DNA of 64,000 nt from Tetramitus jugosus (lineage: Eukaryota; Protista; Heterolobosea), in the NCBI GenBank assembly GCA_937625935.1, contig OW569345.1, forward strand, positions 558,001 to 622,000, written 5' to 3'. The notes below the pieces were generated by a model. The model saw nothing but the letters and a program-made list of their open reading frames with translations, did not search any database and was not told the DNA's origin. Of this stretch, positions 1 to 64,000 are shown piece after piece (position 1 is the first letter of the stretch; each line of letters opens with the position of its first letter). The position numbers and the translations under genes are program-made.

Positions 1-720
1 ACCCAGATACCCAATAAATGACACCATGTTTGTAAATCCACACAGTGTCTTTATCGTATCTATCTGTGAGAGCATCATGTATGGCAGGATGAACACGAGT
101 GAGAATCGAAACAGAACAAAGCCAAGAAACATGAATAGACCGTTGAGTACATAGTAAGGACTATCCTTCATTCCCATCTTGAGCATGATGACTCTCGCAT
201 TTACAAACGGAGTTGTAATCTCTGACAAGCAAAACATGACTACAACAACGTGGTAAACCCGATAGTAGCAGCATCCCAGAAGACAGGAAACAACGCACAC
301 ATGATGACAGAACATGCCCAGTCCTCCCAAACTCTCAAAATCCGTCATAATCAACAAATAATCATACAAAAAGTAACCAAGTGTCCCCGTTGAAGCCAAA
401 CTGAACGAATCACTCGTGTAAACAATATCCCAAGATTGAAACTTTGGATCATTCTTGTAGAAATAAATGGCTATAAAGCAGGAGTACAGAGCATGAATGT
501 TGGAGACTAATCTCGATCGAATATCCTTCCACTCACTTGAAGTGCAGCTTGCTTTTATCATCTCTATATACTTGGAAGGCAACAAATGCTCACTTATGCT
601 GTACAATCCGGCCCATAAGATGGTCGAGAGAGCGACCAACGACCAAAAATTAGCTGGTACGTCATGAATGAAATTTGCTTCTGATTGAAAGAAATTTCGG
701 CCTATCATTCTTCCTGACAT
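1..720 (-). CDS. TLC (TRAM/LAG1/CLN8) domain membrane protein, runs off the window edge
   Basis: Manual translation from ATG at 720: RLVSNIHA...GYFLYD...MFCHH...LSEITTPFVN...NGLFMFLGFVLFR, the TLC/TMEM56-type motifs. Confidence 0.8.
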   Translation of the reverse strand, partial: MSGRMIGRNFFQSEANFIHDVPANFWSLVALSTILWAGLYSISEHLLPSKYIEMIKASCTSSEWKDIRSRLVSNIHALYSCFIAIYFYKNDPKFQSWDIVYTSDSFSLASTGTLGYFLYDYLLIMTDFESLGGLGMFCHHVCVVSCLLGCCYYRVYHVVVVMFCLSEITTPFVNARVIMLKMGMKDSPYYVLNGLFMFLGFVLFRFSLVFILPYMMLSQIDTIKTLCGFTNMVSFIGYLG

Positions 721-1126
721 TATTATTGGAATGATGTTGTTATGGTTTTGACTACTAGAGGAGTTTCAGTTATCCGCTAAATATACTAGCTATTATGATT
801 TGTTAAACAATAATTCACTAGTTGTGCTATTGTTTGAATGGTTGGATTTGAATTTTGCTTGCATAAAGAAACAGCTTGGTTGAGTACGGTCAAATATATA
901 ACCTGAGCTTCTCACCACGACAGTCCAGACTGATGTTCTTGAAAATACTCTCAGGTGATAAAATAAGCCCCCAGAATCGGCCAACCACAAAATATCATCG
1001 GAAAAATGAGTGCGAGAAATACCACATGAATTTTTTTGCTCGCCTCGTCTGGTGCTCATTTCCACAGACACCAGACATTGGATCACATGAAATTGTTTTG
1101 ACCGTGCAAACTCAACAATTTTAGAT

Positions 1127-1210
1127 TGTACATGATGATAACGAACCATGCACCAAACTGATCATCATTGATGAGACATTCTTCAACGACAACGATATCT
1201 GTCTGACACA
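1127..1210 (+). ncRNA. Box C/D snoRNA, snR40/SNORD32-like (18S Gm1271-equivalent guide)
   Basis: Box C ATGATGA 1132-1138, D' CTGA 1158-1161, C' TTGATGA 1168-1174, D CTGA 1203-1206. CCATGCACCA (1146-1155) is complementary to conserved 18S UGGUGCAUGG; the D'+5 rule points to the G equivalent to yeast Gm1271. Confidence 0.75.
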
Positions 1211-1648
1211 GTCCTTTTAGAGTTACTCACAGGCTCATCATGTTCCGGGAGAGAAACAGAGCTCGTCGTAGTGGCTCATCTGGCAATCCGTCTTTGAATT
1301 TCTCAATGTGAAATGACTTTTCATTTCCTTCAACCCCGCTCACACGCCCAGTCGACGTCACCAACATACTGTTTCCTTCCAATTTTGTCGAAGCCAAGCA
1401 GTGTACGAAACGACACCCGCACGTGAATGATGTGGCTTGCTGATTCTCCGTAAAAGCAACCCCCTCCCTGGAGTTATTGAGTGATGCTACAACGGTGATG
1501 ACGATATAACGCGTTGCTATTTACACACTCACACCGCACGAGAATCTTGTGCCTCAGAGCTGGACCAGTGAATTCAGTAATCAAGCAGCTAAAACTCAAC
1601 AACACCAACACACTATAACAACAAAGCTAACCTACTACAACACTGAAC

Positions 1649-2539
1649 ATGTCATCTGAAACGACACAACAATTGCTCCAGAGCTATGAGAGCACATTCA
1701 CAGGCCTAACAAAGTATCAATACCATCTGTTTAACAACTACCTTCACACTGCACCATGGATCAGTGTCGTTGGTTATTTGCTCATGGTGTTCTTGCTGCC
1801 TAAAATTATGATTGCTATCCGTGGTGGTCGTTCCTCCTCCTCCACCTCATCACCACCATCCTCATCTCAACCACAAAAGTTTGGTCTTCTAAAGTACACG
1901 ATGGCATCATGGAACTTGTTCCTCTCTGTTCTAAGCTTGGTCATGATGGTTGGATTTGGTGCTCCATTTTTGAAGATTGTGCTTGGTGATAGAGGAGTTG
2001 GAGGTACGATCTGTGATGTGAAGCATGACTTGTTTGTTCCATCGAGTATGATGTTCTGGGCCAATATTTTTGTCTTTTCAAAGTACATTGAACTGTTGGA
2101 CACTGTGTTCTTGATTGTGAAGAATCCTGAGAGACCTGTGCCTTTCCTCCACTTTTATCATCATGCTACTGTGTTGGCATTCAGTTGGTATGCTGCTCAC
2201 ATGAGGTACTCTGCTGCTCTGTGGTCCATTTTGATCAATAGCTCTGTTCACTTGGTCATGTACTTTTACTACTTTTTGACAGAGTTGGGATATAGACCAA
2301 GTTGGGCTGTTGTGATCACTGTGACTCAAATTACACAAATGGTGGTTGGTGTGGCAATGAACGGTATCTGGGTGTACAAGTACATGACTGGTGCTGGATG
2401 TCAATGCGATGCACCTAATGCAATCATGATCTCTGCTCTCATCATGTACGGCAGCTATCTCCTTCTCTTTGTTCAATTCTTTGTCAAGAGATATAGCAAG
2501 AAGCCAAGCGCAGGCACTCCAAAGTCAAAGCAATTGTAA
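1649..2539 (+). CDS. Fatty acid elongase (GNS1/SUR4, ELO family)
   Basis: SKYIELLDT, FLHFYHH histidine box, NSSVHLVMYFYY, TQITQM motifs; multi-TM; lysine-rich C-terminus. Confidence 0.95.
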   Translation: MSSETTQQLLQSYESTFTGLTKYQYHLFNNYLHTAPWISVVGYLLMVFLLPKIMIAIRGGRSSSSTSSPPSSSQPQKFGLLKYTMASWNLFLSVLSLVMMVGFGAPFLKIVLGDRGVGGTICDVKHDLFVPSSMMFWANIFVFSKYIELLDTVFLIVKNPERPVPFLHFYHHATVLAFSWYAAHMRYSAALWSILINSSVHLVMYFYYFLTELGYRPSWAVVITVTQITQMVVGVAMNGIWVYKYMTGAGCQCDAPNAIMISALIMYGSYLLLFVQFFVKRYSKKPSAGTPKSKQL

Positions 2540-2793
2540 AGCTTTGAGACTCAAAGTCACTTGATCACCAAATTAAAAGCATGGTGTTTGTGGTGCATGC
2601 ACCAGTATTATCAAGTGCATTCACTTCCTTTCTAGGTTGCATCAAGACGATGACCAACGTGTGTGAGCATTCAATTGCCTTCTCACTCTCTGTCATGGAA
2701 TAATAAACGAATTATCCGCCTAAAAACTCACCACAATATTTCTGCCAAGAATCGAAAGCAAGCTTTCAAAAAAGAAAGAGCGCGTCAGAGTCT

Positions 2794-3534
2794 TTATTCT
2801 TCCTCGTAAACAACCTTGTATAGTTGAGAGCTTGCATCATGGCTTTGATTCACAGTCCAATTATCATTCATCCTGGCCAATAGTTCCTCAGAGTACAATT
2901 GACGAATGCTTGGCTTGTTCAACAGCTGCAAACAACCAAAGATTGGTTCCAAATGGAGTCGCATATAACCCTTGAACAATTCGATTCTTCCACCTCTGAC
3001 AACAATCGTATTGTTGTTATTTGATGCGTTTTGAAGTGCTTCTTGCAACACTGCCAATTGCTTTGGATGAGTCACTGTCAACACGACAGTACCAGTCTCA
3101 TCACCCACCACTGCCTCAGCTACAACGACTCTCGAACCCTTTCTGTTCATTCTTCCAGGTTGAGCCGTGTTTGAATAGAGAAGATCATTGATTGGCTCCA
3201 TCTCGATCATTTTCTTCATTTTAGCTTCAGTGGCAAGAACATTGATGGAGACTGGCTTGAGGACGAGATTGAGATTTCTGGTGCCTGGTTCCAATTGAGA
3301 CACCTTGATGAACCTTGGTTGCTTTTTGGTTTGTTGTTGTTGTTGTTGAGTGTTGTCTGATAATGTTGATACAGGTGTTGTTGATGTTGGTGGAGATGTT
3401 GTATTGTGGTTGCCATTGCTGGTGTTGTTGTTTTGTGCTGCTCCTGTTGTTGGTGATGTGTTGCTCCCTTGTTGATGCTTTGGGGAGGTGTTGCTGTCAT
3501 TTTGCTGAGATCTGCCTCTTCCTTTGTATGCCAT
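2794..3534 (-). CDS. OB-fold nucleic-acid-binding protein (SSB/SOSS-like) with disordered N-terminus
   Basis: FIKVSQLEPGTRNLNLVLK...VAEAVVGDETGTVVLT...IELFKGYMRL pattern. Confidence 0.75.
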   Translation of the reverse strand: MAYKGRGRSQQNDSNTSPKHQQGSNTSPTTGAAQNNNTSNGNHNTTSPPTSTTPVSTLSDNTQQQQQQTKKQPRFIKVSQLEPGTRNLNLVLKPVSINVLATEAKMKKMIEMEPINDLLYSNTAQPGRMNRKGSRVVVAEAVVGDETGTVVLTVTHPKQLAVLQEALQNASNNNNTIVVRGGRIELFKGYMRLHLEPIFGCLQLLNKPSIRQLYSEELLARMNDNWTVNQSHDASSQLYKVVYEEE

Positions 3535-4103
3535 GGTTTCTAGAGAGTTCTGTTTGCTGTTGTTGGTGAATTTGTGTCAAATGTGATGATACTTGTTTTT
3601 GTTTTGCTTTGATCTTGTGACCTGATTTTCTTGAACTCCAGAGCACAGTAGACGCAGAACTTGGGCGGGAGGTTCCTGCAAAAAAAGATTTGTAATCTTC
3701 GGAATTCAAATTGAACTCAATAGTCCGACTTTCATTCCCTCACGAAAAGGTTGTAATTTTCAAGAAAAGGAAGGTGAAATACAATTTACTGAAACGGAAG
3801 GCTTAAGGTTGATTTTCATAATTTTATTGACATTGTTGGGTATGAACGAATGATGCATGTGAGACATCTCAACACACAATATTCAAAGTGTGGAAAGTAA
3901 GTAATGGGTCATCTTGGTCGGACAGAGCATGTGGTGGATGGGTCACACTCATCACATGCACACAGGGAGCAAATGTCGTTCAACAACAACAACAAGAACA
4001 TATAAAGAATACTTGTTTCGTCATCGTTGCTCAACCAAGTGTGTTTCCACTCTCAACGGTGTCCGTCCAACATGACCTACGTAAATTTCGAGACTCAAAA
4101 AAT

Positions 4104-5039
4104 TTAATATCCTCCTCTTCCTCTGCCTCTTGGAGCACCACGGCCACCGCCAAATCCACCACCTCTTGGAGCACCACCACCGCGGCCACCTCCGAAACCA
4201 CCTCTAGCGCCTCCTCGGCCACCACCAAAGCCACCACCACGGCCACCTCCGAAACCGCCTCTAGCACCTCCTCGGCCACCACCAAAGCCACCTCTAGCTC
4301 CACCTCTGCCACCGCCAAAGCCACCACGACCACCACCTTCGGTTCTCTTCTTCTTTTCCTTTGGTTCCAGTGGGCTCTTCTCTGGAGGAGGCAAAAATCG
4401 TTCTAGTGGCATCACACGTTGTGGGTTAATGAAACACTTGTCTCCAGTCTTAAACTTCTTTCCCTTATTTTCTTCGCTCAATTCAACTGAAAAGTAAACT
4501 TCAGTCAATGGACCAAGAACTTCATGCAATTTACCGAGCAGCGAGTAGTCCTCGTTGTAAACGTTTGACTCACAAAGTGGGATATTTTTATGAACATTCT
4601 TGAACAATAGTTCTTCCTTGGCGTGACGAACGTATTCTCCAGCAACTGCATTGTGTTTGTTACAAGTCAAACGAAAAAAAAATTTCACACAATCAGTATA
4701 AACTGCTGCATCAGTAATCCATTCAAACAAGAGTAGCAAAAAAAGAGAAAATTTTCAACAACAACAATAAGCACACATACGTTCAACAGAAGATGGAGGG
4801 AATTCCTCTCGACCACCACCACCACCGAAACCGCCACGGCCACCACCGCGACCACCACCACGTCCACCAAAGCCACCACCTCTTGGAGCGCCACCTCCAA
4901 AGCCACCACCACGGCCACCTCCAAAACCACCTCCTCTTGGGGCGCCGCCTCCACGACCACCACCGAATCCACCTCTTGGGGCGCCGCCTCCGAAGCCACC
5001 ACGTCCACCTCCTCTAGCATTAAATCCACCGCCTCTCAT
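4104..5039 (-). CDS. GAR1: H/ACA snoRNP subunit Gar1; intron 4646-4780
   Basis: RGG/FGG repeats flank a Gar1 core (PPSSVE...GKLHEVLGPLTEVYFSV...MPLERFLP). A GTATGT...CAG intron joins the two ORFs in frame. Confidence 0.95.
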
Positions 5040-5523
5040 TTTCTTGTTTTATTATTGTTGTTGATGTTGTGAGTTTTTGTGTTTTTTGTTTTTCTTTGTT
5101 GTCGACGAACAGCACGGGGAAAAGTGATTTTCTGGTCTTAAAGAGCTCTCTGTGTGAAAAATGCTTTTTGGCTGTTTGACCCAAAAAGTTTGTTGCAGTG
5201 TTGATTCACCGATTTTCCTGAAGGTTTACAATCAAATGGCGGATGATGTGAATAAACTTTCTGTCGACTCCACCAACTTTCTGCATAGTGTGATCATCTC
5301 GAGATTTTCAATTGTGCATCATTCCATCATCTCAATCATCTTGCGTATGCACAAGTAGTCTCTACCAGGTACCTAAAGTCGATTTATCGGGATAATGAGA
5401 GGATAATTTGACTCCGACATCAAATAATCCGTCAAAATTCGCGCCCGATCTGGCCAAAAACTCTGAAAAACCAAACAAAGTGTCAGTCCTTAAATCTGTG
5501 TATGTGAAAGGTGGGGAAAAGCC

Positions 5524-7086
5524 ATGGATAGCAACATATTTACAACAACTGAAGCTGCAGCAGTTGTCGCAGCCATTGATGAAAAAGCGACTGATCAACA
5601 ATCATCATCCATTGTTCCCGCAAACTCTTATCACAGTAACAATAACAATACTAATAATAATAATAACATAAATGACACATTGACAACAGTGATAGAAATG
5701 GAGAGTGTGCCCGAACAGAGTATTTCTGTTGCAATCAATGATGATAATGATGAGAGCAATAGTCACAACATCAATGATCAAGTGGAGGAGGAAGATGATG
5801 ATGATGGCGATGACGAGAATCAAAAATGGAATGAAGAAACAAACAATGGCAATAGTCATATACAAGACACTGTGAATAAGATTATGAACAATGAAACATT
5901 TGTGCAGTTGAGACAAGTGTTGAAACAGGCAATGATGAGATCCGGTCGTTACATTCTACTCTATTTCTTCAGTAGTATCAGTATGACACTATTTGTAAAG
6001 TATACAGTCTCCTATAGCAAGATTAGTTTTCCGTTGACTCTACTGGGGACACAACACGCGGTCAACACAGTGTTTTGTTACATGCTAGTGTGGTATATGG
6101 AGAATAGACGGTACATGAAGCAAGTACAGTTGAGTAAGAGTGTAAGTAGTAGTAGTGAAGAGAGTAACAATCATCAGAGTATGGTTGTGCCTCAGAGAAG
6201 ACGTATTTTAAAGTGGGAGACATTGAAGCAAATGGTGCCGTTTGGAGTGATGAGTGCAGTGGATTACGGATTGTCCAATTTGAGCTTTTTGTTCATTACG
6301 GTTACGCTGTACACAATGGTCAAGTGCTCATCACCCGTGTTTGTTCTTCTGACTTCATTTTTCGCAAAGATTGAATCGCCAAAGAAATTTCTGATCCTGT
6401 CGATTGTAATCATGAGCTTGGGTGTTGGATTGGCCACGGGAAGTAGTGTCGATTTTCATTGGATTGGATTTTTATTTGTGTTGTGTGCGAGTGTTGTATC
6501 GGGATTGAGATTGGTTTATGTTCAAACGGTGCTGCAATCTGATGATAGAGTATCATCCATGGTTGTTAGTGGAAATGGAGGTTCTTCCGAGCATTTAAAT
6601 AGCTTGGAGGTATTCATGTACTCTGCTCCTGTATTAGCATTGTCTGTTTTGCCGTTTGCCATGATTGTAGAGGGACCAAAGATGTCCAGAGTATTCCCCT
6701 CTCTGTCCAATATTCCTGCTGATCAATCTCTGTCTCTAGCAAAGACATTGTTTGTGACAAAGTTTCTTGGAACGTTAATGGTCAGCTCTTTCTTTGGATT
6801 CTGCCTTAACTTGAGCGAATTTCTGCTCATCAAACAAACTTCATCACTTACATACACTGTTGTGAGCACAGTCAAAGAGTTGTTAATGATTGCATTCGGT
6901 GTTATTGTGTATGGAGATAAGGTGACACTGATGAATATTTCTGGATTTTGCTTTAGTTTGATTGGAGTTCTCATGTTCAAGCTGTACAGATTTTCGAGCG
7001 TCATTCGTGAGAAGCAAGTCGCAGAGCAAGAAAGTTTGATCAATCACTCAGAGCAGGAACTGCAAAGCACTTCCCAGAATCAATGA
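5524..7086 (+). CDS. Triose-phosphate/nucleotide-sugar transporter (SLC35C2-like)
   Basis: FPLTL...DYGLSNLSFLFITVTLYTMVKCSSPVFVL...TSSLTYTVVSTVKE; about 10 TM segments. Confidence 0.9.
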   Translation: MDSNIFTTTEAAAVVAAIDEKATDQQSSSIVPANSYHSNNNNTNNNNNINDTLTTVIEMESVPEQSISVAINDDNDESNSHNINDQVEEEDDDDGDDENQKWNEETNNGNSHIQDTVNKIMNNETFVQLRQVLKQAMMRSGRYILLYFFSSISMTLFVKYTVSYSKISFPLTLLGTQHAVNTVFCYMLVWYMENRRYMKQVQLSKSVSSSSEESNNHQSMVVPQRRRILKWETLKQMVPFGVMSAVDYGLSNLSFLFITVTLYTMVKCSSPVFVLLTSFFAKIESPKKFLILSIVIMSLGVGLATGSSVDFHWIGFLFVLCASVVSGLRLVYVQTVLQSDDRVSSMVVSGNGGSSEHLNSLEVFMYSAPVLALSVLPFAMIVEGPKMSRVFPSLSNIPADQSLSLAKTLFVTKFLGTLMVSSFFGFCLNLSEFLLIKQTSSLTYTVVSTVKELLMIAFGVIVYGDKVTLMNISGFCFSLIGVLMFKLYRFSSVIREKQVAEQESLINHSEQELQSTSQNQ

Positions 7087-7132
7087 GCGTGCCTTCGCTA
7101 GAACACAATAAACCGAAAATTTCGCGCCAAAA

Positions 7133-9006
7133 TTTTTTTTTTTTTTTTTTAATACAACCATTTCGGTTGCTCACTTTATTCTCAATACATTTTCATCAGC
7201 CATCGCTCTTTGAGCGATGGCTCTTGGTCGTCTGATTAATTCCCAATGACGCTCGCAGAGCGTCATTGCTGTTGTTTCGCTTTTGTTGCGGTGAAGAGGT
7301 GAAGGAGAGTCGTGAGACATCTCCGTTTCACCCCATTCACAAAGGTTCTTGCTTTCTTACCGGCTTCTGTTGTTTTGATCCCAGTCGCTACCAGTCCGTT
7401 GGTGACCTCTTCGATGGCGTTTGTTTCTATGCCCATCATACCCTTCAGAAATTCTCTACTCGTCCGTCGCAAAGGACGCCTTTCCATCTTGCCATCCTTC
7501 AGTCGCACATTATCGAACCATATGTCGATACAGGACACACCCATGCTGGTAAGCTCCTTACTGACAGTCAACGCTAGACATCTTCTTGCATACACAGCCC
7601 TTGAGCCTCGAATGAGGCAGTGCAGCATACTTTCGGGTTCTTTGTTACACCAGACACACATTGAGGGCTCGGTGCCAGTGTTATAAAGACACCGAACAAC
7701 TTCCTCCGTGTGGAGAGTACCACTTCTGACCTGAAGCTGGAACCATTCCAGCCTTCTGTCAACAACGTGTGGGTACTTGAGAAAGCTGAAGTCTGCGCCG
7801 CTGTAGTTGTCATCTTTTTGAATCCACCAACGCTCGCTCTTCTCTACACGTGCATTTCTCTCCTGATCAAACAGGGCCTGTAGGTGTTCTCTACTCTCGA
7901 CTCTGAGGTTACCCTTGTACAGAGCAGGTTCATTTTTAGTGGAGTTTTGGCTAATGGGACACTGACAGGTCCTCATTTGCGCAATCAAAATGTTCAGTAT
8001 TTGGTGCGACTTTGCACCTATCCTACATGTTGGGAATAGTTTCTTGAATTCTTTGAAACAGATGGGATGTTCCTCTACAAGCAGTTGATTGCGGCTGACT
8101 ATACCTGAGAGGTAGAGTTTTTTGAGGATGGTGGATGGTACGTACCTTGCCAACCTAGACTCATCACACTGCGTAGTTGTATCAACAGTTAATCTGATCC
8201 CATGTGCGTGCATCCTGATGGCACACCACTTGTGGTAAGTTGACACGACATTCTCGAGTCTGTTGCTTGACTGAAATACATTCTCTTGTTGGAATGTTTG
8301 GTGGAGCTTGATGTCCTCAAGCGTGTCAAGGAACAGCCTACGAGCTTCAGTGTCTCTCTTACCGTTGATCATTGAGAACACAAACCATCCAGTCTGCGTC
8401 GCAATTGTCTCTTCAATGTCCTTTAGTCCTACTGACCCGAGCTCAAAGCCGATGGACAGTAGCTCAGTCGGGAACCTCTTCATTGCCTTCGACCCGAACT
8501 TCACTAATGATCTTCCCAGTGCATTAACTTTGTTCAACCACTCATCTGTCCAGTCAGTAAACTCTGATGCATAAGCGAATAGAGGATGGATGCACGTGTT
8601 CACCACCCGACTCACTTGTCTTGCGGTGAGTCTCATTATTTTGAGCCTAACAACCACCCTCTGTGCCTTTTGCCACGCTTGTTCTCTCTGTTTCTGGGTT
8701 GCACCCTTGAGATTCGTGTACAGACCCAGCGCACGAAACACCTGCCTGTTGTTTCTCCCCACCACCTTGGTGCCATCCACAGTAATGTCGTTCGATGACT
8801 TATTGTCCACTTTTCTGACATAAAGTTCCAACTTGTCAGGATGCATTGTCATTCGAAGCCAACCCAAAGCGGTAGACATTGCTTTGGCGGCAATTTCAAT
8901 GTCCTCCCTGGATTCAGCAAACAGATTACAGTCATCCACGTACGCGGCATTCCAGAGTCTCTGAGTCATCGCACCAAATCCTTTCACTTGACTTTTCACA
9001 TACAAC
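7133..9006 (-). mobile_element. 5'-truncated non-LTR retrotransposon with poly(A) tail and TSD
   Basis: Poly(T) 7133-7150 on + strand; direct repeat AAAATTTCGCGCCAAAA(TT) at 7116-7134 and 9007-9025; AATAAA at 7175-7180 on - strand; RT ORF fills the element. Confidence 0.92.
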
Positions 9007-9008
9007 AA
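7263..9008 (-). CDS. Reverse transcriptase C-terminal part (non-LTR ORF2, 5'-truncated)
   Basis: AYVDDCNL catalytic motif, MHPDK and FRALG (RT domains 6/7), C-terminal CVWC...ESMLH zinc-knuckle-like motif. No endonuclease or RT domains 1-4. Confidence 0.88.
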   Translation of the reverse strand: MLYVKSQVKGFGAMTQRLWNAAYVDDCNLFAESREDIEIAAKAMSTALGWLRMTMHPDKLELYVRKVDNKSSNDITVDGTKVVGRNNRQVFRALGLYTNLKGATQKQREQAWQKAQRVVVRLKIMRLTARQVSRVVNTCIHPLFAYASEFTDWTDEWLNKVNALGRSLVKFGSKAMKRFPTELLSIGFELGSVGLKDIEETIATQTGWFVFSMINGKRDTEARRLFLDTLEDIKLHQTFQQENVFQSSNRLENVVSTYHKWCAIRMHAHGIRLTVDTTTQCDESRLARYVPSTILKKLYLSGIVSRNQLLVEEHPICFKEFKKLFPTCRIGAKSHQILNILIAQMRTCQCPISQNSTKNEPALYKGNLRVESREHLQALFDQERNARVEKSERWWIQKDDNYSGADFSFLKYPHVVDRRLEWFQLQVRSGTLHTEEVVRCLYNTGTEPSMCVWCNKEPESMLHCLIRGSRAVYARRCLALTVSKELTSMGVSCIDIWFDNVRLKDGKMERRPLRRTSREFLKGMMGIETNAIEEVTNGLVATGIKTTEAGKKARTFVNGVKRRCLTTLLHLFTATKAKQQQ

Positions 9009-9062
9009 AATTTCGCGCCAAAATTACAAGGGGGAAAACAAAAATTGAAAGGAATAATATCA

Positions 9063-9135
9063 AGCATCTTGGCGCAGCGGTTAGCGCGACGGGCTCATAA
9101 CCCGTAGGTCCCAGGATCGATACCTGGAGATGCTA
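9063..9135 (+). tRNA. Initiator tRNA-Met (CAT)
   Basis: Acceptor stem AGCATCT/AGATGCT with A1:U72; anticodon arm ACGGG-CTCATAA-CCCGT with 3 G-C pairs; T-loop reads GATCG rather than GTTCG, as in eukaryotic initiator tRNAs. Confidence 0.95.
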
Positions 9136-9350
9136 TCCAATCTTTTTCAGTTTTCTGCCCATTTTCACACACTTCTGTCGGAGTGCCATTCTGTTCTCCT
9201 ACCAAGAGATGGCAGAGACAATTTTCGATTCAACACGCAAACTTTTCTTCCTGTTGGCTTCACACACAAAAAAATCATCGTTCCACTTTATCTTCATTGT
9301 GTGTTTTTTTCAACTCTCCCAACAACAACAAACAACCAATCAAAAAAGTC

Positions 9351-11996
9351 ATGCACATTCTTGGTCTCTCCTCCGCAATCGAATCAGTCACCTCTTCCAT
9401 TGCCACCACAAAGCTTCCAAACCAACAGTTTTCTCACTTGATTTTTGATGGTGTGACTGGTTTTGCAGAGTATGCTCTGATCAATGACAAGCCATTTGCT
9501 ACTGAGAGCAACGCTGATCAACATCAAGCACTCAAGTGGATCAACAGAGGAGACGAAAAAGCTTTTGCCACCTATGTCTACAAGTACATCAAGTCATTCT
9601 TGAGTGCTGGCATTCAGTTGACTATTGTGAACTGTGTTTCTGAGAGAACAGGCGGTGTTCAAAACGTCAATTACTCTTTCAAGAAGAATTTGACAAAGCT
9701 AAAGTACAGCAAGCTGTTTTATCGTGAAGGTGATGCATCACATGCCGATCCAAACAAGAACAAGGTGAAGCTCTTGCCAACTTTCCATTTGCTCGTTGTT
9801 CAACAAGTGTTGACTGCACTCAAGAGTGAATTCCCTCAATTGTTGAACTTGATTCAAACACCTGTTGAACCACACTTTGTCTCTGATTTGGCACAACACT
9901 GTGGATTCGAAAAGACTCTTGTCGTGACGAACAATGCTGATTTTTATATGAGTGAGAAGAATCAGTTGCAATTGTGCAGATTTTATGATCTTTCTGTGTC
10001 TATTTCTGCCAATAGCACTGAATCTGCTGCTGCTGCTGCTGAAATTTCTGTCAAGCCAACCAGTGCATCCGATGCGCTTGTTTTGTTGATGCGCAAATGG
10101 AATTTGGAGAGCTTGTTTGAACTCTATTTGACCATGTCTCTGATGAAGAATGATTACACTGAGGATGCTGATGTGAGAAAGTTTGTCGGCAATGACATGT
10201 TCAACTTTGAAAAGATTGCTGGTCGTGTCAGAGAGCACATTGACTTGTTGAAGGAAGATGAAACCATTACCGAGGCTCAAATTTCTGATGCTGTGATTGA
10301 AAAGGCTTACAAGGACAATGCTGCTGCTATTGAGAACAGCAAGAAGGCATTCAACGCATTGATTAGCACAAAAACTCAAACTGCAGGATCAGTCGATGAG
10401 AATCAAGTTGCTGCATCTCTTGTCCCAAGCTATACTGACAAAGCGAATACTTCCTCATTTGTTGAACATTTGAAGAATGGTGATTCCGAGTCATTGGTTC
10501 ACTTGTTGCAAAGCTTGCGTGTCACAGAGTCTGTTGATGCTTTGAGCTGCTCCACTGATACCTTCTCTCCTGAGGAGTTGTGGTTCCCAGTCAATGCTAA
10601 GCAAGTTGAGTATGCTTTGTTGAGCAATGCCTCTCCATACAAGATTGACGCATCTTTTGAAGAAGAAAAGTCATTCGAAGCAGTCAACGGTGGAAAGATT
10701 GACAAGGATTTGGTCGAAGTGAAAATTGCACAACAAGAAAAGGGAACTTACTTGAACCCTGGTAGTGAAAGAGTTCACGCATTCAAGAGAAACTATACTG
10801 CTTACGAAGTGAGCGACAAGGCAAAGAGCTTTATTAAGTTGTGGATGCCAGAAGACTCTCAACAAACTGTCGAAGAGTTTGAAAATGCTTTGAAGACTGT
10901 GCCAGCTGCATATCAACCATATGTTCTTGTTTTGAACAGTTTGTATCACTTGTTGTGCGCCAGAGATCCAAAGCCAAAGGTTGATTTTGTCTTCTTGAAC
11001 GAAATTGTGTTTGCTTCCCTCTTCTTGGATCAACCATTGAGTGATGTCAAGGAAGTTTCTGCCAAGTTGGGAACCAGCGGTAAGATTTACAATGAAGAAA
11101 TGAACAAATTGAACCAATTTGTCAATGCCAACTATTACAGATTCCACAGCTATGTTGAGTCTGGTTTGTTGAGCTACTTCAACTTTAGCAATGCTATGGG
11201 CTGGTTCGGTGATGCCTTCAACAACTTTGCTTCTGCATTGTTGGTCAATGGTACCTATGCTGCCTATTTGAGAACTTTGTTCAATGAAGAGCCAACCGTT
11301 GAAACACTCATCAACGCCATTCCAGAGGCCAACCGTGCAGCCTACACTGCCACCAAGGCAGCTATCAAGTCATTGGCTGACAAGGAAGTGAGCCAACACT
11401 TCTGGTTGGACGACGCTGAGGAGTCATTGAACTCCAAGACTATTTATGCTTCCAACATTCCATTTGACATGAAGGCAAGCGACTTCTACAGAATCTTTGA
11501 CGGAATTGCTCTCAAGAAGGTCTACCTCAAGTCTTCTATGTCTGGATCTGGTCACAGTGGCCGTGGTACTCTTGAGTTTGAAGATGAAGAGAACATGAAG
11601 AGAGCCTTGGTCTTGTTCAACAGATTGAAGTTTGGTGACAGATATTTGCACTTGACTCCATCAGCTGCAAAGTCATCCGTTGTTGCTACCGCTACCACAA
11701 CCGTTGAGAATGAAGAGCCAAAGGTTCTTCCATCATACAGCTCTCAAACAGTGATCGAATCAGCTGACGGACAATGGACAAGGCAGAACGCTATTGTGAG
11801 AGGTGGAAAGAAGGCAAAGGGCCGCGCAAGAGCTGGCATTCCTCTCACCACTTCCACTCCAACTTCCGCTCCTGCTGCCGAGGAAAAGAAGGGCAAGTCT
11901 ACCAACGCCAGCGCCAGAGGACGTGCTCGCAACACCAACACTGGAGAGCTCTTTGTTGACAACAAGTGGGGCGCTCTTCTAGATGATGCAGAGTAA
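9351..11996 (+). CDS. Large protein with C-terminal RRM and possible degenerate N-terminal PIN/Asteroid-FAM120-like domain
   Basis: RNP2/RNP1-like KTIYASNIP...GRGTLEFED; N-terminal MHILGL...LIFDG resembles PIN/XPG starts; ATG at 9351. Confidence 0.6.
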   Translation: MHILGLSSAIESVTSSIATTKLPNQQFSHLIFDGVTGFAEYALINDKPFATESNADQHQALKWINRGDEKAFATYVYKYIKSFLSAGIQLTIVNCVSERTGGVQNVNYSFKKNLTKLKYSKLFYREGDASHADPNKNKVKLLPTFHLLVVQQVLTALKSEFPQLLNLIQTPVEPHFVSDLAQHCGFEKTLVVTNNADFYMSEKNQLQLCRFYDLSVSISANSTESAAAAAEISVKPTSASDALVLLMRKWNLESLFELYLTMSLMKNDYTEDADVRKFVGNDMFNFEKIAGRVREHIDLLKEDETITEAQISDAVIEKAYKDNAAAIENSKKAFNALISTKTQTAGSVDENQVAASLVPSYTDKANTSSFVEHLKNGDSESLVHLLQSLRVTESVDALSCSTDTFSPEELWFPVNAKQVEYALLSNASPYKIDASFEEEKSFEAVNGGKIDKDLVEVKIAQQEKGTYLNPGSERVHAFKRNYTAYEVSDKAKSFIKLWMPEDSQQTVEEFENALKTVPAAYQPYVLVLNSLYHLLCARDPKPKVDFVFLNEIVFASLFLDQPLSDVKEVSAKLGTSGKIYNEEMNKLNQFVNANYYRFHSYVESGLLSYFNFSNAMGWFGDAFNNFASALLVNGTYAAYLRTLFNEEPTVETLINAIPEANRAAYTATKAAIKSLADKEVSQHFWLDDAEESLNSKTIYASNIPFDMKASDFYRIFDGIALKKVYLKSSMSGSGHSGRGTLEFEDEENMKRALVLFNRLKFGDRYLHLTPSAAKSSVVATATTTVENEEPKVLPSYSSQTVIESADGQWTRQNAIVRGGKKAKGRARAGIPLTTSTPTSAPAAEEKKGKSTNASARGRARNTNTGELFVDNKWGALLDDAE

Positions 11997-12172
11997 AAGA
12001 TGCAACATCTTCAGTGCCAGTGATCACATTAACTTGAGTGAATCAAAGCATTCGCTCTCTCGTCGAATCCAAAAAAAATAAAAAGTCACTTATTTTATAT
12101 GTATGTAAGTTTTATTTACAAATGCATTTAATGTACATGAATCGCGAGAGTGCTAATCCTCCAATCACTCGC

Positions 12173-12628
12173 TTACCAGCCTCTCTGCTTCCTAATGGTA
12201 AATGTAGATCGTGCAACATTGTCCTCATCCAACTCAAAGTCCACCACTTCCAATTGTGCCTGTTCAAACTTTGCAAGACTCTTCTTGTCAATCACCACAC
12301 CTACTCCTTCCTTCTCAATCACCACATCCGTCGCGGCATCCACTTGATTGTTCTCAGTGAAAAAGTATTGGATGGGATCGGGAATTTTTGGATTTTCATT
12401 GACTTTGATCCTGAGCTTGTGCTGATCAGGGCTCATCTTTCTGTCTCTATAGTGCTCCATAATGTGTTTCACACAAGCATCAGTCAGCGTCACCACTGGC
12501 ATCATCATACCACCTAGACGGCTATCACTGTGGAAGGATCGTTGCAGTCCATTAGATCCTGCATGGTGGCGATAGAGGGAAGAAGAGACGAAGGCTCTTC
12601 TCGTGTTGGTGGAGAGGGCTGAAAACAT
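12173..12628 (-). CDS. Mitochondrial HesB/IscA-fold protein lacking Fe-S cysteines
   Basis: Arg/Ser-rich presequence; VTLTDAC...LRIKV...DVVIEKEGVGVVIDKKSL matches the HesB pattern. Confidence 0.65.
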   Translation of the reverse strand: MFSALSTNTRRAFVSSSLYRHHAGSNGLQRSFHSDSRLGGMMMPVVTLTDACVKHIMEHYRDRKMSPDQHKLRIKVNENPKIPDPIQYFFTENNQVDAATDVVIEKEGVGVVIDKKSLAKFEQAQLEVVDFELDEDNVARSTFTIRKQRGW

Positions 12629-12934
12629 GGCTCAAGCTATCACAAAGGAATGATGATTTTTTGGGTGTTATTGTTTGTTGTGTTTACGAGCTTTTGGTTT
12701 TGACAGCTTTTCGATTGGATCAAAGACCATGGGTGGGTACACGTATCGGGCGTCCATCTATTTTTAAAGATTTCATCTTTCTCCGTTGATGATGAGCACT
12801 ACAGCAAAACAACGGAGTACCTTCTCCTTCCTTTCCATTGGTTTAGTTCCCCTGACAACTTTTCTGAGAGTACATTCGAAGCCTTCATTAAAGGGCACTA
12901 GGAGCTGTCGAGTAGTTCACAGACATTCACAGCA

Positions 12935-14981
12935 TTACTTCTTTGTTGTAACTTTCTTCAGTTTTTCTGGAGTGATTCTCCCAAAATCTACTTGATAGTC
13001 GTACCATTTCTTCCTCATTGAATGGATAATCGCACTATCAGGACCAGACATAAGGGAGTACTTCCCATTGAAGGATCCAATTGCCAACTCACACAAAGAT
13101 AAGATGCGGGTAGATTGTTTCTTTGAGGGTTCGCTCTTCTTCTGCTTGGGATTGGCTGCAAGAGCTTCCTGTTCCTTGATTCGTCTTTCTTCTCGTTCTC
13201 TTGTGTCGAAAAGAGAAACAATGATGAATGCAACCATATCTCTTGTAGTGACCGCCTCTTCTTCTATTGGACTCAGATTTAAATAAAGGGGATTGGTTGG
13301 GATTTCCATGGGTTCAGGTGTGGTTGTTACTGATATTGTCGTTGACTTGGAGCTTTTGACTGTTCTCGTGCTAGACCGACTACCCTTTCGAGATTTCGGT
13401 TGGGATTCCAATTCTTCCAGTCTTAATAGTTTTATGAAGTTGGGCTCCCTTAGGTGTTTATGAGATATTCCCCCCTTAGATTGAAGTGCTCTCTCCAAGA
13501 GCGAGAAACTTTTTTGAAGGTCTAAACCTGATGGTTCGATTTGTTCGTGTATAAAAGGATACCTGAATAGATACCGTAATGCTGGTCCATAGTTGATTCC
13601 CAGTGTGTAAGCTATTGAAGAATAATCATGGCAAGCCAAATCAAGGTTTTGGGTTTGTATATAGCACTCGGCTCTATGCCGTAACGCCCTTGGAAGAGAC
13701 GACTCAAAGTTCATCTCAACACATATTGAATAGTTTTTGATCGCCTCAAGGAAATCCACATGTTGTTGAAACAAGATTCCTCGTATCAAGTATCCCTCTG
13801 ATTCTACCTCTAGAGGTTGGGTTCTATAATTTTCTCTCATATTCTCATGGAACTTGTTGAGAGAGCTAAATGCTTGTTCAAAATGTTCCCGACCCATGTA
13901 GTAACTAAGAAGACCAGTTTTTAAATGATAAAATGATTGGAGAGGATACAGCTTCAATAAGGATTGATACACAGAAATTGCTTCGAAATATTCTTCTTGT
14001 GCTTCATCTATTCGTTCAAGGTGGGTGTTAGTTGAATCTTTGTTGTTAAACAAGCTAGAGAGATCACTTACGTTCTAGAGCTGTTTGTTCGTACGGTTTA
14101 GCAAAATCAGGATCAATTTCTATCACTCGTTGAAAATCTTTAGTCGCTTCCTCAGTTTCTCCCATTTGTAAGTATACATCTCCTCTCAAGAAGTGTGCAT
14201 ATGCATTTGGTTGTTCGGTCTCCTCCGCCATCTTAATTGCTTCGTCAAAACAATCGAGAGCCCCCTCATTATCTTGTGTTGTTGCTCTACACTTTCCCAG
14301 AGTGATTAGCACTTGCACATTACTCGGTTTTTCCAACTTCAAGTACTTATCTAACTCGATTTTTGCCTCATCAGATAATCCCAACTGCACATAACATTCT
14401 CCCCTATTTAAGTATGGAGTAGGATCCATAGGGTCGAGATCAATAGTTTTCGTTAGCATATCGATCGCTTCTTCGTACATTTGTTTCTTCATCATAATTT
14501 TTCCACATAAATACAAGTCATCTCGTGTATGGTCCGAGGATAATATATCCATCATTATTGCGATTGCATCATCTAGGAGTTCTCCACTTTCATACAGTTC
14601 TAATGCATGGGAAATTGCATTTTCTTTCGAAATTTGTACCTCTTCATCGTCAAAGTAGTGCTCGCTTTCTCTCACACTTCTTCGGTACTCCTCAACCAAT
14701 TGTCGAGAGATTGGAGTACTGAATTGCTTAAAGTTTTGAGGGTACTCACATTTGGGTTGTCGTACTTTAAATCCATTCTTTTCTAAGTCAGCTAGAAATG
14801 TGGAGGGCTGACGAAAACGATTGGATCTGTTTCTCAAAATGTCACTCATTTCCCTCCTTCTTGACATTGTGAATTGGATGTCCTTGTTCTCTCTTACAAA
14901 ATTTGACTTGGTTCTTCCCAAAACAGTGTTCACTCCATCACTAGATCCTTCCTTCCATGTCAAACATGCTGAATCATTCAT
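12935..14981 (-). CDS. TPR-repeat protein; probable intron 14008-14071; start uncertain
   Basis: Multiple TPR motifs (YLNRGECY, AHFLRGDVY, ALRHRAECY). A GTAAGT...ACTAAC...TAG intron joins the two ORFs in frame. Confidence 0.8.
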
Positions 14982-15266
14982 CTCCCGATCGAATATTGTT
15001 TCCTCGCAACTGTAAACCAATCACTCAGGCCACGCGGTAAAATTCTTCCTTTTTCTCCTTCCAAGACAAATTTAGACTGACCACAAAAAGCACCACAACA
15101 ACATAAAAACTTCTGAATCGAAAGGACCTTGAGAACGGGAGCACAACAGGGCAAAATTTATTTGTGGAGAATCCGAACAATACACAGAACATAAACCGAA
15201 CTGAATATTAACTGTTGAGAAAAAAAGCGAAAAAGCTCACAAAAAGGATAACACTAAAGACCAGAC

Positions 15267-16847
15267 ATGTCGCAAAACAGTTATTTGACGTTTTATGAGA
15301 AGGCTGGTGTATTATTGGCCGGTGGTATTCAATTGGATGAGAATGAAGAATGGAAGGATGCCGTTCGTTACTATGCCAAAGCAATGGAGTATCTTTTGGC
15401 GGGAACGAGCTACGATCGCTTGCGGACACGTCGCGAGAAGAAGCTTCAACTGTTGAAACATGTCATGGAGCGTGCTGAAACGATACAAAAAATCTTGCAG
15501 AATACAACAACAAACAAGACTCCAGTTTCTCCAACCAATGCTTCAAAGAGTCCTCCAACTCCGACACCCAATGCGTCCACATCCAATCAGCAACAAAAGC
15601 CATTCCAGAAGTCTAACAACACCACCAATAATAATAACAAACCACAGAGTGCTGAAGTGGAGAGATTGAGACAGTCTCTGAGTGATGCAGTGGTCACTGA
15701 GCGACCCAATGTTCGGTGGGACGACGTGGCCGGATTAGAGAATGCAAAGAAGGCTTTGGACGAAGCAATCGTGCTACCAAGAAAGTACCCTCAGTTGTTT
15801 GTGGGTAAAAGACAGCCTTGGAAGGCCATTTTACTGTATGGACCTCCAGGGACGGGCAAGGTTTGTTTTGTTATTTTCCCTTCAATTAATTGCTTTCTCG
15901 CTTTGTTAAATGGATCGACTAACTCACGTTACGATTGACAGAGTTTGTTGGCAAAAGCTGCTGCATCGAACATGGATGAAACAGCAACGTTCTACTCTGT
16001 TAGCTCCTCTGATCTGATTAGTAAGTATCAGGGAGAGAGTGAGAAGCTCGTAAGAAATTTGTTTGAGATGGCTGCCGAAACAGCACCAAGTGTAATTTTT
16101 ATTGACGAAATTGATGCCATTTGTTCCAAGAGAGGAAGTGGACCCGATGAGAACGAGAGTAGTAGAAGAGTAAAGAACGAACTATTGATCAAGATGCAAG
16201 ACTGTCCCAAGGGAGTGTTTGTCTTAGGTGCTACAAATCGACCCTATTCGCTCGATGCTGCTCTTAGGAGAAGGTTTGACAAGAGAATCTATATCCCACT
16301 GCCAGAAGAAGCATCCCGGGAACAAATCATGAAGATTCATATGGGAGATGAGCCTTCAAAGCTCAAAAATCAAGATTATAAGAAACTGGCTCAAATGTCT
16401 GAGGGATACTCTCCTGCTGATCTCTCCATTGTAGTGCGTGATGCACTTATGCAACCCATTCGACAAGCTTTGAGAGCCAAAACATTCAAAAGAACTCCAA
16501 GTGGAAATCATTTGGTTGCTTGTGACGAATCAGAACAAGATAGTATCGAAATGTCGCTCTTCGACATTAAAGACCCAACATCCTTGCGAATCTCTGATCT
16601 GACATTGGAGAACTTTGAGCAATCATTTGCTCGAATAAGGCCTAGTGTTTCTGTACATGACGTCGCAGATGCAGAACGGTTTACTGCAGAGTTTGGAGAA
16701 GGAGAACTGGGTGCAAAGGCCCAAAACAGTTATGACTACAGTCATGCCAAAATGAATAGCAAGCCATCATCCTCTCCTAGTGTCTCACACGAAGAGTTGG
16801 GTAACTCTAGTGTAGTGACTGCTCCCAAGTTTCGTACCCTTGCATAA
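15267..16847 (+). CDS. VPS4: Vps4-type MIT-AAA ATPase; intron 15861-15941
   Basis: MIT domain, [21 protein letters not shown] Walker A across the intron, [25 protein letters not shown]. Confidence 0.88.
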
Positions 16848-17071
16848 AATTGCTCAAACGCTTTTCTGTAAACATGAGCACCACCAGTCATCCAAGAAAG
16901 TCCGAAAATCGAATTCGATTCAAACGTCAGGGAATCCAGACAGATATTCCATTGGGAAACAAAAAAGCTTTCTAACGGAGAAAACACAAAAACCAAACAA
17001 CAACCACTTCATCATTTTCTATTCGTTTGATCCCAAACACAACAACACAAACAACAAATACAATAGAAGAC

Positions 17072-19324
17072 ATGAACATTGACATCTCCCACATTTCAGA
17101 ACAACAACTGGCCGAGCGTTTTGGTGCCCCACTCCGTATGCATTTCTATTTTTAGATTCATAGATGTTGTTTGACAATGGAGCAACCTTTTGTTCTCACA
17201 CTCACTCACACACTCACACACACAACAATTAATAAAATCATAATAATAGATCAACTGTTTCTTGATGCAGACGTTGATGGCGATGGTCACGTTTCCGCCG
17301 AAGAAGCCAAATTTTATTTTCCAAAATTCAATGTGCCTCAACAAGTTCTCCGAACTGTTTGGTCACAATCCTGTAAGACACGTGGTGGATTGACTCGTGA
17401 TGAGTTTGAAGTGGCCATGAAACACATTTTTGTCTTTTTGAGCACTCAACAACAACAGTCTCCTCACTTTGTTCCCATTAGAAGCTCACCTAGTCCATCA
17501 CCAATGAGTATGATGGGTGGCATCAACAGTGGAGGCAACACTCCAATGACACCAACAGTCAATGGCAATGGATCCATCAATTTTGCAATTACGCTGGAGG
17601 AGAAGAGTGCGTATGAGAGACACTTTCAGGGCATTGCACAGGGAGGTGTAACTGTGACAGAACAACAAGCCATGCCATTCTTCCAAAAGGCTCAATTGGA
17701 CGATGTGACTCTGCGTCAAATCTATCGCATCTCTGACTTTGAAAAGGACGGACTGTTGGACAGAGATGAATTTGTGATTGCGTTCCATTTGATTCGTTTG
17801 AAGAGAAAGAATCCAGTGATGCCTATCCCGGATCAAGTACCTGATGTTCTCGTCCCACCAAACAAGAGAATGTTGTTGATGGGAGGAAACAGTAGAGCTA
17901 GCATTGGCGGTGGAGTGATGAATCCACTCATGGTGCAGCAAAATAATATGAACAGACCACCATTGATGATGGGTGGTGGACCATCCTCATCAATCAATGT
18001 CTCAGGTATGAATGCAAGTCAAGTTGAAATGCATGTGAATCGTCTCATGGACGAAACAAAGGACGTTCAGGCAAATCTGTTCACCAATCAACAACAGAAT
18101 GAACAAAACAGAATTCGATTGGAAGAACTGATGAGACAAAAGGCAGAGTTGGAGCAACAATTGGACAGAGATCGCACTGATTTGAGACAGGCAGAGCAGG
18201 AGAAGATGAGATTAGATGTGCAGTCGGCCGAGTTGGAATCCAAGGTTGCTATTTTGACCAATGACAAGAATGAAATGCTTTTGCAAGTAGAGAGAGTGAG
18301 ACAGGAGGTCGCTCGTTTGAATGATATCTGTGCTGTCGCTCATCAAACAGAACAGGAATTGTCCTCTGAGATGAACGGTGTCAGATCTACACTCCAAGGT
18401 GGATTGGATGATTTTATCCAACTCAAGGAACAAATTACTGAATTGAACTTTAGAGTTCAAGAGATGCAACAAGAGAGAAGCAGCTCTGAACAAGCCGTGT
18501 TTTCAAAGACACAAGAAGCATCTCGTTTGCAAAGTGAGCTGAGACAGGCTCAATCAGCCTACAATCAACTCAGCACTGAGATTGCCGCCTTGAAAACAAG
18601 ACAGCAAGAATTTGAAAAGGTTGCTCAGTCAACCCAATCCGAACTCAATCAACTCGTTAATCAAAACAATGGCCTGAAGGAGCAATTGGTTCATTTGCAG
18701 AATCAGTCTCAGAACAATACCTCCTTCAGCAATACCAAGCTGTTGAAATTGAAGGAAGTGTTGAAGAAGGCAGAAACATTTGTCTCCGAGTTTGAAGATA
18801 CCATGAAGAAGGAATTCCCTGATCAAGCCAGTGCCATCTCACCAGTTTCCATCTCTTCTGCCAACTTCACTACTCGTTCTTCACCATCTCCACAAGTTGC
18901 TGCATCGAGCCCTCAACAAACATTCACCAAGCCTGCAACTCCTGTCTCTGTACCAACACCTGTGACTAGCTTCTCCCCTCCAGTGACTGCCACCCGACCA
19001 CACAGCACCTCCTCATTCGATGAGTTTGACTCTGAATTCGATGTTGATTTCGCACCTGCTCCAACAAAGACTGCTGTGACAGCATCTCCTCAACTTCCAC
19101 CTGCTCCACAACAACAACAAAACAAGATTGATGATGATTGGGGTGCATCCTTTGATCAGGGTAACACTGATGATGCCTGGAGCACATTTGACAACAACAA
19201 CTCCAAGATTACATCCGGTGGATTTGATGCTTGGGATGATTTTGGATCAGTCAACCCAGCACCAGCAGCCAAGCAAGCTGCTCCTAAGCCAAGTACCGAT
19301 GATGATGACTGGGCAAACTTCTAA
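17072..19324 (+). CDS. EH-domain endocytic adaptor (Eps15/Ede1-like); intron 17136-17249
   Basis: Two EH domains (DADVDGDGHVS...; SDFEKDGLLDRDEFVIAFHLI), a long coiled coil, and a DW/DF-rich tail ending WANF. Confidence 0.85.
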
Positions 19325-19510
19325 ACACTCCTTTAATACATTTACCAGTTATTTTGTAAACTTGTCTTGGAACTAGTTTAGAAGAACGCGGATTTTTCAA
19401 ATATTTGTCCGTGGCGCCAGAAAATACCACACAATATCGCACGCCATCGCACACATAGTCGCGCTCTCTTACAACACACATCGCTATTTCTCATCAGCAA
19501 AGTGCGAGAG

Positions 19511-21022
19511 ATGACAACCAAACAACAACAACATCAACAACAAATCCACAATCATCATCATCCTCAGGTGATGGCTACAGAGTCGATTACACCCATTGAA
19601 GACACTTTTGATTTGAATGAACCTTCTCGACGAAGCCTCGATTATCAACTCATGACACACGATTCACTCGATCCCATCGGCCATCATCACCAAAACATAA
19701 ATATGAAAAACAGTCATCACCACCATCACAGTAGAAATCACAGTCTAGATCACAATAACAATGATGATGACGGTGACTTGTTCACTGATTCTGTAGTCGA
19801 TACAGTCACTGAAACTGACATGTATCATCCAAGAGCAGGAGCAGCAAATAACCATCACAACAACAACAACAATAGCAATGATGACAATTCAATGACAATT
19901 TATGATCACAATGGACAAGCACAACAACAACAACAGAAACAAGCTCCTCCTCACATTTTCAAGAACCGTTATGAGCGAGTCCAATGGCTCATTTGGAACA
20001 CTCTCGAACAAGAGCACTTTACCATTGTGGGTACAGTAGTCAATGTCGCGATTCTTTGCTTAATTTTTGCAACCATTACAGGGTTTATCCTATCGACGGA
20101 TCATGTCATTCTGGAGAAGAATGTTTGGCTCGATTGGACCATTTTTGTGTTGGAAGACGTAGCCACAGTCATTTTTTTGATTGAGTACGTGCTTCGTTTG
20201 TTTGCCTGTACGGTGAGGCGGTCAAAATATGCGAGACATGGTGGAGTTCTCGGTAGAATACGCTTCTTTTTCTCTATTTGGAGCATTATTGATTTGTTGT
20301 CCGTGTTGCCTTCTCTGTTGTCCATGATTGTGTCTCTCGTATTCCATATCAAGAGTCGATCTGGTGTGAAATCGAGTCGAGACAATACGATTATCAAGGA
20401 ATTGGTATCATTGAGAATCTTGAGACTGTTTCGATTGTTGAAGGCGGAAAAGTATTTTAATGGATGGGGCTTTATTCGAAATGTTTTGGTCAAAAAACGA
20501 ATGGATCTCATTACATCCTTCTTTATTAACTTTGTGTTAATCTTGGCTACGAGTACCATTTTGTACTATGTCGAAAATGCGAGCTATATTGATCCGGTGA
20601 CTGGTCTCAAGGGCAATCCCAATTTCCGATCCATTCCCAAGTGCATGTACTATAGTTTGTTGACACTGTCGACGGTAGGACAGGGAGACATGTATCCTGT
20701 GACGCCTGGAGGTCGTGTCGTGGCCTGTATGTGTGCCATTAGTGCCATTTCTGCCTTTGCGATTCCTTCTTCCATTTTGTCATCGGGATTCATTGAAGAA
20801 GTTCAATTGAGAAAGGAGAGGAAACAGAGACAAAGAAAGGAGAAGGAGATTGAGATGAAGGAGATGGCTCGTCTCGAACAGGCACAAAACTCGAGAACCA
20901 GCATGAGCATTGATTTCACTACGTTGCCACACAGCAAGGTGATCACCGTAGGTAACATGTGCATTCACACATGTCCACACTGTAATCAAAACAGTGTAGT
21001 GATTACCCAAAACAAGCTGTAA
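19511..21022 (+). CDS. 6-TM voltage-gated K+ channel family protein with atypical filter TVGQGD
   Basis: S2 IEYVLR, S3 IIDLLS, S4 LRILRLFRLLK, pore FRSIP...TLSTVGQGDMYPVT, C-terminal CPHC. Confidence 0.9.
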   Translation: MTTKQQQHQQQIHNHHHPQVMATESITPIEDTFDLNEPSRRSLDYQLMTHDSLDPIGHHHQNINMKNSHHHHHSRNHSLDHNNNDDDGDLFTDSVVDTVTETDMYHPRAGAANNHHNNNNNSNDDNSMTIYDHNGQAQQQQQKQAPPHIFKNRYERVQWLIWNTLEQEHFTIVGTVVNVAILCLIFATITGFILSTDHVILEKNVWLDWTIFVLEDVATVIFLIEYVLRLFACTVRRSKYARHGGVLGRIRFFFSIWSIIDLLSVLPSLLSMIVSLVFHIKSRSGVKSSRDNTIIKELVSLRILRLFRLLKAEKYFNGWGFIRNVLVKKRMDLITSFFINFVLILATSTILYYVENASYIDPVTGLKGNPNFRSIPKCMYYSLLTLSTVGQGDMYPVTPGGRVVACMCAISAISAFAIPSSILSSGFIEEVQLRKERKQRQRKEKEIEMKEMARLEQAQNSRTSMSIDFTTLPHSKVITVGNMCIHTCPHCNQNSVVITQNKL

Positions 21023-21842
21023 AGTTCAATAAAAGGAGATATCCTTTTATGCTGCTACTACTGTACGAGCTCGCAAATTCACTTGTAGAGCAACGGCCGT
21101 TTCAATCAAGTCTTATTTAGTCTCATGTCGGAGCACCCTTTTCTCAGTTTTATCGTTCTCATTACGATTGACAAACAGAGCCCTTGTCAGCAAATGCACG
21201 GTCGATTCCTTCAATTTCCACACACAAAACAATAACAGATATGTTTCAAAATAAAGGATTATAACCAGGCATGAAGGTTTTGTTATTAATTGATTTGAAA
21301 CACAAACTTCAAGTAAAATTGCTTCTTCTGCTGAACGGCTGATTATTGAAATCCGGAACAATATACTCTTCCAACATAGTCGATGGAGAGTTATGTGCTT
21401 CTGTGTGAGTTGCCAAGTTCACTCTAACACATGTACAAGAAAATTCACAGTGATCAATACAGCACCCTACCCTACAAATCGTCAGGTATTTCGTAATCCA
21501 TGAGAAGAATATTTCTATGATCAACTGAAGGAAATTGGGTAAATGGATAAATTGCAGGTTGATGAGAGTAAGCAGAGAAAAGCTTTCTGTTAAATGTGTG
21601 ACATCAACAATATTCCTCCCATTTTGTAAAATGGGTCCTTGTAATTGGCTCTGCCCTCATCTTTTCGTTTTTTTTTCTTAGGTAACTTGACGTTAAACTG
21701 ACATAGGGCTTCCTGTTTTGGGAATGCCGACAAGATATGACAGCCCGATTGACAGAGCGAAAACAGCGACCGGGCCAAATGGTATCGGCGGAACTGGGTA
21801 ACATAACCAAGTTTCCACACAAATCAAATCAAGAACAACAGA

Positions 21843-23498
21843 ATGAAGCTCAATAGACATGTTTTGACTCTTTCACTGAGGATATTTGTTGTCTTGTTGG
21901 TCGTGGTTGCATTTGTGCAGTACTTCCAGTCATTAGGCAAACCTCGACCGGAAACGGAGCACCATGAAGCTCAACATCTTCCTGAAGAACCGCAACATGA
22001 AGTGCAGTATAGTTTATCTGGGGTATCCCACGAGGATTTATTGGGCATGATAAGGACCCGAGCAAATTCTACTTGTCGCTTCGAGCCATATGACCTTCTG
22101 AAAAACAAGAGCACCAAGGATAAGCATCTTGGTTCATGCACACCGACTCACACATGGTTCAATCCCAAGACACAAACCATTCGCATGAAATGTCCCAAAG
22201 CAACTCAAGTACCACTCATTTACAACAATAATCGTTTCGCGGCTCACTTGATTGATGAACAGAACTGGATCATGTTTCCAAAAGAACTCTATCGCAAGTT
22301 TGATGAGTTTTCAGTGAAAGGCTTCGAAGTTATTCAGACAGCATGTGTTGACTTGGAGACCAAGTCGAGTTTTCACTCATTCTTTGCTCAAGCTGTGAGA
22401 GATGAGCGATTGGTTGAGGAGCGTAAAGAGGTGCTCAAGAACTGGCAAGCCCAGTACAACAACTCCAAGGCAAAACCAAGACCTCTGGACATTCATGTTA
22501 TTGTCGTGGATTCGACTGGCAGGGACTTTTTCCATCGTCACTTTGCTCATACGAGAGAGTACTTGGAAGAACTTGGAAGAGAAAAGGATCTGAGTGTGAT
22601 CGAAATGGAGCAGTATCAAGTGCTCGAAATCAACTCTTATCCAAACATGTACCAATTTTCAACTGGACTGGGCATCCCTTTGAACGAAAGTGCGCCACGA
22701 TATGACAAACGAGTCCAAGAAAGACTCAGCGGAAAGCCCATCAAAGTCCCATTGCTCTGGGATCACTTGAAACCAATGGGATATGTCTCTTCGGTTGGAG
22801 AAGATGTCAGTAACTCGCCCCACACTGCTGGTTCAATTTATGGGTACAGAAATCAAAAGCTAACTTACGACATTTATCCTTCATATCACCTCGTGGTTGA
22901 TCGAGTTACCAGACAGTTACGTTATCCCTTTGAGAATCGACATTGGCTGTGTCCATGTGCAGGAGACAAGTTTATGAGCAATCATATCTTTTCATTTGCA
23001 CGATCTATGTTTCAGGAGTATCATGATGTTCCAAAGTTTTTGATGACAGTCCACGATGAGCCTCATGACACAGTTGGAAATCAAGTGTTGATGCTTGATC
23101 CAGACCTCAAAAACTATCTCAAGTGGTTGCACACATCAGGAAGGTTCAAACACACAGCAGTGGTTCTGATGGCTGATCATGGACTTCACTATGGGCCACT
23201 TTATTCAAGAAACAAGACACAAGCTCTGTGGGAGCATGCAAGACCATTTGCAACATTTATTCTTCCAAAATATGTTGCCACTGATCAACTGAAGCAAAAT
23301 GCAAAGAGATTGGTCAATATAAGGGACTTCCACATGACAATTCGTGATTTGGCTTCGTTTCCGCACAGAAGCACAGAGAATAGTGTCAGTTCACTCGCAA
23401 GATCTCTGCTGCATGACACGATTAATATCAACAGAACATGCGAAGAGATGCAAGTTAATGCCAAGTATCGTATTGCATGTTCGAATTCCACCACATAG
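21843..23498 (+). CDS. DUF229 / alkaline-phosphatase-sulfatase superfamily type II membrane protein
   Basis: N-terminal TM; VIVVDST, NSYPN, EPHD and LMADHG metal-binding motifs. Confidence 0.8.
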   Translation: MKLNRHVLTLSLRIFVVLLVVVAFVQYFQSLGKPRPETEHHEAQHLPEEPQHEVQYSLSGVSHEDLLGMIRTRANSTCRFEPYDLLKNKSTKDKHLGSCTPTHTWFNPKTQTIRMKCPKATQVPLIYNNNRFAAHLIDEQNWIMFPKELYRKFDEFSVKGFEVIQTACVDLETKSSFHSFFAQAVRDERLVEERKEVLKNWQAQYNNSKAKPRPLDIHVIVVDSTGRDFFHRHFAHTREYLEELGREKDLSVIEMEQYQVLEINSYPNMYQFSTGLGIPLNESAPRYDKRVQERLSGKPIKVPLLWDHLKPMGYVSSVGEDVSNSPHTAGSIYGYRNQKLTYDIYPSYHLVVDRVTRQLRYPFENRHWLCPCAGDKFMSNHIFSFARSMFQEYHDVPKFLMTVHDEPHDTVGNQVLMLDPDLKNYLKWLHTSGRFKHTAVVLMADHGLHYGPLYSRNKTQALWEHARPFATFILPKYVATDQLKQNAKRLVNIRDFHMTIRDLASFPHRSTENSVSSLARSLLHDTININRTCEEMQVNAKYRIACSNSTT

Positions 23499-23577
23499 GC
23501 TTTTTGAATGCGCGATGTTTTTTCAATCAAAAGAATGATATTTTGAATTGAGTTCGAGCTTTTTATTAGGGGGATTC

Positions 23578-24516
<939 letters not shown>

Positions 24517-24823
24517 TTAAGTTTCTTTTTACAGAGGGTTCTTAGTGTTGTTGTTGGTTTGTTGTTGTTGTTTTTAACTAACGTCCAGTTCTGTTGGGGT
24601 CGCTTTTATAGCTTCTGTTGGGTCCCTCAAAATATGCGGAATCTGAGCTTTAGGAACTTCATTGAGCAATCATGCCAATAATAGCTCAAGACTTTTCCTA
24701 TTTATCCGAGCAGACACTTTCTTGAAAGACGTTATCGGTTCCTTGTTTTGCTCGAATTCTACTCTTCCCTGGAACCAAAACTCAAATTCTCCTCCTACAT
24801 ACACACAAAAAGGCAATCAGAAA

Positions 24824-25894
24824 ATGAACAATGTTAGCTTTTCAGTTCTCTCACCACCATCGTCCTCATCAGCAATGATCACCACCAACATTGTCAATCA
24901 ACAACAACAACCACCTCATCAACCACAAAATGCATCCTTCTCCTCTCCACATGCTGTTGGTGGTGAGTCCAATCGTTACATTATGAGAGCAAAGCTCACC
25001 AGTGCCAAAGCTCTCAGCACAATTCTCTCTACAGTCCTACTCAAGAAGACAACACGTGCCAAATTTCAATTATTGGACTCTGGTATCAAAGTTATTGTTC
25101 ATCACGAGAGCAAAGCTTTTCAGTGTGTTGCCTTTCTGAGAAAAGGTCTCTTTCAGTCGTATCATTTCTCATCGGATGCACCTGTCGAGTTTGAACTCCA
25201 GTTGGCCGACTTGATTGACTGCTTAAACTTTTATGGTGGATCTGCGAGTGGTACCTCTGTTTTTCTCAGTTTCCCCGGTGTGGAACGAACGTTGTCACTG
25301 TTGTTGAGTGAGGCGAGTAATCATGTCATGACGGATTGTGGACTTCGAACGTCAGAGGTCGATCATGATGTTGTTGATTATTCGTTTGGTAGTAGTGATT
25401 CGTCTCATGTGGCAATGATAAAGTTGGATGCCGATGTTCTCAAGGAAGCCATCACTGAAGTCGAATATCTGGAGAGTTCCATTACGATGGCATTCAAGAA
25501 GGTACCAGGTCAAGTGAACAATGATCCAACAGATCAACAACAACAACTGCAGGAAGATTTGAATAATGAACCGGTGGGTATGAGACTGTCATCTGAGGGA
25601 CATCAAGGTATCATTGATGTGCTCATGCTTCACAATAGTCCACCTGTTCACATGTACACTTGCACAGAGGATTGTTCATTCCGTTACTTGTTTCAACACT
25701 TTCAGCGCATTGGAAAAGCACTGTTGGGTAATCAAACGACAGCAACAATCAAGGTCAACCAGAGAGGCATCTGCTCTATCCAGCAACACATTCGGCAGGA
25801 GACAGATGACACGATCAACGTTGTAGAATACATTTTGGCACCAGAGCTAAATACGATCGATTCAGAGGATGGCATGGATGATTATCTAGAGTAA
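24824..25894 (+). CDS. RAD1: 9-1-1 checkpoint clamp subunit Rad1
   Basis: SGIKVIV...KAFQCVAFLRKGLFQSY...LIDCLNFYG...FRYLF...IKVNQRGICSIQ...VEYILAP. Confidence 0.8.
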   Translation: MNNVSFSVLSPPSSSSAMITTNIVNQQQQPPHQPQNASFSSPHAVGGESNRYIMRAKLTSAKALSTILSTVLLKKTTRAKFQLLDSGIKVIVHHESKAFQCVAFLRKGLFQSYHFSSDAPVEFELQLADLIDCLNFYGGSASGTSVFLSFPGVERTLSLLLSEASNHVMTDCGLRTSEVDHDVVDYSFGSSDSSHVAMIKLDADVLKEAITEVEYLESSITMAFKKVPGQVNNDPTDQQQQLQEDLNNEPVGMRLSSEGHQGIIDVLMLHNSPPVHMYTCTEDCSFRYLFQHFQRIGKALLGNQTTATIKVNQRGICSIQQHIRQETDDTINVVEYILAPELNTIDSEDGMDDYLE

Positions 25895-25986
25895 GCAATC
25901 TCTAATGTACAAACAATGAACGAATAAACAAAATCTCAGGAGAGATTTATTTGTTTACAGCAATTACTTTTATGCTTCTAACATGT

Positions 25987-27539
<1,553 letters not shown>

Positions 27540-27618
27540 TTATCGAGGGAACAAAAATGACAATTGGTCAAACACCGGACTCATTTTATGTGAGGATTGC
27601 GTACGCAAAACATTTGGA

Positions 27619-28953
27619 TTACAATGCAGTAATGGAACAAATGTCTCTCAATCTTGCGGAAACTTCCTCTGCGGAGGCAACGGTGCAAGCATCTCTAATG
27701 TAAGATGCATACTCAATGTTTGCTTCATTGAATTGTCCGCAGTACTTTTCCATTGCTTGGACAGCAATCTTGTTACATGTTGGGTTCATGGTTCTAGAGT
27801 AGCAGTGATCACTGGCTCTTGCGGCAGCGTCCTTTGCTCTCACGACGTGCAAGTTCAATGCATGAGACAATGCACCAAACACAACATTGGCTCTCAAGTG
27901 TTGTCTCTGATGTTCTTTCAATTCCATTTGATACTTGTAATCGTTGCTCTTGCGAATCATGTTCAACAAGTAGTGTTCCTTGACCTTTCTGGAGCTCAAT
28001 GCATCACCACCAATCTTCACCAAAGGTGTTGGCATCATGAGACCGAGGCTGTACTGTGGTTCAGCTTGCTTCTTGTCTCCACGGAAGAAGAGAGACAATG
28101 GTTCTTCACTGATGGACTTTGTTCCGTATTGGCAAACATTTGATGTGTTGACTTGCTTCTTCAATGACAAGTATTGATCTTGGAATGTAACCTTGTCCAA
28201 ATTGTTCATCAACTTTGTTGTTTCCATCAAGTAATCAACAGAGAAGCAATCAGCCAAGTAAGTGTTGTACACATTGGAGGAGAAGCAAGCATAGCTTGAC
28301 TCAAATGGATTGGCAGCAGTCACTGCATACACATTCCACTCATCCTTCAACAAATTGTTGAACATGCTTCCAGATTCACATGCTTCAATATACATGACCA
28401 TCTCCTTGTACTTGTTTTGATTGTGCATCTGTTCAATGGTCTTTACGAGATCTTCAGCATGCAACACACTGAATCCTGGGAAGGCAATCAAACCAGGTGA
28501 GCCATGGTCACTGAAAAAGACAAAAATTCGGTCGTTTGGTCCAGAAGCGATCGTCTTCTTGCCAGGTCCCATATTTTCACCGCTCAAAATTTTTAAAAAA
28601 TTTTCTGGGGTCACGTCCTTGCCAGTGTAGTCCTTTGGTACGCCAGGATAGTTGTTTGGGCCTCCAGGGTAGTTGATGACTGTTCCAGGCTTTGGATTTT
28701 GACTATTGTTGGCAATATCATCATAGTGCATCACAATAATGTTCTCTTCTGGGATTCCGAGATTGACATACAGTTGATATGCGTGGTAAACGTCAGACTG
28801 GTGACGATAGTTGTAGTAGTCCTTGCTGCCAGCGACGAGCAAGACCCATTTCTTTCCTTGATCATCAGCAGCAGCAGAGGCAGTGGAGACAAGTGCGATG
28901 AGTAACAAGAGTGCGCCAAGCAGGAACACACAGGAAGCTTTTTGGAATTTCAT
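27619..28953 (-). CDS. LGMN: Legumain / asparaginyl endopeptidase (C13)
   Basis: Signal peptide; NYRHQSD, SDHG (catalytic His), EACESGS (catalytic Cys). Confidence 0.95.
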   Translation of the reverse strand: MKFQKASCVFLLGALLLLIALVSTASAAADDQGKKWVLLVAGSKDYYNYRHQSDVYHAYQLYVNLGIPEENIIVMHYDDIANNSQNPKPGTVINYPGGPNNYPGVPKDYTGKDVTPENFLKILSGENMGPGKKTIASGPNDRIFVFFSDHGSPGLIAFPGFSVLHAEDLVKTIEQMHNQNKYKEMVMYIEACESGSMFNNLLKDEWNVYAVTAANPFESSYACFSSNVYNTYLADCFSVDYLMETTKLMNNLDKVTFQDQYLSLKKQVNTSNVCQYGTKSISEEPLSLFFRGDKKQAEPQYSLGLMMPTPLVKIGGDALSSRKVKEHYLLNMIRKSNDYKYQMELKEHQRQHLRANVVFGALSHALNLHVVRAKDAAARASDHCYSRTMNPTCNKIAVQAMEKYCGQFNEANIEYASYIRDACTVASAEEVSARLRDICSITAL

Positions 28954-29163
28954 TGGAGTGTTGTTTGTTACTTTTATAATCAATGAGTTGTTCTTGTTGT
29001 TGAAAAAGAATCCAAAAATTCTTTATTTTGCTTCTCATGGCGGATGGGGGCTTCCAAGCTGCTGTGGGAATAACTCCCAGAAACGTGTTTTTTTCTCTCC
29101 AGCAAGAAGAATGAGAAGTTAAAAATAGCAGTTGAATACAACAATGGTGATTTTATGAAAGAT

Positions 29164-31311
29164 TTAGTCAGTCATGGTAAAGCATTCATAGGCTGATTCA
29201 TTCTTGTTGAAGAGCATGGCTTTCTTACGGAACTCGAGCGGGACAGAGTCTTCTGGTTCTTGGTCGTCGTGGTATTGTTGGTTGTTGTTCTTCTTGTTTC
29301 CTTTCCGCTTGTTCTGGTTTTGTGGGACGTAGTTGAATTCAGTGTCAAACTTTGTGTTGTAGTCACGAGATATCAGCTCTTTCAAGCTAAACTCTGCCTT
29401 GTTTTCCAGCAAGTTCTGTCTGAATTCCCGAGCAAAAGCAGCAACAGCAGGATCGTAATGACTCTTGAGAGCTTCAATTTCCCAGAGAGAACTGTCCATT
29501 GCTCCACACTCCTTCAAGTTTAGATTCTTAATGTTGAATGGTTCTTTGCCCTGATTTTCATCATTCTTGTACAGATCACTGTCCAATTGCAACACAGCAC
29601 TGTTTATCTTTTGCGTTAAACGCTTTCGGTTTCTTTCTGCAATTTCACTATTGTGCACCAGGAATCTCACTTTAGTGTGTCGCTTTAGCAAATTGTAGAC
29701 CATTGTAATGAGATAGAGAGATGCAAATGGAGGTACTTGCAAGGCTAAACGAGCAAACTTCTTTGCAAATGCAGCAACAATATAAGTAGTCAGATGCGTA
29801 GATCGAAGGAACATGTCAATTAGCTCCAAAAAGGTCTTTCTATAGCTCATATTGAACACTTCAGGTTCAATAATGCTATACAACTTCTCATAAAAGTTTG
29901 GATAGGACATGTTGTACTTTGTAATCAAGGTAAACAAACTTTTAACAGACAACAATGCAATGAATCCACCCTTGTTGAATGACGAGCTAATAAAGTCGGT
30001 CAACACAATTGGATTATCAAAGTTTGGAATAATGTGATCATCCATTCTCATCAACACAATCTGATAAATGATTCGAGGGATATCTGGAAGCAACAGGAAC
30101 GACAACCAAAACTTGCTGAAAATCTTCTTAAACTCGGCTGTGCTCTTTAGACCATCTGCCATTGTTTTCTGTACGACTGGCTTCTTGTTGTCCTTTTGTT
30201 TCTTGTGCTTCTTGCTTGATTCAACAACTGCGTCATCATTGTCCTCCACTGATTTCTTCGATTTGAAAAAGTAATTCATTTCCTCTTCTTCTTCTTCTTC
30301 GTCATCTCCTCCACCCATCATTGCAGCAAGTGCAAGTTCATCCTCTTCATCACCACCATTCATCTTGTCTGATGATGCTTCATTAAACAATGGTGCTGGT
30401 AGTTTGTCAATTACACCCAACACATTGGTGCAGAATGAGCCAATCGTGTTCAATGAATCAGAAGCTGATTTAGAGTTGTACTGTTGAACAACAGAGTACA
30501 GTGCACTCAACACCATAAACTTGACATCATTGTAACCAATCAAATACTCATTTCTAAAGTGTTCAACAGGAACAACAGGCACAAAGCTACTCGTAGTTGT
30601 CAGAGCAAACAAAAAGGCACTCAATAGTCCATACTTTGAAATGGCATAGCACTTTTGCATCTCCTTCTCATCATTCAACAAAATGTTCAAACTGTTCATT
30701 TCACACTTGATCAATTGCATAATCAAATCGACAGAGAGCCGTTGAATGACTTGTTCCTCACAAAACAAGTAGTCAAACAACACCTTTTGAAAAGATTGAT
30801 ATCTCTTTTGAATCCATTGTCTATATTTTTTGAGAGCTTCCTTTTCATTGGAGTCAGCATCATTGGACAATGTGGATGATGGAGTAGCGTCCAACATGAT
30901 CAACTGAAGCATAGATTCATTCTTTTCATGCTCTGAAAAATCCAATTGTAATTCATGATTGTTCCAATAGTGAACAAAAATGTTTGAAATACTCTTCAGG
31001 TAGCACACAATGAGCTTACAGTCCGTTTCGTCCTTTGCAAATTGAATGAGAGAGATGAGCAAGTTGGCATTGGTTTTGGATGAGGTGATTTTTTGTTCAA
31101 ATTGTTGAATTTGTTCCTTGTTTTGTGGTTTTTCGATTGCAGGTGTTGGTGTTGCTGTAGTTGCTTTTTTGGCGCTCTTTTGAGTCGTTTTCGCTTTTTT
31201 GGCGGGAGTGGAGGCAGTGTCGTTTGTTGTTGGTGCGGCTCTCTTTTTGTTGTTGTTGTTGTTGGTAGGAGTGGTTGCACTCTGTGTTTTGGTAGTTGCC
31301 TTCTTTGCCAT
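29164..31311 (-). CDS. NOC4: Nucleolar complex protein 4 (CBF/Mak21 domain)
   Basis: YPNFYEKLY...FLRSTHL...VAAFAKKFARLAL...SSLWEIEALKSHY. Confidence 0.9.
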   Translation of the reverse strand: MAKKATTKTQSATTPTNNNNNKKRAAPTTNDTASTPAKKAKTTQKSAKKATTATPTPAIEKPQNKEQIQQFEQKITSSKTNANLLISLIQFAKDETDCKLIVCYLKSISNIFVHYWNNHELQLDFSEHEKNESMLQLIMLDATPSSTLSNDADSNEKEALKKYRQWIQKRYQSFQKVLFDYLFCEEQVIQRLSVDLIMQLIKCEMNSLNILLNDEKEMQKCYAISKYGLLSAFLFALTTTSSFVPVVPVEHFRNEYLIGYNDVKFMVLSALYSVVQQYNSKSASDSLNTIGSFCTNVLGVIDKLPAPLFNEASSDKMNGGDEEDELALAAMMGGGDDEEEEEEEMNYFFKSKKSVEDNDDAVVESSKKHKKQKDNKKPVVQKTMADGLKSTAEFKKIFSKFWLSFLLLPDIPRIIYQIVLMRMDDHIIPNFDNPIVLTDFISSSFNKGGFIALLSVKSLFTLITKYNMSYPNFYEKLYSIIEPEVFNMSYRKTFLELIDMFLRSTHLTTYIVAAFAKKFARLALQVPPFASLYLITMVYNLLKRHTKVRFLVHNSEIAERNRKRLTQKINSAVLQLDSDLYKNDENQGKEPFNIKNLNLKECGAMDSSLWEIEALKSHYDPAVAAFAREFRQNLLENKAEFSLKELISRDYNTKFDTEFNYVPQNQNKRKGNKKNNNQQYHDDQEPEDSVPLEFRKKAMLFNKNESAYECFTMTD

Positions 31312-31699
31312 GATATGGAGTTGTTGGTGATTGTTTATTTAGTCCTTTGTTGCTTTCAGAAATGGTTTTTCACACGGGGAAAAAATTCACCTTACACATG
31401 TTGATTGAACTTGTATCGGAGAAAATGATCCAAATACGCGCCGAAATACAACAATTGTATCTCTCTAGGTGTGGATGTCATAAAACCCGATCTATCCCGG
31501 ACCAAATTGGGAGGTGATCTCCTTTGTGTGAATAATTTTGCTGAAATTCAACAAAATCAATTTAGGTTTCTTTTTTCTTGTTTCTATTTCCATGTTGATC
31601 AATGTTGTTGACATCCACACTTAAGCATGCTGATGTGCCAACATTTGTTTGAATTGAAAACACTATCAGATATAACATAACAAAGCAACACAATTAACA

Positions 31700-33773
31700 A
31701 TGCATTCCTACAAATTCAACTCCTTTCTCGCTCTCTTCTTTTGTTTGACCTTAGTTGACATCTCACTTTCTCAGTTGAGTGGAACATCGGTATGGACTCG
31801 AGGATACAACAATGCCAGGACAGGGGCAAACCTAAGTGAGAAGACTCTCAACACACACAATGTAAATGTTCAACAATTTGGAAAGTTATTCTCAAGAAAG
31901 GTTGTTGGTCACATCTATGCTCAAATACTGTACGTTCCCAACGTCTACATCTCCAGCACTTCCAAGAACCATAACACAATCTTTGTGGCCACCCAATCCA
32001 ATAATGTTTATGCATTTGATGCAGATGACGTAAATAACAATAATCCACTGTGGCAAGTGAACTTGGGAACTCCATACTACACCTCGGATAATGATGTGGG
32101 AACTAATTGCGGATTCTTTCAAGACATTGCAATTGAGGTGGGTATCACCTCTACACCAGTGATAGACACTGGGTCCAACACAATATATGTCGTTGCTCTC
32201 ACGAAAGAAAATGGAGAGTTCAAACACAAGTTACACGCGCTGAGCCTCTCCGATGGCAGCGAGAAACCAAACAGTCCAGTTGTCGTTCAAGCAACTATAG
32301 CTGGCAATGGAGATGGGAGTTATGGAGGTCGTCTTTCGTTCCTATCTAAAACATCTCTTCAACGATTGTCTCTGGCTTTGATCAATGGAGTAGTGTACTT
32401 TGGTTTTGGTGGTTATTGTTTGTATGTATTCATCATCATTTATTATATGTACTTTTCTTTGCGGGAACCAGTTCAACTAATACAGATTTCCTTCTTCTTA
32501 TTAAATCAGTACTCCACCCTATCATGGATGGTTATTTGGATACGACAGTCAAACTCTTCAACAAAAACTCGTCTACTGCAGCACCCCCAACGGTAGAGGA
32601 GGGGGAATCTGGCAAGGAGGAGGCGCCATTACAAGTGATGGAGCATATCTTTATTTTGTGTCAACTAACGGTGACTTTGATGGAGTTACAAACTTTGGAG
32701 ACACATTCACAAAGATGAATCCAAGCAATGCCAAAATAGTTAGTTCATTTACACCTTACAATCAATACAGTATGTTTCAAGCTGATCTTGATGCAGGGAC
32801 AACTGGGATCACACTCATTCCCAATTCAGATTTGCTCCTGGGTTGTTCAAAGGTGGGAAGATGCTATTTGATGAATAAGAGTAACATGGGAGGTTACAAT
32901 CCAAATGCGAACAATATTGTTCAAGACTTCAATCCATCGCCAGAAGTCGGAGAGAGGTTTGGAGCTGGAGTTCACACTACTCCTGTTGCTTGGGAGTCTG
33001 CAAGCAAGGGAACATTGGTATATATATGGAGAGCAGCTGGAAAATTGCAAGCACTTCATTTGATTCGCAGTGGGTCATTAGGACAATTTGACCTGGGTCA
33101 GACAGAGACATCCAACATCGCTACAGCTGAATTCCCTGGTGGAATGCTGTCACTGTCAGCCGACGGTTCTTCTCAAGGTTCTGGTATTATATGGGCTTGT
33201 CATTCAACCACTGGATCGGCTAACCATATCATACAACAAGGTGTCCTGAGGGCAGTGAATGCGGAAGACATTAGTCAGGAGTTGTGGAATTCTGATCAGA
33301 ACAAAGCGAGAGATTCTGTTGGATACTTTGCCAAATTCAATCCACCAATGGTCATTAATGGTCGAGTGTATGTTGCCACCTTTGGTCAAGGAAGAGAATC
33401 CTACGTGCATGCTTTTGGCATACTCAATCCTCCAGTTCAACAATCTTCCGTTCAGATTAGTTTTCCCCAAGACACTTCCCAACATAATAGTGCTAGACCC
33501 CCTGCACCTGCCCCTTCCCCTGCTCCTGCTCCTTCTCCTTCCATACAACCAGAACCTTCTCCATCTCATTCACAGTCTCCCACTCCCTCACCAACCCCTC
33601 CACCCATCCACACTCCTACACCCACTCCTACATCATCTCCTCCCTCTCCTCCCGAGGCAGATCCATACGTCAATAGACCCCCAGCGGCACTTACCTCTTC
33701 CTCAGAACGCTATGTTCGTTCTTATAGTTGGTGGGTTTTGCTCTGCCTTGTTGGGGTCATGGTGTTGTTGTGA
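31700..33773 (+). CDS. Secreted bacterial-type PQQ-like beta-propeller protein with Pro-rich stalk and hydrophobic C-terminal anchor; intron 32422-32509
   Basis: Signal peptide; YNNARTGAN...FGKLF...IYAQILY, GITSTPVID, PYHGW, KFNPPMVINGRVYV. A GTATGT...CAG intron restores the frame. Confidence 0.75.
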
Positions 33774-34165
33774 GTGATCAAGCCTTGTTGATTAGAAATT
33801 ATACTGAAACATCAACTGGTGCTCAAATCGCACCCAAGCGTTTATGGAGTATTCCAGGACCCCAAGATAAGAAGTGAAAACCTCCTCCATTCTCCTTTGT
33901 CTCTGAAAGACTCTATTCAAAGACAAAATGGAAAGGATAAAAGAGAAACAAACTCGATCAGAATCAAATTTACAACCATCAAGGATTGACTGGCGGTTTC
34001 TGACCAATTCTTTGGCTCAAACGAAAAATAAAAAAATAACTTTTTAAGGTTTTTCTGCGGTCGCAATGGATGACTATATTGTTGTTAAGTTAGATGCCGA
34101 AGGCATCGAATACCACATTTTAATTGTCCACAAAAAATACATACGCCTTTAACAAATCATTCTGT

Positions 34166-34647
34166 TTATTGATTAACAACTCTCCACCCTCCAGGTACCA
34201 ATTCAAATTGTTCCCATGAACATGCCAAGTAGAATCCCTTCCACTTCACATAACCATACCAAGAACCATTTTGATACTTCCAATCCAGAACATCATCAAT
34301 TTGATAGAACTGTCCATTGGAGGTGTAGTTTTGGTGAATGTGACAGTACTGGGTTCCACGTTTCCTTTGCAATTTGCACGGTAAGCCTGACTTGCAAACG
34401 GCCAAACAGTATGAGTACAAATTGTCCATATAAGACCTTATTGTTGATAGATTATTGACCATCGAAGATCGAAAATCCCGACACGTCAATACCAAATTCA
34501 ACATCTTCTACACCAAGGAACGAACCAACTAGATACACAAATAAATCAATATGTATATCGGTTATCGGTTCTTACTTTTCTTTTGACTCCAAACTTTACC
34601 AATTGTTGGTTATGTCTTCTTTTGGCGCCTTTTCCTTGTTTTCCCAT
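34166..34647 (-). pseudogene. Cargo F-box/Zn-finger/chromodomain ORF, frameshifted in copy 1
   Basis: Keeps the ATG (MGKQGKGAKRR) but has small indels near 34500 and 34560 relative to copy 2. Confidence 0.7.
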
Positions 34648-34661
34648 TTGTTCATTGATTT

Positions 34662-34926
34662 TTTTCATCAAAAAAACTTGCAAAAAACAGAAAACAAACA
34701 CTCTGAAGGACATCGTGAGAGCGAGTGACCTGATGATGAGTATGAGTTTTCTGACGTTTGTCAAATTCTGTCCTATTGATACCATTAGAGATTTTTCATC
34801 AAAAAAAACTTGCAAAAAACAGAAAACAAACACTCTGAAGGACATCGTGAGAGCGAGTGACCTGATGATGAGTGTGAGTTTTCTGAAGTTTGTCAAATTC
34901 TGTCCTACTATTGATACCATTAGAGA
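34662..34926 (+). repeat. About 132-bp tandem duplication specific to copy 1
   Basis: Unit TTTTTCATCAAAA...CTCTGAAGGACATCGTGAG...GATACCATTAGAGA occurs twice; copy 2 has a single unit. Confidence 0.9.
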
Positions 34927-34935
34927 GGTGTTGAA

Positions 34936-35561
34936 TTGTCCGATAACTTGAGTATTCAGATCTCATTGATGACACTTGCTCTTCAAACATATCCTGATAA
35001 CACTGACTATGTCAACAAGATTATTAATAACATTGCTAGTCAATTGAATAGCACTGCACTTGCTTCAGATGAAATTGTAGACATGTTGAAGCGATTGTTG
35101 TTGGTGCCACTCGAGTCATACAACAATGTGCTAACAGTTTTGAAGTTGGAGAAGTATGGTGATATTATTCATTCTCTTGGATATGAACAGAGAAAGTTTA
35201 TTGCACTGAGCATTGTGAGATGCGCACTTGACAATGGACACAAGATTTCAACATTTGAACAAGTGAACAAACCGTTTGATTTGATTCGTCCACTGTTGAA
35301 GACCAGACAACATTCTCACCTTCTGACGACTCACCAATAGCTGCAACATTGCTCGAAGATTTCGAAGAAGAACAGAACTTGATTGCCAGATTGGTTCATT
35401 TGTTTGACAATAGCGATTCTGATCAATTGTTTAAAGTTTTGGCCGCAGCCAGAAAGCACTTTGGTCAGAGTGGTGTCAAGAGAATTCAATACACATTGGT
35501 ACCGCTTGTATTCTCCTACTTGAAACTTGCTCAGAGAATCTACAATGCACACTGCAAATAG
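34936..35561 (+). pseudogene. VPS35: Captured VPS35 internal fragment, frameshifted (copy 1)
   Basis: YPDNTDYV...LLLVPLESYNNVLTVLKL...EDFEEEQNLIARLVH...ARKHFGQSGVKRIQYTLVPLVF; 10-nt deletion near 35300 versus copy 2. Confidence 0.85.
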
Positions 35562-35900
35562 ACACCTCTTGTCGACTCTCCATCTTTTTTGATTGATTTG
35601 GTTGTTGTTGTTGCTGATGTTCGTTGTGCGACTTGTGTTTTTCGTTGTTGTTGTCGTGTCAGAGAGAAAGTTTTTCGTTGGTTCAAGATTGGATCGATAG
35701 GTGGAGATATTATAAAAAAATACAATAAATGTTGTATCAGTTTCTTCTAAGCTGCGGAATTGGTGCAGTTGTAACAATTTCCGTTGAGACTGTCTTTACA
35801 ACGGCAACGGCCATCTACCTCGGTTTAAAAAGCGCTGTCTTTTTCGCTGTTTGATTCAACTCACACAACAAATACAACACACAACAAATACAATAACATT

Positions 35901-38028
35901 ATGCCACGAGGCGTGCCTAAGGACGGCAAGAGAAAGAGAAAGAGAGAGACTGTCAAAAAGAATGAATACTCATCACATTACGTGGTCAAGGTCGGTCTGA
36001 AGTCTCTGTTGTTGCATCATCCAACTCTGTTACCAATCATACAGACTCAAGCTCTGGAGATTACAAGGATTGCTCTTCGGCTCACAAGATTTATAAACAT
36101 ATTAGTTTTGAGGCACTTGGAGTCTGACTATCAAATCCCTTTATTAGATCAAGTGTTTCTTCAAAGATTAGGTTCTGTGTTGTTTGGACGCAATTCAAAA
36201 CCAAGAGACAATAACTTAAGTCTCATCAACGAGTCTGTCAACATGGACGATGTAGTAGTCAAACTCAGAAAGATTTATCAGAGTTTTGCCACGTCCATCA
36301 ATTATGTTGCCAGGTCTCTCAATGTCAACATCTCCAACATGCTCAAGTTCACATTGGAACCAAGACTGAGGAAGTATCTGAGGGTCAGAATCAATCAACT
36401 ACACAGTGATTCATCTATCCCAAAGTTAGAACAAAGAAGGGTTGTTGAGTTTATTATCAGAAGGTTGACATTTAGCACTCCAGTCCATGATTTTATCAAA
36501 TTGCCTCCAAAAGAGTTGATAGAGACGATTCCTGTGTTGATCCGAGAGGTTCGAACACTTGTTGGTGCTAAAACTGATGAAGTAATTGATGAATCATTTG
36601 TGAAGAACAACACCAATAACATGCTGAAGTTTTACTGGCATGTTCAACAATTTCTGATCAACAATGATATGAAATCGTTTGCACTACTTCCTTTGTCTCA
36701 TTTCAAGTGCAGGTGTATGGAGATTGGTACAAAGGAATTAGTTGATATGCTTAAACAGAAGAAGAAACAAGGAAGACAAAAGAAGGACGATGAGTCAACT
36801 GAATTGAATTACAATCTCAAGTGTTTGAATGTTGGAACAAAGAAAATTCAGATTGATTCAATCAGAACGGATGGTATCCAGGCCTCTGTTGTCGTCAGAC
36901 ACGAGCTAATTGGAAATCATAAGAATAACAAAGCAAAGGAATCCAAGGACATGAAAGAAGCAAAGAAGAGAAAGAAAGAAGCAAAATTGAATGAAGGTGC
37001 CGAATACTTGATTGGTGTTGATCCTGGTATCGTCACTTTGATGTCTTGTACTGACAGTGATAGTAGAAAGTGGGAGTTCTCCAACAAAACATACAGACAT
37101 CTATCCCATCATTCAAAGAACTCCAAGCGATTGTTGAAATACAAAGCAGAATGGAACGAAATGAATGAGAAGAACTTGGATGAACTCCAAAACTCAATCA
37201 AACAGGCCGGTGTATCAACAAGTGGTCTGTTCCTTGAACACATCAATTCTGTATTGAAAGTCGAGGATGATTTGTTGAATTTTTATTGCACCCCAAAGGT
37301 GAAGAGACTGAATTGGGATAGCTATATAATGAGAGATAAGACGATTGCCAATGTTATGAATGACTTTCGAAAGAGAGCAAATGGAAGAAGCATGTTAATT
37401 GGGATGGGCAATGCTGGTTTTGGTCATTGTTACAAAGGACATGCTCCAACACCAAAAGGGAGCGTCCAGATATTATTTCTTACGCACCCCCTAGGGAGGG
37501 GGTCTGAGAAATTTATTCAATATTTTATTCATAGGGGGTCTCTTGATCCCAATCCTAGTAGGAGAATTAATGTAACGTTCGAATTTACAGGAAAATGTTT
37601 TATTCAAATTTATTCAAAACAGGCAGGGAGGGGGTCAGAGGTGAATATAATATCTGGACGCTCCCAAAGGAAAGCTATTGAAAAAGTTGAATGAGCACTT
37701 CAATGTGAAAATGATCGACGAGTTCATGACAAGTCAGAAATGTCATCATTGCCATTCTCACATGAAGCCAGTCAAGCATAAGAGAATAGACAAGAATGGA
37801 GCGTTGAATGTCTCTGTCGTCCGAGGAGTTAAACAGTGTGCAACCACTAAATGTTTAGTGACTCACAACAGAGACATCAATGCGGCCAAGAACATGCTCC
37901 ATCTACTGAGAACAGAAATGGATGGACAGCCACGTCCCGATGCCTTCAAGAGGAAGAAAAAGGTCGCAAAAGAATTAATCAAAATGGTGGAACACCTCCA
38001 AGGCTCACTCCATCAAGCTGCTATGTAA
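35901..38028 (+). pseudogene. Fanzor1 nuclease disrupted by MITE insertion
   Basis: Collinear with the 638-aa ORF of copy 2; an extra 211 bp shifts the frame between RuvC-I and RuvC-II. Confidence 0.92.
37458..37665. mobile_element. 208-bp MITE with 19-bp perfect TIRs and 3-bp TSD (AAA)
   Basis: GGGAGCGTCCAGATATTAT (37458-37476) and ATAATATCTGGACGCTCCC (37647-37665); the empty site CCAAAAGGAAAG is visible in copy 2. Confidence 0.95.
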
Positions 38029-38136
38029 GTCCCGATTATGTAGGAGCGTTAAGGTGTCTTATCGGGAAATCATAATTTTTTATTATGGTTTGATCGACAG
38101 TAGACCGCCACCTTAATCGATATGATGAAGCTGGTG
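38029..38136 (+). ncRNA. Putative Fanzor omegaRNA (scaffold plus guide), copy 1
   Basis: Stems 38030-36/38061-67 and 38067-76/38082-91; pseudoknot 38049-56/38109-16; conservation with copy 2 ends sharply after TTAA. Confidence 0.75.
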
Positions 38137-38153
38137 CAATCAACTATGTTGAT

Positions 38154-40100
38154 TTATTGTTGTGTGAGTACCATGAATGGATGGAGCCATATCCGGGTTT
38201 GGGTTGGAATTTGAGGTATATTCTGACCAAGATGGGTGTCAAGCAAGGTACTTGGATCTAGAAGTGTAAATAAATGATGATTCTTTTCAACATTATAGGT
38301 GTCCATTCTCACATACTGTGAGAAATTGACTTTGCTATTCATGATCTCAAGCATTGTGAGCATTTATGGCGAAATACATGATGTCATTGACTAAGCCTAG
38401 TTTACTCATCCCGATCTCTCGCTTTTGCACTGACAATCTGGTGCGTGCTCGATGATATCACATATATACAATTGTCCCACGAGGTACACAGAATATAATC
38501 CCCACGATGTCTTATTGATTCTATTGAACCATGAACACGATTCATAGTGAGAGGAGTCTTGACTGGTTGTGTGAAATAGGGTAATTTGTTGGCTTGGGAA
38601 AAGTGTGAAGCCTGTTGTCGATTCCTTGAGTAGTAAAGTAGATTAGTGGATCTTTGAGATGAGAACCATGGCGACACATTCAACAAATGTTCGAACCACA
38701 ATCTTCTCTCGGAGATTAATGCACTCAATTTCTCGTGAGTAGGTGCATCTGGCAGCCACCCACAATTCCTCAGAAAGCTCTGATATTTGATCATATTCAG
38801 ACGCCTCACCGATACCTGTTCTTCGATACCCTCCAGCAACTACTTGTGTGGATGTCAGCCCCATGTTTCTCGTGTCGAATTTCACCTGGAAGAGGTACAA
38901 GTATCGGGACACAATAAAGAATTCCACTACCTTTTTATCCTCACTTATTCTGTATCCTACAGCTCCCAATATATTATCATCAAATTCTCTCGAATGTAGT
39001 AGTCTGAGTTGAGCAGATTGAGGATAATGGTAGAAAACGAGCAGAGAACGTTGAGTTACCAAGAATATGAAGTTCCTGATATTGCGACACCACACCACTG
39101 ATGTTAATACATCGTGCAAGCGATATATGGATAGTAGCTCTGAGCCAGAATACAGGCCAATAGAGTTTTCAGCTATCGCACAGTACATGTTTTCTCTTTC
39201 ATACATCTTCATCTGTTGGAAGGCCAAGAAACGTTCTCCGAAACGATGCTTGATCGAATGATAAATGGTCTTTCCGTTCAATGGGTTCCATACATGGAAT
39301 TGAGTGCTGTGCGTACCTAGAACGAATAATAGGTCAGGTGCAAAGGCATATCGATACCTTTGCTTCCAAAAGTGCAATTCATCATCACCATGCGCAATTG
39401 GCAGAGGTATGTCTCTTGTATAACCTGTCCATGAACAAGCCCAGAAACTACTCTGATAGTGTTCGACAGAATTAACGAGATGATGATAGTGCTTTGAGAC
39501 CAACATGACAGACAATGCAGATCGAGGCATACAGTACAACAAAATATTCATCCAACAATCTTTCGGCAAGGGACCTATCCTTGTATCCAGTTCTTGCCAA
39601 ATAGCATTGCTCAATTCCGGGTGAGTATCCTTCAATTCACACAGATAATCACGATAACTTGCTTCATTCTTCCTATACAAAGGCAGAAATATTTTCAAGT
39701 ATTCAACCCAAAGTGGAGCATTTTTGTCCACTTGAGTCATACATTGTCGTGCAACACTTTCATCCAAAACCTTCTTGCTCAAAATCTCTGATTGATAAAA
39801 GGATAATTGAATCAATCTGACAATGGCCTGTACATAGTATCTATAAACGTGATTTTCTGTTGCAGTCTCAGCGGAACTTTCCACATGACGAAACAGTGAA
39901 ATGGCAGCTTCAATTTGTTTATTGATCGCTGTAGTGTCAGCGATGGCTGCCTTTTGAGAACAGGTGTCAACAGAGTTCTTGAAGCAATTCCAAGATTCCT
40001 CTGCCTCGTTCATCAGGTTCTCCACTTCAAACTCAAAATCGTCCTCTTCAATCTCAAAATCTGAATCTGATCCATCAGAGTCATTGTCATAGTCGATCAT
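38154..40100 (-). CDS. F-box protein with C-terminal beta-propeller/WD40-like region; 3' exon structure uncertain
   Basis: PLPKDCWMNILLY...VMLVSKHY F-box; downstream ORFs contain ILCTSWDNCIYVI. Confidence 0.6.
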
Positions 40101-40246
40101 TTCGATGGATATCTTGAAGGATAAAAGTTTGATCTTTCTTGTGTTTTCTGTTCTGTTCTGTTGTTTCACGGAACAAGTTCTGAATGTATTTTTCCGAAAT
40201 AGATTGGGTGGATACCTCAAGGTTCAAACAGTTATCTCTGAACAAT

Positions 40247-42016
40247 TCAGTACATTCTCACATCGTTGAACAAGATGACTCTAAGACTGAATACAACCAA
40301 TAAGAATACAATTGTGCACTGTTTGATGTGTTGGCCATATGTTTGCAAAACGAAGAAACACCGTAGTAAGAGGATGGAACATACCACAAAGAGGTTGTAA
40401 AACAAGTTTTTGATTGGGATCCATCGACTCACTTCCTTTGAGTTCCACAACACAGCAGTTTCATCGACGAGTCCTGCAAAACTGCTTTCAGAGCCACAAA
40501 AATCGCTAATAAATCGTCCCACAATCACTTCGAAGAAGTGTGAGGTACCATAGGGAAATGCTTGTCTCAGGAAGAGGATATTGTGAGCTGTACCAATAAA
40601 TATACATGATAGCATGTTTGCACGGAAGGTACCCCACTGCACATCTCGCTTCTTTTGTTTGTGTAATGGTAAACCAGATATATACCGACCTGCGAGTGAC
40701 CCTACATTGCACCAAATCATGGAAACAATAAACTCGAACCACATGGTCTTATACGCATGATTACTCACAGATGAAGGCACTAAACGCCAATCATATATCG
40801 AAATAATTGTGACCAGAGCAGCATTAATTAGTGGAAATAAACCCAACAAGAGCATAATGATCACATGCCTCCCTTGAAGGTGCTTTGACGTATGCCTCTT
40901 CCTCTTGATCATTTGTTGGTGAAGATGTTTTTGTAGCTTCTGATCGTGTGTAGTCACCTGCCGTCTCGCTGTTAATTCACCACTACTAACCCCACCAGCA
41001 CGGGTGCTATCACTTTCCGAAGCACCAGTTGCACCATAACCTTTGTGTGTATTATTTCTTTGCAAGAGTGCTCTATACTCCTGCTCTCGCAATATCTGTG
41101 CTTCTTCCATCTGATCTTGCTTGGATAACTCAAATGCCATTCTGTGTTGCTCGTTCTCCATGACAAGTAAATCCCAACTAAACTTGGCACCTGCTTTCCA
41201 ACGCAGAGCAATCAATCGACCAACTTGATAACAAATGAAACTCAAGAACAATGTCGCAAAATAATTAATTGGAGCCTTGAGCCATCCATACTTCATCCCC
41301 AACAATATATCACCATCTTCAATATAGTTTCCAAAACTGGTAAAAACACTCAAAAATCCATTCTTCATCGCGTCGTACATGCAATACGTTTGAAAGTATT
41401 GAAACTTCACTTGTTGGAACGCAGTAATAATGGCAATAAAGAAACATCCGATCGCATTCTTCATCATTGAAGAGATCGAAATACCCCAAACCGAATAATT
41501 CGGTATCCAGAAGCATATGCACGCCGCAAAAGATGACAATAGTACATTCCATAGCAGTGTAAAGAACACGAAATGAATGTATTCGCTGTTTTTGGGATCG
41601 ATGGAACAGAAGCAACTACTCAGACAACAGCAACAACAGCTCGATTCATTTCTGTCTTCTTCTGCGTATTCCTCCTCCACAGATGAACTTTGCTTCAAAA
41701 ACTGGTCAAACCATAGAGACTGCCGTAACACGCTTCTTTTCACTATTTGAAACCATGAAGCTTTTGTGGACTCATCTTGCTTGTTAATACTTAAATGACT
41801 GTCTTCGTCGTCGTTGTAATTGTCATTCGATCCAGAAAAGGCGCGAAAATAATTGTCGCGGAATTGCACAACCATCAGTTTGTTATTCTGACTCAGTGGA
41901 TGATCATGTTCAATCTTCTCCTCATCATACTGATGGTCACCTACCACTTGCACAGAACTACTGTTTTCACCTTCATGCGTTGCTGCCCTCAACCTCGTGC
42001 TTTTGTGTTTTCTCAT
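40247..42016 (-). CDS. Fluoride exporter FEX (two CrcB/Fluc-like domains)
   Basis: NAIGCFFIA...GFLSVFTSF and WGTFRANMLSCIFIG...FCGSESSF duplicated Fluc-like motifs. Confidence 0.65.
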   Translation of the reverse strand: MRKHKSTRLRAATHEGENSSSVQVVGDHQYDEEKIEHDHPLSQNNKLMVVQFRDNYFRAFSGSNDNYNDDEDSHLSINKQDESTKASWFQIVKRSVLRQSLWFDQFLKQSSSVEEEYAEEDRNESSCCCCCLSSCFCSIDPKNSEYIHFVFFTLLWNVLLSSFAACICFWIPNYSVWGISISSMMKNAIGCFFIAIITAFQQVKFQYFQTYCMYDAMKNGFLSVFTSFGNYIEDGDILLGMKYGWLKAPINYFATLFLSFICYQVGRLIALRWKAGAKFSWDLLVMENEQHRMAFELSKQDQMEEAQILREQEYRALLQRNNTHKGYGATGASESDSTRAGGVSSGELTARRQVTTHDQKLQKHLHQQMIKRKRHTSKHLQGRHVIIMLLLGLFPLINAALVTIISIYDWRLVPSSVSNHAYKTMWFEFIVSMIWCNVGSLAGRYISGLPLHKQKKRDVQWGTFRANMLSCIFIGTAHNILFLRQAFPYGTSHFFEVIVGRFISDFCGSESSFAGLVDETAVLWNSKEVSRWIPIKNLFYNLFVVCSILLLRCFFVLQTYGQHIKQCTIVFLLVVFSLRVILFNDVRMY

Positions 42017-42208
42017 GTGTGATTCTATTTTTCCGATTGCAACAAACCACGTGGTATTTTTCCAATGCCGCGGCAAGATCATCAAACAAGAACTTGAAAA
42101 ATAGCTAAAAACTCCTCACTCCTCACAGAGATTGAAACCAACAACAACACAAAAACATCAAATTAGATATTGTTCGTTCAACGAGTGACTCTCACCACCA
42201 CCACCATC

Positions 42209-44043
42209 ATGGCTGCAATTCGCTTAAGAACGTATGCAGCGATTTCTCTCTTTCTCACAACCATTCTCGTTGCGAATGCTGCGAATCAGTTTCAACAGTT
42301 TTATCCAACTGTGGTCCATCTCGTGACATCCAAAGTGAGCAGAATTGTGTTGATCAATGATGCCATTCTGTTGGTTGTACTGTTTGGTATTGGATTCAAA
42401 TCTTTGTTCTTTGGAACGCTCAGAACTTATGAAGAAGAGGTATGATGATATTTTTGTTTGAGTGATTTTTGATCTTCAAAGATCATCAAGCTTACAACAG
42501 TTTTTTTTTTCAAAATGAATGACCAATGTTGTTGTTGTCTGTTTCTGTTTCTGTTGTGTGTACGTACACATAGAAAACTTGGGAGAATGCCTATGTAACA
42601 CTGATTGAAACCTGTTTAGCTCTCACCATTTTTCGAGGTGAGATGTCATCAGTGATATTCACCATGTTTGTTTCGATGCTCTTTTTGAAGATTTTTCATT
42701 GGATTGCCCAGATGCGAGTTCAATATGTATGTAGTAGATGTGACGTTCAATGCAAAACTTATTGTAATGTCTGTCAAAGCAGGTTCTCATCCCATTCTTC
42801 TATTTTTTGTTTTGTTGCTATGATTATTGTTGTTGTTGTTCGATTGTCTTTATGTTTGTTTGAATAGATTGAGTCATTGCCCACAACATCAAAAATGACA
42901 TTTGCTCGATTGTATTCTCTCATGACTATACTTTTGGCGATCGATGGGACTTTTTCCTATGTTCTCGTGGGGCATTGGTTGCAGAATGGACCAACAGTTC
43001 GAGTGCTCTTCCTCACAGAGTATCTAGTTATGTGTGTCAAAGCTCTGTCAACCACCATGAGGCTCAATTTCCATGCCTACAACCTGTACAAACAACGACA
43101 ACAGGAGTCGTTGCGAAGGAGACAACAGGAACAAAGGAGACAGCAAAATGTGGGTGCAGCTGCTGATGAGGACAATGCAGATGATGTGGAAGTGTCCGGA
43201 TGGGACAATCATAATGTTTCCATCTTTTATTTGGACATTGCAGCAGACTTGTTGCAATCGGCCATTTACATTGGATTCTTTATTGTTATAATGACAAAGT
43301 ATGGATTGCCCATTCATTTGATACGTGATATTTATATGGCCATTCGATCAGCAAAGAAGAGAATCACAGATTTGATCAACTATAGGAGATTAGTGAGTAA
43401 TCTGGATCAGAGATTCCCTGATGCGACTCCAGAGGAACTATCTGGAGGTCCTTTGTGTGTAGTCTGCAGAGAAGAGCTGAGAACCAATGTAAAGAAATTG
43501 CCATGTGGTCACTTGTTCCATTCGAATTGTCTGAGAGGATGGTTGGAACAAACTCAAGAGTGTCCGACTTGTCGTGCTCCAGTCGATCGAGAAGCCTACG
43601 ATAATTACTTGCGAGAGAGAAATCAAATGCGTCCACGATCTAGTTCAAGCAATGTGAATGCAGTACCAGAACAACCTCCTCAAACCTCGCAAACACAACC
43701 ACAACAGCCACAACAACCTCAAACTGCTTCAGCTACGACCTATCAGGAACTACTATCTAATTATCTGCGGGAGCAACAAAGGGTGTCATCTGGTTCAGCT
43801 CAATCATCGTCACAACAGGCAATGCCAATGAACTTTAATCCATACATGATGTCCATGATGGGTGGTGTTTTTAATCAACCAAACACAGTCGAACAAGAGC
43901 AGGAAATGCTGCTGGATGGTGCCACACGCCAAAACTCTGCACAAAAGATCATGACAAACATGTACATACAATATTTAGAGAACTCCAGAAAGATCATCGA
44001 TTCAACATTGGAACAATTGAGATCTATACAGCATGAAGAGTAA
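42209..44043 (+). CDS. HRD1: ERAD E3 ligase Hrd1/synoviolin; introns 42440-42573 and 42727-42867
   Basis: QFYPTVVHL, FFGTLR.YEEE, LKIFHW, YGLPIHLIRD, FPDATPEEL, RING-H2 CVVCREE...PCGHLFH..CL..W...CPTCR. Confidence 0.95.
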
Positions 44044-44469
44044 ACTGTTATTCCTGTATCTGGTAACTGATTGATCCACATGTGAGCAGAGCAGTGGTAG
44101 TTCCAGCTTGATTCATGTTAATCTCACCTTTCCATGCAATAAACAAACAAATTGCACAGCCAGTTCGTAGATCAATTCTCATAGGAACCGAATCTAAAAC
44201 AGATGTCGATCTGGCATTTCCTACGTGTCGATGTGAGGGTTTTGCAGTATTGGGCCAAAAGCGAGAGGACAAAAAATTCCGTCATAGATCCCTCTCGCTC
44301 GACTCTCCATTCATGAGCAAGTCCTGTCACGTCGCGATAATAACACCGCCGCGGAGGTGTTCGCCCTGTGTGGACAACTGATTTTTAAAAATCCCAAATT
44401 GCAACGAAAAAACTTCCATCCATCATCCAACAACATAACAACATCAACCACCCGTACCATACTATTAAA

Positions 44470-45480
44470 ATGAAGAAGGTTATCCTCTCTCTCTTATTGC
44501 TTGTTGCTTTGTTTGCTGCTTATGCCAGCGCAAAGAAGGGCTCCTCTGCCACTTGTGTCTCCAAGTGTCTCACTTCCAACGCTGATGCTGCTGTCAAGCC
44601 AACCAAGCAAGAAGTTGCAGAGTGTATCAAGGCTTGCATCCCTCAAAAGACAAAGATTGACTGGTCCAAGAAATTGAACAAGTTGACCTCCAAGCTCGAC
44701 AAGGTTGCTCAAGACTTGTTGAACAGAGATGTTCAAAAGCAAGCTGCTGTCTTGTCTGACGAAGTTGTTGAAGTAAGTGAACAAGCCATCTTGTCTGACT
44801 CTGCTTCCTCTATCAACAATGGTGATACCTTGCAAGCTACCGCTGGACTCAACATCCGTGCTGGTCCTTGCACCAGCTACGGCATTGTCGGTGGATTGGC
44901 CGTTGGTCAAACCACTCGTTACACTGGTAGTGCCCAATCTGGATGTGGATACACTTGGTACTCTATCCCTAATGGATGGGTTGCCTCCAACTTTGTCAAG
45001 GTTGTTGGTGGTGGCGGTGGCTGCTCCACCAGAGCCTATCCATTGTTCAAGCAATGCGATTCCAGATGGGGAGGCAATGCCCTTGGTGGATCCTCTGTTT
45101 GCAGAATTGGATGCTTGATGAGCTCTGTTTCCATGGCTATGAACGGTCTTGGTAAGACTATCAACGGTCAATCCTCTAACCCAGGTACTTTGAACCAATT
45201 CTTGAGAGCCAATGGTGGATACTATGGTGACTTGTTCGTCTGGGGATCTGTCTCCAGATTCGGATTGAGATACATTGGTCAACCATCCAACAAGGCTGAG
45301 ATCAAGAACCACGTCTGTGCCAACAATGTTGTCATCTTGAATGTCAACAGTGGTGGTCACTGGGTTTTGGCTACTGGTGTCAGTGCTGACGGATCTACCT
45401 TCTATGTCAATGACCCTGGCTACAGCAGAACTTCCTACAGTGCTGGAGAAGTTGGTGTTGCTGGTGTCTTCACATTGTAA
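44470..45480 (+). CDS. Secreted SH3b plus peptidase C39-like protein
   Basis: Signal peptide; LNIRAGP...GWVASNFV (bacterial SH3); FKQCDSRW...GCLMSS...GHWVL...NDPG (Cys-His-Asp). Confidence 0.8.
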   Translation: MKKVILSLLLLVALFAAYASAKKGSSATCVSKCLTSNADAAVKPTKQEVAECIKACIPQKTKIDWSKKLNKLTSKLDKVAQDLLNRDVQKQAAVLSDEVVEVSEQAILSDSASSINNGDTLQATAGLNIRAGPCTSYGIVGGLAVGQTTRYTGSAQSGCGYTWYSIPNGWVASNFVKVVGGGGGCSTRAYPLFKQCDSRWGGNALGGSSVCRIGCLMSSVSMAMNGLGKTINGQSSNPGTLNQFLRANGGYYGDLFVWGSVSRFGLRYIGQPSNKAEIKNHVCANNVVILNVNSGGHWVLATGVSADGSTFYVNDPGYSRTSYSAGEVGVAGVFTL

Positions 45481-45714
45481 GGTTGCAGACTCGACGTTTT
45501 TTTTTGCTCCCTTGGCTACAATAGCCGAAGCAATGAAATAAAGATGAGATTGTAATCCAGTTCATGACTTTTACTGGTCGTTCGCACTTTGACATTGTTG
45601 AACTCGATTTGCGCGTGGGAGAATTTTTTGAATAACGCCGGCCTCTTTGATTTGCTTTTCTGGTTTTGCAAGGGAGAAAACAGAACAACAACATCTTTTT
45701 TAAACCTTGTCGAA

Positions 45715-47574
45715 ATGCATCACCATCGTTATCGTTCCTTGCTGAAATCAAAGAATAAGTTGAATTCGTTCTTGCATCACGATGCAAACAAAAACTCCAT
45801 TGTAAACTATGTATCATCAAGCGCCAAAAGCCTTTACAATTCAGACAATGGCGCCAAAATTCGCATCACCACTGAGCTCTGTGATAATCAAGTGCCATCC
45901 AAGACTATTCTGCACTACTTTACCTCCCAAGTGTCAAAGAATCAAGAAGCTTTCAAAACGTCCATCACCAATGAAAGAATCAGTCCTCTGTTCAAGACCA
46001 CTTACACGTATGGTGATATGAGTATGCTCAGCTCTCAATTTGGCCAATTTCTCTCTCAAGAGCTAAAGCTAAAGAAACAAGATCGTGTTGCTGTGATGCT
46101 CCCCAAGACACCTGAGCTCATGATCAGTGCACTCGGTATTTGGAGGTGTGGTGCAACATATGTGCCTCTGTTTACTGCTTTTGGGCCTGAAGCAATCATG
46201 CATCGAATGAATGATTGTGGTGCTCAGATTATTATTACAGATGAGAATAATCGTGCCAAATTGGATCAAATCCCAGAGATTGTCTCCAATGATCGCATCA
46301 AGATTATCACTGTCCATCATGGTCATTCTCCAGCTCGAGGAGTGTCGTTATCTTCCAAGAAGGGAGCAAAAGAGTATGACTTTTATGGAGATGCACTTTC
46401 TGCCACATCAAGCAACAATGCATCCATCATGGAGTGTGAGCCTGTCAAACCAGATGATTGCATGATCTTATTGTACACCTCTGGAACAACTGGCAAACCA
46501 AAGGGTGTCATGGTAACAGCCAAGGCATTGAATGCGTTTGAAACATACATGACACTTGGACTCCATTTCAAGGATGAGCGATATGCCAATGATTCCCTTC
46601 GATTTTGGAATTTGGCTGACACTGGATGGGCCTATGGAATGTACTATGGATTGATTGGACCGTTGCTCCATGGAGAAACGACACGATTTGTCAATGCGCC
46701 ATTCAAACCTGCAACAGTGTATTCCGTTTTGGAACAGGAACAGATTAACAACTTTGCTGCTGCTCCCACAGCGTATCGAGCAATGATGGCTGAAGGTGAT
46801 TCACTCATCAAAAAGTACAATTTCTTTGTCGACCGTGCATCATCTGCGGGTGAACCGTTGAACCCAGAAGCCATTCGATTCTTTGAGAAATACTGGGGTG
46901 CGAGAGTTCATGACCACTATGGTCAAACAGAATCAGGTATGACTGTCTGTCAATTGCATCATCCAGATCATGCATCAGACTTGAGCTTTACCTCAATGGG
47001 AAAAGCAATGTCAGGATTTAATATGAAGATTCTTGACAGTGACCTGAATGAAATCACCAAGTCCAATGTGTCCGGTTTGTTAGCGATCGATGTACCAAAT
47101 TCTCCACTCAACTTCTTTGGAGGCTATTGGAACTCTGAGAGTAAGACGAAGGAACGTGTGGTTAGGAGAAGTGATGGTCACGTGTTTGAATTGACGGGAG
47201 ATACTGCGTGGAGGGATGAACAAGGTCATTTCTTCTTTGGTGGCCGAGCAGATGACGTCATTACATCATCTGGATTCCGCGTAGGACCAAAAGAGATTGA
47301 AGATGTACTCATTGAACATCCAGCTGTGAAGGAATCTGGTGTTGTTGGAAAGCCCGATGAACTTCGAGGTGAAGCAATCGTTGCTTTCGTTGTATTATTA
47401 AAGGGGCACTCAGCATCTGAACCACTTGCTGAAGAGTTGAAGATGCATGTGAAGGATAAGCTTGCTCGTCACCTTGCACCAAAGGAGATACAATTTGTTG
47501 ATGACTTGCCATACACTGAAGCAGGAAAGATTCGACGTAATGTATTGAGACAAAGACTGTTGCAGCAACAATAA
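45715..47574 (+). CDS. Acyl-CoA synthetase (AMP-binding, short/medium chain)
   Basis: YTSGTTGKPKG, SAGEPLNPE, YGQTE, TGD, GRADD, GKIRR motifs. Confidence 0.92.
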   Translation: MHHHRYRSLLKSKNKLNSFLHHDANKNSIVNYVSSSAKSLYNSDNGAKIRITTELCDNQVPSKTILHYFTSQVSKNQEAFKTSITNERISPLFKTTYTYGDMSMLSSQFGQFLSQELKLKKQDRVAVMLPKTPELMISALGIWRCGATYVPLFTAFGPEAIMHRMNDCGAQIIITDENNRAKLDQIPEIVSNDRIKIITVHHGHSPARGVSLSSKKGAKEYDFYGDALSATSSNNASIMECEPVKPDDCMILLYTSGTTGKPKGVMVTAKALNAFETYMTLGLHFKDERYANDSLRFWNLADTGWAYGMYYGLIGPLLHGETTRFVNAPFKPATVYSVLEQEQINNFAAAPTAYRAMMAEGDSLIKKYNFFVDRASSAGEPLNPEAIRFFEKYWGARVHDHYGQTESGMTVCQLHHPDHASDLSFTSMGKAMSGFNMKILDSDLNEITKSNVSGLLAIDVPNSPLNFFGGYWNSESKTKERVVRRSDGHVFELTGDTAWRDEQGHFFFGGRADDVITSSGFRVGPKEIEDVLIEHPAVKESGVVGKPDELRGEAIVAFVVLLKGHSASEPLAEELKMHVKDKLARHLAPKEIQFVDDLPYTEAGKIRRNVLRQRLLQQQ

Positions 47575-47646
47575 TCAACCCAATGTACACTATTGTATAT
47601 AAAATTAATGGATTGTGAAGGTACAAAATAAACGATCCGATTTAAT

Positions 47647-49179
47647 TTATTGTAAATGAATTGTACTGGTTTGTTCCACATTGTAACCATTCATATCGAG
47701 CACAACATTTGGCGCAGATGATGCCACATCAACATATTGAAAGTCTGCGTCGTCAGCGCCACCGCCATCTGATTCATACGGACCAGGACCAGGTGCTGAT
47801 ACTTGCAATTCCTTTTCTCTCTGCTGATCAGCCTCCTTCTTCAAACTCCAATTCTTGGCAGCCACACTGAACGCTTCCTTTTGTGGAATGTCAGGATGTT
47901 GACTCCTAATTCTCGGAATTTCTTCACTCATAAAGATTTGATAACCAGTCTTTGGTCGCTTCTCCTTTTTTGTTGATGATCCATCTGCTGCCGCTACTGT
48001 CGACAGTGATTCATTTGAACTTGTTGTCACTGGTTGCTGTTGTTGATTGTCTGATGCAACAGCAGCAGTAGCAGCATGAGAAATGGAAGATGCTGCCAAT
48101 CTCTGTTTTTCCTCAGCAGTGTACGAACCATAGTCTGGCAACACATTTTCAATCACTTTTAATTTCTCCTCCAATTTTCTAATTTTGCATGCCTGCAGAC
48201 TAATAATCTGTGTCAAGAATTCAAACTTTTCATCAATCGTTTCTGCTGTAGCAGATGATGTTTCACCTGTAGTACCACTACTACTACTACCACCACTACC
48301 ACTGATTGAACTATTGTACAATTGATTTCTGCTTCTCTTTTTCAAATATTTTCCAAATAGACTCTTGAATGAAAAATCTTGTTGTTGTTGTTGTGAAAGT
48401 GGTGGTTGTTGTTGTTGTTGATCCAATGTTGCATTTGATGATATTGTTGACTGCTGTTGTTGTTGTTGTTGTTGTTGTTGCTTCTTACTTGGTGTTGTTG
48501 TTGCATGAATGAGAGGTGTGGGTGATGAAGAAGCTGAAGATGGTCCAAGAGGTGGTAGAGCAGCAGAGATTGGAACTGCACTTGTTGAATGACAAGTATT
48601 TGTTGTTGTTGTAGTTGGAGTAGTAGTAGTTGTTGCATTGGGCCGTATAATCTGAAAACTAGATGTGATATTGTTGCTATTGCTATGTCCTAATTGAGGT
48701 GGTGATGAAGATTGTTGAATAGAATGTTGTTGTTGTTGTTGCTGGTGAGGATGATGATGAGAGTGTTGTTGTTGTTGTTGTTGATTCATGGGTAGTGAGA
48801 GATCATTATTATTATTGTGATGATAGGTTGCTCCTCCAGTAGAGAATTGATGAAAAGAGGGAAGTGATGATGATGATGAATGAAGAGTTGGACTACTCGT
48901 AGTGCTATTATTGGCAAATTGAACCAGAGAAGGCAACTGTTGTTGTTGTTGTTGTTGTGGTTGTTGGTGATGATGATGGTGATGAACCACGTTGGTGTGA
49001 TGTTGTGCTTGTTGTTGTTGTTGTTGTTGTTGTTGTGATTGTTGTGGAAGGTGTGGTTGGTGATGATGGTGGGACATCATGTCGTTGACTACTACCTGCT
49101 GAGATTGTGGATTGTGATGATGATGAGTCGGGTATGGTTGTTGTTGCTGTTGCTGCTGTTGTTGGTGAGGATGATTCAT
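47647..49179 (-). CDS. Q/H-rich protein with C-terminal YABBY/HMG-box-like domain
   Basis: KRPKTGYQIFMSEEIPRIRSQHPDIPQKEAFSVAAKNW. Confidence 0.75.
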   Translation of the reverse strand: MNHPHQQQQQQQQQPYPTHHHHNPQSQQVVVNDMMSHHHHQPHLPQQSQQQQQQQQQAQHHTNVVHHHHHHQQPQQQQQQQLPSLVQFANNSTTSSPTLHSSSSSLPSFHQFSTGGATYHHNNNNDLSLPMNQQQQQQHSHHHPHQQQQQQHSIQQSSSPPQLGHSNSNNITSSFQIIRPNATTTTTPTTTTTNTCHSTSAVPISAALPPLGPSSASSSPTPLIHATTTPSKKQQQQQQQQQQSTISSNATLDQQQQQPPLSQQQQQDFSFKSLFGKYLKKRSRNQLYNSSISGSGGSSSSGTTGETSSATAETIDEKFEFLTQIISLQACKIRKLEEKLKVIENVLPDYGSYTAEEKQRLAASSISHAATAAVASDNQQQQPVTTSSNESLSTVAAADGSSTKKEKRPKTGYQIFMSEEIPRIRSQHPDIPQKEAFSVAAKNWSLKKEADQQREKELQVSAPGPGPYESDGGGADDADFQYVDVASSAPNVVLDMNGYNVEQTSTIHLQ

Positions 49180-49746
49180 GATCTTTGATTTCGCACCTTT
49201 GCTGTATGGGATGAATGAATGGGTACTGCTGTTTTCTGGTTGGCAGAGGGAGAACAAAAGCTTCTTTTTGTGTGATTTGTTGTTGGTGGGAGATGAAAGC
49301 TAAAAAAAAAGCTCAGAAAAAAGAGGGATTTTATTTCGTTGAGGGACAAAGACTATCAGCAGAAGAGATTCTGGTGCGTGACGAGAAGCATTTTTTCGTT
49401 GTCTGTAGTGTTTTCGCGCCTTTGTTTTTGTTTGATCGGATAAATACTGTTTACAATGACTGTCATCAAGATAGAAGAATGGAATACAATTCAATTGTCT
49501 CTCAAAGGAAGATGCCAACACTGATAGATGTTTTCATCCCGATCAGATGACCCTTTTGTTATTTGGTCACTGAAATTCTCCCGATGACAGGTTAAATCTA
49601 GCCAAATTGGTGTTCATTAATGTCGCGTTGGAATTTGGATAACAGGATAGATCTCAACGCTCTGCTGATCTTCTGGAGTCACCATTGCATAAAACATTAC
49701 TTTGACTCAAAGATCCTAACCCTAATCGAGTACAAGAACTACTCAA

Positions 49747-52188
49747 ATGAAAGTCAATACGATTGGGAAAGGAGTGATCCTCCAACTCGTGATCACATTC
49801 CTTGCTGTCACACTGTTAGTGTTACTGTTGTCTGATGCATGCAATGCAGCCCTGGGTGATGCGTTTAGTACAGCTTCTTCCACCTTTGAGTTTACCACTG
49901 GTACTCACACGTACCCTCCAACCAACAAATGGGGACCCAATTACAAGAGACCCTATCCAACAAACACTTGGTGGCTCAATCTTGTTCTTAACGGTAATGA
50001 CCCAATTACTACTTTCCCTTACATAATTCGGGTCGATTCCCAGTTCAATCTGTGTTATCCAGATAGAGTTACAACTAGTGCTTACACTGTCACTACAATG
50101 CTTCATAATTTGATTATGGGTGCCACTCAACCTGTCGGTCAACGTGTCGTTACCAATCACGATGATCTCTCAGTTACTGTTCAATTCAATTCTGGCACCA
50201 ATTACATGAGTAGTCCAATTGTGAGAGGTCAAACCTATCACACTGTGGTCTATAGTGGTCTCACACCAAGAATCTCGACCATTCACGCCATTTTGAGTGT
50301 GAGTGCCTTGTCAGGAACCAAATTTAAGCTTACATTGAACAATGGCCAGACTTGGATCATCTATGCTTCTTCTTCCATTAGATTCACTCGATCTGGTAAC
50401 ACTCTGACTGCCGCTGGTGCATTTAATGGTTGGTTGAGAGCTGCCATGGTTCTCAATCCATCTACACAAGAGTCGTTGTTCGATACATACAGCAGAACCT
50501 ATCCTTCTGGTGGTACAGTTTCCTATACTGTGACGAATAATGTTGCCTCAATCAAATTTAACTGGCAAAAGCAGGGAACTGGAGCACTGATGATGTTCAC
50601 ATTGCCTCATCACAGAGACATTCTCCAGAACCCTAACTATGTGTCTCCACAAATCAGATACAGAGGTATCAAGGGTTACATGGACGCTATCATAGGAGAC
50701 ACATGGACCATGTCTGAGAGATTGATCACAGATGTTGGTTTCTATGGTCGATATGAAATTGTCAACACTGCTGCGAAGAACAATCTGATTTCGGCTCTGC
50801 AAGGTGATCAAAACTCTTATCCTGAACCAACGGACCCCTACTTTGGAGGAAAGGCTCTTGCCAGACTTGGTAGATTGGCATTGATTGCGGATGAGTTGGG
50901 ACAGACAGCCATCGCATCCAAGGTCAGAACAAACATGAAAACCTACTTTAACAAGTGGTTGGGAGGAGCTGGTTACACTGCTGCCGACAACAAAATGGTG
51001 TATGAGAGAACTTATGGTGGCATCGTCAGTAAGAGTTCTGTCGGTTCGATGTTCGTCGACTATGGTAACTACTATTACAATGATCATCACTTCCATTACG
51101 GATATTTTGTGTATGCTGCTGCTTGTATCATCAAGAAGGATCAGGCGTGGGGTTCTCAAAACAAGCAAAAGATATATGAGATTGTGAGGGACTATGGTAA
51201 TCCAAGCTCTTCTGATCCTGCTTTCACAAAATTGAGAAGCAAGGATTGGTACGTTGGTCATTCATATGCCGCAGGTCTTTTCAATTTTGCTGATTCAAGA
51301 AATCAAGAGTCAACATCCGAATCTGTTAATGCTTACTATGCAATGTACTTGCTTGGTTTGGTCTACCAAGATCAAAGCTTGGTGGACTTGGGAAGAATCT
51401 TGCTTCAAACTGAGATTCGTTCCTCTCAAAAGTACTGGCAAATCAAAGCAGCTGATGATATTTATGATGAGCCATTCAAGAGCAACAAGGTTGTTGGTGT
51501 TTTGTGGGAGACCAAGGTAGATTATGCAACTAACTTCGGAGCAAACACGGAATACATCCATGGAATTCAAATGCTTCCAATTACTCCCATTACTGAAGAT
51601 CTGCTTGCTCCAAGTTGGGTCCGAGAAGAATATGAAGTGTTCAAGAATGCATATGGTACTGCTACTCAAGCATGGTTGGGAATTCTGTTGTGTGCACAAG
51701 CCAATTTTGATGTGAATGGTGCTTCCCCTAGAATCCTCGCTTTGACAGGATATGATGATGGTAATACGAAGACCAACACATTGTATTGGCTATACACAAG
51801 ATCAAACGGACAAGCAAAGAGAGCCAATCCATTTGCAGACATTGATGGAGCAACCACCCCACCTCCTCCTCCTCCACCTCCAACCTCATCTCCACCACCT
51901 CCACCTCCACCTCCTCCACCTCCAACCTCATCTCCACCTCCACCACCTCCACCTCCACCTCCTGCAACTCCATCCCCAGCACCATCCTCTCCAGATGCGC
52001 TCTGTCAGATAATCGTCTGTCCAAGCGGATTGAGTTGTTGCAACGGTGGGTGCTACAATCCAGCAGCATATACTTGTATCGACAAGATGTTGTGTCCTAC
52101 AGGGACAGCAAAATGTGGAGTAGCTTGTTACTCTCCGAACATGTACTGCTGCAAGAATGGAATGCTGGTACTCAAGGTCCATTGTTAG
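49747..52188 (+). CDS. GH81 endo-1,3-beta-glucanase with polyproline linker and Cys-rich CBM52-like tail
   Basis: YNDHHFHYGY, RNQESTSESVN, HGIQMLP, DDGNTKT; C-terminal CYNPAAYTC and CYSPNMYCC. Confidence 0.92.
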   Translation: MKVNTIGKGVILQLVITFLAVTLLVLLLSDACNAALGDAFSTASSTFEFTTGTHTYPPTNKWGPNYKRPYPTNTWWLNLVLNGNDPITTFPYIIRVDSQFNLCYPDRVTTSAYTVTTMLHNLIMGATQPVGQRVVTNHDDLSVTVQFNSGTNYMSSPIVRGQTYHTVVYSGLTPRISTIHAILSVSALSGTKFKLTLNNGQTWIIYASSSIRFTRSGNTLTAAGAFNGWLRAAMVLNPSTQESLFDTYSRTYPSGGTVSYTVTNNVASIKFNWQKQGTGALMMFTLPHHRDILQNPNYVSPQIRYRGIKGYMDAIIGDTWTMSERLITDVGFYGRYEIVNTAAKNNLISALQGDQNSYPEPTDPYFGGKALARLGRLALIADELGQTAIASKVRTNMKTYFNKWLGGAGYTAADNKMVYERTYGGIVSKSSVGSMFVDYGNYYYNDHHFHYGYFVYAAACIIKKDQAWGSQNKQKIYEIVRDYGNPSSSDPAFTKLRSKDWYVGHSYAAGLFNFADSRNQESTSESVNAYYAMYLLGLVYQDQSLVDLGRILLQTEIRSSQKYWQIKAADDIYDEPFKSNKVVGVLWETKVDYATNFGANTEYIHGIQMLPITPITEDLLAPSWVREEYEVFKNAYGTATQAWLGILLCAQANFDVNGASPRILALTGYDDGNTKTNTLYWLYTRSNGQAKRANPFADIDGATTPPPPPPPPTSSPPPPPPPPPPPTSSPPPPPPPPPPATPSPAPSSPDALCQIIVCPSGLSCCNGGCYNPAAYTCIDKMLCPTGTAKCGVACYSPNMYCCKNGMLVLKVHC

Positions 52189-52294
52189 TGAGACCTCTCA
52201 ACCTTTGATCCATATTAACAATTGATTTTGTGAGTCATATAGAGAAATCTTCCCTTGAGCGACAATTGTATTTCTCTGAACGTGGTCTCCTTTA

Positions 52295-53686
52295 CTACAG
52301 ACTAATAAATGTTTTCATTTCTAAATCTTCTGAAAGTGCTTGTTCTATGTCGTCATTGGATGTTGCCAACTCAATCGATGGATATCGGTCTTTATCTGAC
52401 TTTGTGGAGTTTACAATAAGGTTCATACCCAATAGACAGTTGACAACTGGCAGCATTTCAAACATTGTTACCTCAGCAATCGTTGTTGACTTCCTGAGCA
52501 ATGTTTGAACTCTCGATATGATATTTTCAACTTTCAATTCTGATTGATCATCCTTCAATTCTAGTGACTCTAATCGAGCACACCATAAAAACAACTTGTG
52601 ATAAATGGGAAGTTGGACGATAGGATACAATTCAGTCGCAAACAACTCTTCAAATGCATGTTGAATATCATTTAGAGTAACTTTCTCTGTGTCTAACCTC
52701 TGCGATTGAGATTGACTCATTCCAGTACGATTCCGTCGCTTTCTCACAATATCTTTCCTACTTCGTATAATTGTGGTCGGCACAACATCATCTCCCATCG
52801 GTTCATCTGTATCAACAGCACTTTTATGGTTGGCATCGTCTATTGTCTGTTCTTCTTCTTCATTCTCAACATCATTTACGTATGCCTCTTCGATATGAAT
52901 TGTTTCTTCCTTGAGCTCTGCAGCTCTTCGACAAATGTCTAGTCCTCGACGTATATCACCAGAAGAGCTCGCAATCCTGTGTGCTACAATCTTTAGTGCC
53001 TTCGTATCAAAAACATCTGTTCCCTCCAATCTCTTCAACAAAATGGTCTCAATCTCTTTCTGTGTATATGTCTTAAAGATGATTCTCTCTGTCGTGTGCA
53101 TACGATTCGCAATCTTGTCCATCAACTGTTCAGGCAAACTCACAGTGTTTGCAATACCAATCACAGCCAGCCTAGAATTCTCCTTTTGTGGCCAATCCAT
53201 AAACTCATAAATAATTTTTTGATCCCGTGTGACCAAGTAATCCAATTCGTCAATTACAATGACAGTGTAACGATTCCGATGAACAGCCCTTGCATTCGCA
53301 GTTCTTTTCCTCATTGTAAAGAACTCGGCCACTTTTTTTGGTATTTCTTGCTTTTTCACCTTCTTCTTCTTGGTCGGTGGTGCAATCACTTGCCACACAT
53401 GAGCATAAATGTCCTTGGGTGAAGGCAGAGACATGGCATTGACCAGACAAATATGGAAAGATGAAAGTTCAGAGGCTTGTCTCTCTGCGAGTATCGTGTG
53501 AAGCACCTTGGTTACCGTTGCCGTTTTGCCGGTGCCTGGTTCACCTGAAATGTACATGGTGAGGGAAATGTCTTGGTTGATACATGTGGAGAGACGATCA
53601 TAAATTTTGGCTACTTCTGCTTCGCGACCCGGTAGTTCGTTGGGTATCTGGAGTCCTAGTTGTTCTCTTGCTGTTCTGAAGCGCAT
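52295..53686 (-). CDS. ORC1: Origin recognition complex subunit 1 / Cdc6 family AAA+ ATPase
   Basis: LPGREAE, YISGEPGTGKT, IDELDYL, IANT, SGDIRRGLDICRRA; winged-helix C-terminus. Confidence 0.85.
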   Translation of the reverse strand: MRFRTAREQLGLQIPNELPGREAEVAKIYDRLSTCINQDISLTMYISGEPGTGKTATVTKVLHTILAERQASELSSFHICLVNAMSLPSPKDIYAHVWQVIAPPTKKKKVKKQEIPKKVAEFFTMRKRTANARAVHRNRYTVIVIDELDYLVTRDQKIIYEFMDWPQKENSRLAVIGIANTVSLPEQLMDKIANRMHTTERIIFKTYTQKEIETILLKRLEGTDVFDTKALKIVAHRIASSSGDIRRGLDICRRAAELKEETIHIEEAYVNDVENEEEEQTIDDANHKSAVDTDEPMGDDVVPTTIIRSRKDIVRKRRNRTGMSQSQSQRLDTEKVTLNDIQHAFEELFATELYPIVQLPIYHKLFLWCARLESLELKDDQSELKVENIISRVQTLLRKSTTIAEVTMFEMLPVVNCLLGMNLIVNSTKSDKDRYPSIELATSNDDIEQALSEDLEMKTFISL

Positions 53687-53777
53687 TCTTGTTGTTTTGT
53701 GCTCAAGGTTTTTGGCGCGAACATGGAAACGGAGAAAATTTTTATGATACAATGATTACAATGGAGCTTAGTGTTGG

Positions 53778-54506
53778 TTACTCCTTGTTCTTTTTTTCCT
53801 TTTTGGAGGACCTCTTCTTTTTCTTGTCCTTCTTTTTCTTATCCTTTTTGGTGAGATTTAACGGTAATTTGATGGACACATCGAGGAAGCCTCCGTTGCA
53901 ATCTAGAGGAAGTGACAAGTCTTCTGAGTTGACACAATTCTCAAGAGTGGAGCAAGCAATAGTGGCAGAGCCAATTCTCTCTCTCTTTCTCCTTCTCTTT
54001 CCTTCCTTTCCCTGCTTTTCGGTTGTCCTTGAAGAGTCCTGGGAGCTTGAATCACTATTTGTGGGGTTCTTAACTCCTCTCGTATCATGATACACCTTGA
54101 ACGAAATCAGATCGTCTTCCATATTCTCGACGGGAAGTACAACCTTTTCATTGAAGACTGGATTCTTCGTCTGGAAGGCAACATCAGTTGTATGGACTGG
54201 ACCATAATCTTCCATGGTGAAACCATAGGATTTCTCTAGTCGATTCACCATACTGACTCGAACAAATGGATCTATCTTCCTCGTATCCCCCTTCAAACTC
54301 AACCCCCTGCAACCCTTAATGATAACTGTGATCCCTTCCTCGCTAATCTCTTGCTCTTGTTCGGGTTCTTGTTTGCTGGAGGGCACCATGGTATCAGAGC
54401 TCACTTCTGGAAGGGGTTGACCTGCACCATTGTTACTAGGCTCTTCTATTGAAGTTGGTTGTTGTTCACGCTTTTTGAACAACCTTAAATTCTTGAAGAA
54501 GGACAT
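53778..54506 (-). CDS. C2-domain protein with polybasic C-terminus
   Basis: DPFVRV...TKNPVFNE...ISFKVYH...IG; tail KKDKKKKDKKKKR. Confidence 0.7.
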   Translation of the reverse strand: MSFFKNLRLFKKREQQPTSIEEPSNNGAGQPLPEVSSDTMVPSSKQEPEQEQEISEEGITVIIKGCRGLSLKGDTRKIDPFVRVSMVNRLEKSYGFTMEDYGPVHTTDVAFQTKNPVFNEKVVLPVENMEDDLISFKVYHDTRGVKNPTNSDSSSQDSSRTTEKQGKEGKRRRKRERIGSATIACSTLENCVNSEDLSLPLDCNGGFLDVSIKLPLNLTKKDKKKKDKKKKRSSKKEKKNKE

Positions 54507-55142
54507 GATTTCACGTTGTTGTATCGAATGGGCGAGCTTTATGCAGTTGTATTGGTTCTTATCTTGTTTGTTCAAAATTGAAGTATTAGGATTCCAAATT
54601 CAATTGTAGCCCTTGTATCCTTCATCCCATAGCCCGGAAAAAGAAAATTGATGTCGACCATGAACGATGCACTTAGAAATCTCAGTTGCTGTAAAAAAAC
54701 GCTCAAATCGGCAAGCTGGACAAGACATAATCAAGCCATGTGTCAAAAATACACTGGCCAACTAACAACTTATTAATTCCTGCTACGATAAATATCAATG
54801 TCAAGTACTAACTTTGTGGTGGGAGAAGGACTTGAATTGTAAATTGAGAGAGGCTTCAAAAAACGTGTCTGTTTCTAAACTGGCATTCCTCCGCCTGCGA
54901 CTTCGCTTCGAATTTTCCGAATAGGCCGCAGTCCACTACGAGCCTGGACATTGCAAATTTTGCGCTGATGAGCTGCTGGAAGGGCGGCCAATTTCCTCCT
55001 TGTCATTTTGGTGATGAGCAAAGGATTGTGATTCCTTCTTCTGTGACGCACCATTGTACACACAAGAAAAACCGCTCACTCAAACGTTGTTCGTTCACAC
55101 ACAAGACAACAACAACACAAACAAATCATCTGTCTGTCAACG

Positions 55143-57172
55143 ATGAATGCTTTCATTGACACTACAACCAACATGACTGTGCTGTTGGTGAACAACAACA
55201 ATGGAACAGATCCTGGTCAACATGAAGTTCCAAGATGGCAGATCACACTACCAATCGTGGTCATCTTTTTCCTATTGTCCATCTCGTTTATGCTCACAAA
55301 GCTCATCCACAAAATCAAGTACTTGAACTTTATTCCGGAGAGTGGTATTGTGATGGCGTTTGGTCTCATTCTAGGCTTCTTTAATTATTTGTCTGGTGGA
55401 AAGTACAATCGATTGCTCATGTTCGATACAGCTCTCTTTGATTTTGTCATTATTCCTGCGATTATATTCGAGAGTGGTTATTCGTTGAAGAAGAAGGGAT
55501 TGTTTAAGAATGTCATTTCGATTGCAATGTTTGCTGTGGTGGGAACGTTGATTAGCACGCTGTTTGTTGGATTTTCATTGTTTTTGTTTGCCAAATTTGC
55601 AGGAATCCAAAGCATTGGTAAGTAGTAGTTGTTTTTCGTGTGTGTGTATTTTGATTGTAAATGGCGTGTTTGGAACACACGTGTTTATCTGGAATTGGTG
55701 TTCTAACGTACGTTGTTGTTGTTGTTGTTGTTGTTGTGGTGTTAGATACGACCAATCCTGCTGAAGCTCTCGTGTTTGGTGCTTTGATTAGTGCGACTGA
55801 TCCTGTGGCTACATTGGCCCTGTTGGGAGATGTTTTCAAGGTGAAGGAGAGTACTGACGTTCCACTAATTTACAATTTAATTTTTGGAGAGTCAGTTGTG
55901 AATGATGCAGTCAGTATCGTGCTGTTTCGTATCTTGTTAAAGTTTGTGGATCAACCAAAATTTACTGCTGGTAGTTTCTTTGCCATTATTGGTAGCTTCA
56001 TTTATGTGAATATTGGATCTGTCATTATTGGAGTTGCTGTTGGATTGTTTGCTGCCATGTTTTTCAAATTTGTGAGCTTCAAGTACAATACTGCTGTCGA
56101 GATTATCTTGTTGGCTATGATGGCACTATCCAGTTACTTGCTTGCTGAGGCTGCACAATTGTCAGGTATCATGAGTTTGTTTGCCTGTGGTATTGTGTGC
56201 GGTCGCTTTGCATGGTACAATTTGTCAGCTTACTCTCGCTTGACAAGTCCCCAGACGTTCAAAGTGCTTGCTACTGCTGCAGATTCCTATGTTTTCCTCT
56301 TCCTTGGTATCAGTGCATTCAGTTTCCCTGATAGAAGTAGCTGGAGAGTTGGATTTATTGGAATTGGTATTTTGTTGATCTTGGTAGGTCGAGCCCTAAA
56401 TATCATCCCTATTACATTGATCACGAACATTTGGCGAAAGAGAAAAATTAATTGGAGAGAGTGCATCTTCCAATGGTTCAGTGGTCTCCGAGGAGCCATT
56501 GCCTTTGCCCTATCTTTGCATTGTTTAGAGCTCGATACACCAAATGCCAAAGCCATTGTGACCACGACACTATTTATTGTTTTGTTTAGTGTTTGGGTAT
56601 TTGGCGGATTGACACTGCCTATTCTCAAGCTATTGAGACTCGACAAGTCAACAGAAGTGAAGGAAAAGGATCAGAGTAATGCGCATTTGCCTGGTGCCAT
56701 TTTGGTGATCAACAAAGCCAGTGTCAAAGCCGAGAACATTGATGATCCTGGTGACGAGGTACTAATCAGCAGTGATAGCACAAAGAAAAAGAAGAGTGAT
56801 TTCATGAGACGGATTGACGAGAAAATTCTGCGACCACTCTTGAGAAAGCGTCATGATCAGACTTCTCCTCATCTGAGAGATCTTCTCTTGGGTGGTAGTA
56901 TCCCATCCACTTTGAAGATTGAAGAAATTGAGCGGATAGAGTACGAGGCGTTGTACTCAAGTATGAAGCCAGCTCAAAGGATCTCTGTCAGAGATTTGTT
57001 TACTAACTTCTACAACAATACCCACGCAGGAAGTGAATACGGCGTACTGGACAATGATACTGTGGACTTGATGAGCTCTGTGGAAGAGTCAGCACAACTA
57101 CAGGAGAATGAAACACTATCTCTTTATCAACAAGGTGAATCCACTGAAAATCCATACTACAGCTCTGTTTGA
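55143..57172 (+). CDS. Na+/H+ exchanger (CPA1/NHE); intron 55618-55745
   Basis: IPES, PAIIFESGY, ISATDPVA, FGESVVNDAVSIVL, SGLRGAIAFAL. Confidence 0.95.
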
Positions 57173-57309
57173 TGATATTCAATGAATAAACATTCGACAT
57201 TCAACGACTTATCCTTCGTTTCCTACCTTGGTGGTGTGGCGGCCTTTTTTCTGTTTCGCTTGGCCAACTAACGACATCAATCAAAATGTTTTCCTTTTTC
57301 CGTCGTTGG

Positions 57310-57417
57310 TACGAGACGTTGATATGTCCTTAAGGTGGCGGTCACTGTCGATCAAACCATAATAAAAAAATTATGATTTCCCGATAAGACACCTTAACGC
57401 TCCTACATAATCGGGAC
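57310..57417 (-). ncRNA. Putative Fanzor omegaRNA (scaffold plus guide), copy 2
   Basis: Same scaffold as copy 1 apart from two 1-nt indels, ending CACCTTAA at 57330, followed by different sequence GGACATATCAACGTCTCGTA. Confidence 0.75.
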
Positions 57418-59334
57418 TTACATAGCAGCTTGATGGAGTGAGCCTTGGAGGTGTTCCACCATTTTGATTAATTCTTTTGCGACCTTTTTCTTCCTCTTGA
57501 AGGCATCGGGACGTGACTGTCCATCCATTTCTGTTCTCAGTAGATGGAGCATGTTCTTGGCCGCATTGATGTCTCTGTTGTGAGTCACTAAACATTTAGT
57601 GGTTGCACACTGTTTAACTCCTCGGACGACAGAGACATTCAACGTTCCTTTCTTGTCTATTCTCTTATGCTTGACTGGCTTCATGTGAGAATGGCAATGA
57701 TGACATTTCTGACTTGTCATGAACTCGTCGATCATTTTCACATTGAAGTGCTCATTCAACTTTTTCAATAGCTTTCCTTTTGGTGTTGGAGCATGTCCTT
57801 TGTAACAATGACCAAAACCAGCATTGCCCATCCCAATTAACATGCTTCTTCCATTTGCTCTCTTTCGAAAGTCATTCATAACATTGGCAATCGTCTTATC
57901 TCTCATAATATAGCTATCCCAATTCAGTCTCTTCACCTTTGGGGTGCAATAAAAATTCAACAAATCGTCCTCGACTTTCAATACAGAATTGATGTGTTCA
58001 AGGAACAGACCACTTGTTGTAACACCGGCCTGCTTGATTGAGTTTTGGAGTTCACCCAAGTTCTTCCCATTCATTTCGTTCCATTCTGCTTTGTATTTCA
58101 ACAATCGCTTGGAGTTCTTTGAATGATGGGATAGATGTCGGTATGTTTTGTTGGAGAACTCCCACTTTCTACTATCACTGTCGGTGCAAGACATCAAAGT
58201 GACGATACCAGGATCAACACCAATCAAGTATTCGGCACCTTCATTCAATTTTGCTTCTTTCTTTCTCTTCTTTGCTTCTTTCATGTCCTTGGTTTCCTTT
58301 GCTTTGTTATTCTTATGATTTCCAGTTAGCTCGTGTCTGACAACAACAGAGGCCTGGATACCATCCGTTCTGATTGAATCAATCTGAATTTTCTTTGTTC
58401 CAACATTCAAACACTTGAGATTGTAATTCAATTCAGTTGACTCATCGCCCTTCTTTTGTCTTCCTTGTTTCTTCTTCTGTTTAAGCATATCAACTAATTC
58501 CTTTGTGCCAATCTCCATACACCTGCACTTGAAATGAGACAAAGGAAGTAGTGTAAACGATTTCATATCATTGTTGATCAGAAATTGTTGAACATGCCAG
58601 TAAAACTTCAACATGTTATTGGTGTTGTTGTTCACAAATGTTTCATCAATTACTTCGTCAGTTTTAGCACCAACAAGTGTTCGAACCTCTCGGATCAACA
58701 CAGGAATCGTCTCTATCAACTCTTTTGGAGGCAATTTGATAAAATCATGGACTGGAGTGACGAATGTCAACCTTCTGATAATATACTCAACAACCCTTCT
58801 TTGTTCTGACTTTGGGATAGATGAGTCACTGTGTAGTTGATTCATTCTGACCCTCAAATACTTCCTCAGTCTTGGTTCCAATGTGAACTTGAGCATGTTG
58901 GAGATGTTGACATTGAGAGACCTGGCAACATAATTAATGGACGTGGCAAAACTCTGATAAATCTTTCTGAGTTTGACTACTACATCGTCCATGTTGACAG
59001 ACTCGTTGATGAGACTTAAGTTATTGTCTCTTGGTTTTGAATTGCGTCCAAACAACACAGAACCTAATCTTTGAAGAAACACTTGATCTAATAAAGGGAT
59101 TTGATAGTCAGACTCCAAGTGCCTCAAAACTAATATGTTTATAAATCTTGTGAGTCGAAGAGCAATCCTTGTAATCTCCAGAGCTTGAGTCTGTATGATT
59201 GGTAACAGAGTTGGATGATGCAACAACAGAGACTTCAGACCGACCTTGACCACGTAATGTGATGAGTATTCATTCTTTTTGACAGTCTCTCTCTTTCTCT
59301 TTCTCTTGCCGTCCTTAGGCACGCCTCGTGGCAT
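57418..59334 (-). CDS. Fanzor1 (eukaryotic TnpB-like RNA-guided endonuclease), 638 aa, intact
   Basis: RuvC-I IGVDPG, RuvC-II IDEFMTSQKC, Zn ribbon CHHC...CATTKC, RuvC-III NRDINAAKNM; N-terminal VVKVGL and NLS-like KRKRKR. Confidence 0.93.
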   Translation of the reverse strand: MPRGVPKDGKRKRKRETVKKNEYSSHYVVKVGLKSLLLHHPTLLPIIQTQALEITRIALRLTRFINILVLRHLESDYQIPLLDQVFLQRLGSVLFGRNSKPRDNNLSLINESVNMDDVVVKLRKIYQSFATSINYVARSLNVNISNMLKFTLEPRLRKYLRVRMNQLHSDSSIPKSEQRRVVEYIIRRLTFVTPVHDFIKLPPKELIETIPVLIREVRTLVGAKTDEVIDETFVNNNTNNMLKFYWHVQQFLINNDMKSFTLLPLSHFKCRCMEIGTKELVDMLKQKKKQGRQKKGDESTELNYNLKCLNVGTKKIQIDSIRTDGIQASVVVRHELTGNHKNNKAKETKDMKEAKKRKKEAKLNEGAEYLIGVDPGIVTLMSCTDSDSRKWEFSNKTYRHLSHHSKNSKRLLKYKAEWNEMNGKNLGELQNSIKQAGVTTSGLFLEHINSVLKVEDDLLNFYCTPKVKRLNWDSYIMRDKTIANVMNDFRKRANGRSMLIGMGNAGFGHCYKGHAPTPKGKLLKKLNEHFNVKMIDEFMTSQKCHHCHSHMKPVKHKRIDKKGTLNVSVVRGVKQCATTKCLVTHNRDINAAKNMLHLLRTEMDGQSRPDAFKRKKKVAKELIKMVEHLQGSLHQAAM

Positions 59335-59673
59335 AATGTTATTGTATTTGTTGTGTGTTGTATTTGTTGTGTGAGTTGAATCAAACAGCGAAAAAGACAG
59401 CGCTTTTTAAACCGAGGTAGATGGCCGTTGCCGTTGTAAAGACAGTCTCAACGGAAATTGTTACAACTGCACCAATTCCGCAGCTTAGAAGAAACTGATA
59501 CAACATTTATTGTATTTTTTTATAATATCTCCACCTATCGATCCAATCTTGAACCAACGAAAAACTTTCTCTCTGACACGACAACAACAACGAAAAACAC
59601 AAGTCGCACAACGAACATCAGCAACAACAACAACCAAATCAATCAAAAAAGATGGAGAGTCGACAAGAGGTGT

Positions 59674-60309
59674 CTATTTGCAGTGTGCATTGTAGATTCT
59701 CTGAGCAAGTTTCAAGTAGGAGAATACAAGCGGTACCAATGTGTATTGAATTCTCTTGACACCACTCTGACCAAAGTGCTTTCTGGCTGCGGCCAAAACT
59801 TTAAACAATTGATCAGAATCGCTATTGTCAAACAAATGAACCAATCTGGCAATCAAGTTCTGTTCTTCTTCGAAATCTTCGAGCAATGTTGCAGCTATTG
59901 GTGAGTCGTCAGAAGGTGAGAATGTTGTTTGGTCTTCCTCATCCTTCAACAGTGGACGAATCAAATCAAACAGTTTGTTCACTTGTTCAAATGTTGAAAT
60001 CTTGTGTCCATTGTCAAGTGCGCATCTCACAATGCTCAGTGCAATAAACCTTCTCTGTTCATATCCAAGAGAATGAATAATATCACCATACTTCTCCAAC
60101 TTCAAAACTGTTAGCACATTGTTGTATGACTCGAGTGGCACCAACAACAATCGCTTCAACATGTCTACAATTTCATCTGAAGCAAGTGCAGTGCTATTCA
60201 ATTGACTAGCAATGTTATTAATAATCTTGTTGACATAGTCAGTGTTATCAGGATATGTTTGAAGAGCAAGTGTCATCAATGAGATCTGAATACTCAAGTT
60301 ATCGGACAA
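59674..60309 (-). pseudogene. VPS35: Captured VPS35 internal fragment (open over 211 codons, lacks both termini)
   Basis: Resembles the central alpha-solenoid of Vps35: DFEEEQNLIARLVHLF, ARKHFGQSGVKRIQYTLVPLVF. Confidence 0.85.
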
Positions 60310-60445
60310 TTCAACACCTCTCTAATGGTATCAATAGTAGGACAGAATTTGACAAACTTCAGAAAACTCACACTCATCATCAGGTCACTCGCATTCACGA
60401 TGTCCTTCAGAGTGTTTGTTTTCTGTTTTTTGCAAGTTTTTTTGA

Positions 60446-60925
60446 AAACAAGGAAAAGGCGCCAAAAGAAGACATAACCAACACCAACAATTGGTAAAGT
60501 TTGGAGTCAAAAGAAAAGTAAGAATAACCGATATACATATTGATTTATTTGTGTATCTAGTTGGTTCGTTCCTTGGTGTAGAAGATGTGTTGAATTTGGT
60601 ATTGACGTGTCGGGATTTTCGATCTTCGATGGTCAATAATCTATCAACAATAAGGTCTTATATGGACAATTTGTACTCATACTGTTTGGCCGTTTGCAAG
60701 TCAGGCTTACCGTGCAAATTGCAAAGGAAACGTGGAACCCAGTACTGTCACATTCACCAAAACTACACCTCCAATGGACAGTTCTATCAAATTGATGATG
60801 TTCTGGATTGGAAGTATCAAAATGGTTCTTGGTATGGTTATGTGAAGTGGAAGGGATTCTACTTGGCATGTTCATGGGAACAATTTGAATTGGTACCTGG
60901 AGGGTGGAGAGTTGTTAATCAATAA
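60446..60925 (+). CDS. Cargo ORF: F-box-like, CCCH-type Zn finger and chromodomain (start ATG deleted in this copy)
   Basis: IHIDLFVYLVGSFLGVEDVLNLVLTCRDF; CLAVCKSGLPC...YCHIH; YQIDDVLDW...YVKWKGF...SWE. Confidence 0.7.
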   Translation, partial: KQGKGAKRRHNQHQQLVKFGVKRKVRITDIHIDLFVYLVGSFLGVEDVLNLVLTCRDFRSSMVNNLSTIRSYMDNLYSYCLAVCKSGLPCKLQRKRGTQYCHIHQNYTSNGQFYQIDDVLDWKYQNGSWYGYVKWKGFYLACSWEQFELVPGGWRVVNQ

Positions 60926-61252
60926 ACAGAATGATTTGTTAAAGGCGTATGTATTTTTTGTTTTGTGTATTACAATTTGTAAGAATGTTTTTGTAAAGTT
61001 AAACTATTGTCTCGTATATGTTTTTTTAATTGTAGTGTGAAGAATATACATGATGAGAAGACGAGGGAGGCAAAGATTCAGATGATCAAGTTGTATGGCT
61101 TTAGTGGGGAATTCCGGAGCGTTTGAATAGATTGCACGTGCAGCGGATATAAATCCTTCTTTTGCAGCTTCAAGATATGTCCTTAAAAAACACAAACACC
61201 AAGGGGAAGTTGAGAACAACAGCAACAACAACACCGAGGAAGAAACAAACTG

Positions 61253-64000
61253 ATGCGAGGTCTTCACGAAACAGAGGACATCACAGAGATATCCCCTTCT
61301 GAATCCATCAACAATGAAATGTGCACGGGCACATCACCTTCGCAGTCTCCTGTGACAATTTGTGACAACAACGACAAATCGAGCGAGACGGCTCAACAAA
61401 CACCTGAACAACAACAACCACAACAAGAACCTGTAATTCATCATCACCAACAACAACAACAAGAAACACCACCTTCACCTTTCCCAGCACCTTCTGCACT
61501 ACTCATGATTCCTTGGAGCATTGAAGAAACTGCTGTGGTCGTTACACCGGAAATATTTGCGCGCGCGGGACAATTACCGAAAGGACCACCGACGGAGATG
61601 GAGGAGCTCCGCCACACAACAAACAACAACACAGCCAAAATCGACATCTCCAACACCAACACCACAACAAGCATCAACACAGGCAAAATCGACACCGCGA
61701 CCAACATCAACATTCACCACACCAATAATAGCAATAATAATATTGTTCTTATTGATACTATTTATAGTAATAGCGGCAGTAGTGAACCACTCAACAGAGA
61801 GGAAGAAGAAGAAGAAAAACATTGTGTCATCATTTCTGACATTCAAATGTTTTCCCTTCCACCACTGCATCATGATGAAAAAACCCAGACTACTCCAATC
61901 ATAGAAACAATGACAAATAACACTACGAGTAGTACTGTGCCGTACATGATGAAAATGGAGGGTGAAGCTGATTGTTCAGATGATGATGAAGAAGAAGAGG
62001 CACAACAAGAACAGAATCACACTGTCGTCACTGCAACTACTACACCAACAACAACAATAGCAAGTGAGGAAAATGAGAATTTTTGTGACAAAAATGATGA
62101 AAAACAAACAACAACAACTGCAATGGCAGTCGTAGTAGTACCACTGGCAGACAATCATTCAGAAACAGAAACAACAATAGAAACAGAAGAAGAAGCAAAT
62201 GCTGTTCCATTGCTGTCTTTTTCAGTACCTGCAATAGTGTCATCACCATCTTCATCATCTCCACTACTGTTTTCAGAAGCAGAAAAAATTTTGAAAATTC
62301 AAGAAAATGTCATTGCCGAACTCAACTTGGAACAAATTCATGAAGATGATGATGATGATCATAGTGATGTCAGTAATGATAATGATAGTGACAGTGATGA
62401 AACCAGTACGAGTAGTCATAGTGATGCCAACAATACAACAGTCATTGAAAGAACAAGTCATGGGAATCAAAGTTTGAACAACAATGATGAGGAGTCAAAT
62501 AATAATGATGATGACGCTTCCACTGTATCTTCTCTTTTTGACAGTGACTCTGACAGTGACACCGATTTCGGCGAAAATATCGGAGAAAAAAAGCCAAATG
62601 CAGCAACAAATCAGAACAGGAATGAAAACAAGGATAACAAGACAACGACGTCGTTAGATGAGGAGCAATTTGTGCAAGTGGTCAATCACAAGAATCCACT
62701 CATTTCATCAGTGATCAAAATTCCAAAACTTCACTTGGGAGACATCATTGAAGAAACGATTCAAATTCTCAATAGCAAAGACACGATTGAAACCACCGTT
62801 TACACGGATGGTAGTAGCAGCAATCTGAGCAATTTGAGTAATAGAAGCAATCGAAGCAATGGTAGTCGTCGTAGCTCGATCGTCTTACAGAATAGCAGTA
62901 CGAGAGAAATGGCTTCACCATCGCCCTTTTCATTGCCTTCGTTGGAACGAATGTACAACAAGGAAATTTCGGCGTCGTCGACGTCATATCCTCATTACTA
63001 TCATTCGTCGACGGGCACGACAACGACAACTGCGACTGGAGCATTGAATTCCTTTCGCAGTGATCGTCCGTCTCTCACTCGAAAGATATTTACGATACCT
63101 GCATCGGTGATTGAGCCGTCATCTTCGTCATCGTCATTGTCGTTGTCATCGTCTTCATTGTTGAGTCATTCTGCTCATCATGACCACGCTGCTGTGACTC
63201 ATAACGATGATAGAGAAGCAGAAGAAGCAGCAGAAGAGGGATCATTGACACCTAGGCCATTATCATCATCCTTTTCTTCTCAGTTCAACAAGGGTTCATT
63301 CTCAATGTCATCATCGTCTTCATCCATGTCGCGGCACTCATCCTCATCGTCCATTTCATCACTATCATCCTCCATGTTTCTGCTGCACGATGATTTGAAC
63401 TCGTTTGATTTTTCGTTGAGTGACAAAACTCCAATGAACAGTGCAAGAACAGATACGAGTCGATGTAACTCTGCAAGGAACAGTGAATCGTTTGTGCATC
63501 CAACGAATTTGTTGAGTACGAGTGGTGGTGCAACGAGTTCGTTTTTGACCAGTGGTAGTTATCAGACACCATCTCTGTTGTCAAAGAAGAGGAGTCATGA
63601 GCGTATACAGAGCTTCCAGGCTCATCACCAATCAAAATCGTTGCCAAGCAGTAACAATACTTTGGCTACTGTTGGCAGTGCAATTATACAAGAGACAACT
63701 CCTGCCGCTACTAGTAAGGGTAAGGACTTGAGAAATGCGACGTACCAAGGAAACCACGATTCATTCACCGTGTCAGATTTGCGAATACGACCAAAAACAG
63801 TGAGTTATATGAACAATGATCCTTCTCTGCCTTCCATTGATTCACACAGTGCTCGCAAGAGTCTCTATTCTTCATACAAGATGAGCACCAATCATAATAA
63901 GCAGATGAGCGGTAATGTAGCTGTCAATGGTGATCATCAGCCATCACCCTCCATGTTCAGCATGAATTCTCCACAATTGTCATTGTCCAACAATAGTCGT
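61253..64000 (+). CDS. Long low-complexity (S/T/N/D/E-rich) protein, runs off the window edge
   Basis: Frame starting MRGLHETEDIT at 61253 appears open to the window end; no recognisable domain. Confidence 0.7.
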   Translation, partial: MRGLHETEDITEISPSESINNEMCTGTSPSQSPVTICDNNDKSSETAQQTPEQQQPQQEPVIHHHQQQQQETPPSPFPAPSALLMIPWSIEETAVVVTPEIFARAGQLPKGPPTEMEELRHTTNNNTAKIDISNTNTTTSINTGKIDTATNINIHHTNNSNNNIVLIDTIYSNSGSSEPLNREEEEEEKHCVIISDIQMFSLPPLHHDEKTQTTPIIETMTNNTTSSTVPYMMKMEGEADCSDDDEEEEAQQEQNHTVVTATTTPTTTIASEENENFCDKNDEKQTTTTAMAVVVVPLADNHSETETTIETEEEANAVPLLSFSVPAIVSSPSSSSPLLFSEAEKILKIQENVIAELNLEQIHEDDDDDHSDVSNDNDSDSDETSTSSHSDANNTTVIERTSHGNQSLNNNDEESNNNDDDASTVSSLFDSDSDSDTDFGENIGEKKPNAATNQNRNENKDNKTTTSLDEEQFVQVVNHKNPLISSVIKIPKLHLGDIIEETIQILNSKDTIETTVYTDGSSSNLSNLSNRSNRSNGSRRSSIVLQNSSTREMASPSPFSLPSLERMYNKEISASSTSYPHYYHSSTGTTTTTATGALNSFRSDRPSLTRKIFTIPASVIEPSSSSSSLSLSSSSLLSHSAHHDHAAVTHNDDREAEEAAEEGSLTPRPLSSSFSSQFNKGSFSMSSSSSSMSRHSSSSSISSLSSSMFLLHDDLNSFDFSLSDKTPMNSARTDTSRCNSARNSESFVHPTNLLSTSGGATSSFLTSGSYQTPSLLSKKRSHERIQSFQAHHQSKSLPSSNNTLATVGSAIIQETTPAATSKGKDLRNATYQGNHDSFTVSDLRIRPKTVSYMNNDPSLPSIDSHSARKSLYSSYKMSTNHNKQMSGNVAVNGDHQPSPSMFSMNSPQLSLSNNSR

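Follow-up and report, generated by a model that had tools for sequence, protein, structure and literature searches.

An intact Fanzor1 cassette in a left-truncated transposon copy of Tetramitus jugosus, and recurrent duplication of its predicted TAM and guide start at left junctions

The window considered here, a 64,000-nucleotide stretch of contig OW569345.1 (positions 558,001 to 622,000), comes from the heterolobosean Tetramitus jugosus, whose published assembly (26.3 Mb, in 55 scaffolds plus the mitochondrion) represents one haplotype of two (PMC11106597). The window holds a Fanzor1-bearing insertion at 57310-61186, hereafter copy A, and a second copy of the same element at 34130-38116 on the forward strand, hereafter copy B; further copies were sought in 26,350,207 bases on 56 contigs. 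Copy A is immobile and truncated on the left, belongs to a family with Kolobok-type ends, and holds an intact Fanzor1 cassette. The features of both copies and of the adjoining host DNA are listed below (window coordinates; L numbers denote other copies of the family, C numbers contigs).

34130..38116 (+): copy B, without a left terminal inverted repeat (TIR); Fanzor ORF broken by a MITE (211 nt, 37455-37665); right end intact
57315..57329 (-): predicted 15-nt guide, in the host right flank; its first 9 nt recur at the left junction; length from published Fanzor1 RNAs
57330..57333 (unstranded): TTAA target site at the right end, with predicted pairing inside the RNA scaffold
57334..57347 (-): right TIR, ending in CC; every other copy has 1 nt more here
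57330..57430 (-): predicted omegaRNA scaffold with two stem-loops, folding z -3.5
57418..59334 (-): Fanzor1 ORF, 638 aa, with intact RuvC residues D374/E537/D588 and a C4 zinc ribbon
59335..59498 (-): upstream core common to all subfamilies, putatively promoter and 5' UTR; common boundary at query 1803
59684..60361 (-): cargo taken from inside the host Vps35 gene; identity to the complete gene on contig C22 is 98%
60400..60445 (-): what remains of the subterminal sequence of an earlier left end, resembling the left ends of L028 and L030
60446..60927 (+): cargo, an F-box-like/CCCH piece with an ORF at 60491-60925 (weak Pfam and Atlas leads)
60928..61100 (unstranded): cargo piece from a single-copy C21 locus, with 250 nt deleted in copy A; ends 11 nt past TTAA
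61098..61173 (unstranded): cargo piece from a single-copy C13 locus, matching C13
61174..61186 (-): duplicated 13 bp, comprising TTAA and 9 nt from the start of the right flank, where a left TIR would be expected
61187..61372 (+): host left flank, from the 5' region of the interrupted gene; subfamily-1 copies L009, L010 and L016 carry it as cargo
61214..64000 (+): open frame, 929 codons or longer, that continues the single-copy host gene interrupted here; ATG 57286, across the insertion, is its probable start

By all sequence and fold tests run, the product of the ORF at 57418-59334 is a Fanzor1, as the original prediction had proposed from the letters of the window. The ORF matches the Pfam profile PF07282 (E 1.6e-9), and its sole sequence match in the PDB is SpuFz1 (E 3.9e-12). 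The three RuvC acidic motifs, zinc ribbon and basic patches initially read in the sequence (the patches at residues 10-15, 355-359 and 613-617) are all present, and D374, P375, G376, G503, E537, C544/C547/C576/C581 and R587-D588 are each at least 90% conserved among 112 homologues. By the criterion of a 2026 review, the RuvC triad of a Fanzor1 has DPG as its first motif and a rearranged glutamate placed six residues ahead of the zinc finger; here the first RuvC motif is D374-P-G, the last is R587-D588, and E537 lies at that distance from the zinc finger (C544), which is the Fanzor arrangement. The motif D-X(125,275)-[TS][TS]-XX-C4-X(5,50)-RD is found with T540-S541, C544/547/576/581 and R587-D588, and G503/E537 correspond to the Fanzor1-specific pair G500/E536. 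Structure prediction, put forward at the outset as a check for a RuvC/TnpB-type fold, gave a model (pLDDT 92) that matches SpuFz1 at TM 0.70 (E 2e-23), PpFz1 at 0.64 and GtFz1 at 0.60, against 0.22 for a Fanzor2 (9b0l) and 0.24 for a TnpB (8h1j), placing the fold nearer Fanzor1. The protein is probably an active nuclease, judging by its intact motifs and by purifying selection across the family: 16 full-length Fanzor ORFs were fetched, 15 of which retain all catalytic motifs, and their pairwise dN/dS is mostly 0.13-0.33, about 0.17.

The element's right end had been described as a structured noncoding region of about 90 nt. Structure is found for a somewhat longer unit: the 101 nt at 57330-57430 fold with a sense-strand z of -3.5 against shuffles (antisense -1.1), whereas the 91 nt counted from the stop codon, taken by themselves, fold no better than shuffles (z -1.1), and the structured unit is taken to be 101 nt rather than 91 because the first stem-loop (57399-57429) overlaps the stop codon. 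The terminal CCTTAA closes the second by pairing with an internal TTAAGG that is invariant. Stem 1 contains three compensatory pairs and the overall covariation score is not above that of shuffles, so that covariation support for the fold is modest; an Rfam search with the right-end scaffold returned no match, and a promoter scan was blank. An exact boundary between scaffold and guide, originally drawn by comparison with copy B, is confirmed by 21 further right ends: all 23 diverge exactly after CC-TTAA. The structured right end and its variable flank are also kept in relatives with 40-74% protein identity. This layout is consistent with solved Fanzor1 RNAs and with published accounts in which the TSD forms part of the scaffold, and the guide length is taken over from published Fanzor1 RNAs (PMC10711439, PMC13565253). 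The target motif, which had been thought readable from the window alone, is not; the TAM is predicted to be TTAA, perhaps T-TTAA, on the strength of 19 left flanks and the behaviour of published Fanzor1s. A T precedes TTAA in 13 of these flanks (p 0.003), an excess that may represent either a TAM extension or a transposase preference.

The genome-wide copy search, with alignment of flanks, recovered more than 25 copies of the family. Complete copies are bordered on both sides by TTAA and by inverted repeats of 12-15 bp that start with GG and end with CC; there are three left-end and two right-end types, and the GG..CC termini occur in all three end types. A TTAA target combined with 5'-RR..YY-3' termini marks Kolobok as opposed to piggyBac (PMC9587614), and complete copies carry the TTAA duplication without exception, together with termini of the RR..YY type. 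That no transposase is encoded, as first noted for copy A (which holds only the Vps35 fragment and the F-box-like piece), is true of every fetched copy. The profile PF20700, used to look for a cognate Kolobok transposase, had no match, but the control of that search was also blank. The piggyBac profile PF13843 matches 15 times, always outside the family's TIR pairs, and piggyBac was rejected as the carrier given the GG..CC ends and the location of these matches. With no transposase in any fetched copy and the piggyBac matches elsewhere, the carrier is therefore assigned by its ends only, and the family likely adds a new superfamily, one with Kolobok-type ends, to the Fanzor carriers; we infer that the copies are non-autonomous cut-and-paste transposons moved in trans by a putative DDE transposase. 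No autonomous relative was found in metagenome or viral contigs, where 26 single matches of a 16-nt TIR pattern (all in viral contigs) were taken as chance. A 2.2-kb Fanzor-free element at C32:2808-4989 has similar ends. Metagenome relatives at 57-74% protein identity retain the ends of the T. jugosus family, and a 40%-identical Fanzor bears the second right-end type, so that ends have been exchanged between lineages. The family ORFs are themselves mosaics of diverged variants.

Copy A departs from this pattern at its left side, where no left TIR is present and an intact mobile element with both TIRs is thus not found; its right TIR has a 1-nt deletion seen in no other copy. The 'complete' system of the original prediction therefore stands for the nuclease cassette and not for the element. 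Recent mobility likewise applies to the family, in which some ORF pairs are nearly identical (dS 0 to 0.01) and an empty allele is polymorphic, and not to copy A without its left TIR. The insertion-free allele of copy A is seen in contigs of two independent metagenomes, from groundwater and from soil, which join 57317 to 61177 and carry window-type letters in the left flank; this joint differs from the exact one expected, the intervening letters not being given, and the expected sequence pattern of the empty allele was absent from the metagenome contigs searched. Since these contigs join across the insertion, an empty allele exists and 61186 is a true insertion boundary. The view that 61186 is merely internal to cargo was dropped once the joint was found; the position, earlier given as the left limit of the element, holds as the edge of the insertion and fails as a transposon end. 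With a spacer of 2 or 5 letters at the joint, a single host frame would run from ATG 57286 into the frame beyond 61214; the insertion is thus likely to have interrupted a single-copy host gene close to its start. A Pfam search with the 929-codon host frame returned no match.

What is new at this locus is the sequence found where the left TIR should be. TTAA followed by the start of the copy's own right flank – a recurrent duplication of what are predicted to be TAM and guide – is repeated at the left junction of three of the six left-end-less copies that have a right end, over 9 flank nucleotides in copy A, 9 in L024 and 12 in L012, and in none of 17 complete copies (p 0.011). Among 754 mismatched flank pairings, the longest match was 6 nt. 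In L024 the left joint, some 40 nt in from the left end, runs through a microhomology of 3 nt. The left-end-less copies without the duplication are copy B and L003, both with TTAA at the junction and at most 1 matching nt, and L029, with none. The mirror-image duplication was seen in none of three right-end-less copies, a contrast in direction (3/6 against 0/3) that is not significant (p 0.46). The scar evidence comprises three events in one genome.

The reading we favour, with a probability of roughly 0.55, is that Fanzor cut an empty site and that one-ended repair copied the element back in, leaving a duplicated junction in place of the left end. Going by published Fanzor1s, each copy would produce an RNA that starts in the final codons, crosses the right end and TTAA, and reads some 15 nt into the flank; as this RNA would end in the copy's own right flank, its target would be TTAA plus that flank, i.e. 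the copy's own empty site. At copy A, the element would first have been present at the TTAA; Fanzor would then have cut the empty allele, on the homologue or after excision, 14-21 nt past TTAA, the distance at which published Fanzor1s cut from the TAM (PMC10432273). The released distal end would copy the element from its right end by way of flank homology, while the end on the TAM side would be cut back until 9 nt remained beyond TTAA and then joined inside the element rather than at the left TIR. The product would be a left-end-less copy with TTAA and the guide start duplicated. Cas12a releases the distal end and holds the PAM-side end, with longer deletions on the PAM side (PMC11998249); a held and trimmed TAM-side end in Fanzor is presumed by extension from this. 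According to the 2026 review, cutting of the empty site to restore an element has been shown only for bacterial TnpB and IscB.

That the element carries cargo, as originally proposed, is borne out by a series of segments from the host: one of Vps35 (C22), an F-box-like piece, and others from C21 and C13. The donor locus of the F-box-like piece (60446-60927) was not found in the genome. A Vps35-Fanzor fusion was considered and rejected, as stop codons lie between the two in every copy. Subfamily-1 copies have a true left end followed by copy A's left flank (61372-61187) and the duplication junction, with cargo about 98% alike to that flank apart from indels; subfamily 1 therefore derives most simply from a copy like A. 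Under the favoured reading, a later template switch would have placed a new left end before copy A's left flank, founding subfamily 1 and adding host DNA as cargo. At two further cargo junctions the distance beyond a TTAA is 8-12 nt (a spacing with a background of 1.3% each; p ~0.01, computed post hoc), which suggests repeated repair cycles, though most cargo junctions lack this spacing.

The main rival leaves Fanzor uninvolved: a transposase would join only the right end at a TTAA, the free host strand would be extended by 13-16 nt through strand displacement, and the extension would then be sealed to a left end that had been trimmed back. DDE integrases are known to join one end aberrantly, an identical structure results, no earlier occupant of the site is required, and two of the scar junctions lie near the left end. 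Such integration should strike either end, so that mirror cases and scars in Fanzor-free elements are expected; the absence of mirror cases among three right-end-less copies tells against it weakly, and it offers no reason for the narrow range of 9-12 nt, just short of the Fanzor cut positions. We hold it to be unlikely, though a good deal less so than the explanations that follow.

Target-primed reverse transcription of element RNA, by a retrotransposon enzyme acting in trans, would yield 5'-truncated copies with duplications of 13-16 bp. Non-LTR insertions typically have variable left ends with longer target duplications; nonetheless the copies lack a poly(A) tail, their 3' end is an exact TIR plus TTAA, the inserts are long (2.6-4 kb), and L024 extends to within 40 nt of the left end, which makes this route improbable. 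For copy A alone, a subfamily-1 element might have recombined into the donor gene through homology with its cargo, losing its left end. The near-identity of that cargo to the left flank, spanning the junction, would permit this, yet the cargo would have to end 9 nt past the very TTAA joined to the right end, L012 and L024 would be left unexplained, and the flank letters match the host type of the empty allele; we rate this marginally lower still. A chance 13-bp repeat with loss of the left end in an ordinary deletion, of the internal kind common in the family, is refuted by three matches (9, 9 and 12 nt) that exceed the null maximum of 6 and by an empty-allele joint at the same spot, and deserves almost no weight.

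What Fanzors contribute to their eukaryotic transposons becomes directly testable in this family, given a cultivable host, 15 catalytically intact ORFs, predicted guides, polymorphic empty alleles and a countable directional scar. It also brings a putative route of host-gene capture, and its 638-aa nuclease has TTAA as the predicted motif. A wider proposition, which we entertain with slightly more doubt than belief, is that Fanzor cleavage of empty sites in vivo, followed by one-ended homing, left the TTAA-plus-guide-start duplications as its footprints, which would be the first genomic evidence of eukaryotic Fanzor homing, that cycles of repair and re-capping build the mosaic host cargo, and that the long duplications of the MCi-2 family may arise by the same process.

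Of the anomalies described so far, the nearest is MCi-2, a family of Fanzor1 elements in Mucor circinelloides: its duplications of 11-12 bp consist of a fixed motif plus variable bases, and it has no TIR, variable and fuzzy 5' ends and constant 3' ends (PMC3627910). Bao and Jurka left it unclassified in 2013 and its duplications unexplained (PMC3627910). Unlike MCi-2, the T. jugosus family includes complete TIR copies with plain TTAA beside the copies with long duplications, and the long form can therefore be read as a derived repair product. In IS605/IS607 elements, where restorative homing by TnpB has been shown experimentally, the guide is likewise the right flank, the TAM the insertion motif and the target the empty site, as predicted for T. 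jugosus; the present case is eukaryotic, has DDE-type ends and is known from an imperfect product only.

Among characterized Fanzor1 systems, Spu-1 of Spizellomyces punctatus (SpuFz1; PDB 8gkh, 9cey) resembles the T. jugosus system in fold (TM 0.70) and protein size, and in having one ORF between inverted repeats, a transposase-free element and a two-stem RNA at the right end. It differs in that structural identity is just 16-18% and in its TA duplication and CATA TAM, whereas TTAA duplication, GG..CC ends and mosaic host cargo belong to the T. jugosus family. Kolobok shares with this family the TTAA duplication, 5'-RR..YY-3' termini and short TIRs, and has been reported from Naegleria (PMC9587614); the Fanzor carriers named in the 2026 review include piggyBac and not Kolobok. 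GtFz1 has a TAM (TTAAN) resembling TTAA, but no inverted repeats and a lower fold similarity (TM 0.60). Ascovirus and granulovirus Fanzor1 elements, with a TTAN duplication and a 13-bp TIR, share a TTAA-like motif and the folding of TSD and TIR into the RNA scaffold that is predicted for T. jugosus.

The right end of the family, whose ends are a TTAA target duplication and GG..CC inverted repeats, is not that of two other sequences carrying related proteins (∼61% identity), L031:2375-4556 and L032:1725-3897. These share a right end of their own, which is shorter and lacks both the TTAA and the GG..CC repeat, which means that the carrier differs even among close Fanzor1 relatives. A more distant, 40%-identical Fanzor1 (L062:2080-2107, and L063) has the right-end type of subfamily 2 in the window genome, which points to a swapping of ends between Fanzor lineages.

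Type-2-like TTAA/GG..CC ends also bound a 2.2-kb element in the same genome (contig C32, 2808-4989), within which no Fanzor match was found; this element is a candidate partner, or else an unrelated non-autonomous element. The genome additionally contains 15 matches to piggyBac-type transposases (on contigs C7, C18, C30, C34, C39 and others), several of which sit within long open frames.

Among other copies, one lacking its left end, on contig C3, is immediately preceded by a PH-domain open frame (L012:2-535); joining the flanks on either side of it does not give a single reading frame, as at the window locus. L023, L026 and L028 represent a diverged Fanzor variant (∼77% DNA identity), all cut off at codon 480.

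In copy B, the second window copy, the Fanzor ORF is interrupted at 37455-37665 by a 211-nt MITE with long TIRs, which has at least 47 genome matches, many close to contig ends. The cargo of copy B contains a 132-nt tandem duplication (34670-34907), which recurs in several further copies but not in copy A, the Fanzor1 copy at 57310-61186.

A Na+/H+ exchanger gene (55661-57172) ends 157 nt from the copy A right end. Elsewhere in the window, the ORF at 23578-24495 contains four tandem 228-nt units (76 codons; 23585-24568), a length equal to the polyubiquitin period.
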